Below are positions 1 to 64,000 of a stretch of 64,000 nt of DNA, piece after piece (the first letter of the stretch is position 1; each line of letters starts with the position of its first letter). This stretch comes from Cetorhinus maximus (taxonomy: Eukaryota). The notes beneath the pieces were generated by a model. That model was not told the DNA's origin. It searched no databases and saw only the letters and a list, made by a program, of their open reading frames with translations. The position numbers were made by a program, and so were the translations under genes. Where the stretch lies: contig NC_135892.1 of assembly GCF_964194155.1 (NCBI RefSeq), forward strand, positions 84,940,001-85,004,000, read 5' to 3'.

Positions 1-634
1 GGTCTGGCCCACTGGTTGGAGAACTGTTGGGGACCTGCCTTCTGTTCAGTACAGGAAGCCTGATGGAAACAGGTGCCCTTCAGGCACTTAATTGGTGGAC
101 GTAGGGCCTTCCACACATTTGAAGTTTAGTCCCGCCTGCTGCGAACTGCCGGCCAATCAGAGGCTAACAGCTTGGCTTTGCCACCACCAGCAGCAATAGC
201 AGCTGCTGGCAATGCACCCACCAGAGGCCCTGGATTGGATTGCTGAGGGACTCCAGGTCACAGGTGAATGAAGGGAGAATGGTAGTCACGGGGTTGGGAT
301 TATGGGTGAGGGGGTAGGGGGCAAGGGTGAAAGGGTGGCTTTCAGCAGTCCAATGCTGGGTCCCTCAATTGGGTGCAGAGTGCCTGATGGCGAGGAACCC
401 AACTACCTTTCCCCACAGGGGAGGCTGCTGGCAAACCTGACAATTGGCTCATTAATGAGCCTAATTGACATCCCGTCACCGGAAGCCAGGAATCCCACAT
501 CAGTCCCTTCTGCCCTCCGACTTAATCGCGGAAGGCTTTCCTGCTGTCAGGAGACTGATGCGTGTTCTCGCTTAGGATCAAATAGGCAAGGCTGCCATGG
601 TTTCCGCCATGACGAGCTACATAAAATCCAGTCC
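1..634. mobile_element. Harbinger-family non-autonomous element (MITE), right part
   Basis: Ends in TAAAATCCAGTCC (revcomp GGACTGGATTTTA), matching the GGGYDGRATTTT TIR of other copies in the window; GC-rich interior with TTAATTG motifs like the other MITEs. Confidence 0.6.
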
Positions 635-839
635 ATGGTGATAATGCTGATAGGTTGTACTGTTAGGAGTTATACATTTGTAATGTTTCACTTTGTAAGT
701 AAATATAAAACTGAGTAAAGATTGACTTCTGGTCTCCTCCTTTACCAACTGGCTGTCAGAAGTTTAACAGGCAGGACAGTGATAATATCGAGGCATACAC
801 ATGCTACACTGACAACACCCAGCCGTACCTCTCCAACAT

Positions 840-1255
840 AGCTTTCAACACCCACCACTACCTCTGTATTGTCAGACTGCTTGTGCGACATCCAGTTCTG
901 GATGACTGTAATTTCCTTCAGTTAAACATTGGGAAGATCGAAGCCTTCGTCTTTCACTCCTCACAAAGAACTCTGCATCTATGTCACAGTTTCACCTTCC
1001 CTCCCCCTCCACTCTCTCAGGCTGAAGTTCATTTATCACAACATTACCACCTTACTTTGACCCTTAGTTGAGCTTCCACCCTGATAATCTGTCCATCACA
1101 AAAAGATCACATACTTCCAACATTACTCTCTGCCTCCGCTTCTGCCCAACTGCTTCCAAAGCCCTCACCCATTCCTTTCTCATATCCAAAAATTATTGTT
1201 CCAAGGCTATTTTCCACTCTGGAGCTCCATAATCAGCATCAAACACTCCCTGCCG
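840..1255 (+). mobile_element. Old L2 LINE 3' RT fragment
   Basis: Degenerate L2-type peptide 'NFLQLNIGKIEAFVF' (cf. WMSxNFLQLNIGKTEAIVF). Confidence 0.6.
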
Positions 1256-1899
1256 TAGAAGTAAAGCCCCTTCTACATTTGCCTGAAAGCTGTTTCTTAA
1301 TCTTCAACTTCAAGGGTATATTCTTCCTGTAACAGTGTAATTTTCCATGACCCACATCTGAGCTTGTCAATGTGTAAAATGTCACGAGTGTCATTTATAA
1401 GTAGGAGTGATACAAATTGCACCTAAATACCTGGAGCTGTGTTTTATTTTTCATGTTGACACGTCAAAGCAGGCTACGTTTTTTTCAGACAAAATGAGTG
1501 TTTATCGAGTGACACTTGGTAGTTATCCTGACCAGCCAATTTGTGTCAAAACATTGTGGACCCTTTTCATCTCGTCAGTCTGTACTGGGTTCAAACATCG
1601 CTTTCAGATGTGAAGAAAGACTGTAGGGTGCACTACACTACCCATTGTCACTCTGTATTTGTGTTCTTTTGCTCCTGATACAACCTCTTTGCTTCATTAG
1701 TGCCATCAGTTTTTCCTTTTTGTAGTTTACAGATTTTCAAGTTCCAATTTGGTTAGAGGGAAAGGGTTCAAAAGCAATGTGCCTAAGCCCAGAAACAGGA
1801 AATGCACCACCACCTAACCTAAATGTCATAAACATATTTCCATAACTTTTCTCAGCCTCCCACCCGAACCGGACCAGGTCCCCTATCTGGCAGGCGAGT

Positions 1900-2105
1900 G
1901 GCAGGAAGCAGCAGCCGGCAACCCGTGAGAATGGCTCCTGCTGGAAGTACAGGCTGTGGACAGGATCAGCTTCTGCTGTGATGGCCTTCACAGTCAAATA
2001 GGCTGTCAGCACTCATTGTGTAAGCTCGCATGTGAAGAATGCAGGAAATGGCTGTGGAACCACATGACAGCTGAGTCATTGCCTTCAAGTGAAAATGAGA
2101 AAAAC
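1900..2105 (+). mobile_element. LF-SINE-like ancient SINE fragment
   Basis: GGACAGGATCAGCTTCTGCTGTGATG...GTCAAATAGGCTGTCAGCACTCATTGTGTAAGCTCGCATGTGAAGAATG resembles the LF-SINE-type core as recalled; not database-verified. Confidence 0.45.
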
Positions 2106-2619
2106 AGCATGCTTTAGTGCTAGAAAATAGCCTGACCTAGGGTTAGGGAAAAAGCTATGAAAGGGGCTTTTGGAACATTGACTTGGTAATTTCTTGAGCT
2201 GGGGGAGGGCTGAGACTGACATAAACCTGGGAGCCCCAAATTCATTTTATGTGGTGATAGGACAGCTATATTTGAATTGTAAGCTATATGATAAACTCAT
2301 TTTTGAAGATAGTTTAGGTGCATAACATGAACATATCTGGAAATGTAATGATACTGTCAAGTTGATGTGTTTATAAATTTTGCTATAGAGTTGATAAATT
2401 CAGCAGACTCTGGAGTTGTAGTAACAGTGTTCCACAGAGTCACAAAAGCTGTTATTCCCTCTCAGTGTAAAGCAGATTGTGGGACAAATAGAGAAAACAG
2501 CTGCAACATTTTCTTTTAATAAGAACAACTGCAGACTATGGGGGATACATTGGGTAAGGTGTGATTGTCTTGCACCCTGTACCCTTGAGGCAAGCAGCAT
2601 GTAAACTCCTTATCTAAAG

Positions 2620-5060
2620 AATTTCAGCATGTAGCCCGGATGCTGTATGTTCAACAGGGGGCCCAGCAAAGTGCACGGTTACCGCGATGCATAGCTAGCT
2701 TGGACCTCTTAAAGGCAGCTGTCCCTCTGAAAGAGGAGTTTCACCCATAACAGGAGCGACTGTAACTGTCTCTGGAATACTTGGCTGGAAGGAGAAGAAC
2801 AGCAAATGGAATAACAGGAAAGGGAGAGGGCTCCCATGTTTTCTGATGCATTGTGGGAGACATTCACAATAGAAGTGGAAAGCAAGAAAGATGCCATGTT
2901 CTTGCAAGAGGCTAGGAGACCTTCAAGGTGCACCCTGAGAAAGGAATGGGAGCCAGTTCAATGATCTCAGACGGTGGTCAAGGTCATTGAATGCAACTTC
3001 AAGTGACATCTTCCACCCACCATTTCACCATCATCTCACGCTGCTTAGTCCACTTCATCCCTCATTATCAGCAGCAATCTGAACTCATGCCTAACATTCA
3101 GGTACTCCACCTCACCCCCACACATACCAATGCTGCCAACCTCTCACATCTCACTGCTTTCACATACCTCTGTCGTGTTTGTATAATGATATAAAAACAC
3201 CAATCACTCATAAGGGATTGGGTAAACACATTGTGGGTCCATTTATTAAGGCTAGGCACATGAGAACAGATATACATGGATATAAAGCTTGAAGGCATCA
3301 GAGCTGTGGGTCTGTGCTCTGCTGAAAGAAAAAGCGAGCCTAAATCTGGATCGTATGACACACTCCTTTCTAGTGGTGTCATGCTCCTGTCCCTTAGAGG
3401 CATGTTACAACAACCTCCAGGAGGCACATCACATAAATACATTGCAACAACACACTCACTGACATTCTTCCCTCTTTCTTGCAGGTCTGGAGGACACAGT
3501 GCTCTACATCATGGGGCTGGCTGTGACTGAGGGCATTTCAATCAGCATCACCCGAGAACATTCAGGATGGCTGCGTTTCCCTGCCTGAAACCCTGCCTCA
3601 CCGTTAACCTGTCAGTTGTCATGAAATGCAAGCTGCAGGTGGTGTGACCACAGACTTCCTCCTCTACGTTTTTGCCTTCAGATACCCAAGACCTGCTGCC
3701 TGACCAGACAGTGCAGCTTCATCATGAAAGGTGAAAGCGATACCAGACTTCTGCTGAAGAAGCACTATCACTTTGTCAGACACTTGCAGTAACAGCTCAG
3801 ATACTGGCACTGCACGCACTTTGGAGGGTAGCACAGAGTCAGGATCAACCCATGATGAGCCACTGGGCGGCAGTGGGTCACAGCCAGGCCATAGGGATAG
3901 GGTAGTTCATGTGTCAGCTCATTAGACAAGTTCTGCTGATGAGGCCTCAGATGAGGATTTTGATGGGTTAGTGTACAGGAGAACACTGTTGCTCATGCAC
4001 ACTGAAATTCTTGGTGCATTGGCAGACCTGCCAAAGAGCCTCTTGTTATTGTCAAGGAGCATGGAGGAGTCTTGCTCCAATTTTATATGAGACTTCATGC
4101 AGGGTTTGGAGCCTACCCTTTCCAGTGTGGAAGGGGTGGCTAACTCCATGACACCACTTATGGCCCCGCCCATGCTGCAGCATCTCAGCTTCCATTGTAA
4201 CACAGGCAGAAACCACCCACTACCGCAGTGCTGCAGTGGAGGCTCAGATTGAGGTCATGAGAGCAGTGCTTGGTGCTATGCAGGCTCAGACTGCTCTCAC
4301 CATGACTGCAGATATCAGTGTTGAAAGAGGGGTATAGGCTCTGACAGCAGTCCAGCAATCTGTCCTCTAACAGATTACCAGGATTACTGAGCAGCTTCAC
4401 CTGGGGAGTGGCAGTGACTCCATGGAGCACAAACCTGCTCTCCTGTCTCAGGATAATAACATTTGTGCTCCCACCATTGCCACTTCACGAGTGCCCTTGT
4501 TGGAGCCTATCAGCCAGTCCAGGCTGCTGCCACCCACGTCAAGGTGGTGCAGTCCAAAGCTGGGCTCATAATGCTTGCAGCTACTCAGGGTTGTCCTGCA
4601 AGGCCACCTGCAATCCCCCCCCACCCCAGTGAAAATCAGCACCATTCCCTTAAAAATCCCAAAAGTTTTGTAAGACTGCTCCGATAACACAGAACATAAC
4701 ACTTCCATTAGCTTTACACCAACAAAAGTAAATCAAAAGCACCTCACCTGGATGTGGTTGACCCTTTAAATAGTGCTAGAGCTCAGGGGAGAGCAGTTTG
4801 TGAGGTTAGGGGTTGGTTGTGTGGAGAGGGGCCTGGTGCATTTGAGCACGTGTTCAGCTGGGAGTGATTAAGAGAGGGTGTTACCAGATCCCTGAGGTCC
4901 AAAATGGCAAATCGGCTTTAGAGGCTGTTAGAAGATTATGACCTGCCCGCTCTGCATGCTTCTGGTGCACACACGGCATGCTCACGCTAACTTGTCAGTG
5001 TGTGCCCTGTAGGCTGCTCGAAAAGTGGCTGAAGTGTTGCGGCCTTGATTTTTTGAATTT
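2620..5060 (+). mobile_element. Old, decayed Harbinger element carrying a Myb/SANT-gene relic
   Basis: ~2807-2985 translates as ME*QERERAPMFSDALWETFTIEVESKKDAMF...RKEWE...FNDL (Myb/SANT-like N-terminus); ~3950-4080 gives SDEDFDGLVYRRTLLLMHTEILGALADLPKSLLLLSRSMEES (coiled-coil C-terminus); TTTAAA boxes near both ends as in the intact copy. Confidence 0.6.
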
Positions 5061-5904
5061 GGAGCTTATATGTTTATGGAAGGACATCAGGGTGAAGGAT
5101 GTGATGGATCTTTACATGAACTGTAGTTTCAATGACCAAGTCTCCCCCTGTTGGTAATTTTATTTCCTCTGCTTTGCCGTTCAGCATTCTTTACCAAACA
5201 CTTTCATCTCATCAGATATCACAAGCACAGCAGACTAGGGTAATAATGCAATGCTACAAAATTTTCATCCAGTTCTTACCTTTAATGTCTTGTAGAAATT
5301 TTACCGGACTGTGTTCGATAATTAATCCTGGATGAGCTTTTGTTTACTGATCAGGTCAAAATTGCAAGTTGTACTCAGCTTGCATAAATGCAAAGCTAAT
5401 TACCCAATTAAACTGGGTATGACTGATGCCTAAAGGACTATAGGTAGTAAGGATTGTGTTTTATGTACGTAGTTAAATGATGTAACGGAATGGACAGGCC
5501 AGAACACCAAGCATATAGAAGTAATAATCATTTTGGAATGGATGTTTAAATAACATCAAACAGTTGTCAATGTTGAATTAATTTTGGGTGCTCAATTTTA
5601 CAGGGAGATAATTGGGTCAACAGTAAGACTAGGCATTCGAAAAGGAGAAAATGCCTTTAGCCCTTCATGCTTGCTGCACTGAGAGTCCATGTATGTTTGT
5701 CCAATTGTAGACTCCTCCCTGCACCACGCTCACACCATCTGTGATCCCTTCTTAAAAGGAAGGATAAATTCCTTTCCTCCTTCATTGGAACAAAGCTCAA
5801 CCATTGCTATTAATATCTTTATAATCTGCAGTTCTCTGTCAACTGGTATCAAGAAAACCTTTTTAAAGGCATCAGTAACCATGAATCAATATTGTTAAGA
5901 ACAA

Positions 5905-7282
5905 TGATTAGCTGGAGAACAGCTAATGTGGTTCTGCTACTTAAGAAGGGTTGTAGAGATAAGCCAGGGAACTACAAGCCAGTGAGTCTCATGTCAGTGG
6001 TAGGGAAACTATTGGAGAAATTTCTGAAGGAGAGAATCTTTCTCCACTTGGAGAGGCAAGGTTTGATCAGGGATAGTCAGCATGGCTTTGTCAGAGGGAG
6101 GTCATGCCTAACAAATTTGATTGAATTTTTTGAGGAGGTGACCAGGTGTGTAGATGAGGGTAGTGTAGTTGATGTAGTTTATATGGATTTCAGCAAAACC
6201 TTTGACAAGGTCCCACATGGGAGACTTATAAAGAAGGCAAATGCACATGGGATACAGGTAATTCGATAAGGTAGATTCAAAATTGGCTTAGTTGTAGGAG
6301 ACAGAGGGTGAAGACAGAAGGATGCTTTAGTGACTGGAAGCCAGTGTCCAGTGGTGTACCACAGGGATCTGTGCTCGGTCCCCTATTATTCGTCATTTAT
6401 ATAAACGACATAGATGACTATGTAGGGGGTAGGATTAGTAAGTTTGCGGATGACACAAAGATTGGCCGGGTGGTTAACAGTGAGGTTGAGTGTCTTGGGC
6501 TACAGGAAGATATAGACGGGATGGTCAAATGGGCAGATAAGTGGCAGATGGAATTTAACCCTGAAAAGTGTGAGGTGATACACTTTGGAAGGAGTAATTT
6601 GACAAGGAAGTATTCAATGAATAGCATGGCACTAGGAAGTTCTGAGGGACAAAGGGACCTTGCCGTGTGTGCCCATAGATCTCTGAAGGTGGAGGGGCAT
6701 GTTAGTGGGGTGGTGAAAAAGGCATATGGGACACTTTCCTTTATCAATCGAGGCATAGATTACAAAAGTAGGGAGGTCATGTTGGAGTTGTATAGAACCT
6801 TGGTGAAGCCACAGCTGGATCTCTGTGTGCAATTCTGGTTGCCACATTATAGGAAGGATGTGATTGCTCTGGAGGGGGTGCAGAGGAGATTCACCAGGAT
6901 TTTGCTTGGGATGAAACATTTAAGTTATGAGGAGAGGTTGGATAGACTTGGGTTGTTTTCGTTGGAGCAGAGAAGACTGAGGGGCAACCTGATTGAGGTG
7001 TACAAGATTATGAGGGGCATGGACAGGGTGTATAGGGAGCAGCTGTTCCCCTTAGTTGAAGTGTCAGTCACGAGGGGACATAAGTTCAAGGTGAGGGGCA
7101 GGAGGTTTAGGGGGGATGTGAGGAAAAACTTTTTTACCCAGAGGGTGGTGACGGTCTGGAATGCACTGCCTGGGAGGGTGGTGGAGGCGGGTTGCCTCAC
7201 ATCCTTTAAAAAGTACCTGGATGAGCATGTGGCACATCATAACATTCAAGGCTATGGGCCAAGTGCTGGTAAATGGGATTAG
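5905..7282 (+). pseudogene. CR1 ORF2 reverse transcriptase, frameshift/stop near 6255-6275
   Basis: ORFs 5892-6269 and 6308-7282 are in different frames and are consecutive parts of the CR1 RT. Confidence 0.9.
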
Positions 7283-7370
7283 GTATGTAGGTCTGGTGTT
7301 TCTCACGTGTCGGTGCAGACTCGATGGGCCGAAGGGCCTCTTCTACACTGTGATCCTGTGATTCTGTGAT
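5905..7370 (+). mobile_element. CR1 LINE, 5'-truncated, relatively young
   Basis: RT motifs PGNYKPVSL, QHGF, VYMDFSKTFDKVPH, GVPQGSVLGP, KFADD, FFTQRVV; 3' UTR ending in (GATTCTGT)-type repeats. Confidence 0.95.
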
Positions 7371-7378
7371 GATGGAAT

Positions 7379-7625
7379 CAGAAAGAAAGACTTGAATTGA
7401 TATAGCACCTTTCATGACCATCGGATGCCTCAAAGCGCTACTGTCAATGAAGTATTTTTGAAGTGTAATGGCTGTTGTAATGTAGGAAATGCAGCAGACA
7501 ATTTGCACACAGCAAGTTCCCACAAACAACAAAGTGACAATGACCAGATAATCTGTTTTTGTGATGTTGAGGAATAAATAATGGCCAGGACACCGGGAAT
7601 AGTTCTCATGCTCTTTGTCAAAATA
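7379..7625 (-). mobile_element. SacSINE1/DeuSINE-like SINE, 3' half
   Basis: GAAAGAAAGACTTG..TATAGCACCTTTCATGACC...GCACACAGCAAGTTCCCACAAAC...GGCCAGGACACCGGG; continues at ~9179 after an insertion. Confidence 0.8.
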
Positions 7626-9177
7626 CAGGTATCTCCCGTTTAAAGCGTGTTCTAATGAGACATTTCGTTTTAGCGTGGTTTGTAAATTAACAATGCTCCC
7701 CAAAAATCGCTGCCTCCATTTTCATTTTAGCATGCTCAACCTTTGAAAACTAACTACCACTTCCCTCCCCAGCCCTCCCACCACCCTCCTGCTTACCACC
7801 TCCCTCCCTGACCCTCCTCACCGCCTCCTCCCCTCGACCCTCACACTCACCGCCACCCTCCTGCTTACCACCTCCCTCCCTGACCCTCCTCACCACCTCC
7901 TCCCCTCGACCCTCCCGCTCACCACCACCCTCCTGCTTACCACATCCCTCCCCGACCCTCCTCACCGCCTCCTCCCCTCGACCCTCACACTCACCGCCAC
8001 CCTGCTGCTTACCACCTCCCTCCCCGACCCTCCTCACCACCTCCTCCCCTCAGCCCTCCTGCTCACCGCCACCCTCCTGCTTACCACCTCCCTCCCCGAC
8101 CCTCCTCACCGCCTCCTCCCCTCAGCCCTCCCACTCACCGCCACCCTCCTGCTCACCACCTCCCTTCCTGACCCTCCCACTCACCGCCTACCCCCCGATC
8201 CTCCTGCTTACCACCTTCCCTCGATCCTCCTGCTCACCACCTCCCTCCCCGACCCTCCTGCTCACCGCCTCCTCCCCTCAGCCCTCCCACTCAGCGCCAC
8301 CCTCCTGCTCACCACCTCCCTTCCCGACCCTCCTGCTCACCTCCTTCCCTCGATCCTCCTGCTCACCGCCTCCCTCCCCGACCCTTCTCCTCACCGCCTC
8401 CCTCCCCGGCCCTCCTGCTCACTGCCTCCTCCCCTCAACCTTCCCACTCACCGCCTCCCCCGCCATCTCTCCTCCTCACCGCCTCCCCCCGATCCCCCCC
8501 CACTCACCGCCTCCCCCCGACCTTCCCACTCACTGCCTTCCTCCCCGACCCTCTTGTTTGCCACCTTCCTCCACAACCCTCCCGCTCTCTGCTTCCCTCC
8601 CTTACGGTACAATCTGCGCTTTTCACCACCCACCTTGCTCCCTCCCTCCAACCCACTCCCAGCTCCTCTCTCTCCCTCATTTGCTTCCTCCCTTTCGCTG
8701 CCCCTGTCCCGAGCCCTGGCTCACATAAAGTGTTCCGGAGAGCGAAGCGGTGAGCAGGAGAGGGAAGTGGCAAGCGGGAATGTTGGGTAGGGAAGCAGTG
8801 AGCGGGAGAGTCAACAAGCAAGAGAGGCGCTGATCGGGAGGATTGTTAGAGTTGGTGAACGGAAGGGTTGGTAAGGTCGGCGAGCGGGAGCATGGGGGGT
8901 GGGAAGTGGAGAGTGGGAGGGGCGGCTAACAAGGGAGGTAGCGAGCTGGGGGCAATTAAAAAGAGCTGGTAAGTTATTAAGAGTTCTTAAGTTATTAAAA
9001 GTTAGTAAGAAGATCTCTGGGCCAGTTAGGTTCAAGGCAGCCAATAGATTTTTAATGTAAAAATCACAGGTCAGGTACGTAACCCATCCTTATGGTTTCT
9101 TATGGGAAAGCGATTTTTGTTTAGCAGGCTGATTTTTTTTTAGAAATGCACAAGGAGTTCTAACAAGAGACAGTTGC
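7626..9177. mobile_element. Tigger/pogo-like non-autonomous DNA element inserted at a TA inside the SINE
   Basis: Begins TA|CAGGTATCTCCCGTTT; degenerate inverted end ...AACAAGAGACAGTTG|CA; cleanly interrupts the SINE at AAATA^GTGC. Confidence 0.55.
7765..8560. repeat. C-rich minisatellite, ~72-bp unit decaying to ~24-bp subunits
   Basis: Repeated CCTCCTGCTTACCACCTCCCTCCCCGACCCTCCTCACCGCC...; 24-aa periodicity in the minus-strand ORF 7750-8040. Confidence 0.9.
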
Positions 9178-9178
9178 A

Positions 9179-9375
9179 GTGCATTGGGATCTTTTACATT
9201 CACTTGAGAGGCAGTCAGGGCCTCAGTTTAACTTTGCATTCAAAAGGCAGCATGCCCTCTGTACTGCACTGGAGTCCCAGCCTTGATTTTTGTGCTGAAG
9301 CCCTGGAGTGGAATCTTTAACCCACAATTTTGGCTCAGAGACGAAAATGCTTCTACCCGAGCCACTGCTGATACT
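9179..9375 (-). mobile_element. SacSINE1/DeuSINE-like SINE, 5' half with tRNA head
   Basis: GGGATCTTTTACATTCAC...GTACTGCACTGGAG...AACCCACAA...GAGCCACTGCTGATAC, contiguous with 7379-7625. Confidence 0.75.
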
Positions 9376-9734
9376 GAATGAAACTGAGACATTAACTGCA
9401 TGAGACAGTAACTTAATAGAGAGAAGAATAACATAAAGTCCACAATCCAGAATTTAAGAGGGAATGGGATGGATGAGTCTTTAAATGGATGGTCCAGCAT
9501 TGCTGGCTGTGTTCCCAAAGGAATTGTGTGCACCACCATTTTTAACTGCTGGGACTTCAGAGGCGTCAGCACTGCCCACTGTAGACAGGGTGAGGCCTCA
9601 GTAATATATTCAAAAGTCTGGGTTTGCTGAAATAATTTGGATATCAACACAATTTTAACCTTGGGTAATGCAAGTTGCACGCAGTGCAGGACCAGCAGGT
9701 GAGAGACACAAGATATTGATACATTGGACAGTGA

Positions 9735-10130
9735 AAACAACAACAACTTGTATTTACATAGCACCTTTAACATAGTGAAGTATCCCAAGGCACTTCAAAG
9801 GAGCATTATCAAGCAACCTTTGACCCCGAACCACATAAGAAGATATTCTCACAGGTGACTAAAACTTGGCCATGAAGGTAGGTTTCAAGGAGCATCTTAA
9901 AGGAGAGAGAGACAGAGACAGAGAAGTTTAGTGAGGAGATTCTAGGGCTTTGAGCTTCGGCAGCTGAAAGTACGGCCGCCAGTGGTGGAACAATGAAAAT
10001 TTGGGATGCGCTAGAGGCCAGAATTAGAGAAGTGCAGATATCTCGGACGGTTGTAGGTATGAAGGAGATTACAGAGATAGGGCAGAGGTGAGGGGCAAGG
10101 AGGGGTGTGAAAACAGGGAGCGACAGGGCA
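9735..10130 (-). mobile_element. L2 LINE 3' end
   Basis: (AAC)n tail then TTGTATTTACATAGCACCTTTAAC...CCACATAAG...GGAGCATCTTAAAGGAG; same family as 43370 and 56190. Confidence 0.8.
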
Positions 10131-10699
10131 TGACAAAGTTTAAAGCTTTGATTTAGCACATAAACAGATTCCTATCCCTGAAGGCTTTGGATTCATAGTT
10201 TTTAGACAGAAAGATAAATTTATGTAGCCCACAGCGCTTCTCTTTGCTAAACTTGCCAATGCTTACAGTGCACAAAATCTATAAAGAAGTCAATTTTGTC
10301 CCTGTGCTTTTATCTGTCTTCACATGTGTCAGTGTGTGAAAATTTAGAATGTGACTTTTTGTTGTGGTTAAGTTGTAGCCTGCCAAGCTCTGATTTCGAT
10401 GTGCTGTATAGATTTGCAATATTTAATCTTGTTTATTCTACTTGGGCTAAATTTCTGACTCCTACAGGCTAGAGAGAGCTTTGGGTGCGTGTGGACAAAA
10501 CTGTCCGACTAGCTGGAAAATTTTAAACGTGTTGGAAACTTGTGTCAACAGGGTCATCATCTCCATTGAAATAAACCTGCGTTCAGTTCCTAAAGTATAA
10601 AGTGCTCAATAGTCAACCGAACACTTCAGTAGGTCAGCATAGCCAAGCACTGTGATCCCCATGGAATAGGCTCTTTCAAATAGTCGCACAACAGCTGAC

Positions 10700-10950
10700 T
10701 GTACTGGAAATCTGAAACAGAAATAGAAAAAAAAGCTTGTAACATTCAGCATGTGTAGCACAATCTGTGAAAAAGGAAAAAAAGTTCACTTTTCAGGAGG
10801 AGTTGTTTATCTGAAACATTAACGCCTCACGTGTCGGTGCAGACTCGATGGGCCGAAGGGCCTCTTCTACACTGTGATTCTGTGATTAACCTTTTACCAG
10901 AGATGCCACCGGATCAGCTGAGGGTTTGCAACCTTTTTCTATTTCTGTAG
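10700..10950. mobile_element. Penelope-like short inverted-repeat element, degenerate
   Basis: CTGGAAATCTGAAACAGAAATAGAA...CTGAAACATTAAC...AGATGCCACC...CTGAG, similar to 41390-41558. Confidence 0.45.
10824..10884 (+). mobile_element. Extremely 5'-truncated CR1 (3' UTR only) with ATTAAC TSD
   Basis: Identical over ~53 nt to the 3' end of the CR1 at 7302-7354; flanked by ATTAAC at 10818-10823 and 10885-10890. Confidence 0.9.
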
Positions 10951-11469
10951 CCCACTTAGAACCTGATATCAAAGTTAAACTGTCACTTTTATTTCCCGGT
11001 CAGGCAAAACTAAAATCATAACTGCACAATTAGAATCACTATTTCACATTGAGTTGGAGGAAATGAGGAAGACGTGAATACTGTATATATTCGTGTACAA
11101 GACTGGAAGTTTAGATTCTTTTTATGCTGGCTGCAGTTGAAGGCTAGGTCATGCTCCAGGGGAGTATTATATTTCCTGACTAATGACAGGACAGAGAATC
11201 CCTTCCAGTGGTCAAACACACAGTCAGCGTACACATGATAAGTACACTACCACACCAGGAGCTGAACAGAGTTCCAACCAACATGTTACTATACTTTGGA
11301 ACAACTTTTCTCCCCTCTTTATCCCCACAGTTTTACTCTCATACAAAGAGGGTTAATGGCCCCTCCTCGTCACACCTGATTTGTACCTTTAGGCTGCCAT
11401 CAAACTCTGTCCTTTTTCTATCGCCAGGATGCAGACTCATATTCTGATGCGCTGCATTAAATAATATAA

Positions 11470-11628
11470 ATCCTGACTAACAAGGGAGTCAAGGATTATT
11501 GGGGGTAGGCAGAATGTGGAGTTGAGGCCACAATCAGACCAGCCATGGTCTTATTGAATGGCAGAGCAGGCTCGAGGGGCAGAATGGCCAACTCTTGCTC
11601 CTAACTAACTCCTATGTTTGTATGTTCA
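11470..11628 (+). mobile_element. CR1 3' end fragment (second subfamily)
   Basis: CAGCCATGGTCTTATTGAATGGCAGAGCAGGCTCGAGGGGC...(TATGTT)n, same family as the 3' end at 48600-48690. Confidence 0.8.
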
Positions 11629-12076
11629 ATTGGAATTGCCCCTTGAGTGTCAAAAAGCAAATGTGTTTGGAGTGACAATATCACAAATGCAGGTCCCTTT
11701 AAGAGTAAACCAGGACATGCTTCAGAGTGAATCGGGAGCAGGTGATGCTCATTGAAGCCTGTACTTAAGAGCTGGGTTTTACCCTGGGGGGTGGGTTTGT
11801 TTCTGGACAGGGAAAAGATTTGGAAGGGAAGAGTGGAATCTGGTGTTTGTTCTGGACTATAGTTTAACATTAAAACAGTTGTGATTCACAGAATGTCTTT
11901 TGCTGCCTGATTTGATAAATTAACCTATCAGATATGGAGAACTTTAAGATCTGATTTTCAATTTATTTTCTATTTAGTAGATGGAGGTTGTATTTTAAAT
12001 GTAGCTTGTGTTAGGGACAGAATTTGTCTGGTCCCCTTCCAGTCTATAATCAAGATGTTTGTGTGCCAGGTTTGTG

Positions 12077-12990
12077 TGTTACCTAACCCTCTGAGTGATT
12101 TTTCTTAATTTAAAGTAAATTCCAGCAGCAGGCTTCCTGGTGATTTTTAAAAAATAAAGAAGGTTATTAATACACACTTGCCCCGGATGTTTGAAAGCAA
12201 TGTCTCAATCCCTCTTCTCGCTCACTATCACACGCGTGAAAATTAGATACAGATGAAGTTAAACCCACAACGATAAGAATGGAATCTGTAACCCGTATCT
12301 GTATTGATGCAGCCCGATGTCGTCTTTGTTGAGTTGATACTTTAGTTGGAGTGAAGGTCTTTTAGAAACAAAGAATCCTCATGAAGCTGTGAAGCCTCTT
12401 GTAGATGAATAGCCAGTAGGCTGGTTCTCAGGTGGACTTGGAAGCTGGAATGAGTACAGTACTTTGGCCACATTAGAAGACATGATGATGATAGTCCAGC
12501 TGTTTCAGATATTTCCTGGTGCTTCACATGTTTGTCACACAGATTTGCTTTTCAGGTTGCACTACACTGCAATCCCTGAAAGTTAGTTTCTGTCACATGA
12601 CTGCAGGGATACTACTTCTGGGGTCCAGACCACCATGATACAATAGCAGTTGGCAATGGTGATTCACTCTTATCTCTGTCCCATCTTAAGCTCAAATAGT
12701 CTCCTTTGTGCGATATGGTACTGAAGCCAACAGTCTCGCAATCCCATATTCCTCAAATACTGGTTCATCCTTAAACAAGCAAATGTTTAAATTTCACAGG
12801 TGGCTGTGAAGCACCCTTATCTAGTTCCATGTTTAACTAAATATTGACCACAGAATCAAATACTGTCCACCAGTTTAAATGTCCATTATTATATGTTAAG
12901 TTGCAGCAATCTTAAACAGAGTTTGTGGTCATTTTCACAAAGTATGATCTTACAGTCCATAATATCTTCATGCTTATACTGAGCATGACA
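12077..12990. mobile_element. Possible solo LTR
   Basis: TGTTA...TGACA termini and LTR-like composition; TSD not clean. Confidence 0.3.
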
Positions 12991-13124
12991 CTTGGAAAGA
13001 GGGATTAGCAGGTTAGGAACCTAAGAAAGGGGGGAACGGACCAGGGGTTTTAGAGTTAGGCGCCTGCTATAGGTTGTTCAAGTCTCCGAAGCAAGTCTCT
13101 TAAAGCACTAAGGAGTACCACCAG

Positions 13125-13630
13125 CAAGATCCTGCAGTCCAGGAGCCATGTCCTTCCCAAGCCAACTTGCCCATTATCGATGTGTTAATCACCCAAAACC
13201 AGCTCCACTGCCTTACCCCAGACTCCCAAAATCACTGCTTTACTTGAAACTTGTTTGCAGCAGGAGACTCCCAGGAGGACACTGGAAACGCTTTAGGAAT
13301 GTCCTCAAACATCCCTGAAGAGGTCAAACACCACCATCCTTCCACCACCCCCCCACCCGCTTACTCTTGGGAATCCCTGCCTTGTGACCAACCAAAATGG
13401 AGAAGGCTCATTCAGGAAGGCACTGAACACATTAAGAGACCTCATCAGGAACATGCAGAGGTGAGAGACATTGGAGAGAGTGCACAATTACCTCCAAACA
13501 ACTCATTTACCTGACACTCCAAGCACCACCTGCACCGTATGTGACAGAGTCTGCAGATCAAGCTTGAACCTATCAGCCATCTCTGAACCCATCAAACCAG
13601 AGTGGAATCGAGTTATCTTTGATCACAAAG
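13125..13630 (+). mobile_element. RTE (BovB-like) LINE 3' fragment
   Basis: Relic motifs RLPKSLLY, WESL..D..KWRRLIQEG and C-terminal zinc finger CTVCDRVCRS..LSHL..H. Confidence 0.8.
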
Positions 13631-13959
13631 AATTGATTTCCATACCGTTGGCTTCCAAATTCCTGATTTAAATTCGGTTTGTAACTTTCTCTCCTTGGGT
13701 AGAAATGTATAAAAGATTCTTGGACCCTAAATAAAATGAAGAAATAGAAATATGTAAATGTTAATAATTCAAAATGTCAAAATGACTACATATGCAAAAA
13801 TGCAGAGGAATTTCCCTCCCGCATTGAATTTTCATTTGGTAATTTATGCCATTATCATTTTAAACATCAGTCTTTAAAACATCAAAGATAGTTTCTCTGG
13901 CTTTTTTAAAAACGAAAGATGAATGCTGTTTATATATATATAACAATACATTGTTTCAG

Positions 13960-14100
13960 GCACTGGAGGGAGCTGTACAATCTGTAAAGCTCACTAGAAG
14001 ATTTTAGTGGCAGAAACACACACAGCAGAAAGCTTACAATAAGGAATTCAATAATTGTGTACTCTCTCACTGCCTCCTTTCAACTATGTTAGCTTTATAG
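13960..14100 (+). other. Candidate non-coding exon and/or recursive splice site
   Basis: Acceptor TTGTTTCAG|G at 13959/13960; strong donor TAG|GTAAGT at 14100/14101 preceded by its own pyrimidine tract; all three frames contain stops. Confidence 0.35.
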
Positions 14101-15582
14101 GTAAGTTTCAATCTTTTCCTGCTGTCCTCACTTTGGAGCAGATTTTTTGCGTTTCAACATGCTCCCTAGCCTAAAACCACTTGTTCTGGAATTTGAAGAA
14201 ACAAAGATTTATATAATTACATTTTTCAGAAACTTCTTGGAGCACTTCTCATTTAATGAATTACCTGGAAATTGGAGACAGTTTTGCATGCAAATGTGGT
14301 TGTCAGTTCACATACACAAAATCCCACTGACAGCAAAATGAAATGAATGATGAGTCACAGGGACTAGAGGGTAAAGAGAGTCCAACATGCTTCATTTCAT
14401 TTTCACATCTCTCAATCGGAGGATTAACACCTTTGTTATATTTTAATCTATGTGACAGCAAAATATAATGAATTGTTAACAATATACATGTCTGAAAATC
14501 CATTCAATTGGTTTTGTGGAAGGCATTAAAATACTTCAAATTTATTGGAAGTGAAATATAATAGCACAAAACTTAAAATATTAGAGCATTCATGGCATTG
14601 CGCAGGGTAACAAAAAGACCCTCATGTTTCCATTTATTGTTTTTGTGACCTTGACTTCGTTTTGCAGGTTAAGGTTTACCACCTTCTTGTTTGTAAGTTT
14701 AAAAACTTGACCTATATACATCTCCTGTGGAGAAGTGAACTTTTTTTTTGTTCCATATACTACATGCGCATAAATTTCAAGCATGTCCAGATCATCATTA
14801 TAAAGTCTTCCAGCTATGCTAGCCGTAAAGTGCAGTGCTGTCTGTTGCAGGGCTAGTTTTCAATCACAGGAGGAAATATATGGGTGACTGGCAACCTCTA
14901 GTGGCAGCAGACTGATATTGCTACTGCACAGTGCATTTGGATTGGACTTGAACATGGTTGAGTGATTTTTTGAAAAGTGCAATCATTCAAGCTTCTAATT
15001 AACCCATCATGACATTCTTTATCATTTCTGGTATGGCCTTATTTTCCCCCACAATTTTCACTGGTCAGGATGGCATCACAGAGGAGCCAATGTTCATGTG
15101 ACTCTACTTTAGTGATTAATCTATAGCATTCAGGAGGAGAGGTTTGTGCTGACTTTATTTTTCTTGTTCTGCAGCCTAAACTAGTTAACTTGCCGTACCT
15201 TTTGGCCCAACTGACCAGGTGACTCATGACGGATTGGGAATTGAGCTGCTCCATTTTGATTTTGTGTTGTGCCAGGTTTGCCTTTACCCGCTAGACTGTT
15301 GTGAACTTGGCTTGTTCTTACTTCAAAACTGACCATATTTTAGACTTTGTAGTAGGAAACTTTCAAGGACATGAAGGATGTTTCTTCTATCCTTTTTTTA
15401 ATGCTTCCGAATGAATTTTTAACTGAGTCATCAGTCAATCTTGCTGCCTAATAATTTGAGGTCAGAAAAGTACACTTTTCTTAATTTAATGCACCTTTTT
15501 TTCTGGTAATATTACTGACATTTGTATAACAAAACGAGCTCCTATCCTTCTTGAACATCATAACACTGAAGTACATGAAGAT

Positions 15583-15956
15583 GGGGAGACTGTAGCGTAA
15601 TGGTAATGTCACTGGATTAGCAATCCAGAGGCCCAGACTAACTGCTCTGGGGTTATGGGTTCAAACCTGGTGGAATTTAAATTCAATTAATAAATCTGGA
15701 ATTGAAAGCTAATCTCTGTAATGGTGACCATGAAATGATCATTGATGGTTGTTAAAAAAAAAGACCCATCTGGTTCACTACGTCCTTTAGGGAAGGAAAT
15801 CTGCCATCCTTTCCTGACCTGGCCTACATGTGACTCCAGACCCACAGCAATGAGGTTGATGCTGAAATGGCCTAGTCAATCAGTTCAAGGGGATAGGGAA
15901 TAAATGGTGGCCTTCGCAGTGATGCCCACATCCCATGAAAGAATAAAGAAAATAAA
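15583..15956 (+). mobile_element. HE1 SINE
   Basis: GGGGAG..TAGCGTAATGGTAATGTCACTGGA tRNA head, CCCATCTGGTTCACTA..GTCCTTTAGGGAAGGAAATCTG core, HER1-type tail GATGCCCACATCCCATGAA. Confidence 0.9.
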
Positions 15957-17805
15957 TGTGGCAGAGACTGCCGTGCCAGAGTGGGATGGAACGCTGATGG
16001 CTGCTGACCAGGTGATGCTTAACACAGAGTTGACTACCACAGTGCAAACCATAGTGCTTTGAGATGGAAGGTGCCACATTAATCTGTTTAAATGATAGTG
16101 CCATAGAATATTTTAATGCACCTGAATCTATAGACGGGAGCTTGGTTTGATGTCAAATGAGTTCAAGAATGTTAAAATATTGTAGCTATGAGGGACAGAT
16201 GAATAAATAAAATTAATTGCAGTGTAAGAAAATACTGTAACTCCACTGTGGATGGTGGAGCATAAAAAATATAAGTAACCAAATAAGTGTTCCAAGAATT
16301 GATGATTGGCTGTATCTCTAAGTCCCAGGATTTCTCCCCTGGGAAGGACTGCTGTTGATGCTGAATGGCTTCCTGGGAGCAGGGGGGGGGGGTTCAAAAA
16401 TTTACCTGCCAATGACAGAGCCCCTCACCACAGCGAGGGGACCAGAGCACCCGGCATAGAAAAGCTGCTGCAAAATCTGGTGGATGTGGCTGGGCTGTGG
16501 TGACGTTGACCCACCATCCTCCCCCTACCCCTCCTTCTCACTTCTGGGAAACACAGCTAGACTGACCCTAGCTTTTGTACGGGGCCATTCACAAAAAAGT
16601 AATTATTTTGATCCTCTTCGGCAGTTGGCTTTAATCTTGCCCTTGGCATGCTTGTTAGACAAAGCGTTTCCCTGTTGGCCATATGCCAAGCATAAGTTAA
16701 CCCTGCCCCTTCCTATGCATGTGGCCTTTTAAAGGATAAATGGAGTGCCTACCTCAGTGAAGCCTGGAAAGTTCATCTGGAAAATTTAGCGAAAGGCCAG
16801 ACCCGGATAACCAGGCCCTGGCCGAGTGTCTTGTTCTTCTGGTGGACTCTCACCAAAGTTTTTGTGGATTGCATCTGATAGGCCACAGATTTCAAGGCAA
16901 ATGAGTTTTAGGCAGTGAAGAACAAACAGAGGAAAGAGGGAGGTTTTGGTTAATGTGTCAGGTTGATGCATCACTGGTGTTAAAGGGGTTTTAAGGCTCC
17001 TGACCCATTTTGAAACTATTAGCACGAGACAAGAACACTTAAAACCCACCCAGGGTTTGAAGCGGTAGATGCCAGTGTTGCAACACATTTGCGACAAGGA
17101 AGGCTAGTTCTCCGCATGCTCAAAGAAGAGACATGCAACAGTATGTCCAAGATGCCTACTTGACTAATCCACATACCCACATAAAGTGGCCCAAGCACAG
17201 TCAACACTGCTGTATATTGCACTGAGTAAGGCTAATACAGGCAGCCATATTTGCGTCTCACCAACAGAGAGGGCAATACAACAGAATACTCGGATCTTGC
17301 AAAATACAATACTGCCTCCCCAGTTGAAAAAATGTATACATTAAAATGTAAAATGGTGCATGCACATAATTTTCCCAGAACACAATATGACCAAACTAAT
17401 ATCAACAATACTGAAAATGTAATAGTTTGTAATCACAACCAAAACATATAAGACTGATACTTCCAGAGTAATCTACATGTAAAAAAACTGTTTTTCCTTA
17501 ATACCAGTGTCAACATTCAACAAGAAGTAATGAAAAGAAAAACTTATTTTTTTTCCTTCCTACATACTTTCAATTAATCTCTCTGGCTTTTTTCTCTTTC
17601 TGTCTGGGTCTCTCCTTCCATTTCCATTAACTTGACTCTGGTCTCTCAACATTTCTGACTGTGTCAACCCTGAACTTTGACTTTGACTCCCAACTCCACT
17701 TAATGGTTGGGACTGTGACATCGATTGATTGGTCTTCATCAAAGACCCTGGGCTTTATTTTCACTCCCGAGTCCACAAACCCAACTTGAGAGGAGATGCC
17801 CTGAA

Positions 17806-18455
17806 GGGTTGGATTTTTGTTCTGAGAAGCGTGGGGTGGGTGGTCGAGGGCAGGTGCTAGCTGAAGTCGGGCCTGCCACCACCCCGGGAAGAGTTCAGAG
17901 ACAGCCACAAGGGCAGCCAGATGCCAAGGCTAAAAGACCCGCCTTAGTGCTATTCAACTTTGTCCTAGTTGTAAAAACAACAGTAAAACCAAAAACAGCC
18001 TTCTAGCCCTTACCCCTCACACCCCCTCGCCCCTCACACCCCCTTGCCCCTCACACCCCCTCACCCCAACACACTCCCCATGCCCCATCCATGCCAACTC
18101 ATGCTACCTCATGCCTCCCACCCACACCCAGCTCCTCATGCCCTCTCTGCCAACCTGTGCCCCTCTCCCCATCCCTTGGGCCTCTCCTATCCTCCATGCT
18201 GACTTAGTGTCAACCCATGCCTACCCATGAACCTCCATTCATCCTCATAGCCCTTTACAGCCCCTATGCCAACTTAGTGTCAACGCATGCCACTCCACTT
18301 ACCATCCTTTGTCCTTACACCCTCCATGCAAACTCACCCAGTATCCACCATGGGCAGACCCCAGGAGTCATGGTGAGATGAAGAAAAATAAAGTTTTGAG
18401 TAATTATCATGGATTTAAAGAAACCCTCTTGTTGATAAAACTTCATTCAATACAT
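17806..18455. mobile_element. Harbinger MITE fragment nested in the Gypsy element
   Basis: Starts with TIR GGGTTGGATTTT; C-rich (CCCCTCAC/ATGCC) low-complexity interior. Confidence 0.55.
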
Positions 18456-18699
18456 TTAAGTCTCTTGATCTTCCTGCTTGATAGCATCAACTTCTGTTTC
18501 CATATCTATCATATGCGCATTCGAGGATTTCCGGACTCCTGAACTAGCTTTAGATCTACCACAACCTTGACCTGGTGCATTTTTGAGACCTAGTGTTTTA
18601 CCATGACCTGGAGTATTACTGTTTCCTCTACTCCTGCATACCATGAGGATGTGATTGACTTTCCAACAGGCATAGCATTTTGACTAGAAACAGCTGCAT

Positions 18700-19230
18700 T
18701 GCAATTTGCAACTATCTATTTCTGCCATTCTCATGGTCGTGGCCTCATCTCAGGCCCTGCTTCCACATCAGCTTATTGCTTTCGCTCAAAAGCTTGGCCT
18801 GGATTTTATTGGTCTTAATCCTCCTACAAATGTGCCGCCAGGATTGATTTCTAAATTTGCACCATATCCACAGTGGGAAGAGAGTTTCTCTAATTCGTGA
18901 ATGTAATCTGTAACAGTCTCACTTGGCAACTGCCTCCTTTGACAGAATGCAACTCTTAGTGCAATCCCTATCTTAGTCGTGCTATAATATGAGTCCAGAA
19001 TTTCATTAAGTTGAGCATATTCCATCGAACTGGCGTCTCTCAGGCAACACTGGTTAAACACCACATTAAGAGCATCTGGCCCCATCATGATAAGGAAGAA
19101 CATTTACTTCATCCTCATCTCCTATTTTATTCATTGGCAGCTAAATGTGAAACCTTAGTTTGTAATTACACCAGTCCTCTTTGCTAGGGTTGAATCTCCC
19201 CATTGTTCCCAAATATGTCTTCGGTGCCAT
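18700..19230 (-). pseudogene. Gypsy gag (K02A2.6/Mag-like), disrupted
   Basis: ORFs 19141-19341 and 18786-19103 give consecutive gag motifs with stops and frameshifts. Confidence 0.8.
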
Positions 19231-19831
19231 TTTTCTCAGTTTCATACCGTGCTGACTCACTGTGTACGAGAATACGTTATACACACGGAGCAATCTTTCA
19301 GATTCCTCAAACCTCCTCAAAATCAACTTTAGGAGTTCCAAAAATTTGTCTCAATGTTCTTCCGTCCTTAATTTCTCAAATAAAATGTAAAAGGAAATTT
19401 CATCCCAGCCTCGTTGCCAACTTTCTGTTGTGTATTGCACTGAGCAAGGCTAACACTTGCTCAGCTGCAGGCAGCCATTATTGAACTAACTTTATTTACA
19501 CCTCCCAAACAGAGAGTGCAATATAACAAAATGCTCAGATCTTGCAATATACTGCAAATAGCATCACCAATGCCTCAAATAACATGGTTTCCCATCTTTT
19601 GCTGCTACCATATTCTGCACTATCAGAAATATTTCTCCAGACAAAGTTGAAATGAAGTGCAGTTTATTTCCCCATTTGTGGTATGAATATTGGAATTCAG
19701 CATTTCTTGTCTTAGGACTTCCTTAGTGATGGTGGATGGTTTGCGTCTTTTCTAATGTTTCTCAGGGGAAGGAATAAGTTTGGTACCTCTGATGCTGCTT
19801 TATAAGATGGCTCGACAACTGGTTTTACCAT

Positions 19832-22328
19832 AGCTGGGATTTTCCGCTCCCATTTGCGGCGGGCGTCAGAGCGGGTGGGAGCGGAAAATATCAGGAGATC
19901 GCAAAAATCGGTTTCATGTCGTTGTGAAACCAGTTTGTGATCGTCCGCTTCCCCCATAAATGGCGGGCCACATTTCCCACTGTCGCATGTCGGAAAGTTA
20001 ATTTCAACACATTTGAATCTCATTATAAGCCCTGCTCGCCAGAACCATCCCCCACCACGCTGGATCATGAGCTCATGTTGGCATGATTGCACACCAGTGT
20101 GTTTCACATAAGCAACGTGCACCCACCGACCTGCACTTTACTCGGGACTTCAAGGTTTGTTTGCCTACCTTGCTTCGGGCAGCACTCGCGGTCATCAGCG
20201 CCAGGCTTCGCAGGCAGCACCACCTTGCTTTTCGGGGGTTTCACGGGCAAGTCTACCTACCAGGCCAGCGGTAAGGTGGGGGTGGCTTTTCAATGGCTGC
20301 AGGGCTAGGGCCGTACTGGGGAAGGGGGCTATCCCAGGGTGAGTGTGGGGGCACATGCTGATCTGTGTAAGTGGCCTCAAGATGGTGAGGGCTGAGGAGG
20401 CAGTCTCCAGAGGAGATCAGGCCAGATGGAGATGTGAGGGTGTGTGAGAGAGTTTGTGGTGATGTCCCTTGAGCTGGCAGTGAGTGAGATGCCAGTGAAT
20501 GTGTGATGGGCTTGTGAGTTTTTTTTATTCATTGACAGGATGTGGGCTTCGCTGGCTAAGCCAGCATTCATTGCCCATCCCTAATTGCCCTTGAAAATGT
20601 GGTGGTGAGCTGCCTTCTTGAACTGCTGCAGTCCATGTTGTGTAGGTACATCCACAGTGCTGTTAGTGAGGGAGTTCCAGGTTTTGACACAGTGACAGTG
20701 AAGGAATGGCGATATATTTCCAAGTCAGGATGGTGAGCACTTTCAAGGGGAACTTCCAAGTGGTGGTGTTCCCATGTGTCTGCTGCCCTTGTCATTCTAG
20801 ATGGTTGCCGTTGTGGGTTTGGAAGGTGCTGTTGAAGGAGCCCTGGTGAGTTCCTGCAGTGCATCTTGTATATGGTACACACTGCTGCTACCGTTTGTTG
20901 GTGGTGGAGGGAGTGAATGTTTGTGGATGGGGTGCCAATCAAGTGGGCTGCTTTATCTTGGAGTGTTTTGGAGCTGCACTCATCCAGGCAAGTGGAGAGT
21001 TTTCCATCACTCCTAACTTGTGCCTTGTAGATAGTGGACAGCCTTTGGGGAGTCAGGAGGTGAGGTACTCATCACAGGATTCCTAGCCTCTGACCTGTTC
21101 TTGTAACCACAGTATTTATATTGCTAGTCCAGTTCAATTTCTGGTCAATGGTAACCCCCAAGATGTTGATAGTGGGGGATTCAATGATAATAATGCCGTT
21201 GAATATCAAGGGGTGATGGTTAGATTCTCTTTTGTTGGAGATGGTCATTGCCTGACACTTTTGAGGGCAAATGTTACTTGCCACTTGTCAGCCCAAGCCT
21301 GGATATTGTCCGGGTCTTGCTGTATTTGGGCATGGACTGCTTCAGCACCTGAGGAGTCATCAGCGAATATCCCCACTTCTGACCTTATGATGGAAAGAAG
21401 GTCATTGATGAAGCAGCTGAAGATGGTTAGGCCCAGGACACTACCCTGAGGAACTCCTGCAGTAATGTCATGAGACTGAGATGATTGACCTCCAACAGTC
21501 ACAACTATCTTCCTTTGTGCTAGGTATGACTCCAACCAGTGGAGATTTTTCCCTCTGATTCCCATTGACTCCTGTTTTGCTAGGGCTCCTTGATGCTACA
21601 CTTGGTCAAATGCTGCCTTGATGTCAAGGGCAGTCACTCTCACCTCACCTCTGGAATCCAGCCTTTTGTTCATGTTTGCACCAAGGCTGTAATAATGTAA
21701 GGAGTTGAGTGGCCCTGGCTGAACCCAAACTGAACATCAATGAGCAGGCTATTGCTAAGCAAGTGTCGTTTGATAGCACTGTTGATGGCCCCTTCCATCA
21801 CTTCACTGACTGTGTGAGTTTAGACTGATGAGCTGGTTGACTTACCCTGACGGCACATATGAGATCATTCATCCTCTTTCTGCACTGGATGCCCAACCTC
21901 TTCTGTGCGACATTGGCACTGACCACTACTGCTACCGCCTCCCAGGCCAGAATGGTAAGATTGCTGGACCTCCTGCGGCCAGAGTGGGGGGCGGAGGGCA
22001 TCACAGCAGGCCTCTGAAAGACATTCCAAGGACAAGTCACTGAACTCTTCTTGGCTTTTGGGACCATGTCTTCACTGGAGCAGTCCTGGGTTGCAAGCAT
22101 TGAGAACTGGGCGCGTGGCTGCGGTTTAGATATGGCGTCCAGAGTGAGGTAATGGCATGGAGGGTGATTCAGAGGCCGTCTGGCAATGACACAGTGTATT
22201 TCCTGTGGCTGCATAATTACTGAGATGGGAAGCAGGTGACACAGCACCAAAACCCACCCTCACGGCTGGCAGGACAAACGTTTTTTTTCACGCCCAGCAC
22301 TGAGTGAAATTCAGGGAAAATTGCGCTT
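19832..22328 (-). mobile_element. Internally deleted Harbinger element (inverted relative to the 27230 copy), interrupted by a HER1 LINE
   Basis: Degenerate TIRs AGCTGGGATTTTCC / GGAAAATTGCGCTT; CAT TSD on both sides; left end matches the transposase-side terminus of the other copies; 21846-22070 encodes Myb exon 1 (AWEAVAVVVSANVAQKRLGIQCRKRMNDL). Confidence 0.85.
20522..21812 (-). mobile_element. HER1 (CR1-clade) LINE, 5'-truncated
   Basis: RT relics GVPQGSVLG, FADD, WADKWQVTF; 3' tail shared with HE1 plus poly(A); candidate TSD TGTGAGTTT (20513-20521 / 21813-21821). Confidence 0.9.
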
Positions 22329-22930
22329 CATGCCTGCTGCTGTGGTAGCTGACTAGACCTCTTTTTCTAGTGTGTTGATTATCTTTTAGTGGTGGAGCAG
22401 CTAGGCATCTCTTCTTGAGACAGCAACCTAATCTCTGTGTAACCCAGCCATGCCCTTGTGCATTTCCAGTGACCTGCATGGAAACAGATCGATGGGCAGC
22501 AATGAGTCAGTCTGAAATAACTGAAGCATTTTTTAGTCATGGGATAAATTCTCCATTTGTATATGTAGTGAGATGTGGTGAATTTTTGTCTGCATGCATG
22601 CCACCAGTTACTGCTGAGCTCATTGAGAACCATCACAGAGCTATTTAAAACTGTTTGTTCCTCAATGTGCAGTTAGCTGGCTGGAGTTCATATCAAGGTT
22701 GGGAACAAAATGATGCTCTCTCCGTTTCCTGACCTTCTCCTCGCTGACCTTTCTAACTCTGGATTGCTGCTCACTTGAAAAAAAACATGTTGCAAAGGCT
22801 AAATATTTATTGTGAAAATAAACTAAGCCTTGTGACGCACAGAGCTATCTATTAGCATTTCGAGAAATTAATTCAGGATCTGAGGAAACAAAGTGATGCA
22901 GAGTGGTTTAACATCAGTAAGGAACTGGTG

Positions 22931-23279
22931 TGGCAGAAAATTGAGGGCTGTTCAAGTGCAAGTGGCACAAATCGCAGGCATTTTACCAATACTTTTAATA
23001 ATACCTTTTGCCTGCTTTGGTCCTGAACCATAAAGACCAAGAAGGCCCCAGGTTCAGGCTGTGGTCAATGCTGCGATAGGTAAGTACTTTGCTTGTAGTC
23101 TTGAGTTGGCTTCCACTCTCACGAGCACTTTCCTTTTGATCATCTTTGTAGTTTTGCAGTGCCAACTTCTGCCCCTCAGCCTGCTGGCAGGAAGGACGTT
23201 TGCAGATGGTCTGTCTGTAACAAGTGGCTGTACAGCCAGCAAATGCTGTGCTCACCAGCATTGTTTAAAATTCTAGCCC
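22931..23279. mobile_element. Old Harbinger-type MITE
   Basis: TGGCAGAAAATT ... AAAATTCTAGCCC termini; no matching TSD. Confidence 0.4.
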
Positions 23280-23491
23280 GATTTGAAGTGGTGGTGAGCA
23301 GAGCCTGTAGTGAGTTTATAAGCTGAGCTGTTACAGTGATCAAATCGAAACACCCTTCACTCCAGGTGGGCTGAATAATGATAAGGCTGTAGAATGTTCA
23401 TTGGTTGTTCTAAATAAGTAAAAGCAGTGCACCTGATTAACTGTTCTGACACATTCCACAGCCTAAAGGTTAAGCAATGCCAATTTTCAAA

Positions 23492-23634
23492 CTCTTTCGA
23501 GTTATCAACAGTCACAGATTGCAACTCTTTCGAGTACAATCACAGTTCTTGGTTTTCCGGGAGTGGGACATGAACCCACAACCCTCTGATTCAAAGGCAA
23601 GGGTGCTATGAACTGAGCCACAGCTGACACCTCT
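23492..23634 (-). mobile_element. Short tRNA-derived SINE, copy A, with 15-bp TSD
   Basis: A-box TGGCTCAGTTCA and B-box GGTTCATGTCC on the minus strand; ATGCCAATTTTCAAA at 23477-23491 and 23635-23649. Confidence 0.9.
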
Positions 23635-25290
23635 ATGCCAATTTTCAAAGTGCACTGAAGTTACACACATAACAAATTGCATTTGCTAAATCAATGGATC
23701 CCTGAATATAGTGAACCACCATTTTTGGTTCAGCAAACATAGCTGAGAAAACACTGCTTCATCTCACTCCGATGTCTTTAACGGAAGAAAAAAGAATTCA
23801 GTTACTTACGCTGCAGCAATTTTTTTATAGTTATGAAGGAGTAGGGAAGGAGTGAGGCTGACAATTCCAAATTATCTCACTAGAACACCCTTCTTCCACT
23901 TCTGTATCGCAGCAGCTCCATCAACCCCACACCCACCCCTCCATGCAGCAGCATATCCCCTAACATCATTAACAATGCCACAGGAGATCTGCTAAAAGAT
24001 GTATAAAATGGTACATTCAGCGTTTGTTATATCCATCACATCTGACATGTGTGTGAAAGTTTATTTTGCGCTGCAGTCAAAAGTATACAAAACTAATCAT
24101 TTACCATGTACAAAGAAGAAGAAAGCACTGGTATTGACACAGGAATCAGAGGAGACCCAATAGCACTTGTTGTGGTCCAGCCAGATTTGACGATAGATGA
24201 CTACACTTGATACGCATCACTTGCACAAAATTGGCTAAAGTTTCATGTTCATAAAGCAGCAATAACTCAAATCCGAAGTGGTAGGGGAACTTGTAAATTA
24301 AAAATAAGGAAAACTTGAGCTCAAAGTTGTCAATGAGTAAGTAGCAGAAAACTAAACGATTGCTCAATCCTTTTGAGGTTTCTAACCCCAAACTGCTGGG
24401 TCATTAGAAACAAAAAATCTGCCCCACAAGCCATGGTTTGAGCTGAAGTCTTGTATTCTGAAGTATGTTTGGTGTCTTATGCAAAGAGGTGTTTTCTGCA
24501 AGGTAACTTGCAGACACTTTGTTGGGATAAAGATGCTGTAGGCAGTTTTGGTTGTGAATAGAGAAATGCAATTTCTTCTGATGGGAAGTCAGGGCAGATG
24601 ATTTATCAATTTAAAATTCACAGTAAGTACAAGGATTAGAAACAATTTCATTAGAGGGTTGGAGTATGGAATCCTTTGCCAAAGTGAATGATTGATGCAG
24701 AGACCATTGCACCTTTTAAAGGGAAATTGGATAAATATTCAAAGAAGATGATGATATGAGGGTTATTGTGGGGGGGGGGGGGGAGATCATGGGCTATGCA
24801 ACACGGGCAGGTAAATGGAGTGAAGGTTAATTGGCCAGTCAGCGTGAAATCGTGGTCCGGAGCCAATCGCAGTCGGTGGTCCATTTCATGGCCACTCTCA
24901 CACCCGCCAAAGATAAGATTCAGGCCTATAAAATATTATTTATTACATGGTATAATGCTCCTGTTTAATGTAGCACATTTGGCAACATTCTCTTACAATG
25001 CCTGGAAAGATTTGCTAGTCCTAATTTTAGATGGGAAAAAAGGAGTACATTCACTTGGCTTAATTATTCCTGACTATTTTCATGATTCATTGGAATTGGA
25101 AATTTGAAGCAGCAACGAGAGATCAGGTCGTCTTTTTTGGTGGGGGGGGGCGGGATGGATGGAGAGGAGCAGCAAAGTCACTCTTTACGTAGAAAAGGTA
25201 GTGACAATGCACTAATCAGTACCTCACACTCAAAATTTAAACAAAGCCATAATTGGCTGAATGGAAGAAGCATTATTTTTATAATGCAAA

Positions 25291-25628
25291 TGGTAACCTC
25301 TCCAAGGCCAGAAATCTATTGACTGGAAAAAACCAGTGGCGCGGAATTATTTTGTTCAGACCACCAGCAATTTGCGGCATCGTTTTAGTAGAGTACGTTG
25401 GGAGCAGAAACATGGACGATACAGTATTTGAATAAGTAAAACAATGTTTATGACTGCTTTATGATGTTTTATCACTGATTTATGTTTTAGGTAAATATTT
25501 ATACCTACGGTGTTTTTCCAGCTCTCATACTTGTGGTTAGGCAATTCTAATGTCATTCTGTAATCCAGAAAATTCCAAAATCCGGAGATAACTTTGGTCC
25601 TAAGCATTCCAGACTGGAGAGGTTACAG
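25291..25628. mobile_element. Tigger/pogo-like MITE
   Basis: Perfect 12-bp inverted repeat GTAACCTCTCCA (25293-25304) / TGGAGAGGTTAC (25615-25626); internal AATCCGGA-type motifs. Confidence 0.6.
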
Positions 25629-25688
25629 TGGATAAACACAGTCTATAGGAGGTTCCCAACTGTCAGAAAATGTCAAGCTTTGTATTTC

Positions 25689-25706
25689 ATCCACTAGATG
25701 GCAGTT
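25689..25706 (+). promoter_or_regulatory. CTCF-binding motif
   Basis: CCACTAGATGGCAG at 25691-25704 matches the CTCF core CCASYAGRKGGCRS in unique sequence. Confidence 0.5.
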
Positions 25707-27499
25707 GGTCCAATCAAATAAGAGAAATGATTTTGTACTTCTTGAGTTAACACAGAAGGAGGAGAGGTTGCATCAGCTCAGTAAAACCCATTAAAGAAGC
25801 ACCGTGGTTTGAAAAATAGACTCTTATCCCCTTAAGGGTGTTAACCTCTTGCATCCATGGGGTTTTTTGTAATTGTATCCACAGGTCCTTTACAGAATCC
25901 TAAATCTTGTACCTCCACAAATAAATGTTTTCCATGCAGCGCACTATAACTGTCCTCTTGAACTTCTAAAATAGCCTAGTGCTAAAATGCCCTGTATGGT
26001 ATGACACCAGCTGTGCTAGGTCGGGCGCTTACCATTTGTGTTCCTTGAAATGACTGTTTGGACTTCACTGGCATAGAATTCGGGGCACTCTTTCTGGAAG
26101 GCAAGACATCTACAAATACAGATCCTGCCTCAAAAACACTGGGTGGGTGGGTGGGTGGGTGGGGGGTAGTTTTAACCTTACTCCTCGCCTAGAAGACCTA
26201 AATGGAGACTCAGGTGTAAAACCAGCGTTGCATCCAATCTCATCAGTTTCCTGATCTAGGTTAAAATGGGTCACGTAGGTTCCAGAAAAGAGACAAACAT
26301 ATATGAAATTAATGGACGGGAAAAGACTAGTCGGTTCACCAATCCTGCACTACGCCATGATGGTCAGACAATCATACTAAATACTTCTTCCCTCTCTCCA
26401 ACCCACACACCCAAATCTAGGATCAATAGGGGGAAAAAAAGTACCCTGGAACATTCCTCTTTGACCACTGGGGATGATCAAACCCAGCCCAGAAGATCAT
26501 ATAGACCAAAGTGTTAGCCACAAAAGTACTGAATGGAGGGATACAGGACAATTCTCTGTAGAGGTCCTTACAAGGATTTTAAACCAATTTAACAGGAGGG
26601 ATTCGGCAGACACGTATAAACAGTTTAATTCCAGAATCATTTACGTAACTTATTTACTATGACTTAATTCGCGCCGTGTTTAATCTTTCTTGAAATCGTT
26701 TTGGTTATTAACTTTTGCAATGTAGATTTGAAGTCATTTCTATTATTCACAAACATGAATTCTGGAATCATATTTATGGCATCGATTGATAGTCGTAGCT
26801 GAGAAAATGAAGTCCCAAACAGATCTGTAGCATGCAAACAAGGAATTAGGAAATGAAAAGAGGGTTTCACAGTCTTTGTTAATCAGTACTGCACTGAATA
26901 ATCCTCAGATAAATTCAAAACTTTGCACTGTTGGACAGTGAACCTAGTCTTGGAGGCAGTGTGATTGATTGAAATATTAGCCTAGGGTTCCGACCTGGTA
27001 TATACTTGACCAGATGATGGGTAGTTCAAGAAGAGCAGCCAGTTGCCTCTGTATGTAAAATGTGAATGAGCTCATTTTTAAGAAAACACTGGTCATTGGG
27101 AGCTCACCATTGATGATGTGAGAAATAAGGCATTGCTGCATGATTTAAAGCTCTGATGCAGCAAAATGGGTAAACGTAAAGATTGCACTGGTTTAGGGTT
27201 AGAAGAGAGTCAATTTGATGAGACACAGAGGGTGGAATCATCGCAAATTTGCACTAAGTATGATAGTGGGCGTGAAAAAGGACGTTTTCCCGCTGGCCGC
27301 AATGGCGGATTTTCTCACCATATCGTCCCATTCCCAGCGCCTCCCACCTCATCAATAATGCATTCCTGGGAAACACACTGGATCGCTGGCAGGGCGCCCC
27401 CTGATTTACCCGCCCTGCCGTCACCTCAAGCCTTCAGTAGTCCAGGTGCCATATTTAAAGGGCGCCCCTGCACAGAGCGAGCACTCTCTCAGGGATCAG

Positions 27500-29179
27500 A
27501 AGCTGCCAATGGGAGGAAACAGGCTGTCCCCAAATTTAGCCACACCTCCATCAGACGTGTGCTGGATGCATTGGAGGCCCAGCGTGAAGTCCTGTACCCG
27601 CGCTCTGGGCAAAGACCAGCAAGCAAGGTCACCAATCAAGCATGGGAGGCGGTGGCAGTGGTGGTCAGCGCCAACGCCGTGCAAAAGAGGACAGCCACCC
27701 AGTGTTGAGAGCAGACGAATGATCTCCTCCATTCCGCCAGGGTAAGTCACTCTTCTCATAACTCTCCACTCACACACTCAAACCTATCACACATCCACAG
27801 GGATCTCACTCACTGACAGTTCAACGGACATCACCATTCATTCTCTCAAACACACCTTCATCTGCCCTGCAGATCATGTCCTTATCCCATACATGGCACC
27901 ACTCACCACCCACACATGCCAGGCATACTCATCATCTGGTCTGGCAGGCATCCTGCTTACACTCTCTCCATCTCTATTTATGCAGGGCAAGCTGGCACAC
28001 AACAAGAGGGAGAGGTCGCAGACTGGTGGAGGAATGCCCAACATCAATGTCCCCACAGACTTTGAAAATAGAGTTATCCAGCTGGCCCATGACGATCTGG
28101 ACCGTCCCTGTGCTGACGGTGAGGCCTGCACTTCTCAACCAAGTGAGGATCCAGTAGTGCAACATCCATCAGACAACCATGCTGTGAGTGATGTGCCCCA
28201 GTTCCGCAGGCCCCTGCCATGCACTAATTATCTCTCCTTGCTTTCTTAGGCACATCTGGAACCAGCCGAGGGCATCCATAATCCAGGTCCTCGGCTCAAG
28301 AAGAACCTGATGACACCCTAATTGAAGACCTGTCACAGTGCTCATCCACACCCTGCACCAGCGCAGAGGCACACACCTCGCTGGGACCTAGTTCTAGAGC
28401 AGCCTCGGGGTCACAAACCGGTAAGCACATTGCAGTCTTATCTACAGTAAGCAGCAGCAGGAACTTTCCAGGTTTTCGGCACTCGGAGGACAGCTGGAGG
28501 CCAGAAGCCTGCTGAGTCCAAGGTAGATGAGGAGCCTCTGAACTCCGTCATACCTCAGTTGCTGGATCTGCAAAGGCAAGCTCGGGAACATCAGGAAGGG
28601 ATGTCTGCTGCGCTCCTCAGATTGCAAGGCATGATGGAGGAGTCTGTCTGCCTTCACTCTGAGGTGATAGCGCCAGTGTGCCAATGCACTGAGGTCAACA
28701 CTGGTAGGATGGCGGCTGCCATGGTGACCTGCACTGCTGCGTAGGCTGAACTCTATTGCTGACACCATAGTTGGCCTCCAGCATTGTCAATGCAAGAGGG
28801 GTGCAGGGCAGCTTGATCTCACTCCTGCTTTCCCTTCTCCTCAAGAAGTGAGGGAGGGGTCCTCGGGCACCCATAGGGAGGAGGTTCAGCAGGTTCACAC
28901 ACCGGGGCCATCCACCTCCGGGAGTGTCCAGCCCAACGATTCCGCTCTTCCTGTGACCCCAGCAGCTCCAGCTCCACAGGCCGAGGAGGGTGCCACTGCC
29001 ACACAGCAGGACCCCAAAAGCAGGCCGGGACCCTCCAGTTCTCAGCCCTCCAGAGGACACCCATCAAGGTCAGCACAGACAGTAGGATGTAGCAGTCAGC
29101 AGGCAGCCTCCACCTCCGCTGTGGATGTCAGGGAGCACCAAGGCACAATGGCAGGGTTAGAAAGGTTAAGAAGATGTAG
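27500..29179 (+). pseudogene. Harbinger Myb/SANT-like DNA-binding protein, 3 exons (to 27741; 27986-28142; 28250-29179)
   Basis: PKFSH..LDALEAQREVLYP..AWEAVAVVVSANAVQKRTATQC*; donor AGG|GTAAGT; acceptor TTTATGCAG|; exon 2 KLAHNKRERSQTGGG; donor AA|GTGAG; acceptor CTTTCTTAG|; upstream ATTTAAA box and downstream AATAAA (~29233); stops and frameshifts. Confidence 0.85.
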
Positions 29180-29873
29180 TTGCACAGCTTGGCCATGGGT
29201 GTTAATCACTTGTACATAATGTTCACTATTGTAAATAAATGCCCAAGAATGTCTCCCTGCCTGTGGCTCCTTGTTATGATGAGCAGTGTTTGTGTCACTC
29301 AGATGTGAAACCTTGGTTTCTGCACAAGATAAAGGCAGGTGTCTCAGTCCAGGGCCTCTTCCCTGTGCAGTGTGTAACCTTCAGACCAAAGTGATGATCC
29401 AGTTTCACACTCACTGGACACATCAGTGATTCCTGCCCCTCGATGGTGCTTGTCATTGCTGCCAGAATGTCGTGGGCAGGTGTCACAGAGTTCCGTCATT
29501 CTCTCTGTGTGCTCTCGGCACCTTTAAAGTGGGGCTGGCCCCCATCTCTTCAGCATCTGTGATCGGTGACCAGCTGTGCTCCTGAAGGGGTCAGTTGCTA
29601 AAGGCTGACAAAGGATCCATGATATGACCCTGATCATGGTGTGCAAGCAAGCTGCCCGCAGCCAGACAGGATTCAGACATTCACAGAGGCAATGTGAAGA
29701 TTTTTGGATTGTCCTCACTGCATGTCATGATCATCCTCCTGAAATCAAGTGACTATTAGAGCCTCCACTACGTCTCCGTGACATGAGCCCAAGCACTGAG
29801 GGTATGTGCGCTGCTATCAGCCACACAGGAGTCAAACATTCACAGATGCAAGATAAGGATATCAGGCCTGACC

Positions 29874-31085
29874 TCATTGCATCTCGTCATCATCCTCCAT
29901 GAATCTTGCGGCTATGAGGGCCTCCCGAGTGCACCTGCCTCGTCTGGCAGTCTCATTGACGACATCAACTTCATTACCATCATCCCCTTCAATGGCCTGC
30001 TCATTGGAGGAGATGTGCAGCTCTTCCATCTCCTCCTTAGCCAGGTACTCTCCCCTGTTGCAGAGCCAGGTTGTGGAGTGTGCAGCAAGCAATGATGATG
30101 CACAACACCCTCGGTGGATTGTATTGCAGTGCTACACTGGACCTGTCAAAGCATCAGAACTTCCTGTTCAAAATGCCTATTGTTTGCTCCACCAAAGTGC
30201 AGGTCATGACATGAGCCTCGTTATACCTTCGCTCTGCTGCGTCCGAGGCCACCATACAGGCTTCATCAGCTCTATCCCCTACCCTTGTCCCCGAGGAGCC
30301 AACCCTGCAGCCTCTCTGGACCCTGGAAGACATCAGGGATCTGAGACCTGTTAAGGATGTAGGAGTTGTGAACACTCCCTGGGAATCTTGCGCAGACCTG
30401 TAGAATGCGTTTATGGTGGTCACACGCCAGCTGAACATTCAGCGAGTGGAAGCCCTTGTGGTTGACATGGTTGACTGCTTGTTGCCATGGAGATCTAAGT
30501 GCCATGTAAGTGCAGTCAATGGCACCCTGCACCTGTGGAAAACCAGAGATCCGCGCAAATCCCAACGCTCTTGCTTCCTGGTTTTCCTGATCCTGGGCAA
30601 AAATGCACGAAGTTCTGTGCATTCGCAAAGATGGCATCTGTGACCTCCTGGATACACTTGTGGGTGGAGGCTTGCGAGATCCTGCACAGGTCACTTGTGG
30701 AGCCCTGGAAGGAGCCATTGGCCTAAAAATTGAGTGCCATAGTCACTTTCATGGCCACTGGCAGAGGATGCCCTCCATGACCCCGTGGCGCCAAATCCTG
30801 AAGCAGGTGGCATATGTGACCGTCCAGTTCCCTAGACATGCGTGGTCTTTGGCAACACTGGTTCTCGGTCATCTGCAGAAATGACAAGCACCGTCTATAG
30901 ATCCTGGTGGTGTTCCTACGAGCGGCGACTCTCTGTGAATCTTCAGTTGCGTGCTCAGCAGGCCCTGCCACCCCTCTATCTTGAGGGAAGTGCCCCTCCC
31001 TTTGCCGAGTCTGGCACCTCCACCACATTCTTCTTTTCTTGTCTCTGTAAGCCATGAGGCTTACCGCTAAATCACCAGGCTCCAT
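29874..31085 (-). pseudogene. Harbinger DDE transposase (HARBI1-like), frameshifted
   Basis: MEPGDLA start; motifs GFPQVQGAIDCT, KGFHSLNVQLACD, ARFPGSVHNS, WLLGDKG, YNEAH..T..LVEQTIGIL; acidic C-terminus ...FMEDDDEMQ*. Confidence 0.92.
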
Positions 31086-31103
31086 GATCCTGATGCTCTC
31101 CTC

Positions 31104-31992
31104 CTGCAGGATGAAAGAGAGCGACACGCGGGTTAGCATTCGTGTCCTAAGAACTCTCTTGGTTAAGCCTGGAGGCCACTACACGTATGCAGGAGAGTGC
31201 TGGCCATCATTTGGATGGCCAGTGTGTACTGTGCTGATTGGCTGCCTGAAACCCTACCCACCTCCGTCCCGCTCCACTGGACCAATTGGCAGCAGCTTCA
31301 GCCACTGGACTGTAAGATGTGCTCTCAGCTCGGGTGCAGGCATTCTCCTATCCCGCATTGCAAGCCTGTGCTGTAAGCCTGAACCATTAGGGATACTGGT
31401 CCAAACCTGAATAAAGACATTGCAATGGTCTGTGAACACCTCCACCAGTGACTGCGCCATGGCCTCCTTTCGCAAGGGGATTCTACAACTTGCCCAGTCG
31501 GCCAATTGTTCTGCTGCCCCCTAAAATGTACATTAATCTGCAGTCTGCACCTGAGGGTTAAAGGATCTGGAGCAGTTGGTGGCACTTTCATGCTTTTGCG
31601 TTGCTTGAGTGGACAGAAAAGCATCAAAGGCCTGACTCCAAGCATGTCACTGGAACTGCAGCTGAACAGTCTCAGCTGCGGAAGAATGCTCACTTTCGAC
31701 AAGCTTTTCCAAGTGTGTGGCCACTTCCCTCCCTCTCCCCCAAACCCTTTCCCCACCACCACCCCGCCCCCAGCATGTGCTTGTGTACTTCCGTCAGCCT
31801 GTGCTGCCTTGTCCCCCACCTGCACCCCTCGCCCCAGCCTGACCCACACTGAAGCCCTTGCCCCGGCAATAAATTGATATCCAGCCAGCAAAAAGCAGGT
31901 TGTCTGTACCAGCGCCTCCCTCGCCTGAACGTGCTTCCTCGATGCCCTACGGGCGAGGCTTGTGAGCACTGCGCAGGTTTGTGTGCACTCAC
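31104..31992 (-). other. Predicted 5'-UTR intron of the transposase gene
   Basis: Donor GAG|GTGAGT at 31993/31992 about 40 nt downstream of a TTTAAAA box; branch point GCTAAC plus pyrimidine tract and CAG acceptor at 31104, conserved in the second copy (53094). Confidence 0.65.
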
Positions 31993-32454
31993 CTCCAAGC
32001 TGCCCTCAAAATTCAGCTCGCCAGGTGCATGCCTTTTAAAGGCAGTCGTGAAGCACACTGTTTTGAAGTCATGCCAACGTAGAGGTAAATTTGACATGGG
32101 GAGTAATTCTGGCGAGCAGGGCTTATAGTGAGATGCTAAAGTATTGAAATTAGGTACCACTTGTGCGGCGGTGGGATACATGACCCGCTAATGGCGGGTG
32201 GAGCAGACAATTGAAAACTGGTTTCACAACGACATAAATGGTTTTTTGGCCTTCTCGCCATATTTTCCCTTTCCCCGTCCGCCATGACACCCAACGCCAA
32301 CGGGACTGGACGATTCCACCCAGAGTGTGGACAAATTGGAGTGGTGTTAAATTTGATGTGGGAACTTGCTGCCTTGAGGATCAAGTTGCTTTCCATACTT
32401 TCTCAAGGACTGTTGCTATAGAAACCTGGGGTTTCATATGAAGATGGATTTTTC

Positions 32455-32985
32455 TTTCTTTTTTGTGCATCCCTGATATGTGGGCACCACTGACAAGAAA
32501 CTCATTTATTGCCCATCCCTAATTGCTCTTGAGAAGGTGGTAGTGAGCTACCTTCTGGAACTGCTGCAGTCCATGTGGTGTAGGTACACCCATAGGGGTA
32601 TTAGGGAGGGATTTCCAGGACTTCGACCCAGCAGTGATGAAGGGACAATGATATATTTCCAAGTCAGGATGGTGTGCAACTTGGAGGGGAAGTTTCACGT
32701 GGTGGTGTTCCCATGCGCCTGCTGCCCTTGTTAGTCTATGTGGTAGAGGTCGCAGTTTTGTAAAAGTGCTGTTGAAGGAGTTTTGGTGAGTTGTTTCAAT
32801 GCATCTTTTAGACGGTGCACACTGTTGCCACTGTGCGCTGGTGGTGGAGGCAATGAATGTTTATGTTGGTGGATGGGGTGTTGTCTAAGTGGGTTGCTTT
32901 TTCCTGGATGGTATAGAACTTCCTGAGAGTTGTTGGAACTGCGCTCATCCAGACAAGTGGAGAGTATTTCATCACAATCTTCTAG
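32455..32985 (-). mobile_element. HER1 LINE 3' fragment
   Basis: Collinear with 20522-21010 (ATTGCCCATCCCTAATTG, ATATTTCCAAGTCAGGATGG). Confidence 0.85.
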
Positions 32986-34253
32986 TTTCATTTAAGTATG
33001 TACGGAACTGTGAAGCAGAGCCATACTGATCTCAATTCCAAGCTATTGCATCTCATTTTCCTATTGTTAGATTGACTGGCTATCTATGAAGAAGTTGGTG
33101 GTGGGCCTTTTTCTTGTGACCCCCTCAGACTATAGAGCCTGAGAAGTTTTCTCAGGGTCTGCTACTGTGTTTCTACCCTGTTTCCCCATGCATGTCTCTG
33201 CCAAAAGTTGGGCCTTTGTCAGAGTCATAAACATGATTTGGGTCACCAAAATTGAGTGCAATTTGGCCTTGACAAATACATCGTGCTTCAGGTAAAAATA
33301 GCCAATGGGGCAGGGAAGCCAGGAAAATCTGACCACAAGCCTTATTTTATTAATGCTTTATTTCCTTGCCTTTTTCTCTAAACTCTGCTGTATGTCAAAT
33401 GTGTAAATTGTTTCTTGTACTCAATTCATTGCATTGTAGAACTGAAATGCATTATTAAACCCTTGTTATCAACTGCCTTAACATCCACACAATCAAATCA
33501 TTACAGTGAGAAGCCAAATGGTTTAATCAGGAACCAAAATGAAGGGTGGGTTAGGGGAGACATTTTATTTTATTCTATCCATGTGAGTAAGTTTTTGATA
33601 ATTCTATCAGAAATCTGTATGCCAGATCCCATGCACTTCTACGCATACCTGTGTAGTTGGTTGCTGTAGTATCAGTACCCATAACAATAAACCACTCAAA
33701 CCCTCAGCGGAAACCAGCCACTGACTGGCAGTGCTAAAGTGTGGTATCGTTGAGGTTGGTATCTGGTTGTGGATTGAGGGTAGCTAAAAAAACCATTGAA
33801 CAGTGAATACTGGCTGGGTTTCCTCATAGCAGTCTAATACTGACTCATAAGGGATAGCCTTTTCACTCTGCACTGCATCTGTGCCAACCAGGACTGTACA
33901 TCAGAAAGTCTAGCGTGTACTGTTCATCGTTTTCTTACTGTTTAAACCATAATGGAAAAATCATTTCTGATATGTGCTCACAGGAGATGAACCCCTGCTT
34001 CCCCCCTTCAGCCCCTCATGAATTGGGAGTACAAAATCAGAATCTGACCCATTGTGATTCCATATCAAGCTCTATTATCGTTTTGAGGTAGTATTTGTTG
34101 GCCACAACCTTTAAGACTGCAGTTTACTTCTTTTCAGAACTACATATAACATAAGCCAATCAATGTTCTTCAAATGTCTTCAGGTTGAACATGTTAAGGT
34201 AGAAATTCCATGGAATCTTGGGCCTTTGGAAATTTACTAGGTGTAGTATCTAT

Positions 34254-34333
34254 GGGCAGAAACTTTCTCTTGGCGGCCGAGCGTGTGCCCGACCCGAAGG
34301 AGCGTAAAATGACGTGCGATGATGTCGGGTGAG
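34254..34333 (+). mobile_element. Harbinger MITE 5' stub
   Basis: GGGCAGAAACTT...GAGCGTAAAATGACGTGCGATGATGTCGGG, same as the starts of 58417 and 61434. Confidence 0.75.
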
Positions 34334-36000
34334 TGTCATTAAATTTCTTAGATTCCTCGTTGGTATGTGCTCGACAGATCAGAGACTGGGCAAGCTGGGA
34401 CCCAATCCTGTCTCAGGTACGAGAACAAGTGCTACATGGTTGGTCACAGGAGCCCGTATCTGACGAAATGAAACCGTCCTTCAACAGGAGACATGAAATA
34501 ACCAGTCAGGGTGGCATCTTGTTGTGGGGGAGCATGAGTGATAGTTCCTTCAAAAGGAAGGATGCCACTTTTAATTGCACTACACAGTGCCCATCCAGGA
34601 ATTCCCCGAATGATGACCATAGCACACAGCTACCTATAGTGGCCTGGGATGGATGGCGAAATAGAGAGTCTAGTGAAGCACTGTGTGCAATGTCAGCAAC
34701 TGCAAAAGTTGCCAGTGACAGCTCCATTACACCCATGGCAGTAGCCAGGTAGACCCTGGGTGTGGTTACACATTGACTGGCTGGACCTTTCCTGGGAACA
34801 ATGTTTCTGCTCTTTGTCAATGCCCATTGGTTGGACGTATATGAGGTGAAGTCACGACTGTTGGCTGCTACAATTGAGAAACGATGTCAGAGTTTTGCCA
34901 TTCACGGGCTACCAGAAGTAGTCATTTCCGATAACAGCACCGCATTTACGAGTGCTGAGTTTCAATGGCTTATCAGCCTCAACGGTATCACTCATGAAAG
35001 CTGCACTATATCATCCTTCCTCAAATGGACTGACCGGAAGGGCGTTTCAAACGTTCAAGGCAGGCATGAAAAAGCTAATGGGCAATTCCTTGGCAACCAA
35101 GCTAGCGCGCTTTCTTTTTCATTATAGGACTAACCCTCACACAACAACAGGTGTCACACCTGCGGAGTTATTGTTGAAATGCCTTCTCAGGACAAGATTG
35201 AGCTTAATAATGCTGAATTTAGAGGGGGAGGTGGAAAGGAGTCAGGGAAGCCATTTACCGTAGGAGAGCCGGTATATGTGAAAAACTTTGGGGAAGGACC
35301 AAAGTGGTTCCCAGATGAAATAAGTGTGGTGGCTGGACCTCTATCTTACCACGTGGAGATGGAAGGCTGGATCATCTGTAAACATGTGGACCATTTAAGG
35401 AAGAGAGAGTTAAACCACCAAGATTTGGTCCCACCTATGATCATGACTAAGTCTGCGTTTCCTGTTGAGGATACTCAAACCAGGACTGACATGTCTGATG
35501 ATCCTGTAAATTGAGGAAACAGAGATGCAAGTGCTGACCGAAGCACCTGATGCTCAGACAACTCCGGAAAAGGAGGTTCCTGACAAAGAATTTGAAGTTG
35601 TGGAGCTGTGACATTCCATATGTACCAGGAAACCACCTGAAAGACTGGACTTGTAAATTCCTTACCCAGTGTAAATATTATGTGTCTTGAAAAAATATGT
35701 ACTTGTAAATATAATATGTATAGCCGAGTTAAAGGGGGAGGAATGTAGTAACTCCGGTTTTATTTAGTATGCAATGTACCTTTAAGAATAATACTTGTCG
35801 GGCAAGATCACATGATCTGTAGTAACCAATAGGAGAATAGAGCGGGCTACCTTAGCAGTCAGTGTAGAGATAGAGTTGGAGTTGAAAGCACATGTGTAGT
35901 TGCTGTTGAGAATATTTTAAATAAGCTTAATGTTTCCACCCAAGAAGTATCTACAGATCAACCCTATAATTTTTGTAGCACAGCTCGGCCATCTACAATA
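34334..36000 (+). mobile_element. Gypsy LTR retrotransposon 3' remnant (integrase, PPT, LTR)
   Basis: DPILSQVREQVLHGW, FAIHGLPEVVISDN..FTSAEF, YHPSSNGL, YRTNPHTTTGVTPAELL, FTVGEPVYVKNF; PPT AAAGGGGGAGGAA at 35731-35743; LTR from TGTAG at 35744. Confidence 0.9.
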
Positions 36001-36191
36001 CTAGGTCTGCAAGCTATTCATGGCACAGTTTCCTGAAACCTCACCCCTACCGCTAGCATATTTTGTTCTTACGTGTATTAAGTATTTAAATTAGTTAATT
36101 GTTATTCAGGGGTGTGTCATTTAGCAAGTCATCTGTCACCTTTGTATGAGGACTAAAGCAGCAGATATCAGCCTTGCCTAATAATAATCTA

Positions 36192-36987
36192 TGGCTGGAT
36201 TTTATGCCCCCTCCCTGCTCCAACCATGTGTGTTTTCGGCATGAGGGCACGTAAAATGCAGAGAGTGGCAAGCCCACCACCCCCTCGCCACCCCAGAGCT
36301 GCCCCCTATAATAAGCAAGATGCCGGAATTAGCAGCTCACCCACCGTACGTAAATAAACAATTAGGGGTCAATTGAGCTTGTTAACAAGCCAATTAACCC
36401 CAATATTATGCTGCCCAAGCCATAAAGCAATTGGCGGGGGAGGCAGGTGGGAGTGGGCAACCCGTTCTTTCACAAAGGTTTTTAAAAGGGTGGGAAGGAA
36501 ACAAGGTACTTTCTTTGGGGTGGTGCCCTTTGCACAATGGGGGCACCCCCCCCAAAATTAGCACTCCTCTTTCCTCCCCACCTGCACTGCAAAATGCACA
36601 CCACTACCCCCCTTGCCCCCGCCCCCGCCTCCCCCTCAAGGTGCCCGATTCTTCCCGACCCAACTCATCTGACTTACCTGAATCTAGAATCCATTGGGCC
36701 TTCATCCTGTCCTGGCAGCATCCACTCTGAGCGCTGGCGTTGCCAGGACTGCAAAAGCTGATGGCCAATCAGATTGGCAGCTCCCAAGGGCGGGACGCCC
36801 TCCCTGTGAGGGGCAGAAGTCCCACACTGTCCTTGTTTCCACCTACAGCATTTTATTGCAATGGGTGGGCTTTCTCTTTGTCGGTTGGTTTACAATCGAC
36901 TTTTTAGTCAGGGCAGGGGGGGGGGGGAGGTGGGGGGGGTTGCCGAACAGTGTACCCTGCCCACCCCCGCCTTGTAAAATCTAGACC
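36192..36987. mobile_element. Harbinger MITE
   Basis: TIRs TGGCTGGATTTTAT / GTAAAATCTAGACC; CTA TSD on both sides. Confidence 0.8.
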
Positions 36988-38636
36988 CTAGTCATGGACA
37001 GAAGCAAAGTACAAATACAACAAGACTCAAGCAGATGTACTTGGCTAAATTCTGATCTGCCCATTATTTTTGCTATACATACATAGGAAGGAAACAGAAA
37101 TCTCTTTCAGCTAACTGCATTAGAAATTATACCTAAAATAACTCATAACCTACTGAGCATACACATAAAAGATTAAAATGCTAGGTCCTTGAATTTAAAA
37201 CAGCAGATCTGATATATATATGCCCCATGTATAATCTGCACTTGCATATCGTATTTATTTCCCCCGCTCTAAAAATTGCCACTTTTACAGTAGTCATATT
37301 CTGCACACCCTCTTTTTGAAACGTGCATTGTAAGTTAACAAATATTTATTAATCTTTTTCAAACATTACAAAAGATGCTTTAAGTGTTGCTATATGTTAG
37401 CTATACTGTGACAAATGAAGCATTACAATCCTAAGATTAAATAAGAAACATTTAAGCAACATTAAGTCCAAGGTACTGTTGTACAATGACAAGCTCACTC
37501 ATTCATGCCAAAGCTGAGGAATTCTTCAAAGTTGTTGCAATAACTGATCATCACAGGAGTTATACTGCAGATGAAAACACTGATTCATCTCTGTGATATG
37601 CCTTTGCATTTTGACGGTGTTGATTGCTTTTTGCACAAGCCAGCAGCTTATTTCCCAATCTACCCACTTTTCTTTGGATTACATTGAGTCTATCTTCTGG
37701 AAGGACATATGAGCGATTTGTCCTGCCATTCTGATCCCATTTCTTGAATTTGTTCATGTTAAACTTACAAATGGTTGATTTGATCCCTTCTGAGGAGCCT
37801 CTACCACTTTCATTGCTAATTACAGCCATTTCTCCTGATGCATTAGGAATAATGGTTCCTCTGAACTATTTTCATTCACATTATATTTTCGATCTATTTT
37901 CCAGTAAAACACATTCACCTTGCAGCTTCCCATGTGTATTCACTCCATGTTGCAGGAGATACATTACATGTAAGTGCCTGTTGTATACAATATATTGTAA
38001 AAATATTCACACGCAAACCCGATATTTGCAAAACTGAGAAAATCTGTGCCAGGAATATCTGGCAGTCAAAGTCAAGCTGATCCACAGCACAATGAACCGA
38101 TTGCCCAAGTTTGCAAATTCAGCTTATTTCTATAATTAGCACAAATTCCCAGCACAGCTTTAGTTGGAAGTTAGGTTAGCCGGAGGTGCGCAAAATGTCT
38201 AGTTCAAATTTAAAGGGAAGTGCCCATTTAGCAAGTTACATTTTTGAAACACCATGAAGAACACTGGCAAAATAAATAAGTTCTATACTTAACTCTTTAG
38301 TGTTTTGCAGTGGCATGCTTATAATGCTTGCACAACCATTTACCTTCAACCAGCTATGTCCTCACTTTAAATGCTTTCTTCACTAATACAAAGCAATTTA
38401 CATTTGTGCACGAAAACACCTTTCACCTCCCCCAGAAAGCTTTCAACACTGTTGTGCAGGACCATTGAGGATGCACGCAGTATATTTCTGCAGTCTTGTT
38501 TTGAGAAACATTGTGGTCTTTTGTTGTGAAGGGAAGGTGATAAACATTTGTTTGCTTTCAAAAAGAGGCTGCCTGGCACTTGAAGCTAGCTCGTTAATGT
38601 TCAGTCTATAAAGCTGTAACTTGAGGTAATGATAAA

Positions 38637-38779
38637 GGGAGGTGTCAGCTGTGGCTCAGTTCATAGCACCCTCGCCTTTGAATCAGAGGGTTGTGGGTTC
38701 ATGTCCCACTCCCAGAAACCAAGAACTGTGATTGTACTCGAAAGAGTTGCAATCTGTGACTGTTGATAACTGGAAAGAG
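38637..38779 (+). mobile_element. Short tRNA-derived SINE, copy B
   Basis: Near-identical to the revcomp of 23492-23634; flanked by TTGAGGTAATGATAA. Confidence 0.9.
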
Positions 38780-38794
38780 TTGAGGTAATGATAA

Positions 38795-38941
38795 GGGGAG
38801 GTGTCAGCTGTGGCTCAGTCCATAGCACCCTCGCCTTTGAATCAGAGGGTTGCAGGTTCATGTCCCACTCCTGGAAAAACCAAGAACTGTGATTGTGCTC
38901 AAAAGAGTTGCAATCTGTGACTGTTGATAACTCGAAAGAGT
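38795..38941 (+). mobile_element. Short tRNA-derived SINE, copy C (tandem with B)
   Basis: Second unit, again flanked by TTGAGGTAATGATAA (38780-38794, 38942-38956). Confidence 0.9.
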
Positions 38942-39002
38942 TTGAGGTAATGATAAATGTGGAAATTATAGTGTCATTGCTCCTACATTTGTTGCCAACA
39001 AT

Positions 39003-39309
39003 GGGGAGGTGGTGGAATAGTGGTTTTATCACCAGATGAGTGTTTCAGAGACCCAAGGTAATACCCTGAGGACCTGGGTTCAAATCCCACCATGGCAGAT
39101 TAATAAAAATCTGGAATTAAAAGTCTGATGATGACCATGAAACCATTGCTGATTGTCATAAAAACCCATCTGGTTCATTAATGTCCTTGAGGAAATCTAC
39201 CATCCTTACCTGGTCTAGCCTACATGTGACTCCAGAACAAGAGCAATTGGGGATGGGCAATAGATGCTAGCCTAGCCAGTGATGCCCACATCTAATGACT
39301 AAAAAAAAA
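39003..39309 (+). mobile_element. HE1 SINE with 13-bp TSD
   Basis: HE1 head, core and tail; ACATTTGTTGCCA at 38985-38997 and 39311-39323. Confidence 0.9.
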
Positions 39310-41389
39310 CACATTTGTTGCCACCTCTTGAAATAATTTGGTCATGCATTATTGGAGCTAACCAATAAATTTTTCACCACTTTGTTTGGTACCATTTAGA
39401 TTTTAGCAGCGACTAAGGATGTCAGAAAATATCAGCAAAAGAAAACAAAACAAATGCAAATGCAAACATTTCCTAGCAATTACAGCAAATACATGGAGCA
39501 AAATGCAAGGAACATGAATAATAACTGAAAAAAGGAATGAGCTTGGCAAGCAAATTCAGCAACAGTAATTTTCCTTTAAGAATCCTACTTGAGCAATCTG
39601 GGTCGCAGGATTAATCATATGTCCATTTTATACGAGACAGCTCAGTACCAAGGGCAGAGTCTGGCCCCAAAAATATAAAATGCATCAAGGTGATTTGCAT
39701 AATTTCCAAGTGTCTGATGAAGTCTCAGTTAGCCTGCTGCACAACCGCTCCCGCAGCTTGAAATTTCTTTCTTGCAAAATGCAGCATGGCTGTACCTTGT
39801 ATACACAGACCATTTGTCCCAATTTTATGATTCCTTCACACCCATAGGAAAGCTTGGCACTGGGAGTAGTGCCTCACAGCATAGGGTAGTCAACTCAGGT
39901 CCCCATCCTCATGATGCACCGCTTTCCTGTGCCAATTAGAAAGTGATCGGGCTCTTCTTTCCTCTATTGGATAATTTTTGACTGTCAAATATTTTGGTAA
40001 CTTGCAAACAGAAGTGTTTAAAGAGATTTTTTTTTAAGTCCAAAAATTTTTACTGCACCCCCCCCCCCCCCCCCCCACCCCCAACCCCCCCACAATGATT
40101 TTTCTCTTGGATTGCTCGCAAAAGTGTCCTGGATAATTAGTCTTTAATTCCTGGAGCTTGCAGGGCAATCCTGAACATTTGGCAACTCCTAACATAGTTT
40201 GAGACATGGGTAGATGCTATGTTACCATAAGAAGTGGAGTACGCTGTAGGAGACAAAAAAAAACACTGGTTTCTGAATTGGATTGCAAGTTATTTACTAC
40301 TCGGGTTTCTGATGATTTTGATCCCTGAGGAACTGAGTTCTGAATACAGACCCACCACCTGGAATTCAGCCTGCAGCTCAAATTAATAGCAACTAAACGC
40401 TGCGTGAGACAAACTTGGGCCAATCTGAGTCTTGTGCATAGCACGGAAAACTGCTGGCAATTTTCGGTGACTGAACCACATCAATTGGAAAAGCCATTAA
40501 GATGATTTGTGTGGGAAATAGCAAAACACTTCTAATTCTGATACAGCCAGAGGCACTATTCCTGAGTTTTATGTTGAACTCCATATTTTCGGTTTGTGTG
40601 AAAGTATTTTCACATTATATTTGACTTTATGAAATGCATGTTGTGTAAACTGAAGATCATTCTATAGCATTGCTGGCTCTCATGTTTAATGAACACAAAT
40701 ATTACCCCTTTTTTTAAGACCTGGCAAAGTTGAGGACCTGGTCTTGAATGTTGAAACTGAACTTTGACACAATATCATTTTGAATTAATTTTCAATGAAT
40801 GTTCACAAATTTTGATGCTTAATCATAACTAGAAGTGCAGCCTGCGCATATAGAGTAATGATTGCAAGATTTCCCACGAGAAACAATCCATTTTAGTAAT
40901 TCTTGAGGTTTATTACGGAAGCTGAGGTTTGCAGTGTCTGATGAAGTGGGGGTAAACAAGACACAGAGACTAGGCCGTTGAAGCAAAATACGGACTTGTC
41001 TGTGTTGGCAGGTGCATGTTCTGGTTATGCATATGACTACTTCAGGAAGTGTGTTAACCAAAGTTAATGGGTCACCGCTAGGTCACAGCGAAAAATGATA
41101 AAAGCTACTTAAGCAATACTTTATTTTTCTCCTGGACGTTTTGCACTAATTTAATATATTCCTAAATTGCAAGTAAATGTTTGTATGTTGATTTCAACAG
41201 GGACTTTGTTGTTTTTATGTATTTTCATATTTCAGATTATTCAACATTTTTGCAAAATCCATTTGACTATACACTCAGATACATTGCTATTTTCAGCATT
41301 GTCTATAAACTAAAACAGATATAGTATATGTCATTTTGCTGATCTTAGTCCAGTTTGGACAAGTCACGTTTTCAGGATGCATTGAAAAT

Positions 41390-41558
41390 GATGAAAACAG
41401 AAAACGTGAGAAAATCTCAGCCGGTCTGGCAGCTTCTGTGGAGAGAGAAACTGAGTTAACATTTTGAGGCCAATGTGACTCTTCTTTGGAATTCACTTTC
41501 CAGCACTTTCTTTTTTTACTTCAGATCTCCAGCATCCACAGTATTTTGCTTTTATTAC
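41390..41558. mobile_element. Penelope-like short repeat
   Basis: AAAACAGAAAA..CTCAGCCGGTCTGGCAGC.TCTGTGGAGAGAGAAAC.GAGTTAAC...CCAGCATCCACAGTATTTTGCTTT; a second copy at 42412-42481 is split by a MITE. Confidence 0.55.
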
Positions 41559-42481
41559 ATTGAAAACAAACTGTTCGACTGTGATGTCTGTCTTTGTTAA
41601 GATATATATATATATATATATGTGGATATAGATATGGATATAGATTTTGGCCCGCATTCAAACATCAACTGAGGTGGTCAGGCTGAAAATTAGATTCCAG
41701 TACAAAAAGAACCACTTTGGATTGTTATTACTCATTTGTGCAGTTTCAATATCAAAACTTGTTCTCTGGAAAAAGGACAACTAGTTGAAAAGTAGGTGCA
41801 TATTACAACGGTAGCATCAGCGTGCATGGTTTTGCTTTACAGCAAATGCTGCACTTATAGTGTGATTGTAGGCTGAAGACTTAATTGTACTTGCCATCAT
41901 TGACAATTCTTAGAGTGATATCATATCATATATAAAATGAAAAAAATATGTATTTCCTCCCGAGATTTTGTTTTTGTTAATTTTAAAATGCACTTGTAAA
42001 TAAGGAATGAACCTGTAAACTAGCTGGCCTTATGGTGTGCCTCTCTAGGACATGCTGGTCACAGCCCTGTGTCAGAATACAAGTGGAGAAAAATGCAGAG
42101 CTGTAGAAAGCTCCACCATCAGTTTTAATGGAGAGCAGGTCTGGCAGAATGTAACAAATAGTTGCTTGTAGTATTTTTAATAACACAGTTTTTAAAACTT
42201 TACTTATTTTGACTTTTTTTAGCCAAAAATGACTGAAGATACAAAACACAACACTCAAATATCATGCCTTAATCTTATTCATTAGTAAATTATTACTATA
42301 CTTAATAAAAAATGTTTTTAATTGTTTTAAAATTGAAGGATTAAGAGCCAACTATGGAGCTATTAAACCAAACTGGCTTCTGCTCCGCTAGTTCACATGT
42401 ACGTATGCGAAATGAAAACAGAAAATGCTGGAGATACTCAGCAGGTCAGCCAACATCTGTGGAGAAAGAAACCAAGTTAAT

Positions 42482-43008
42482 GGGTGGAATTTTCCCACTT
42501 CCCCCTGCAAGTGGGCTGGCAGGCAGGGGACCATTAAATTGGGTGCCATGGCGACAGCACCATGCCCATTGTCTATCTGCCTCCACAGGTATTTTGCCAA
42601 CGCAGGAGTTGGCCATTCACCTGGCGGCCTTTTTGCGGGATGAAGGGGGGGTGGGTACCTCCTGTTTGGGCACACCGTGCCCAATGAAGGCAACCTCCCT
42701 GCAGTGGTACAACTGCCTTTCCCGCATGTTCCACCCTAGCCCTCCTGAATGGCCCCGGACCACACTCACGTGGGCCTGCCAGCCTGGCACCAGCCGAAGA
42801 CCCCAGCTTCCATTCTAATCCAGCTCCATCGACAGTCGTCATTGGGGACTGCCCGCAGTCCCAGCACTGGCCAGCACTCCCAACCCGAGCCCATTAACAG
42901 CCTGGCACTCATTAAATTGGCTCAGGCCAACCCAGCCGAGCAGAGGCAGGCCGGCCTCCTACCTTTCAGCCAGGAGCAGGGCCACCGGCTCCACATAAAA
43001 TTCCAGCC
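42482..43008. mobile_element. Harbinger MITE inserted in a Penelope-like repeat
   Basis: TIRs GGGTGGAATTTT / AAAATTCCAGCC; TSD AAT/AAC. Confidence 0.8.
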
Positions 43009-43369
43009 AACCTTTCGGAGCGATGACATTTCACGAGAACTGGTCATTGCTCATTTTGGGGATCAATATCTGGGAATAAAGAATATTATTATTAATTCAC
43101 TGGAGTTCAGAATTAAGATTTCATAGAAACCCTGGGCCTGTAAGTGGGTGAGTTTTGAATGAGTTAAAATATCACTCTTCAAACCATAAGATGGATGACA
43201 GACCAGCTGACAAGATCTCCAAAGACTACATTCTGGAGGAGACAATTCAACAGTACAATTGGTAACAAGCTTAAACACAAAAATAGGGACAGACGTTTGA
43301 CTAAGCGTATAGAAGTATAGAAATAAGCAAATGGAACCGGAATTTTTAAAATGTCAGGTTAATAACCTG

Positions 43370-43745
43370 CATTTACATTGCACATTAATCAAACCCAAAG
43401 TGCCCCAAGTAACTTCAGAAACATAATCAGGCAAAAAACAGATGGCAAGACAATGAAAAAGATGTTAGGAGAAGGGACAGGGACCAAAGAGGTCAAAGAG
43501 GTGTTTTTTTTTAGTAGTGCCTCAGCATGTGATGGGGAGGTAGACAGATGGAACGGGTTAGGAAGGTAATTCCAGAGCGTGAGTTCTAGGTGACTGAAGG
43601 CACAGCCACAATGGTGAGCAAAGGAAGGGGGAGGCTTGTGAACCCATAGAAATAGAGAATTCAGTATAGATTCAGTATAGTGTGGAGTGGGGTGGGGCGC
43701 CAGTGGTAGGGGTGGAGATGATTACAGAGATAAAGAGGGAATTAA
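43370..43745 (-). mobile_element. L2 LINE 3' fragment
   Basis: Similar to 9735-10130 (GCATTTA...CCAAAG.GGTCAAAGAGG...AATTCCAGAG). Confidence 0.6.
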
Positions 43746-45552
43746 GTTATGAATCGTCAATATAATATTCTTGGTCCCGTAAATTCTAAAACAGAATATT
43801 TACAGAGTCTGCTGAGATAAGGAAAACGTTAACTTTATTGGAACATCTCTTATTGTGCCTCTATCTTATCACAAGTTTTTACAAGAGAAAGCAAGATCAT
43901 GTGATGTTGCTTCACTTCCTGTGATGATGTATATTGTGTCATTAGCATATCACAGTTAGAATTATCTTCTTAATCTACATACCCACCCAAGTCTTTCCGC
44001 TATATTACATCTCCCCTCCCTTTTCTCTGACTTCAATTTTTTTATAGGGACAACTGCGGTGATGGTTTCATTAGTCTACCCGAATATGACCCCAGCTTTT
44101 TTGGAGGAGATTGGGGATTTAAGTCCTGCGGTGGTCTCCCAGACTCTGCTGAGCAGAAGGAGAATTAATAAATGAATCAGGTTCACCAATCTAGTAGTCA
44201 CCTGGACTGGTAGATGAATGCAGCACCTCAGGTCTGTTTGATTTGGTCAATAACCTTCTACACAGTCGAAGCAGTCACTTCTGTGTGACAACTTCAGTAC
44301 ATCTGTTCCATCTCACGATCTGTTTGGATGAGGCAGGACCAAGGAAGTGGTTCAACCACTTGTCCATAGTGAGCTTGGTCTCAGATCCAAACTGGCTCTC
44401 CTGACGTATTGGCTCATTGACAATAGCTAGGCTTGGGCAAGAACTTTTCAACTTGGTTCACCATACCCATGAAGCTCTGGAACTCAGTCACGTTGCGAGG
44501 AGCTGGAAACTCCTTGATTGCTCTTGTCTTCTGTGGATCAACTCTGACACCGGATGCATCCACAATATGTCCAAGGTGCTTGACATTTGGCTGCAACAGT
44601 TCTCATTTGTTGTTGAGTGTAAGTCCTGCTTCCTGTAGGCGTTGCAGCACAGCTCACACTCTAGTGTTATATTCTGCCTGGGTGGGTCAGGACTCCATTC
44701 AGGCCTTCTAGGATGCTTGACATTGTCCTCTGGAAGATTTCTAGTACTGATGTGAATCTGAAGGCTAATCTGTTGAAACAAAACCTCTCAAACGGTATAA
44801 CGAAGATTGTGAGCAACTTAGACTCTTCATCCAGGGGTAGTTGCTAAATACCACTATTTGCACCTAGCTTTGTGAAAAATGAACTCTTTCCCAACTTTGC
44901 TAAACTCTGGAATACAGATGATGTAGGAAGAACTTTGTGTTCAACTGCTTTGTTCAGCTGTATAAGATCTACATGAATTCTGATAGATCCATTGGGTTTT
45001 TGTACTGGGACCGTCCCCGAGCAGCAGCTCGTTGGTTCTGTCACAGGTGAAATAACCCCTTGCTTTAATATAGAGCATACTTCCTTCTTTACCTTTGGCC
45101 ACAGTGGGCGGTGAACATTTCTGGGTGTAAACAGACACACTGACTTCATTTCAGGACATAGAGTAATGTGGTACACTGTCTTCAGCTTTCCTAGACCTGT
45201 GAACAGCTGTAGAAATTCAGCTCTGATGTGTTCAGACTGATCTCCTCAGCTTTCCAGTTCCCCTACTCTGTAAATCAGACGTAAATCGGAACAGGCCTTC
45301 CTGCTTAAGAGCGAACAGCTCTGGTTCAGGATCACATGTAAGATTTCAGTGATTTTTTTTTTCTTTTTATTGAAGAGTTGCAATCAGTAGTTCCATGACC
45401 TTGAGTTCTATATCTCCTGTCCCATGTAATCTTTTGCATGATGGCTGAAGATAACTTTTCTCTAACCACAGTTCAGCATCAGAAAGAACCAAAACTGCTG
45501 CACCTGTGTTTTGTTTCCCTTTACTAGGATATTAGCACTCTGCTTGGTTCCT

Positions 45553-45637
45553 ACACACAAATTTACAAAAATACAAATTTGGAGCAGGAGTAGGCCCCCC
45601 CTCGAGCCTGCTCCACCATGCAATAAGATGATGGCTA
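45553..45637 (-). mobile_element. CR1 3' terminus, inverted
   Basis: GGAGCAGGAGTAGGCC..CTCGAGCCTGCTCCACCAT.CAATAAGAT.ATGGCT is the revcomp of the CR1 3' UTR. Confidence 0.8.
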
Positions 45638-45959
45638 TTGAGTCCTGGATTGAATTCCTGGATCTCTCCAATGAAAGTCATCTCAATATCATTGATATCT
45701 TTTACCTCATGGATCTTGCCACCTTTCGAAGGATTTTTTTTTCTTATTCTGTGCAGGCTCCTTGCTGCAGCACAAAATTTGGAATTGACCTTTCTTTCTA
45801 CAATCCTGGCATTCGGGCTTTCTGGTGAAACAAGTTTCCTGCCTCTGTTTTTTCCCACTGCACTAATTACAATTAGCTGGAGTGGTTGATGGACGCTCTT
45901 CCTGCCTCCCTGCTTTTTCACAGCCGCCTCTCTGCTTTTAAATTTAAATTTGGGCGACA

Positions 45960-48690
45960 AAGATTGGGTCCTTAATATTGAGGGGTACATGACATTCAAG
46001 AAGAATAGGAAGCTAGCTAAAGGGTAGCACTGTTAATTCTAGAGGGCATCGGTGTAGTAGTTAGAGATGACCTTGGCTCAGGAGATCAGGATATAGAATC
46101 GGTTTGGGTGGAGATGAGGAATAGTAGGGGAAATAAGTCATTAGTGGGAGTCTCTACAAGCCCCCTAACAGTAGCCACAGTGTAGACAAAGTATTCAAGA
46201 GAAAATATTGTGTGCTTGTGATAAAGGGATGCAAATAATCATCGGTGATTTTAATCTATACATGAACTGGAAAAATCAGATTGGCAGGAGTAGCCTGGAT
46301 GAGGAGTTGTTAGAATGCTTTCAAGATAATTTCTTAGAGCAGCACATTCTGGAACCAACCAGAGAGCAGGTTATATTAGACTTGGTAATGTGTAACGTGA
46401 CAGGATTAATTAATGACCTCAGAGTAAAGGAACCCCTAGGTAGCAGCAACCACAATATGATTAAATTTTACATCCAGTTTGAAAGGGAGAAAAGTGGGTC
46501 TAATACTAGTATCATAAACTTAAATAAGGGCAACTATGTGGGGATGAAAGCTGAGCTAGCTGAAGTGAACTGGGAAACCAGGCCAGAGGATAGATCAATA
46601 GAGAAGCAGTGGCAAACATTTAAGGGGATATTTCAGAGAATTCAGAATAAGTACATTCCTATTATAAAGAAAAATTCTAAGGGGAGGACCCACCAATGTG
46701 GTTAACTAAAGAAGTTAAGGAAAGCATCAAACTTAAGGAAAATGCATACAACTCCACAAAGATGAGTGGCAGGACAGATGATTGGACAGGATATAAAGAA
46801 TGGCAGAGAATGATTAAAAGGTTAATCAGGAGAAAGAAATTAAGAGTATGAGGGGAAGCTAGCTAGAAATGTAAAAACGGATAGCCAGAATTTCTACAGG
46901 TATTTAAAAAGGAAAAGAGTAAGTAAAGTGAGTGTTAGTCCTCTAGAGAGTGACAGTGGGGAGTTAATCGTAGATAATAAAGAAATCGCAGAAAAAATTA
47001 ACAAATATTTTGCTCCTGTCTTCACTATAGAGGATACAAAAAACATTCCAGTAATAGCTGCAAATCAGGAGGTGAAAGGGAGATAGGAAATCACTAAGGA
47101 AATGATACTGAGCAAATTGATGGAGCTGCGGGCTGGCAAGTCTCCAGGCCCCGATGGATTACATCCTAGGGCCTTAAAGAGGTGGAAAATGATGTAATTG
47201 ATGTGTTGGTGTTAATTTTCCAAAATTCACTAGATTCTATCAGACTGGAAAGTAGCAAATGTAACCCAAGAAGGGAGGGAGGCAAAAAACAGGAAACTAT
47301 AGGCCAGTTAGCTTGATGTTTGTCATGGGGAAGTTAGAATTGATCATTAAGGAGGTTATAGCTGGGCATTTAGAAGAGCTCAAGGCAATCGGGAAGAGTC
47401 AGCATGGTTTTGTGAAAGGAAAATCATGTTTAACCAATTTGTTGGAGTGTTTTGAAGGAGTAACATGCGCATTGGATAAAGGGGAGCCTATAGACATACT
47501 GTTCTTGGATTTCCAGAAGACATTTGATAAGGTGCCACATCAAAGGTTATTACAGAAAATAAAAGCGCATGGTGTAGGGGGTGACATATTAGCATGGATA
47601 GAAGATTGGCTGGCTGGCAGAAAGCAGAGAGTATGCATAAACGGGTCTTTCTCGGATTGGTAGAATGTGATGAGTGGAGTCCCACAGGGATATGTGCTGG
47701 GGCCTCAACTTATTACGATTTACATCAATCAGGAGAGTGAAGGCATGGTAGCTAAATTTGCAGCTGACACAAAGATAGGTAGGAAAGTATGTTGTGAAGA
47801 GCACTAAAGGAGGTTTCAGATGGATATAGATAGGTTGATTGAGTGGGCAAAGATCTGGCAAATGGAGTTTAATGTGGGAAAATGTGAAGTTGTTCACTTT
47901 GGCAGGAAGAACAAAAAAGCAGAGTGTTACTTAAATGGAGAACGGCGGCATAATTTTGAGGTGCAGAGGGATCTAGGTATTCTAGAGTCACAAAAAGTTA
48001 GTATGCAAGTACAGCAAGTAATTAAGAAGGCTAATGGAAAGCTATCCTTTATTACGAGAGGGATTGAACATAAAAATAAGGATGTTATGCTTCAGTTATA
48101 CAGGGCATTGGTGAGACCACACCTCGAATATTGTGTGCAGTTTTGGTCTCCTTATTTAAGGAAGAATGTAAATGCATTGGAGGTGGTTCAGAAGAGGTTT
48201 ACCTGGAATACCTGATACCTGGAATGAGTGGGTTGTTTTATGAGGAAAGGTTGGACAGACTGGGCTTGTTTCCACTGGAGTTTAGAAGAGTGAGGGGTGA
48301 TTTGATTGAAGTATACCAGATCCTGAACGGCCTTGACAAGGTGGACGTCGAAGGGATGTTTCCTCTTGTGGGTGACTTCAGAACTAGGGGCACTGTTTTA
48401 AAAGTAAGGGTTGCCCTTTTAGGACAGAGACGAGGAGAATTTTTTTCTCTGAGAATTGTGCGACTTTGGAACTCTCTGCCTCAGAAGGCGGTGGAGGTGA
48501 GTTCATTGAACATTTTTAAGGCAGAGGTAGATAGATTCTTGTTAGGCAAGGGAATCAAAGGTTATCGGGGCTAGATGGGAATGTAGAAATCGAAACACAA
48601 GAAGATCAGCCATGATCTTATTGAATGGTGGAGCAGGCTCGAGAGGCTGAATGATCTACTCCTGTTCCTATTTCTGATGTTTTTATGTTC
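45960..48690 (+). mobile_element. CR1 LINE ORF2 (APE endonuclease + RT), decayed
   Basis: IIGDFN, EPTREQVILDLV, PLGSSNHNMI, KSQHGFVKGKSCLTNL, FQKTFDKVPH, RPHLEYCVQFWSPY; (TATGTT)-type tail. Confidence 0.95.
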
Positions 48691-50889
48691 CTAATACATT
48701 CCACTGAGTCAGTTGTTTTTGGGATATGGTTCTCCCTGTCATCCCGAATAACCAATTGATTTTGCTTCCTGACCTCAGCTTGTCTGCTCAGTGAGTTGCC
48801 TTTGAGAAGGTTAAATTATCCCTCGACTACAAGTGGTCAGACGATACTTCACCCAAGACTCTGGCAACAATTCTGTCCTTGATTAATTCCTCTTTTAAGC
48901 TGCCATATTCACAAGTCTATATCGATTGTTGATAAATGTATCAATGTTTTCCCTTTGTTGTTGGTTACGCTTGTTAAATTTAGCTCGCTCGACAATGATA
49001 TTCTTTCACGGATTGAAGTAGGCATCAAGTGCTTTTATTGCTTCATCATATGTAGCTTTTTCTTTGTTGATCCCTTGCTTGCCTAGGACATCATCTGCAC
49101 AGCTGCCCATCACATATAATAGCATACTGACCAGCTCACTGCTTTCCTTCACAGTGAGGCCCAGTGGGGAGTGATACTTGGCAGGTCTTTGGTGGCAATT
49201 CAGCCATACTTCTGCTTGGTTGTGAACTGCGACCTGCTCGAAGCTTTCCAGTAATGGCAGAGACTTTTCCATCCTTGTTCTCTCACTCGCCTCCACCATG
49301 TAATACCCTTGGTCTCGTTGTGCTAATACAGAATGTTTACAGAGTCTCCTGAGGTAAGGAAAATGTTAACTTTACTGGAATATCTCTTACTATGTCTACA
49401 TCTTACCATGAGGTTCTACAAGAGAGAGCAAGATTATGTGACATTACATCACTTCCTGTGTGATTGTGCCACATTAGTATATCACATAGTTAGAATTAAC
49501 CCCTTATACTACAAAGTATTTTTTTCCTATAGAAACATTCCAATTAGAGCTTTTCTAAGAATTCTAAAACATTGACAGGAAATTTTGAACTCCTTTATCT
49601 CTCCAGCTAACTGTTGTATCCATGATCGGTCAGCCTGTTGAAATTAACCAATCAACAGCATTAAATAATGTGATTTGCTGGTGCATTAAAAACACTGACA
49701 CTGTACAAGAGACCCTTCATAATATATCAGCTTCAGTCTTTTATCTGGTTCTTTGGGGAGGGAGTGAAGGACAAAGAGGGGAAAGGAACTTTTAGTTATT
49801 AGCAAATCAAAGTACAATAGAATCTAGTTTCAAGCCCTTTGTGATTCTATATCTAATTATATCAATGACATTTGTTACCTCTCCTGCACAGCTAGTGGTA
49901 ACTCTGTCCACACAAAATAGTTATGCATGCTCCATCATATCATATTAGAACAGTAATCAATGAAAGAGAGCTCAACTGCTGCGTGAATATTGGACTCATC
50001 AATGAGTGAGCATCAAGGAAGGAAGTTAGCAGTGTTGTTTTCGGCAAGACTTACAGGCTTAAGTTTCCAAGCCAGTAAACTTAATATTTTATTTAAAAAT
50101 GCAAGGGTGACAGTTTTGGTGTGGGGTTGCAAAGTATCACACAGGTTACAGGTTCTCCTTTGCTCCATTCCCAACCTGTGCCACATTGAGTGACAAGGAG
50201 CTCCTCACATGGCTCAAGCAAGAAATGGAGAGAAAATATGCATTGCACTGCTCTCCACTGGTAGGCTACAGAGACCATTGGCATTGCTGAGAGCAGAGTG
50301 TGTGCCTGACCTCTCAGCCGCAGGGGTTAGGCCAAGCAGAAAAAGAGAAGGGTACAAAGATATTCAAACCCCTTAAAGCCCCTCCATGAGGTGTAACTAA
50401 CTATGTTACTTGCAATATTTTGAGGCTGTTTTACCAGCTATTCCTCACCTCCTGGGAATCAAAGATCACTCGTGAGTAAACCCTTGCTCCCTGTGATCCA
50501 GATTGTGAATGTAACATTTGGTAATATGATATTTCTCAGGAGTTGTTCCTATAATTAGCTCACTTCATTGAGAGGAGACCCCATGTGTTCTTCTAATCTT
50601 CAGATAGCAGAAGAATAAACAGACTAACAAGTCACATGATTCAGAAACTGGAAATCAAGAAGAAGTAATAGAAAATCAATATAGGTTTCAATTGATACAG
50701 GGTATAAAAATAACAAAGTAAGTGACACATCACTAATTCGTTTAGTGATACTGAAACTGATCAGGGTCCATAATATATCACTTATATGTGAGCTTACATC
50801 TGACCACCATGGAGCGTTCTTGGGTGGACCTGCAAATAGTCCCAACACAGTCTTGCAAGAAGAACTGAGAGGCGTATATAATTTTTAAC

Positions 50890-51472
50890 TGCAAGATTAC
50901 CAGCCCCTGGGGAACAGTCACTTTTTGGGGTTCTCATGCAGGCACATGTGTAATTGGCATGGAGATAGGTTCAACTAAGGGCAGCAGCAGGCTTTCAAAG
51001 CTGGAGGGCCAGTCAGAAGCCTTCCAGATTAGGAGGAGCAGCGGGCTGTAATGGCAGGTAAGTAATAGAGAGGGCACTTCAACATGGAGATGTCCTCTTG
51101 CCAACTGTTTTGAAACTTTAAATAAAAAAAGGTTCTTGCAGTTGGCCACTACTATGGAGGGTAATAATCCCTCTAGGGTGCTCTCACACCAAGGTTGGGA
51201 GGGCCTCTAGACCTGCCCAGCACTGGCCCCTCGGCCTGCTGCTGGGTGCTTGCCCTCGGCAGTTAAACTATTTCTTGCTGTTTTGGGAAACTGGAGGCCA
51301 ACTGGAAAATCCCAGTCTACGTCCTAATTGCACTTAAGGCCTTTAACAAGTCTAGTTGTCCACCTGCCTCATGGGGCTTGGTAGCCCTGCAGACACCCGA
51401 ACCAGCTTCCTCGAAACGGCCAGCACCAGAAACAGCATCAGGAAACCCTGGCAAAGCCCGAAAATTCAGCCC
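50890..51472. mobile_element. Harbinger MITE remnant
   Basis: Ends in AAAATTCAGCCC TIR; left boundary uncertain. Confidence 0.5.
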
Positions 51473-51489
51473 AAGGTGTCACCGGCAAA

Positions 51490-51965
51490 AATGTGATAAT
51501 GACCAGTTAATCCATTCTTAGATGTTCATTGAGGGATAAATATTGGCCAGGACTCTGGGGAAATGGGATCATTTAAATGTTTGTTTTGCCAAATTCACAT
51601 TTATTTCAGCATCAACTCGCAAATCTGCAACCTTGACCATTTAGAAGGATAAGGGCAGCAGGCGCATGTGAACACCACCAGCTCCAAGTTCCCCTCCAAG
51701 TAACATGCTGACTTGGAAATATATCACCTTTTGTTCATCATTGATGGATCAAAATCCTAGAACTCCCTCCCTAACCACACAACAAGTGGTTCAAGAAGGT
51801 GACTCACCACGGCCTTTGCAAGAGCAATTGGGAATGGGCTATGAATGTTGACCTTGCCAGTGACATCCATGTCCTGTGAGTGAATAAAAAAATGTGCACC
51901 TGAGAGGGCAGATGGGCCTCAGTTTAACACCTCATCAGAAAGAAGTCATCTCTGACAGCGCAGGA
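51490..51965. mobile_element. SacSINE1-like fragment (minus) split by a HER1 3' end (plus, ~51610-51893)
   Basis: AATGTGATAATGACCAG...GGATAAATATTGGCCAGGAC, then the HER1 tail with poly(A), then CACCTGAGAGGGCAGATGGGCCTCAGTTTAAC. Confidence 0.75.
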
Positions 51966-53075
51966 CCTCACCACTGTCATCTCTTCAACGTCCTCCTCAT
52001 CAGGGGAGACGTGCAGGTCTTCCACCTTCTCCTCAGCCAGGTCCTCCCCCCATTGCAGTGCCAGGTTGTGAAGTGCGCATCAAGCAATGATGATGCACGA
52101 CACCCTCGTGTGTTGTATTGCAGTGCTCCTCAGGACCTATTGAGGTACTGAAGCCTCATTTTCAAAATGCCTATCGTTTGCTCCACCAAAGTCTGGGTCA
52201 CAGCAAGAGCCTCATTGTACCGTGGCTCTAATGAAGTTTGAGGCCACCACACAGGTGTCATCAGCCACATCCTCTCTGGGTAGCTCTTGTCCCTGAAGAG
52301 CCAACCCTGCAGACTCTCTGGACCCTGGAAGATGTCAGGGATCTGAGACCTGCTAAGAATGTTGGAGTTGTGAACCATGTGCAGACCTGTAGAATGCGTT
52401 TGTGGTGGTCGCACACTAGCTGAATATTCAGCGAGTGAAAGCCCTGGTGGTTGACATAGTCGACTGCTTGTTGCCACAACAATCAAAGTGCCACATGAGT
52501 CCACTGGATGACACCCTGCAACTGAGATCTGCGCAAATCCCAGCGCTCTTGCTTCCTGGTTTTCCTGTTCCCGGGCGAAATGCACAAAGCTCTGTGCATT
52601 CGCGAAGACAGTGTCCGTGACCTCCTGGGTACACTTGTGCATGAAGGCTTGCGAGATCCCACACAGGTCACCTGTGGAGCCCTGGAAGGAGCCACTAGCA
52701 TAAAAATTGAGCCCCACGGTCACTTTCATGGCCACTGGCAGTGGATGCCCGCCATGTCCCTGTGATGCCAAATCCTGCAGCAGGTGGCATATGTGACTGA
52801 CCATTTCCCTCAACATGAGCAGTTTTCGGAGACCCTGGTTCTCGGTCATCTGCAGGAATGACAGGCTCAGTCTATAGACCCTGGGTCTAGCAATGCGCCT
52901 ACGAGTGATGGCTCTCTGTGGATCTTCAGCTGCCTGCTCAACAGGCCCTGTCACCCCTTCAGCTTGAAGGCTGGTGCTCCTCCCTTTGCCAAGCCTGGCG
53001 CCTCCACCGCTCTCTCCTCCTTCTTTTGGGCTCTTTGTAAGCCATGAGGCATGCCGCTAAATCACCAAGCTCCAT
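51966..53075 (-). pseudogene. Harbinger DDE transposase (HARBI1-like), second copy
   Basis: ORF 52130-52954: GGHPLPVAMKVTVGLNFYASGSFQ..GDLCGISQ...WLFRDKSYP..WLMTP...YNEAL..T..LVEQTIGILKMR. Confidence 0.9.
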
Positions 53076-54292
53076 ATTCGTGATGTTCTCCTCCTGCAGG
53101 ATCAAAGAGAGAGACACCTGGGTTAGCATGGGTGTGCTAAAATCTCTCTCAGTGAAGTCCGAAGGCCCATTTCATGCATGTAGGATGTGCTGGCCACCAC
53201 TTGGATGGCCAGTGTGTAGTGCGCTCATTGGCTGTCCGAAACCCCACCCACCTCTGCCCCACTCCACTTAATCGATTGGCGGCAGCTTCGGCCATTGGAC
53301 TGCATGTTGTGCTCACAGCTCAGGAGCAAGTGCTCTCCTAACCCCCACTGCAAGGCTGCGCTGTTACCTTGAACCATGAAGGATCCTGGTCCAAATCTTA
53401 ATAAAGACATTGCAAGGGGCTGTGAGCGCCTCTGCCAGTGACTGTGCCATGGCCACCTTTCACAAGGGGATTCTACAACTTGCCCAGTCGGCCAATTGTT
53501 CTGCTGCCCCCTAAAACGCACATTAATTTTCAGTCTGCGTCTGAGGGGTGAAAAGTTCTGGAACATTTGGTGGCACTTTCATGCTTTTGGGTTGCTTGAG
53601 TGGGCAGAAAAGCTCCAGAGGCCCGATTCCAAGCATACCAATGGAGCTGCTGCTGAGTGGTCTCAACTGCGGAAAAATGCTCACTTTCGACAGGCTTTTC
53701 CAAGTGCGTTGCTACTTCTTTCACCCCCCCACCAGCCCACCCCACTTCCCGCACACCTTTCCCCTTACCACCCCAGTTTGTGCTTGAGTATTTCCACCTC
53801 GCCGCGGTCTGACCCAGCTCCTTGCCCTGGCATCGCACTGAATGCCAGCCGGGAAAAAGCGACTTGCCTGTGCGAATGACTGACGCTGCCTCCTTGATGT
53901 CCCATGGGCGATGCTCGCCAGTGCTTTGCAAGGTTGAGTGCACTCGCTTCCGGGGTCCCCTCGAAGTTCAGGCTGCCAGGTGCACATCTTTTACAGGCGG
54001 TCGTGAAACACGTCGTTCTGAAGTCACGCCAAATTTGGCGATAAATTTGCCGTGGGGGGCATGATTCCGGTGAGCAGGGCTTATAATGAGATGCAAACGT
54101 ATTAGAATGACGTTCCCGACGTATGGCAGCAGGAAATGTGGCCCACCATTGTCAGTTGGAGCGGATGATCGCAAACTGGCTTCACAACGGCGTAAAAGCG
54201 ATTTTTGGCCTTCTCGTCATATTGTGTTCCCCACCCCCCCAACCCTGCCCCACCACCCGCCATGACGCCAATGGGACCGGAAAATTCCAGCC
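51966..54292 (-). mobile_element. Harbinger element, truncated (transposase side only)
   Basis: Collinear with 29960-32321; right TIR GGAAAATTCCAGCC followed by TAA. Confidence 0.92.
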
Positions 54293-54299
54293 TAAGTGA

Positions 54300-55260
54300 T
54301 TAACCTAACATGGCTCATCCATCCAGAAAGACCCCATGGATTTCTGTTCCAGCTGTTCTTTTGCCAATAATTCTTGGATTTTCATTTTAACTACCCTGCC
54401 CACTGGCTCATTTCACGTGTTGATTGATCAAGGTGTGAAAAGGATTCCCCCTAACATCAGTCTTACATTTGCCTTCGACTAACTTGAACATGTGCTTTAC
54501 CCTAATGCTGCAATTTAGTTTGAGTAGTGTTCCAAATTCATATTTTCTACACTGTTCAGTATCTCTTGTGTATGTTTTCAGTTGCTACCTTTCTCTAGCT
54601 CTTCCTTATAATTCAGACCTTTTCTGCCGTTTGATTAGTCTTGTGTATCTTTGGATTGCTGCCAGTTTTTGAAGTCTTGTGATTAGAATGAATACAGCTC
54701 CCGAAATGGTGGTCTGTTCAATTGGCTTCCTCCAAATTGTGCTCTGTTGTTTTGTTGTATAACTCAGCATTTTAATTTGCTTCATTGATGACTGCTATGC
54801 AGTGATTGGATCTGTTGAGCATTGAGGCAACTAATTCCTCTTGATCGCTTTAAATTTTATCCTTTGCTATTTTGACTACATTCTTCGTGTACTTAAGTTG
54901 GTCATTTTGTTCTTATGTAAGTGCTTTGCGCTTGTTTGAATGAAATTCACATTGAGTTGAAAGTGTGTGCAGAACAGAGCAGCAGGACAAATGGGCAGGG
55001 TGGGAAGTTCTTTAAATAAGAGGTTTACAAAACTGCACATCGCATGAGAAATAAAGCTAGTGGGTTAGGAGCACAAATTCAGCTTAAAGGGTATGATGTC
55101 GTAACCATTACAGAGATCTTACTGCAAGCTGGGCATGATTGAGGCATATTCCAGGCTGTGGAATCTTTGGAAAGGATAGAGGGATTGACATAGGAGGAGA
55201 AATACCAATATTGATTTAAAAAAAGACATAATTACAGCAGTAGAAAGAAGAGTTTTCAGT
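54300..55260. mobile_element. Very old CR1 fragments (RT minus ~54300-54950; endonuclease plus ~55030-55250)
   Basis: Relic 'MRNK..L.AQI...GYDVVTITE' and 'GKDRG...GG' endonuclease motifs; degenerate CR1 3' region on the minus strand. Confidence 0.45.
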
Positions 55261-56189
55261 AAGGGTAATCAGTGCGGGCAACTCATGCTCTGCAGTGTCT
55301 CACCAGTCGCAGATCCCGTCTCTAAGCTATCTCTAAAATATGCACAGTGTCAGTGCCTGAGCTGGTGTGAGAGTGAGTGGCTGTGTTTCTTCTTCATCAC
55401 TGACTCCCTGTTCTTCCACCTCTTGATCTCACACTGCTGAATAACTGGCAATGTGTGGAAGCTGTGAGATAACCACATGAGACTTGCAACAGTGCTAAGT
55501 TTGTGAGGGTGCAGTGATGCTATGAATTTTAAGTATGATTTGTGATTAATAGAGATTATTTGTAGGTGAATGATGGTGGTGTGGCATTGAGCTGTGTGTA
55601 AGGCGAGTGGTATGGTTTGTTAGCTCTGAGTGGTCAAGGTTGATGTCACCCCTCATGGACAGAGTCCCTATGAACTGTTTCAAAATGCAATTTTTAACTG
55701 TTATAAAATTCCAAAAAAGGCCTAACATTCTCCATGTTTGATAAGCATCACCCAGGTGTTTCTTTCACATTATTTCAAGGTTCCTCACTCCCCTGACTAT
55801 AATGATAACCGTGAAATCAGAAGAAGTTACAACATTCCCTTAACGAGATTCATCCTGCCAGTGTTTGATAATCATAGTATTTGTACCATTGGAATGTCTG
55901 CAATAAGAACAGATTCTGCATACCTGACTTCTTATAATCACAGGTTTTTGGCCACTTTATTGCCAATACCCTGTCTTAGGAATGGAATATATACATTCCA
56001 GTTTTTACTTTCTTAACCCATGTGTTCCCACAAAGATCAAGCTGGCAAATTCAACAGTGGCCAATTCGACTTATTATGTCAAGCCTTACGTACATTCTCA
56101 CAGCATAACAGGCATAGCTGTAGTCCTGATATGCAGCTGAAAATCAACCAGCTACATCACCAATTCAGTCATTTCGGTCCATATTCATT

Positions 56190-56527
56190 TGCCCTATCTC
56201 TGTTATATGCTCCAGCCCCACAACCCCGACAGATAGCTGTGCTGCTTTGATTCTGGCCTCTTGAGCATCCCTGATTTTAATTGCTCCACTATTGTTAGCC
56301 GTGCGTTCAGCTGCACAGACCCTAAGCTCTGGAATTCCCCCCTTGCCTCTCTCTGCCTCTCTATCTCACTTTCATTCTTTAAGCTGCTTAAAACCTACCT
56401 CTTTGGTCATCTGACCATAATATCTCCTTATGTGGCTCGGTATGATATTTTGTTCTGCATTGTTCCTGTGAAGAACCTCGGGATTTCTTTTTACGTTAAA
56501 GGTCCTGTATAAATATAAATTGTTGCT
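56190..56527 (+). mobile_element. L2 LINE 3' end
   Basis: RAFSC..PKLWNS, FKLLKTYLF; tail ATATAAATTGTTG. Confidence 0.8.
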
Positions 56528-57443
56528 GGATGTTCCTACCACTGTCCTGCCCACTTAGCTATTTGGCCAAGCTCGTTTTCTAGCTCCTGGGATGATTCCT
56601 CAGGTTCAGCTGCCCTTACTAGTTTGGTATCTGCATTTGACCGCTTTGCATTGAATTCTGAGCCCAAGTCATTAATTTGATGCCTGTCACCAGCATTAAT
56701 AATTCTCATGGATGTTTTGATTGCACATGGACTCAGTTATTCAATGTGTTTACCAAAAGTCTCATTTGAGTTAAATTTAGTTTATTTGGGTTAAAAGGTG
56801 ACCTTCAAAATAATTACTATAACCTTGATATCTTTTCACCTTTTCACTGTTAACAGGAGAAATTATGATACTTGGCACCAAATGAGAAGTTGTTAATGAG
56901 AATTTACGACCTGTTTTTACATTTTTTGGAGAACTGCTGACTTCCTATTTATTCCTTATGAATTTCACTTGCATTCTCTAAAATAGCTATGCTTGGCTCT
57001 TGGAAGGTTTCTGAATCAAAGATAACACGCTGAAGCATGAAGGAAAATCATTTAGCTGTTCATGTTACCTTGGGGAGTTTCCCTCATCCCCAATATGTTT
57101 CTGGCCACAATCCAGAGAATAATCATGAGAACCACATTTCAGGCGAGGAGCAGACACGAGCTGTTAACAGTTATAGTCAGCATGTATTTTTATAGCCGTT
57201 CAAAATCTACGGTACATTCAGAGAGCTGTAGTTGGGCCTACTTGCATAACCGGCACAAAATTAGAATCTTTCTCTCACAAATATCAGGAAAATAATGATA
57301 ATTAGAACCGACAAAGCAAGCATTCATCAATGTGCTTAGCTTCCGGTAATCAGTGTCAGGCTGCAATCACAAGTTCTTGGAAGAGGAGGTCAAAAGGTAA
57401 AACTGCAAGAGAAATTTGGCCTCAATCTGTTAACCACATGCTT

Positions 57444-57501
57444 TATATATATGTATATATATGCATTTATATATGTGTGTGTATATATATATATATATAT
57501 G
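57444..57501. repeat. (TA)n/(TG)n microsatellite
   Basis: Directly visible. Confidence 0.9.
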
Positions 57502-58416
57502 TTACTGGCCATCTAGCATTTTTAATTTCTTTCCCCCCCATTTGTCCTTCTTTCCTAACATAGTGACAAGTGGGCTCTTTAACACTCTTGTCCTAGACCC
57601 AAGTGCGTATATCGGAGTGTCAGTTCACTGTTTTACCAGGGAACTAGAACACCTGCCTGATCCTGGCCTAACTTGATGATGTGGATTTACTAATAATCAT
57701 TTTAATAACAAAAAGCTTGGTCCCAGACGGATGCTTTTTAAAAGGGAAACAGGAGCGAGAGAAAAGTATATGCTGAGCTCCAAAGGGTAAGAGTCAGGCA
57801 GCTGATGCCCATCACCATTACTGAGGTGGAGGAAGAAGAGATGCTTAAAAGGTTGGAGTCAGAAGAATGGTGTGTTTTGGGGGTGTGGGGGATATAGAGC
57901 TAAAGGACATTGTGGAGTTAGGGTAAGGCAACATCAAAGAGGAAGGAATTATGGAAGTTATTTTTTTGACATAATATACCTGTAACCATGGCTTTTTGAG
58001 GTATATTTAACTCCATATATAAAGTTTATTTTATTAACCTTACCTGCCATTATATTGCAATAGCAGTTTAACCCTTTATGTTCTTATGAAAGTGATAAAT
58101 AATGCTGGCTGGCTGGGCCCTTAAATCAAATGGAAAGTATTCATGTTATTCAACTCCAGCATTCCAAATGCTTTCTTCAATCATTTGATAATTGCAAATT
58201 TCAATTTTAAAGAATATAAATTATACATGCTGCAGCATAAGGGTCTGGTATATACAGGGTTAATGTGGGACTGAATACAGTACAGCCCACATGCTGATGT
58301 AAGAAGACACATGACCCAGACCTAGTTGAACAGAGACATGCTAAAATCTAAACACGGAGATAGCTCCTTGCCTGTACCTTTTACTGTATGTATGTATTTA
58401 GTTACAAGTAATTAAT

Positions 58417-59044
58417 GGGCAGAATATTGAGCTCGGCAGGTGGGCGCATGCCCGACCCAGCCGAGCGTAAAATGACGCGCGATGACATTGGGCATAATCC
58501 TGCGATATTTCGTTCAGTAGACGCACACTGGAGTCAGCAGTGCTCCCGCCAACAATTAAAAGGCCTATTAAGGCCATTGGAAAGATAATTACATTCAAAT
58601 TTACGCTGCCCGTCCAACCTTATGGTTGGCGGGCAGGCAAAAAGGTTAAGCGGCCTTTGCGCTTTTTAAGGAAACCTCATCCACAGGTGGGATGAGGTTT
58701 CCTAAAGCAAATAAAAATAAAATAAAAACTTTATACTTGAATTAAAAACGTGTCCCTGCTCATGTGACAGTTTTATGACATTTTTATTTTGTTCATTAGT
58801 TTTTTTAAACAGTGCTTCATCTCCCTGGCGCAGCTCCGTGCCTCAGGGAGATTAAAGCGCTCTTTCGGGTGCATACACGAAGTTCGCGCTAGGTCCGCTT
58901 GCACTCCCCTCCCCGCCCGCACAGGCAGCGCTGACCACTGCTGCTCAGCTTCCACGCTGGGTGGGCCTTAATTGGCCTGCCCGTGTAAAATCACGGTGCG
59001 GGAAGCCCCTGTTGAGCACCCCCGCCAAGGGCAAAATTCTGCCC
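58417..59044. mobile_element. Harbinger MITE (~630-bp family)
   Basis: TIRs GGGCAGAATATT / AAAATTCTGCCC; AAT TSD on both sides. Confidence 0.9.
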
Positions 59045-59160
59045 AATAAAGACTTGCTGTTAACTTAAACAAGACTACGAAGGTTTCCTTAACAGACATG
59101 TTCTATAATCAACACCATTACGACAGATGCTAACAATTCCCATAATTGAATAAAACTCAC

Positions 59161-59196
59161 TGGTTTCCTTTGGCGTTCATCTTCGATCACAAAACT
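59161..59196 (-). CDS. Candidate 36-nt frame-preserving microexon (SFVIEDERQRKP)
   Basis: Acceptor CAATTTTCCGTCAG|, donor CCA|GTGAGT; only phase 0 is open; no partner exons identified. Confidence 0.25.
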
Positions 59197-59619
59197 CTGA
59201 CGGAAAATTGAATTCAAATGGATGCTATAGCTCAACTTGCACAATATACAGATAGATTGAATCTCTCTGTGTGTTCATAGATTAGTGTGGAGAGTTGGTA
59301 GTACTGAGACTATAGTGGCACACGTTAAAATCAACTGTGGATTTTCACGCTTGCCAGTCTCCTTACTTGCCCACGCCAGGTGGAAGGAGTGGACCATTCC
59401 ACTGGTTCCGGAATGGTTTTTATTTGTGATCACAGGAGTAGAAAAGTAGTCATTTATACAGACACAATGGCCTCGATATTAACCGCCAAACCCCCAACCC
59501 TCCCCTCATGCCCCCCACCACCACCATGAGCGGTGGAAGGAGGTTGGAGGGGGGCAGCGATAAACCCTGTAAAATATGAAATGCAACTTCAATCCATCAC
59601 ATATACACCCAGAGTCATA

Positions 59620-60060
59620 GGGTGGAATTTAATGCCCTCCCCCAACAACGGGTTTGAAGTTAGGGGGGGTATTTAATAAGGCAGGAAGGTGTTGTGTGGG
59701 CACCCCGCTGCCTTCCTGCCTCCACCCAATCAAGGCTTTGGATGGCCTTCCCTTCCGGATGAAAATTGAGGCCTTCAAGTGGGCAATTAATGCCCACTTT
59801 AGGGCCTCATCCTGCCACCACTGATAAACAACCAGCATCAGGCGGGTGATTTGCCAGGCGAGAAGTCCAAAAGACAATCGCGGGCTCCCAGTAGGAAGCC
59901 TGATCGAGGGACCTGGCATTGGGAAGGAGAGTTCCACTGACAGCCACTCCCCTGCCTTTGCAGTGTCCCTCCAATTTCCTTTTGAAATCAGTGATTGTGA
60001 AAAGGGGCCGATGAGTCACTCGGGGGCTGCCAAGTTCCACTTCTGCTCCTTCCAGTGATA
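59620..60060. mobile_element. Harbinger MITE, left part
   Basis: Starts GGGTGGAATTTAATG; TTAATGCCCACTT interior motif; right end lost. Confidence 0.6.
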
Positions 60061-60069
60061 AGCAACCCT

Positions 60070-60165
60070 ACCAGGTTACAGTCAGATCAGCCATGACCAT
60101 ATTGAATGGCAGAGCAGGCTTGAATGGCTGAATGGCCTACTCCTGCTCCTAGTTCGTATGTGAGC
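60070..60165 (+). mobile_element. CR1 3' end fragment
   Basis: CAGATCAGCCATGACCATATTGAATGGCAGAGCAGGCTTG..GGCTGAATGGCCTACTCCTGCTCCT. Confidence 0.8.
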
Positions 60166-60169
60166 AGGA

Positions 60170-60510
60170 CATCTTCAGCATTTTGATGAGGCCTATGCGT
60201 TTTGCAATGTGGTGCTGACTCGCCTTCAAGACCATTGGACCTAAGGTTGGCCTCATCCACCCAATCCACCAGAATCAGTCTTCAAATGCAGGATAGACAG
60301 ATCTTTAAGTCACCGCGGGTAAGAGACCCAACAGCTCCCCTCACCTGATTTGGCCCGCCTATCGAAGCAGTTTACTGGCTGCGGCCGATGTTGCATGCCA
60401 ACAACTACTTGGAGCCACAGGTGAAAGCTGAGAGAAGGTGAGGACCAATACAGGATGAGCCACTTCAAATAGTGCAGCGAACCTACCTGTGAGAGGCGCT
60501 ACCCATCCCT
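60170..60510 (-). mobile_element. RTE 5'-UTR-derived fragment/SINE
   Basis: Revcomp contains CAGCTTTCACCTGTGGCTCCAAG..GCATG, resembling RTE/BovB 5' UTR as recalled. Confidence 0.45.
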
Positions 60511-60544
60511 TACACCCCTTACACCCTCCCCCAAGTTACTTATT

Positions 60545-60800
60545 GTATCACAAAAGAAAAACCCTTGAGGAACACCACTGTCTACCATCCTCCAGTCTGA
60601 AAAATAACCATTTACCACAACTTGCTGCTTTTTTGTTACCCAATTGGGCACTGACCCTGCTATTCCATGAGCCTCAATTTTGTTCACCAGCCTTTTACGT
60701 GGTACTTTGTCAAACACTTTCTTAAAATCCATATAGACAACATTCATCGCGTGCCCTTCGTCAACCTCCTCTGTTACTTCATCAAAAAACTCGCCATTCA
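60545..60800 (-). mobile_element. CR1 RT fragment
   Basis: VVYMDFKKVFDKVP..RL..KIEAHGI..VVVNGYFSDWRMVDSGVPQG. Confidence 0.85.
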
Positions 60801-61433
60801 CCTGCCATCATTTTTACACCAGTGTGCAGTGAAGCTCACGAGTGCCCTGTCTTGGAGAGGCAGGCACTTCATTGACGTATTTAAGTTAGGCTCCCACTCT
60901 GCAATTGGGAGGCCGATTTAAATTTAATTGCTGCCGGTTGGGTTTCCTCAGGCTTGAGGAACCTGGCAGTGAATTGGAGGCGGGAGCTGCTAGCTGCTGA
61001 GTTGTGGGCTGGGAGGAATAGGCCCCGCATGGAAACCTTTGACCTCCCTTCTGATTATTGCCTCTCCCGAGCCACTGCTGCACTCAGCGATCTCTGTAGC
61101 TTGATCCCCTCTGATTGCCAGGGACCATCCCTGACTGCAGCTTGTAGCTCCTGGTTTTCCTGCACGACAATCGGCCAACCTGCCAGGTTGGCTGGCTGCT
61201 GGGTAAGTAACGGAAGAAAAGGATTATAATGAGTTGCTGCTATTAATCTCAGTAAGACCTCTGTATCCTCAGCCTTGCTGGTTTTCCCCTGCACCTCCCA
61301 TATGGGAATCAATATTTCAGTTGATATAATCAATCTAACAGAGTTCTGATCGAGTTCTGATCAAGTGCTTCAGCGTTCCTTGTACTTGTCTGGTCAGCTT
61401 CATTGCTGAGAAGACCTTTGGAAAGGAAATCAC

Positions 61434-62008
61434 GGGCAGGATTTTACGTTGGGGATGCGGGGGCGGGCCCGACACGCCGACGTGTAAAATTACGCGCGAT
61501 GATGTCGGGCGAGCGCCCCGATGTCATCACGCAGTCCCACAATATTTCGTTTGGCGGGTGTGCGCTGGAGTCGGCTGCGTGCCCGCCGAAATGTAAAGGG
61601 TCTATTAAGACCATTAAGAAAGTAATTGTTGTCATTGTGAACACTGTTCACAATTATTGCGATTGTGACACAGTCACATGAGGGGACACGTTTAAATTAA
61701 TTTTTAAACCTTTTATTTAATAATTTTAATATCGATTCAATCTCCCTGAGACAGCTCTGTGCCTCAGGGAGATTGAAACACTCTTTCGCGCACATGTGTG
61801 AACTGTGCGCCAGGCCTGCTCTCCCTCCTTCCCCCACCCTCACAGGTAGCGCTGGGCGCTATTGGTAGTGGCGTCATATGCTGGGCGGGCCTTAATTGGC
61901 CCGCCTGCATAAAATGGTGGCGCAGAGCTGATCGCGGGCGGCGATTGGCTCCTCGCCTGCCCCCGCCCGCTACTGCCGAGCCCGCCCGCCATACGGAAAA
62001 TTCTGCCC
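61434..62008. mobile_element. Harbinger MITE (same family as 58417)
   Basis: TIRs GGGCAGGATTTT / AAAATTCTGCCC; TSD CAC/CAT. Confidence 0.88.
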
Positions 62009-62739
62009 CATGCATACCTGTGACATATTGCCAGAACAGTAGTGCACAACTCTGCAATTAAGGTTTCTTTCTTTCATAAGAACATGAATGAAAAGGGGAA
62101 AGGTATTATAAATTTCCATCGTGGAAACAATCCATGTAAACATGACACTGTAATTATACAATCTGGCCACTCGGTGGTACTGTTATATTCTTCCCACAAA
62201 TTAAAATGTTTTCTGAAAGATTTTTGAATGAAAATTTTTGATCCACTGTATTTTATCAACAGAAGTTTCTATAATCCCAAAAGAAGGGATTAAACAAAAT
62301 ATTTTTTTAAATCCCAAAATTATGTACGTATTCCAGATCATTGAATTTGCCTCTGTTAATGCTCAATTTGAAAAGAAACTTAGATTTTGAAACCAGCCAA
62401 TTATCTCAAGTATGTTAGAAAAGTAAATGTTCTAAATGTTTACATTTGTGAGATGGATTGTAATGGCTGTTCTCTCTGAGAGAGAAGGAGAGAAAAGTGA
62501 GGGGGGGGTGGTGGGGAGTTTGAAACAGCAATAATTGGGAAGATGTTGGGAAGAAAGTTGCCAAGCCCTATATTTTCCTCACAACCTGCACCCCCAAATG
62601 CAATCGACAGCCATTGGTAGCTGCTTTCGCTGTCCTGTCACTCACCAGAACCCACCTAAAAGGAGAGAGAAAAAAACAAAAGAGAAGTGGGTAGTAAGGG
62701 TTAGAAGGGTTATGTACAGGGGAAAGGGTTATGTACAGG

Positions 62740-63420
62740 GGAAAGGGTTTAAGGAGATGGCTGGTGATGGAGAAAACAAAGTGAGGATTAATTTGGCTTT
62801 GCAGGGTGATTCTGGAATAGTGAGAAGTTTTGGCATCAGAAAGACACCGGATGTGGTCCAGCCAGTGAAGGATGACTAAGTCATTTGTATAGCAGAAATG
62901 TTCAAATCTTCACCCTTTGCTCTAGAGGAAGTGAAGATGGGAGAAACTACATGTTTTATTACGAGTAAGGGCATCGAAAGTGGAGGAGTGGTTGCGCAGA
63001 TCAAAGCTGCCGAAATATAATGAATCCAAATATCAAGCAGTAGGCATTTGAAAGCACAATGATAAATTACTTTGGTGAGGTTGAGAGGAGAGTTTTCCAT
63101 AGAGGATGCAGAAGGAAATAGAGTTGGAAGTAGAAAACAAGGAAGTGGTTAGTGGTGGCTTCATGTATGACATCAGAGTAAAGAGGCCAACGTCAGAGGA
63201 ATGGCTTTAAATGCCAATTGGGTAGTTTATATGAATGGAGAGGTTTAGCGTAGACATGGCCATGAAGGCAGAGTGAGGACAAGATGAGTTGAGAAGCAAG
63301 TTAAAATGACTGAGAATGAAAAGTTGCTCGGTGTCGATGGAAAAGATAGCTTGGTGAGAATTTCGAGGTGAGGCTTTGGGGGGGATGTCGGTGGGAGAGA
63401 AATCTCTCATCTCAGAGCGG
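62740..63420 (-). mobile_element. L2 LINE endonuclease-region fragment
   Basis: Relic PPK...DTEQLFILSHFNLLLNS...LNLSIHIN (cf. L2 LLILGDFNLHLN). Confidence 0.6.
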
Positions 63421-63538
63421 ACGCCTCCTATTCTGAGACTGTGACAACCCGCACTCTCTCCCCGAGTTTCAGGTTCCCCAGCCAGCTTAGGTGAAACAGC
63501 ATCCCAGCATCCACCCTGTCCGCCCTTAAGAATTTCAT

Positions 63539-64000
63539 GTCCTAAATTTTCAGCTCGGTGGGTGGGCACGATCGGCGGGCCCGGGAGCGGTCGGGAAAGG
63601 GACCGCCAACTGTGATTGGCCTCCGAACGCGATTACACACTGGCTGGCCAACTAATGGCCAGCCCTGCGTTAAGCGCCCGCTGAAAAGCTCAGCGCTCTC
63701 GGGATGGGGGGCAGGCGATGACGTCAAAGCGGGCGTGGGCGAGCGCTGACAGCTAGCTCCATGAAGGCAGAGAGTTGCCTCCAGGAGCTGAAGACCCAAA
63801 ACCGAGGAAATAAACTTTTTAAAATCAGGAATAAAAGGTCCAGGCACCACAATCAGGCACCTGGACATATAGATTATAAAAATGCTGCACACAGATTTCT
63901 ATTTTTATTTTATTTAATAACGGAAACTTCATCCTGCCCTTGGATGAGGTTTGATGAAAAATGTAAAGGCCGGCTGGCCGATTCGCCCATCCGCCAACCG
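63539..64000 (-). mobile_element. Harbinger MITE (58417 family, inverted), runs off the window
   Basis: GTCCTAAATTTT terminus; interior is revcomp-similar to 58600-59040 (GGAAACTTCATCC..GGATGAGGTTT). Confidence 0.8.

Follow-up and report, generated by a model that had tools for sequence, protein, structure and literature searches.

The window, by which we mean the whole 64-kb stretch of DNA analysed here, contains three copies of a short interspersed element (SINE), two decayed Harbinger DNA transposons and a decayed relative of the SINE head (Table 1). Copy 1 is bounded by two perfect 15-bp repeats; copies 2 and 3 form a head-to-tail pair sharing one 15-bp repeat, which is present three times. 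As these two copies are a tandem pair, the window has two insertion sites and not three. An earlier note on this DNA had reported three near-identical SINE copies devoid of poly(A), with 15-bp target duplications whose start overlaps the element end, and all of this was found again, the overlap being seen both for copy 1 and for the copy 2/3 pair.

Table 1. Features of the SINE copies, their relative and the Harbinger remnants, in window positions.
Feature	Position	Strand	Remarks
Decayed relative of the SINE head, SacSINE1-like	9300-9376	-	Alignment beats all of 1000 shuffles
Copy 1, downstream target-site duplication	23477-23491	-	15 bp; overlaps element end
SINE copy 1	23490-23633	-	144 nt, long form of the younger type; differs once from the majority of 106 units
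Terminal hairpin	23490-23503	-	Part common to the SINE and the Tx1 LINE 3' end
Hairpin 1	23517-23541	-	From folding; where the older short form has its 3' end
tRNA-like head, SacSINE1 type	23558-23633	-	Rfam tRNA model and alignment to 9300-9376
Presumed B-box-like motif	23566-23576	-	Degenerate at one normally invariant A of the box consensus
Presumed A-box-like motif	23609-23620	-	Degenerate, without the GG of the box consensus
Copy 1, upstream target-site duplication	23635-23649	-	15 bp; GTGCAC before it
Decayed Harbinger copy with empty preferred target	about 27560-31231		
Empty preferred target (TACATCTTCTTAAC) in Harbinger transposon	29165-29178	-	
Copies 2/3, first copy of the 15-bp duplication	38621-38635	+	
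SINE copy 2	38639-38781	+	97.2% identical to copy 1
Copies 2/3, middle copy of the 15-bp duplication	38780-38794	+	
SINE copy 3	38798-38945	+	94.6% identical to copy 1
Copies 2/3, last copy of the 15-bp duplication	38942-38956	+	
Decayed Harbinger copy, second in the window	52018-53223		

Between the head of the SINE and the decayed element at 9300-9376, the local alignment score is 72, as against 57 for the best of 1000 shuffles, which bears out the likeness noticed earlier. We take this relative to be SacSINE1-like, following the family label of the earlier note. The Rfam tRNA model matches the SINE head over positions 1-71 with 15 bits (E 2.4), under the gathering score of 29, and this weak tRNA match was obtained instead of any snRNA match in the Rfam search. 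The 5' start of the element is sharp and captured read-throughs stop at T-runs (see below), both of which are signs of RNA polymerase III; a Pol III origin of the SINE RNA is, judging from these features, probable, although both box-like motifs are degenerate and the tRNA match stays under the threshold.

Folding recovered both tail hairpins (z = -1.98 for the tail and -2.84 for the whole element). Across 54 tails, 89.2% of the cells of the two hairpins are paired as against 27-43% when they are slid, hairpin 1 reaching 93.7% and hairpin 2, below it, 81.8%. One pair of hairpin 1 is altered on both sides in 11 of the 54 tails. The two-sided change may represent a single event. A GAAA tetraloop is not required. 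Among variants of the LINE presented below, the stem is constant and the loop, mostly AAAA, changes in letters and in length. A hammerhead ribozyme was also considered and rejected, the element having no stem II on inspection and no Rfam match to such a ribozyme.

Genome-wide, a 23-mer of the head has 12,640 exact matches and a 35-mer of the tail 5,003, with 0 for the reversed control in both cases. This 144-nt non-coding sequence is thus an interspersed, high-copy element. At loci selected by their head, divergence from the majority head is 1.5% for the younger type (35 units) and 3.8% for the older one (26 units). The SINE loci that we examined lie nearly all on contig C1 and some are members of one array; overlapping loci (L015, L017 and L029) were left out. 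Target duplications were present at 80 of the 123 free SINE sites and 65 of these 80 were scored at 13-16 bp, a length inflated by a base or two through chance extension. The other 43 sites have no duplication, and 26 of the 123 hold 5'-truncated copies. The duplication is absent in 22 of the 26 5'-cut copies and present in 76 of the 97 full-length ones (P = 6e-9), an association that suggests two routes of 5' joining. A search for distant duplications at the 27 duplication-less sites considered brought up one segmental repeat besides three 10-mers of chance level, and no LINE-like loose end was found at the head/tail border among the reads listed. At one locus (L069), a segmental repeat has SINE copies in two of its units, and one of these copies directly precedes a tRNA-like sequence. 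In a sequencing run of a second organism (X5), 9 of 10 sampled words were present, which we mention as a lead only.

We found an autonomous element with the same 3' end by a search of the genome for reverse-transcriptase (RT) families, in which one young LINE, present in 7.1-7.5-kb tandem arrays, dominates. It has two ORFs: ORF1 of about 717 aa with a weak zinc-knuckle match (E 0.009), and ORF2 of 1296 aa with an APE endonuclease and an RT. ORF2 is identical to that of Xenopus Tx1L at 645 of 1300 positions (50% over 100% of the length), and its match to human L1 ORF2 is far weaker. Full-length copies form head-to-tail arrays, for example at G000:C1:219562000-219599999 (L101-L104), many with a 1303-codon frame open, and the 5' UTR includes a long CTG-rich repeat.

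The 3' UTR of this LINE is 130 nt long, without poly(A), and closes with the ACTC/GAGT stem that also ends the SINE; a 31-mer from it has 1,107 exact matches in the genome. What the two elements have in common is the terminal 13-15 nt or so only. The stem motif without poly(A) ends 56 of 60 LINE loci, in a table from which L132 and L229 were dropped since their match is not a LINE end, in which L236 and L250 have variant ends and some loci share an array. TTAC comes next in 54 of these 56 ends. Directly after the end we found the start of a SINE in 16 cases, where chance would give about 1e-4 each, the start of another LINE in 6 and Harbinger flank in 9. Target duplications of 12-16 bp were present in 9 of 21 testable LINE ends. 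Folding of the 3' UTR as a whole showed no gain over shuffles (z = +1.4), and the terminal hairpin is absent from the best fold. The terminal motif is missing from other L1-type RT loci (L148-L151, 28-36% identity), bar one two-mismatch match on the opposite strand of L149. Taken at the level of sequence, these data indicate that the partner of the SINE is probably the Tx1L-like LINE. They support the earlier proposal of a recently active SINE mobilised by none of the local CR1, L2 and RTE elements.

The LINE has its preferred site in a Harbinger transposon, between the two ORFs. In L105, whose flank is homologous, one of these ORFs encodes a transposase (DDE_Tnp_4 match with E 6.6e-31); the second has no Pfam match and could be called Myb-like by position only. 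Nine of 121 SINE loci occupy the Harbinger position of the LINE, with 4 of 28 among older SINEs and 5 of 93 among younger ones (P = 0.21). Outside Harbinger, L120 and L127 are LINE insertions at one position of another repeat with the same 12-bp duplication, that is, a second hot spot.

A target-site logo was built using the upstream copy of the duplication as the pre-existing target and defining older units by a hairpin 1 of the A type. The motif reads GT(G/C)CA(A/C)C, followed by TTCA. Its upstream part, GT-CA-C, is alike across all three classes. On the other hand, the upstream duplication begins with TA, like that of the LINE, at 18 of 19 older sites and at 1 of 47 younger ones (P = 5e-14). 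The younger sites start with TTC (25), ATC (9), TTG (7), TTA (3), TGA (1) or TGC (1). The copies ended by ATC constitute a sub-lineage: 10 of 11 carry loop variants, as against 14 of 88 loci (P = 1e-6). Two younger short copies (L174 and L202) end at hairpin 1, and their targets begin with TGCA, which are the bases behind hairpin 1 in the RNA; we infer that hairpin 1 at times still serves as a start for reverse transcription. A common upstream motif combined with lineage-specific first target bases suggests that RNA-DNA pairing picks these bases. We lean slightly towards the view that the RNA sets the first target bases, the endonuclease recognising the upstream motif and the 3-4 bases behind the stem pairing with the nicked end.

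The tail of about 65 nt had been considered as foreign to the head. Its last 15 nt or so are indeed LINE-like, but the first part continues the SacSINE1-type linker and the hairpin appears to have been doubled later. The older forms L187 and L160 have a longer linker of this type and a single hairpin. Other older forms with both features are L235, L027, L035 and L198, and three of the six sit 3'-most in arrays or beside Harbinger flank. Intermediates carry an A-run and the long forms gain the second hairpin. ACAT, with which the Harbinger duplication starts, comes behind hairpin 1 in the older long forms, so that the second hairpin likely comes from read-through into an array neighbour. The older single-hairpin forms would thus tie all but the terminal part of the tail to the SacSINE1-type head, and the SINE seems to have undergone a stepwise switch of partner to Tx1.

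Further insight came from SINE-LINE chimeras. In L034/L143, the order is duplication, full SINE, 62-nt piece, truncated LINE (99.6%) and duplication. The 62-nt piece is identical at 62 of 62 positions to the 3' flank of another SINE locus, L033, up to its first T5; since L033 has a duplication of its own, it is the origin of the captured flank. This structure likely results from copying, by the Tx1 LINE enzyme, of a read-through Pol III transcript taken up through ligation or a template switch. More generally, 5 of 17 SINE-to-LINE joints end cleanly in T4 or more (P = 8e-5); the other 12 do not, and 2 of these cross an internal T4. We rejected L057 as a read-through case, as its 166-nt extension maps partly to four loci without a SINE and has only a T3. 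The traced chimera sources lie on the same chromosome C1, about 0.45 Mb apart for L033/L034 and about 2 Mb for L057/L254-L257, which hints at local template capture. U6, a U-ending Pol III RNA, makes chimeras with several LINE clades (PMC4476161), so that SINE-LINE chimeras support the partnership and do not alone prove it.

Altogether, we propose that this non-coding 144-nt SINE, with its tRNA-like head and hairpin end, is likely made by Pol III and likely copied by a young Tx1L-like LINE having the same end and the same landing sites. Pol III would begin at the sharp 5' end, pass the hairpin and stop at the first T-run of the flank. The Tx1 ORF2 protein would bind the ACTC-loop-GAGT stem, and the Tx1 endonuclease would nick behind GT-CA-C. 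The 3-4 RNA bases behind the stem could then anneal to the nicked end of the DNA, which would fix the first bases of the target and prime the copying, with a duplication of 13-15 bp as the outcome. The surviving site could be used again and the enzyme could jump onto further Pol III RNAs, giving rise to arrays and SINE-LINE chimeras. What has been observed of this scheme is the common end, the motif and the size of the duplication, arrays of mixed composition, a single chimera whose source locus is known, and an association of lineage with target bases. That the terminal hairpin is the recognition signal is a reading we hold with fair confidence. A bolder hypothesis, which we consider evenly balanced, is that the target site is partly programmed by the RNA and inherited: each duplication would provide a 3-4-base guide for the offspring, and the lineages would have drifted from the TAC of the LINE to TTC or ATC with an unchanged enzyme, in a poly(A)-free Tx1 system that recognises a hairpin.

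One would wonder whether a protein, and not the RNA, could set the first target bases, the SINE lineages being driven by a number of related Tx1 families whose endonucleases have different preferences. The LINE that we found starts its duplications with TAC, matching the older SINEs only, and the greater distance of older units from the majority head would allow different times of activity. As LINE ends are nearly always followed by TTAC and most younger SINEs by TTC, an unseen second Tx1 family could drive the younger SINEs; none emerged among the 150 candidates scored out of 6,099, which look like the same family. However, the upstream motif does not differ between the classes, younger-type SINEs are joined to LINE copies with 98.6-99.7% identity to the reference, no LINE end out of 56 is followed by TTC, and the TGCA targets of the short younger copies also speak against a choice by protein. 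This explanation is possible but rather unlikely in our opinion. A partner among CR1/HER1, L2, RTE or Penelope-like elements is, for its part, very improbable. The first three were described as common in the window and SacSINE1 has an L2-type tail (PMC5499810), but no terminal match to them was found there, in agreement with the earlier note (the terminal 13-mer has one two-mismatch match outside the SINE copies), and end, motif and arrays are common to the Tx1 LINE and the SINE.

Two other objections bear on the recognition signal and on the arrays. The SINE could be a relaxed passenger of an enzyme accepting any structured U-ending Pol III RNA, the common hairpin being a relic of capture and no recognition signal. 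The shortness of the common end, the weak folding of the LINE end and the U6 chimeras with many LINE clades (PMC4476161) fit such a passenger. Free copies nevertheless stop just behind the hairpin even though the RNA continues to a T-run (L033 compared with L034), LINE variants differ in the loop and retain the stem, and the three other SacSINE1-type heads among the examined loci have no hairpin end; we find this reading improbable. As for the arrays, multi-copy sites make up 10 of 81 sites and hold 29 of the first 100 head matches. They could be DNA-level duplications between flanking repeats and not repeated insertions, as illustrated by arrays whose units have additional 5' bases, or variants, in common (L028 and L208), and by a 1.33-kb unit of truncated LINE and SINE present five times in a row (L138-L142, C1:92.056-92.064 Mb). 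Many arrays, on the contrary, mix lineages, short and long forms, LINE pieces and different joints (L046, L047, L137, L218). DNA duplication therefore accounts for some arrays and not for the family, and as a general explanation it is unlikely. Concerning array polarity, the younger unit lies 5' of the older one in about six arrays and the reverse is seen in three. At L105, a LINE insertion has the same 437-bp SINE array (99% identity; 3988-4424 and 8916-9352) on either side, which is much longer than a normal duplication.

Our preferred reading, a Pol III-made SINE copied by the Tx1L-like LINE, would provide a vertebrate SINE/LINE pair of the L1 superfamily operating without poly(A). Intact, near-identical LINE copies and more than 12,000 young SINE copies document priming, target choice and template switching, the switch of partner can be traced step by step, and the young copies could be markers for shark population work. 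If it is true that RNA bases set part of the target, a parasite could leave the safe site of its helper and spread genome-wide, and the system would offer a compact, testable model for site-preferring insertion. No description of this SINE was found in a search of the texts of papers, and a term search of PMC13343379 found no mention of Tx1.

A parallel can be drawn with the crocodilian SINEU-1, -2 and -3, which have been assigned to Tx1-Mar LINEs (Kojima 2015, PMC4494074). Both are cases of a Tx1-partnered SINE with a joint preference for DNA-transposon sites, tandem copies around the duplication and 5' additions through template switch. However, SINEU elements have snRNA (U1/U2) heads, poly(A) tails and no Pol III promoter, whereas the shark SINE has a tRNA-like head and no poly(A). 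In the same source, no LINE with a common 3' end was found for SINEU-1, whereas the shark SINE has its terminal hairpin in common with a LINE. Tx1-9_AMi also inserts into Harbinger elements, about 300 bp from the 5' end and not at the junction of two ORFs as here (PMC4494074). The shark SINE resembles SINEU/Tx1-Mar in its working and is not a member of SINEU. With Xenopus Tx1L, the LINE shares half of its ORF2 residues (UniRef YTX2 record P0004) and site-preferring insertion into a DNA transposon. The target of Tx1L is Tx1D, which is of the piggyBac type (PMC1950540, PMC4494074) and not a Harbinger, and no SINE partner of Tx1L is named in the literature examined.

The SacSINE1 and DeuSINE families of sharks have a related tRNA head and linker, the likeness being fuller in the oldest forms L187 and L160, but the SINE described here has neither the Deu body nor the L2/CR1-type tail (PMC5499810, PMC3747384). 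It stops about 65 nt behind the head and, in a comparison with the local SacSINE1-type copies, departs from them at the linker. From its sequence, it is best described as a tRNA-type SINE derived from SacSINE1 and not a member of it. Stringent LINE/SINE pairs such as UnaL2/UnaSINE and those of the L1 clade in maize and green algae also have a structured common 3' end, presumed to be a recognition signal; here the common end is much shorter, without terminal repeat or poly(A), and belongs to the vertebrate Tx1 clade (PMC3747384). The U6/LINE chimeras provide a precedent for Pol III RNAs joined 5' of truncated LINEs (PMC4476161). Finally, in the read-through annealing of R2Ol, copying begins at a point given by four target bases carried at the end of the RNA (PMC6795142). 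R2Ol has one fixed target, whereas here the bases carried differ from one SINE lineage to another, as do the insertion sites.

What the first reader, a model, noticed from the sequence alone, without database searches (positions are those of the whole stretch)
38621..38957. TSD-SINE-TSD-SINE-TSD array: one 15-bp target flanks and separates two SINE copies
Seen: TTGAGGTAATGATAA occurs three times (38621, 38780, 38942), separated by two complete ~145-bp SINE units that differ from each other at several positions. Inference: either the retrotransposition machinery re-inserted at exactly the same site, implying target specificity or serial/rolling integration, or the unit was duplicated by unequal crossover between TSDs and then diverged. 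The direct repeats are host target sequence, because the solo copy at 23492 has a different TSD.
Basis: partly seen in the sequence, partly recalled or inferred. Interest (0 to 1): 0.72.

Follow-up and report, generated by a model that had tools for sequence, protein, structure and literature searches.

The report
Retrotransposons stacking on their earlier copies
Two different copies of a short jumping element sit at exactly the same spot, as about one in seven copies of this family do, likely because the inserting enzyme re-cuts the old site and joins the new copy by pairing it with the copy already there.

Summary
The array is real: target repeat, unit B, repeat, unit C, repeat. It is not a one-off: 1,443 of 10,136 exact SINE tails in the genome are followed by a head after 8-24 nt. 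B and C share no derived base and are not sisters, so simple duplication fails. Yet in 38 of 51 arrays the 5' junction (repeat length plus untemplated bases) is identical between units (chance 0.06). The partner is a Tx1-clade LINE that stacks too. In its stacks the left copy keeps the right copy's 5' truncation, can be identical to it for 284-789 nt, and is then younger in type (closer to a young copy in 13 of 14). So new copies likely enter at the left repeat, later in time, and are joined by annealing to the resident. This is well supported for the LINE and inferred for this SINE locus. Stacks separated by target repeats are known (R1, SINEU-3). The copied junction, and stacking at weak unique sites (9 of 69 loci; 0.03-0.35% expected), were not found in eight literature searches. 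The scan noted what is probably this family before on other DNA (e1-9561442).

The parts
38610..38620 (+). Host flank upstream of the first-strand nick; weak match to the family target motif (about GTnCAcC|TTCA)
   Evidence: Motif from 115 non-hotspot loci, 7.1 bits; this site scores 2.0 bits against a mean of 6.8
38621..38636 (+). Left target-site duplication, 16 bp
   Evidence: Sequence
38637..38638 (+). Untemplated GG at the 5' junction of unit B
   Evidence: Absent from the right flank; GG is the extra in 2 of 71 single insertions
38639..38779 (+). SINE unit B, 'Y' subfamily; 2 differences from the subfamily majority; likely the later insertion
   Evidence: order inferred from the LINE stacks
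38780..38797 (+). Middle spacer: target repeat (15 bp) plus GGG; same length as the left junction (18 nt), one A/G difference
38798..38941 (+). SINE unit C, 'Y' subfamily; 6 substitutions and a longer A-run; likely the resident, earlier copy
   Evidence: carries the T>C marker at position 23 that is found at 17 other sampled loci
38942..38957 (+). Right target-site duplication, 16 bp
   Evidence: Sequence
23477..23649 (-). Solo copy A of the same SINE with its own 15-bp target-site duplication
   Evidence: site scores 8.9 bits

Best explanation
The array is two separately copied SINE RNAs at one nick: the Tx1 LINE enzyme likely re-cut the left target repeat of an existing insertion and likely joined the new cDNA by annealing its end to the head of the resident copy, which would copy the resident's 5' junction. 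Step 1 (inferred from TPRT): the first copy, C, is inserted with a 16-bp duplication and untemplated Gs. Step 2 (supported by LINE stacks, inferred for this locus): the left repeat keeps its original upstream flank and is nicked again later. Step 3 (shown by sequence): a different RNA supplies the new 3' end and body. Step 4 (inferred from chimeric copies): the cDNA end pairs with homologous resident sequence just downstream of the nick, so repeat, extra bases and the resident's 5' part up to the crossover are duplicated. Step 5 (inferred, untested): such pairing rescues a joining step that usually fails, which would explain frequent stacking at weak sites.
For: Different templates: B and C share no derived allele. 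Six source markers are concordant in 8 and discordant in 47 cases among 62 adjacent Y-Y pairs. 36 of 123 adjacent pairs, in 22 of 63 arrays, mix subfamilies. Copied junction: same length in 43 of 51 arrays (chance 0.16), same repeat length plus extra bases in 38 of 51 (chance 0.06), identical in 15 of 25 arrays that have extra bases. LINE stacks: 13 of 40 loci taken in genome order hold neighbours with the same 5' truncation. The left copy is closer to a young reference in 13 of 14 leftmost pairs, 1 tie (sign test p 0.0002). In L258, L263, L265, L267 and L273 it is identical to the right copy for 284-789 nt and then switches. A LINE placed left of a resident SINE is capped by a SINE or by a copy of the resident block in 18 of 23 loci, against 1 of 30 without a resident SINE (unselected loci only: 4 of 7). 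Copied blocks match the first resident units with no mismatch for 155-370 nt. The A-rich 'S' subfamily, the most diverged one, is rightmost in 9 of 10 mixed arrays (p 0.004). Sharing of derived alleles with the right neighbour is 16-19% over positions 1-120 and falls to background (2 of 41) in the tail. Print: R1 inserts into the 5' repeat of resident copies (PMC2718515, passages); cDNA pairing with target DNA is the favoured priming route for R2 (PMC13580325, passages).
Against: SINE arrays show no significant age gradient: leftmost 2.17 against rightmost 2.49 differences, p 0.54 (41 arrays); on columns not fixed by the search patterns 1.56 against 1.98, p 0.19, and p 0.10 at non-hotspot sites. 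Overall subfamily order was 74 'older right' to 65 'older left' (rough typing). LINE stacks are mostly in one hotspot (19 of 25 against 1 of 13), while SINE arrays are common at unique sites, so another route may act there. In L260 the third LINE copy is younger than the second; L243, L241 and L257 show no clear crossover. The LINE reference was one copy. B and C share no 5' variant, so a crossover in this locus must lie in the first 22 nt and cannot be seen; the two junctions differ at one base. Five of 175 junctions have no spacer, so several RNAs are sometimes copied in one event. All 40 sampled copies of this LINE subfamily are followed by TTA, nearly all TTAC, whereas this site starts TTG, so a sister Tx1 may be the partner here.
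Confidence: 0.7

Rival explanations
1. Reloading in one event: after the first cDNA jumps onto the top strand and copies the target repeat, its end equals the original primer, and the bound enzyme primes a second RNA without a new cut.
For: Needs no second hit, so it explains stacking at weak sites (9 of 69 against 0.03-0.35%), the equal site scores of arrays and singles, the copied junction and the lack of a significant age gradient in SINE arrays. Template jumps occur: spacer-less joins and SINE-capped LINEs. A jump onto target DNA is a published model (PMC2912911, passages). Earlier scan note e1-9561442 raised it.
Against: In LINE stacks the right copy is 2-4% more diverged than the left one beyond a sharp crossover, which points to elapsed time. 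The rare, most diverged S subfamily is rightmost in 9 of 10 mixed arrays, 5 of them outside the hotspot. All SINE gradients point the same way, older on the right.
Confidence: 0.18
2. Independent second hits on a strongly preferred target, each with its own 5' joining (classic R1 or P-element double insertion).
For: 25 of 40 LINE copies lie in one site of a Harbinger-like repeat and 19 of these are stacked. Some junctions differ within arrays (13 of 51); in L260 the cut fell 10 nt inside the resident SINE.
Against: Junction identity 38 of 51 against 0.06 by chance. Arrays are not at stronger sites and this site is weak. LINE neighbours share truncation points.
Confidence: 0.04
3. Local duplication by unequal crossover or slippage between the two target repeats, followed by divergence or gene conversion.
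For: Explains the copied junction. Secondary duplication is real in long arrays: identical units in L020 and L181, repeated blocks in L243, L253 and L278; 6 of 75 adjacent Y pairs fall in clades of at most 4 tips.
Against: B and C are further apart (8) than 94% of random pairs. Source markers are discordant 47 to 8. Subfamilies are mixed. Conversion would not favour the left copy 13 to 0, nor run from a crossover to the 3' end.
Confidence: 0.05
4. Assembly artefact, or insertion of a ready-made dimer transcript from another locus.
For: Read-through dimers exist: 39 of 175 spacers were classed as foreign (some wrongly), and the spacer of L033 matches the target repeat of L034.
Against: Here the spacer equals the local flank repeat. 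B and C differ at 8 sites plus indels, unlike a mis-assembled copy. Contigs of two runs match both outer junctions exactly, with B's head base on the left and C's tail on the right (one sample, possibly the assembly's source).
Confidence: 0.03

Closest known systems
SINEU-3 and Tx1-Mar of crocodilians (Kojima 2015, PMC4494074; section 14 read, other passages seen)
   Same: SINE ascribed to a Tx1 partner, preference for a site in a DNA transposon, tandem copies 'sandwiching a TSD' ascribed to sequential insertion. The paper also reports Tx1-9_AMi in Harbinger transposons.
   Different: Head here is tRNA-like, not U1/U2. The SINE shares a 3' hairpin with its LINE. Most SINE stacks in the unselected sample (9 of 11) are at unique sites. 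The passages seen report no copied junction or chimeric left copy; supplements were not opened.
R1 tandem arrays in Drosophila 28S rDNA (Stage and Eickbush 2009, PMC2718515; passages)
   Same: Copies separated by the 14-bp duplication; new copies go into the duplication at the 5' end of the resident; annealing of cDNA to target DNA gives precise 5' junctions.
   Different: R1 has one strict target. There the annealing partner is rDNA carried on the transcript; here it is the resident element itself.
TE dimers by double insertion (McGurk and Barbash, 10.1101/158386; passages; supplements closed)
   Same: Target duplication inside the junction; dimers seed longer arrays.
   Different: P-element dimers form at stronger-than-average sites and jockey dimers have distinct 5' truncations; here sites are average and LINE neighbours share truncations.
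R2 5' joining by cDNA pairing or a 4-way junction (PMC6895275, PMC13580325; passages)
   Same: Homology between the cDNA end and target DNA directs second-strand priming.
   Different: Shown for a restriction-like-endonuclease element with rDNA homology upstream of the nick; here an APE element with homology downstream of the nick, which duplicates 20 to several hundred bases.
Chimeras of new L1 cDNA with resident L1 in cultured cells (Gilbert and colleagues; recalled, paper not held)
   Same: New cDNA recombines with a nearby homologous copy.
   Different: Recalled as occasional and mostly deleting or converting; here it appears to be the usual outcome beside a resident copy and builds stacks. 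Not checked against the text.
Dip SINE multimers of jerboa (cited in PMC10702118; passage)
   Same: A large share of SINE copies in tandems of up to eight.
   Different: The passage says nothing on target repeats or mechanism; the primary paper was not seen.

Membership tests
tRNA-derived SINE | Short, non-coding, interspersed, high copy | tested here: met
   141-144 nt; 10,434 exact heads on both strands
tRNA-derived SINE | Flanked by variable target-site duplications | tested here: met
   71 of 88 single copies
tRNA-derived SINE | tRNA-like head with A and B boxes | tested here: inconclusive
   Box-like motifs by eye (consensus recalled) and a 5-bp stem with 7-nt loop in B, but no tRNA call from Rfam or ARAGORN
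tRNA-derived SINE | 3' end shared with a partner LINE | tested here: met
   Both end in ACTC-RAAA-GAGTT and share target repeats in mixed arrays; the match is only about 13-16 nt
tRNA-derived SINE | Transcribed by RNA polymerase III | not testable with these tools
   Indirect: many read-through pieces end at T-runs
Tx1-clade LINE (partner) | ORF2 with APE endonuclease, RT and C-terminal zinc motif; ORF1 with CCHC knuckle | tested here: met
   PF03372 4e-10, PF00078 1e-39; zf-RVT and zf-CCHC below curated cut-off; 1,303-aa open frame
Tx1-clade LINE (partner) | Closest named full-length relative is a Tx1 | tested here: met
   50% identity over 100% of the query to Xenopus Tx1 ORF2 (P0004)
Tx1-clade LINE (partner) | Placement inside Tx1 by RT phylogeny | not tested
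   No tree with named Tx1 families was built
Tx1-clade LINE (partner) | Target preference for a multicopy sequence | tested here: met
   25 of 40 copies in one site of a repeat that encodes a DDE_Tnp_4 protein
Double-insertion tandem (R1, SINEU-3 type) | Spacer is the local target duplication | tested here: met
   This locus; 131 of 175 spacers
Double-insertion tandem (R1, SINEU-3 type) | Units derive from different templates | tested here: met
Double-insertion tandem (R1, SINEU-3 type) | New copy enters the 5' duplication, later in time | tested here: inconclusive
   Met for LINE stacks (13 of 14) and the S subfamily (9 of 10); not significant for SINE arrays overall
Double-insertion tandem (R1, SINEU-3 type) | Confined to strict or strong target sites | tested here: not met
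   Array and single sites score alike; this site is weak; 9 of 69 non-hotspot loci are stacked
Double-insertion tandem (R1, SINEU-3 type) | Each copy has its own 5' junction or truncation | tested here: not met
   38 of 51 SINE junctions identical; 13 of 40 LINE loci with shared truncation
SINEU | U1- or U2-derived head | tested here: not met
   No snRNA match in Rfam at E up to 10
Local tandem duplication | Neighbouring units are sisters and share source markers | tested here: not met
   holds only for some inner units of long arrays
Retrozyme or rolling-circle multimer | Ribozyme motif; units joined without host target sequence | tested here: not met
   No ribozyme match; spacer is host target DNA

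The most novel reading that the evidence does not exclude
A resident copy is a landing pad. Joining the 5' end is the step at which most insertion attempts by this Tx1 enzyme fail, and a homologous copy next to the nick rescues it about 100-fold, even at weak unique sites. The genome then holds over a thousand natural records of second-strand priming by homology in an APE-type LINE, with effective target duplications of 20 to 600 bp, and LINEs can even borrow a SINE RNA to gain that homology.
Probability: 0.4. Interest if true: 0.75.

Novelty: new variant of a known kind. Interest (0 to 1): 0.55.

Why it matters
How the second strand and the 5' junction of a LINE insertion are made is still debated. 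Here stacks keep crossover points between old and new copies, which makes homology-guided joining countable in natural data and testable with an intact 1,303-aa ORF2 and a 141-nt substrate. It also shows a route from dispersed SINEs to tandem arrays, and warns that shared 5' truncations or junctions do not prove duplication, and that such SINE loci are not homoplasy-free markers.

Tried and rejected
Read support for the middle junction: contigs of X17 and X20 and reads of X21 and X15 gave no cover at 38785-38792 at 99% likeness. The tool filters records and one mismatch would exclude a short contig, so this is no evidence either way. No listed piece spanned the array at 88% either. Rfam and ARAGORN did not name the head's parent tRNA. 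Mean distance of neighbours against random pairs (4.45 and 4.05) has little power in a star-like family, so markers were used instead. Age gradients in SINE arrays were not significant. Odd-one-out mutations in the repeats were even between left and right (7 and 7, several rows mis-aligned). Tethering to other polymerase III genes: an A-box-like motif (recalled consensus) 10-45 nt downstream was seen at 1 of 179 loci, so no support. The idea that LINEs are always SINE-capped was rejected by the control (1 of 30). PMC13343379 has no Tx1 or tandem passage. PMC390292 and PMC1190285 were not held. A genome-wide count of LINE-tail/SINE-head junctions was not obtained; sampled loci stand in for it.

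Full report
Observation. The sequence shows a 16-bp repeat (38621-38636), GG, unit B (38639-38779), a 15-bp repeat (38780-38794), GGG, unit C (38798-38941) and a 16-bp repeat (38942-38957). A solo copy on the minus strand has its own 15-bp repeat. The genome is 3.99 Gb; 'shark' comes from earlier scan notes and from my recall of neighbouring repeats, not from a test.

Frequency. Exact patterns give 10,434 heads, 10,136 tails and 1,443 tail-N8-24-head junctions (14%, control 0). Among 79 loci taken from the first 100 heads of contig 1, 63 were single, 11 were arrays with the local repeat as spacer and 5 had foreign spacers only. Outside the hotspot it was 9 of 69 (95% interval 6-23%). In all 88 sampled arrays, most of them picked by the junction pattern, 131 of 175 spacers were local, 39 foreign (some mis-parsed) and 5 absent.

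Not sisters. I aligned 331 units, leaving out those outside 100-165 nt and truncated first units, and dropped L099, L102 and L181-1 from most statistics as partial duplicates of neighbours. Four subfamilies differ in the tail (Y, N, M and the one-hairpin S). B differs from the Y majority at 2 sites and C at 6 plus an A-run; none is shared. B carries a C>G change seen at 7 other loci and C a T>C change seen at 17. Their distance of 8 is reached by 6% of random pairs; in a FastTree tree their common ancestor holds 87 of 195 tips, with weak support throughout. Six markers were concordant 8 times and discordant 47 times in 62 adjacent Y-Y pairs, and 22 of 63 arrays mix subfamilies. Some inner units are true duplicates (6 of 75 pairs).

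Copied 5' junction. Single insertions vary in repeat length and extra bases: two singles agree in length with probability 0.16 and in length plus extras with 0.06. In arrays the left junction and the first spacer agree in 43 and 38 of 51; where extras exist they are identical in 15 of 25. In this locus both junctions are 18 nt and differ at one base; GG extras occur in 2 of 71 singles. The 3' junction differs between B and C (one T), as in 11 of 63 arrays.

Target strength does not explain it. The motif from 115 non-hotspot sites holds 7.1 bits. Leave-one-out scores are 6.89 for 42 arrays and 6.75 for 64 singles (p 0.97); this site scores 2.0. About 1.4e7 effective sites give 0.03-0.35% repeat hits for 1e4-1e5 insertions. 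This assumes independent positions and ignores chromatin.

The partner. Upstream of some arrays lies a LINE that ends in the same ACTC-RAAA-GAGTT hairpin and uses the same repeats. L221 holds a 1,303-aa ORF2 with endonuclease and RT domains, 50% identical over its length to Xenopus Tx1 ORF2. Copies are about 99% alike; 651 exact 3' ends exist. Of 40 loci taken in genome order from that list, 25 lie in one site of a repeat with a DDE_Tnp_4 frame; 19 of these are stacked, against 1 of 13 unique sites (my count; 2 loci lie in another target).

Mechanism from LINE stacks. Thirteen of the 40 loci have neighbouring LINE copies with the same 5' truncation. Against one young reference copy, the left member has fewer private differences in 13 of 14 leftmost pairs (one tie; p 0.0002). 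In five loci the left copy is identical to the right one for 284-789 nt, sharing its non-reference bases, and then turns young in type. L243, L241 and L257 show no clear switch, and in L260 copy 3 is younger than copy 2. Where a SINE is the resident, the new LINE is capped by a SINE transcript with foreign 3' flank or by a copy of the first resident units in 18 of 23 loci (14 of 15, selected by a LINE-plus-SINE query; 4 of 7; L031 is direct), against 1 of 30 loci without a resident SINE. The copied blocks show no mismatch for 155-370 nt before a switch. The simplest reading is a later nick at the left repeat, new cDNA from the 3' end, and joining by annealing to the resident.

Transfer to the SINE array. 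It has the same signature: copied junction, new body, and C, on the right, more decayed than B. The S subfamily is rightmost in 9 of 10 mixed arrays. Allele sharing with the right neighbour is 7 of 39, 13 of 71, 11 of 59, 12 of 76 and 2 of 41 along the unit, against 3-9% for type-matched random pairs. But age gradients over 41 SINE arrays are not significant, so reloading in one event stays open for unique sites. Why weak sites are hit again so often is unexplained; rescue of a failing joining step is my inference.

Known work. Tandems that sandwich a target duplication are described for SINEU-3 with Tx1-Mar (PMC4494074, section 14 and passages), R1 (PMC2718515, passages) and Drosophila TE dimers (10.1101/158386, passages). 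Joining by cDNA pairing is described for R1 and R2 (PMC2718515, PMC6895275, PMC13580325, passages) and a jump onto target DNA for L1 (PMC2912911, passages). L1 chimeras with resident copies are recalled only. Eight searches (listings seen) showed no report of stacks whose new copy inherits the resident's junction or truncation, nor of this SINE. Repbase entries, supplements and subscription papers were not seen and may hold it.

Verdict. Real, family-wide, a new variant of a known kind. Interest 0.55.

Noticed in passing
L092:1101-1215 (minus strand): A 5S rRNA-like sequence (recognised from recall, not tested) is fused without spacer to the head of the leftmost unit of a three-unit array; possibly a template jump onto 5S RNA.
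   Followed up: partly
L033 and L034 (contig 1, 1.2 Mb apart): The spacer of the L033 dimer matches the target repeat of array L034, so arrays may act as sources of read-through dimers.
   Followed up: partly
L221:1833-5744: Intact 1,303-aa Tx1 ORF2 with part of ORF1; sampled copies about 99% alike, so the family is young and may be active.
   Followed up: partly
L255 and L105 left flank: A second kind of 3' end (…GGCTTTAAAAGAAG) occurs in the same arrays and may mark a sister Tx1 family.
   Followed up: no
L031, L058, L091 and others: The hotspot lies in a repeat with a DDE_Tnp_4 frame, Harbinger-like; 25 of 40 LINE copies sit at one base of it. Several LINE ends in the list recur at about 7-kb spacing.
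   Followed up: partly
window 38731-38779: The SINE tail holds two GAAA-loop hairpins; the second seems to have been added by capture of a target piece plus another tail, since the S subfamily has only one.
   Followed up: partly
window 39004-39309: An older, very abundant SINE starts 47 nt after the right repeat; relatives at 15878 and 51819.
   Followed up: no
window 30114-32247 and 52108-54205: Two copies of a repeat of about 2 kb, 71-85% alike.
   Followed up: no
window 7781-8601: C-rich minisatellite with 72-, 47- and 28-bp periods.
   Followed up: no
window 15587-15679: ARAGORN calls a tRNA-Ala(agc), probably a SINE head.
   Followed up: no
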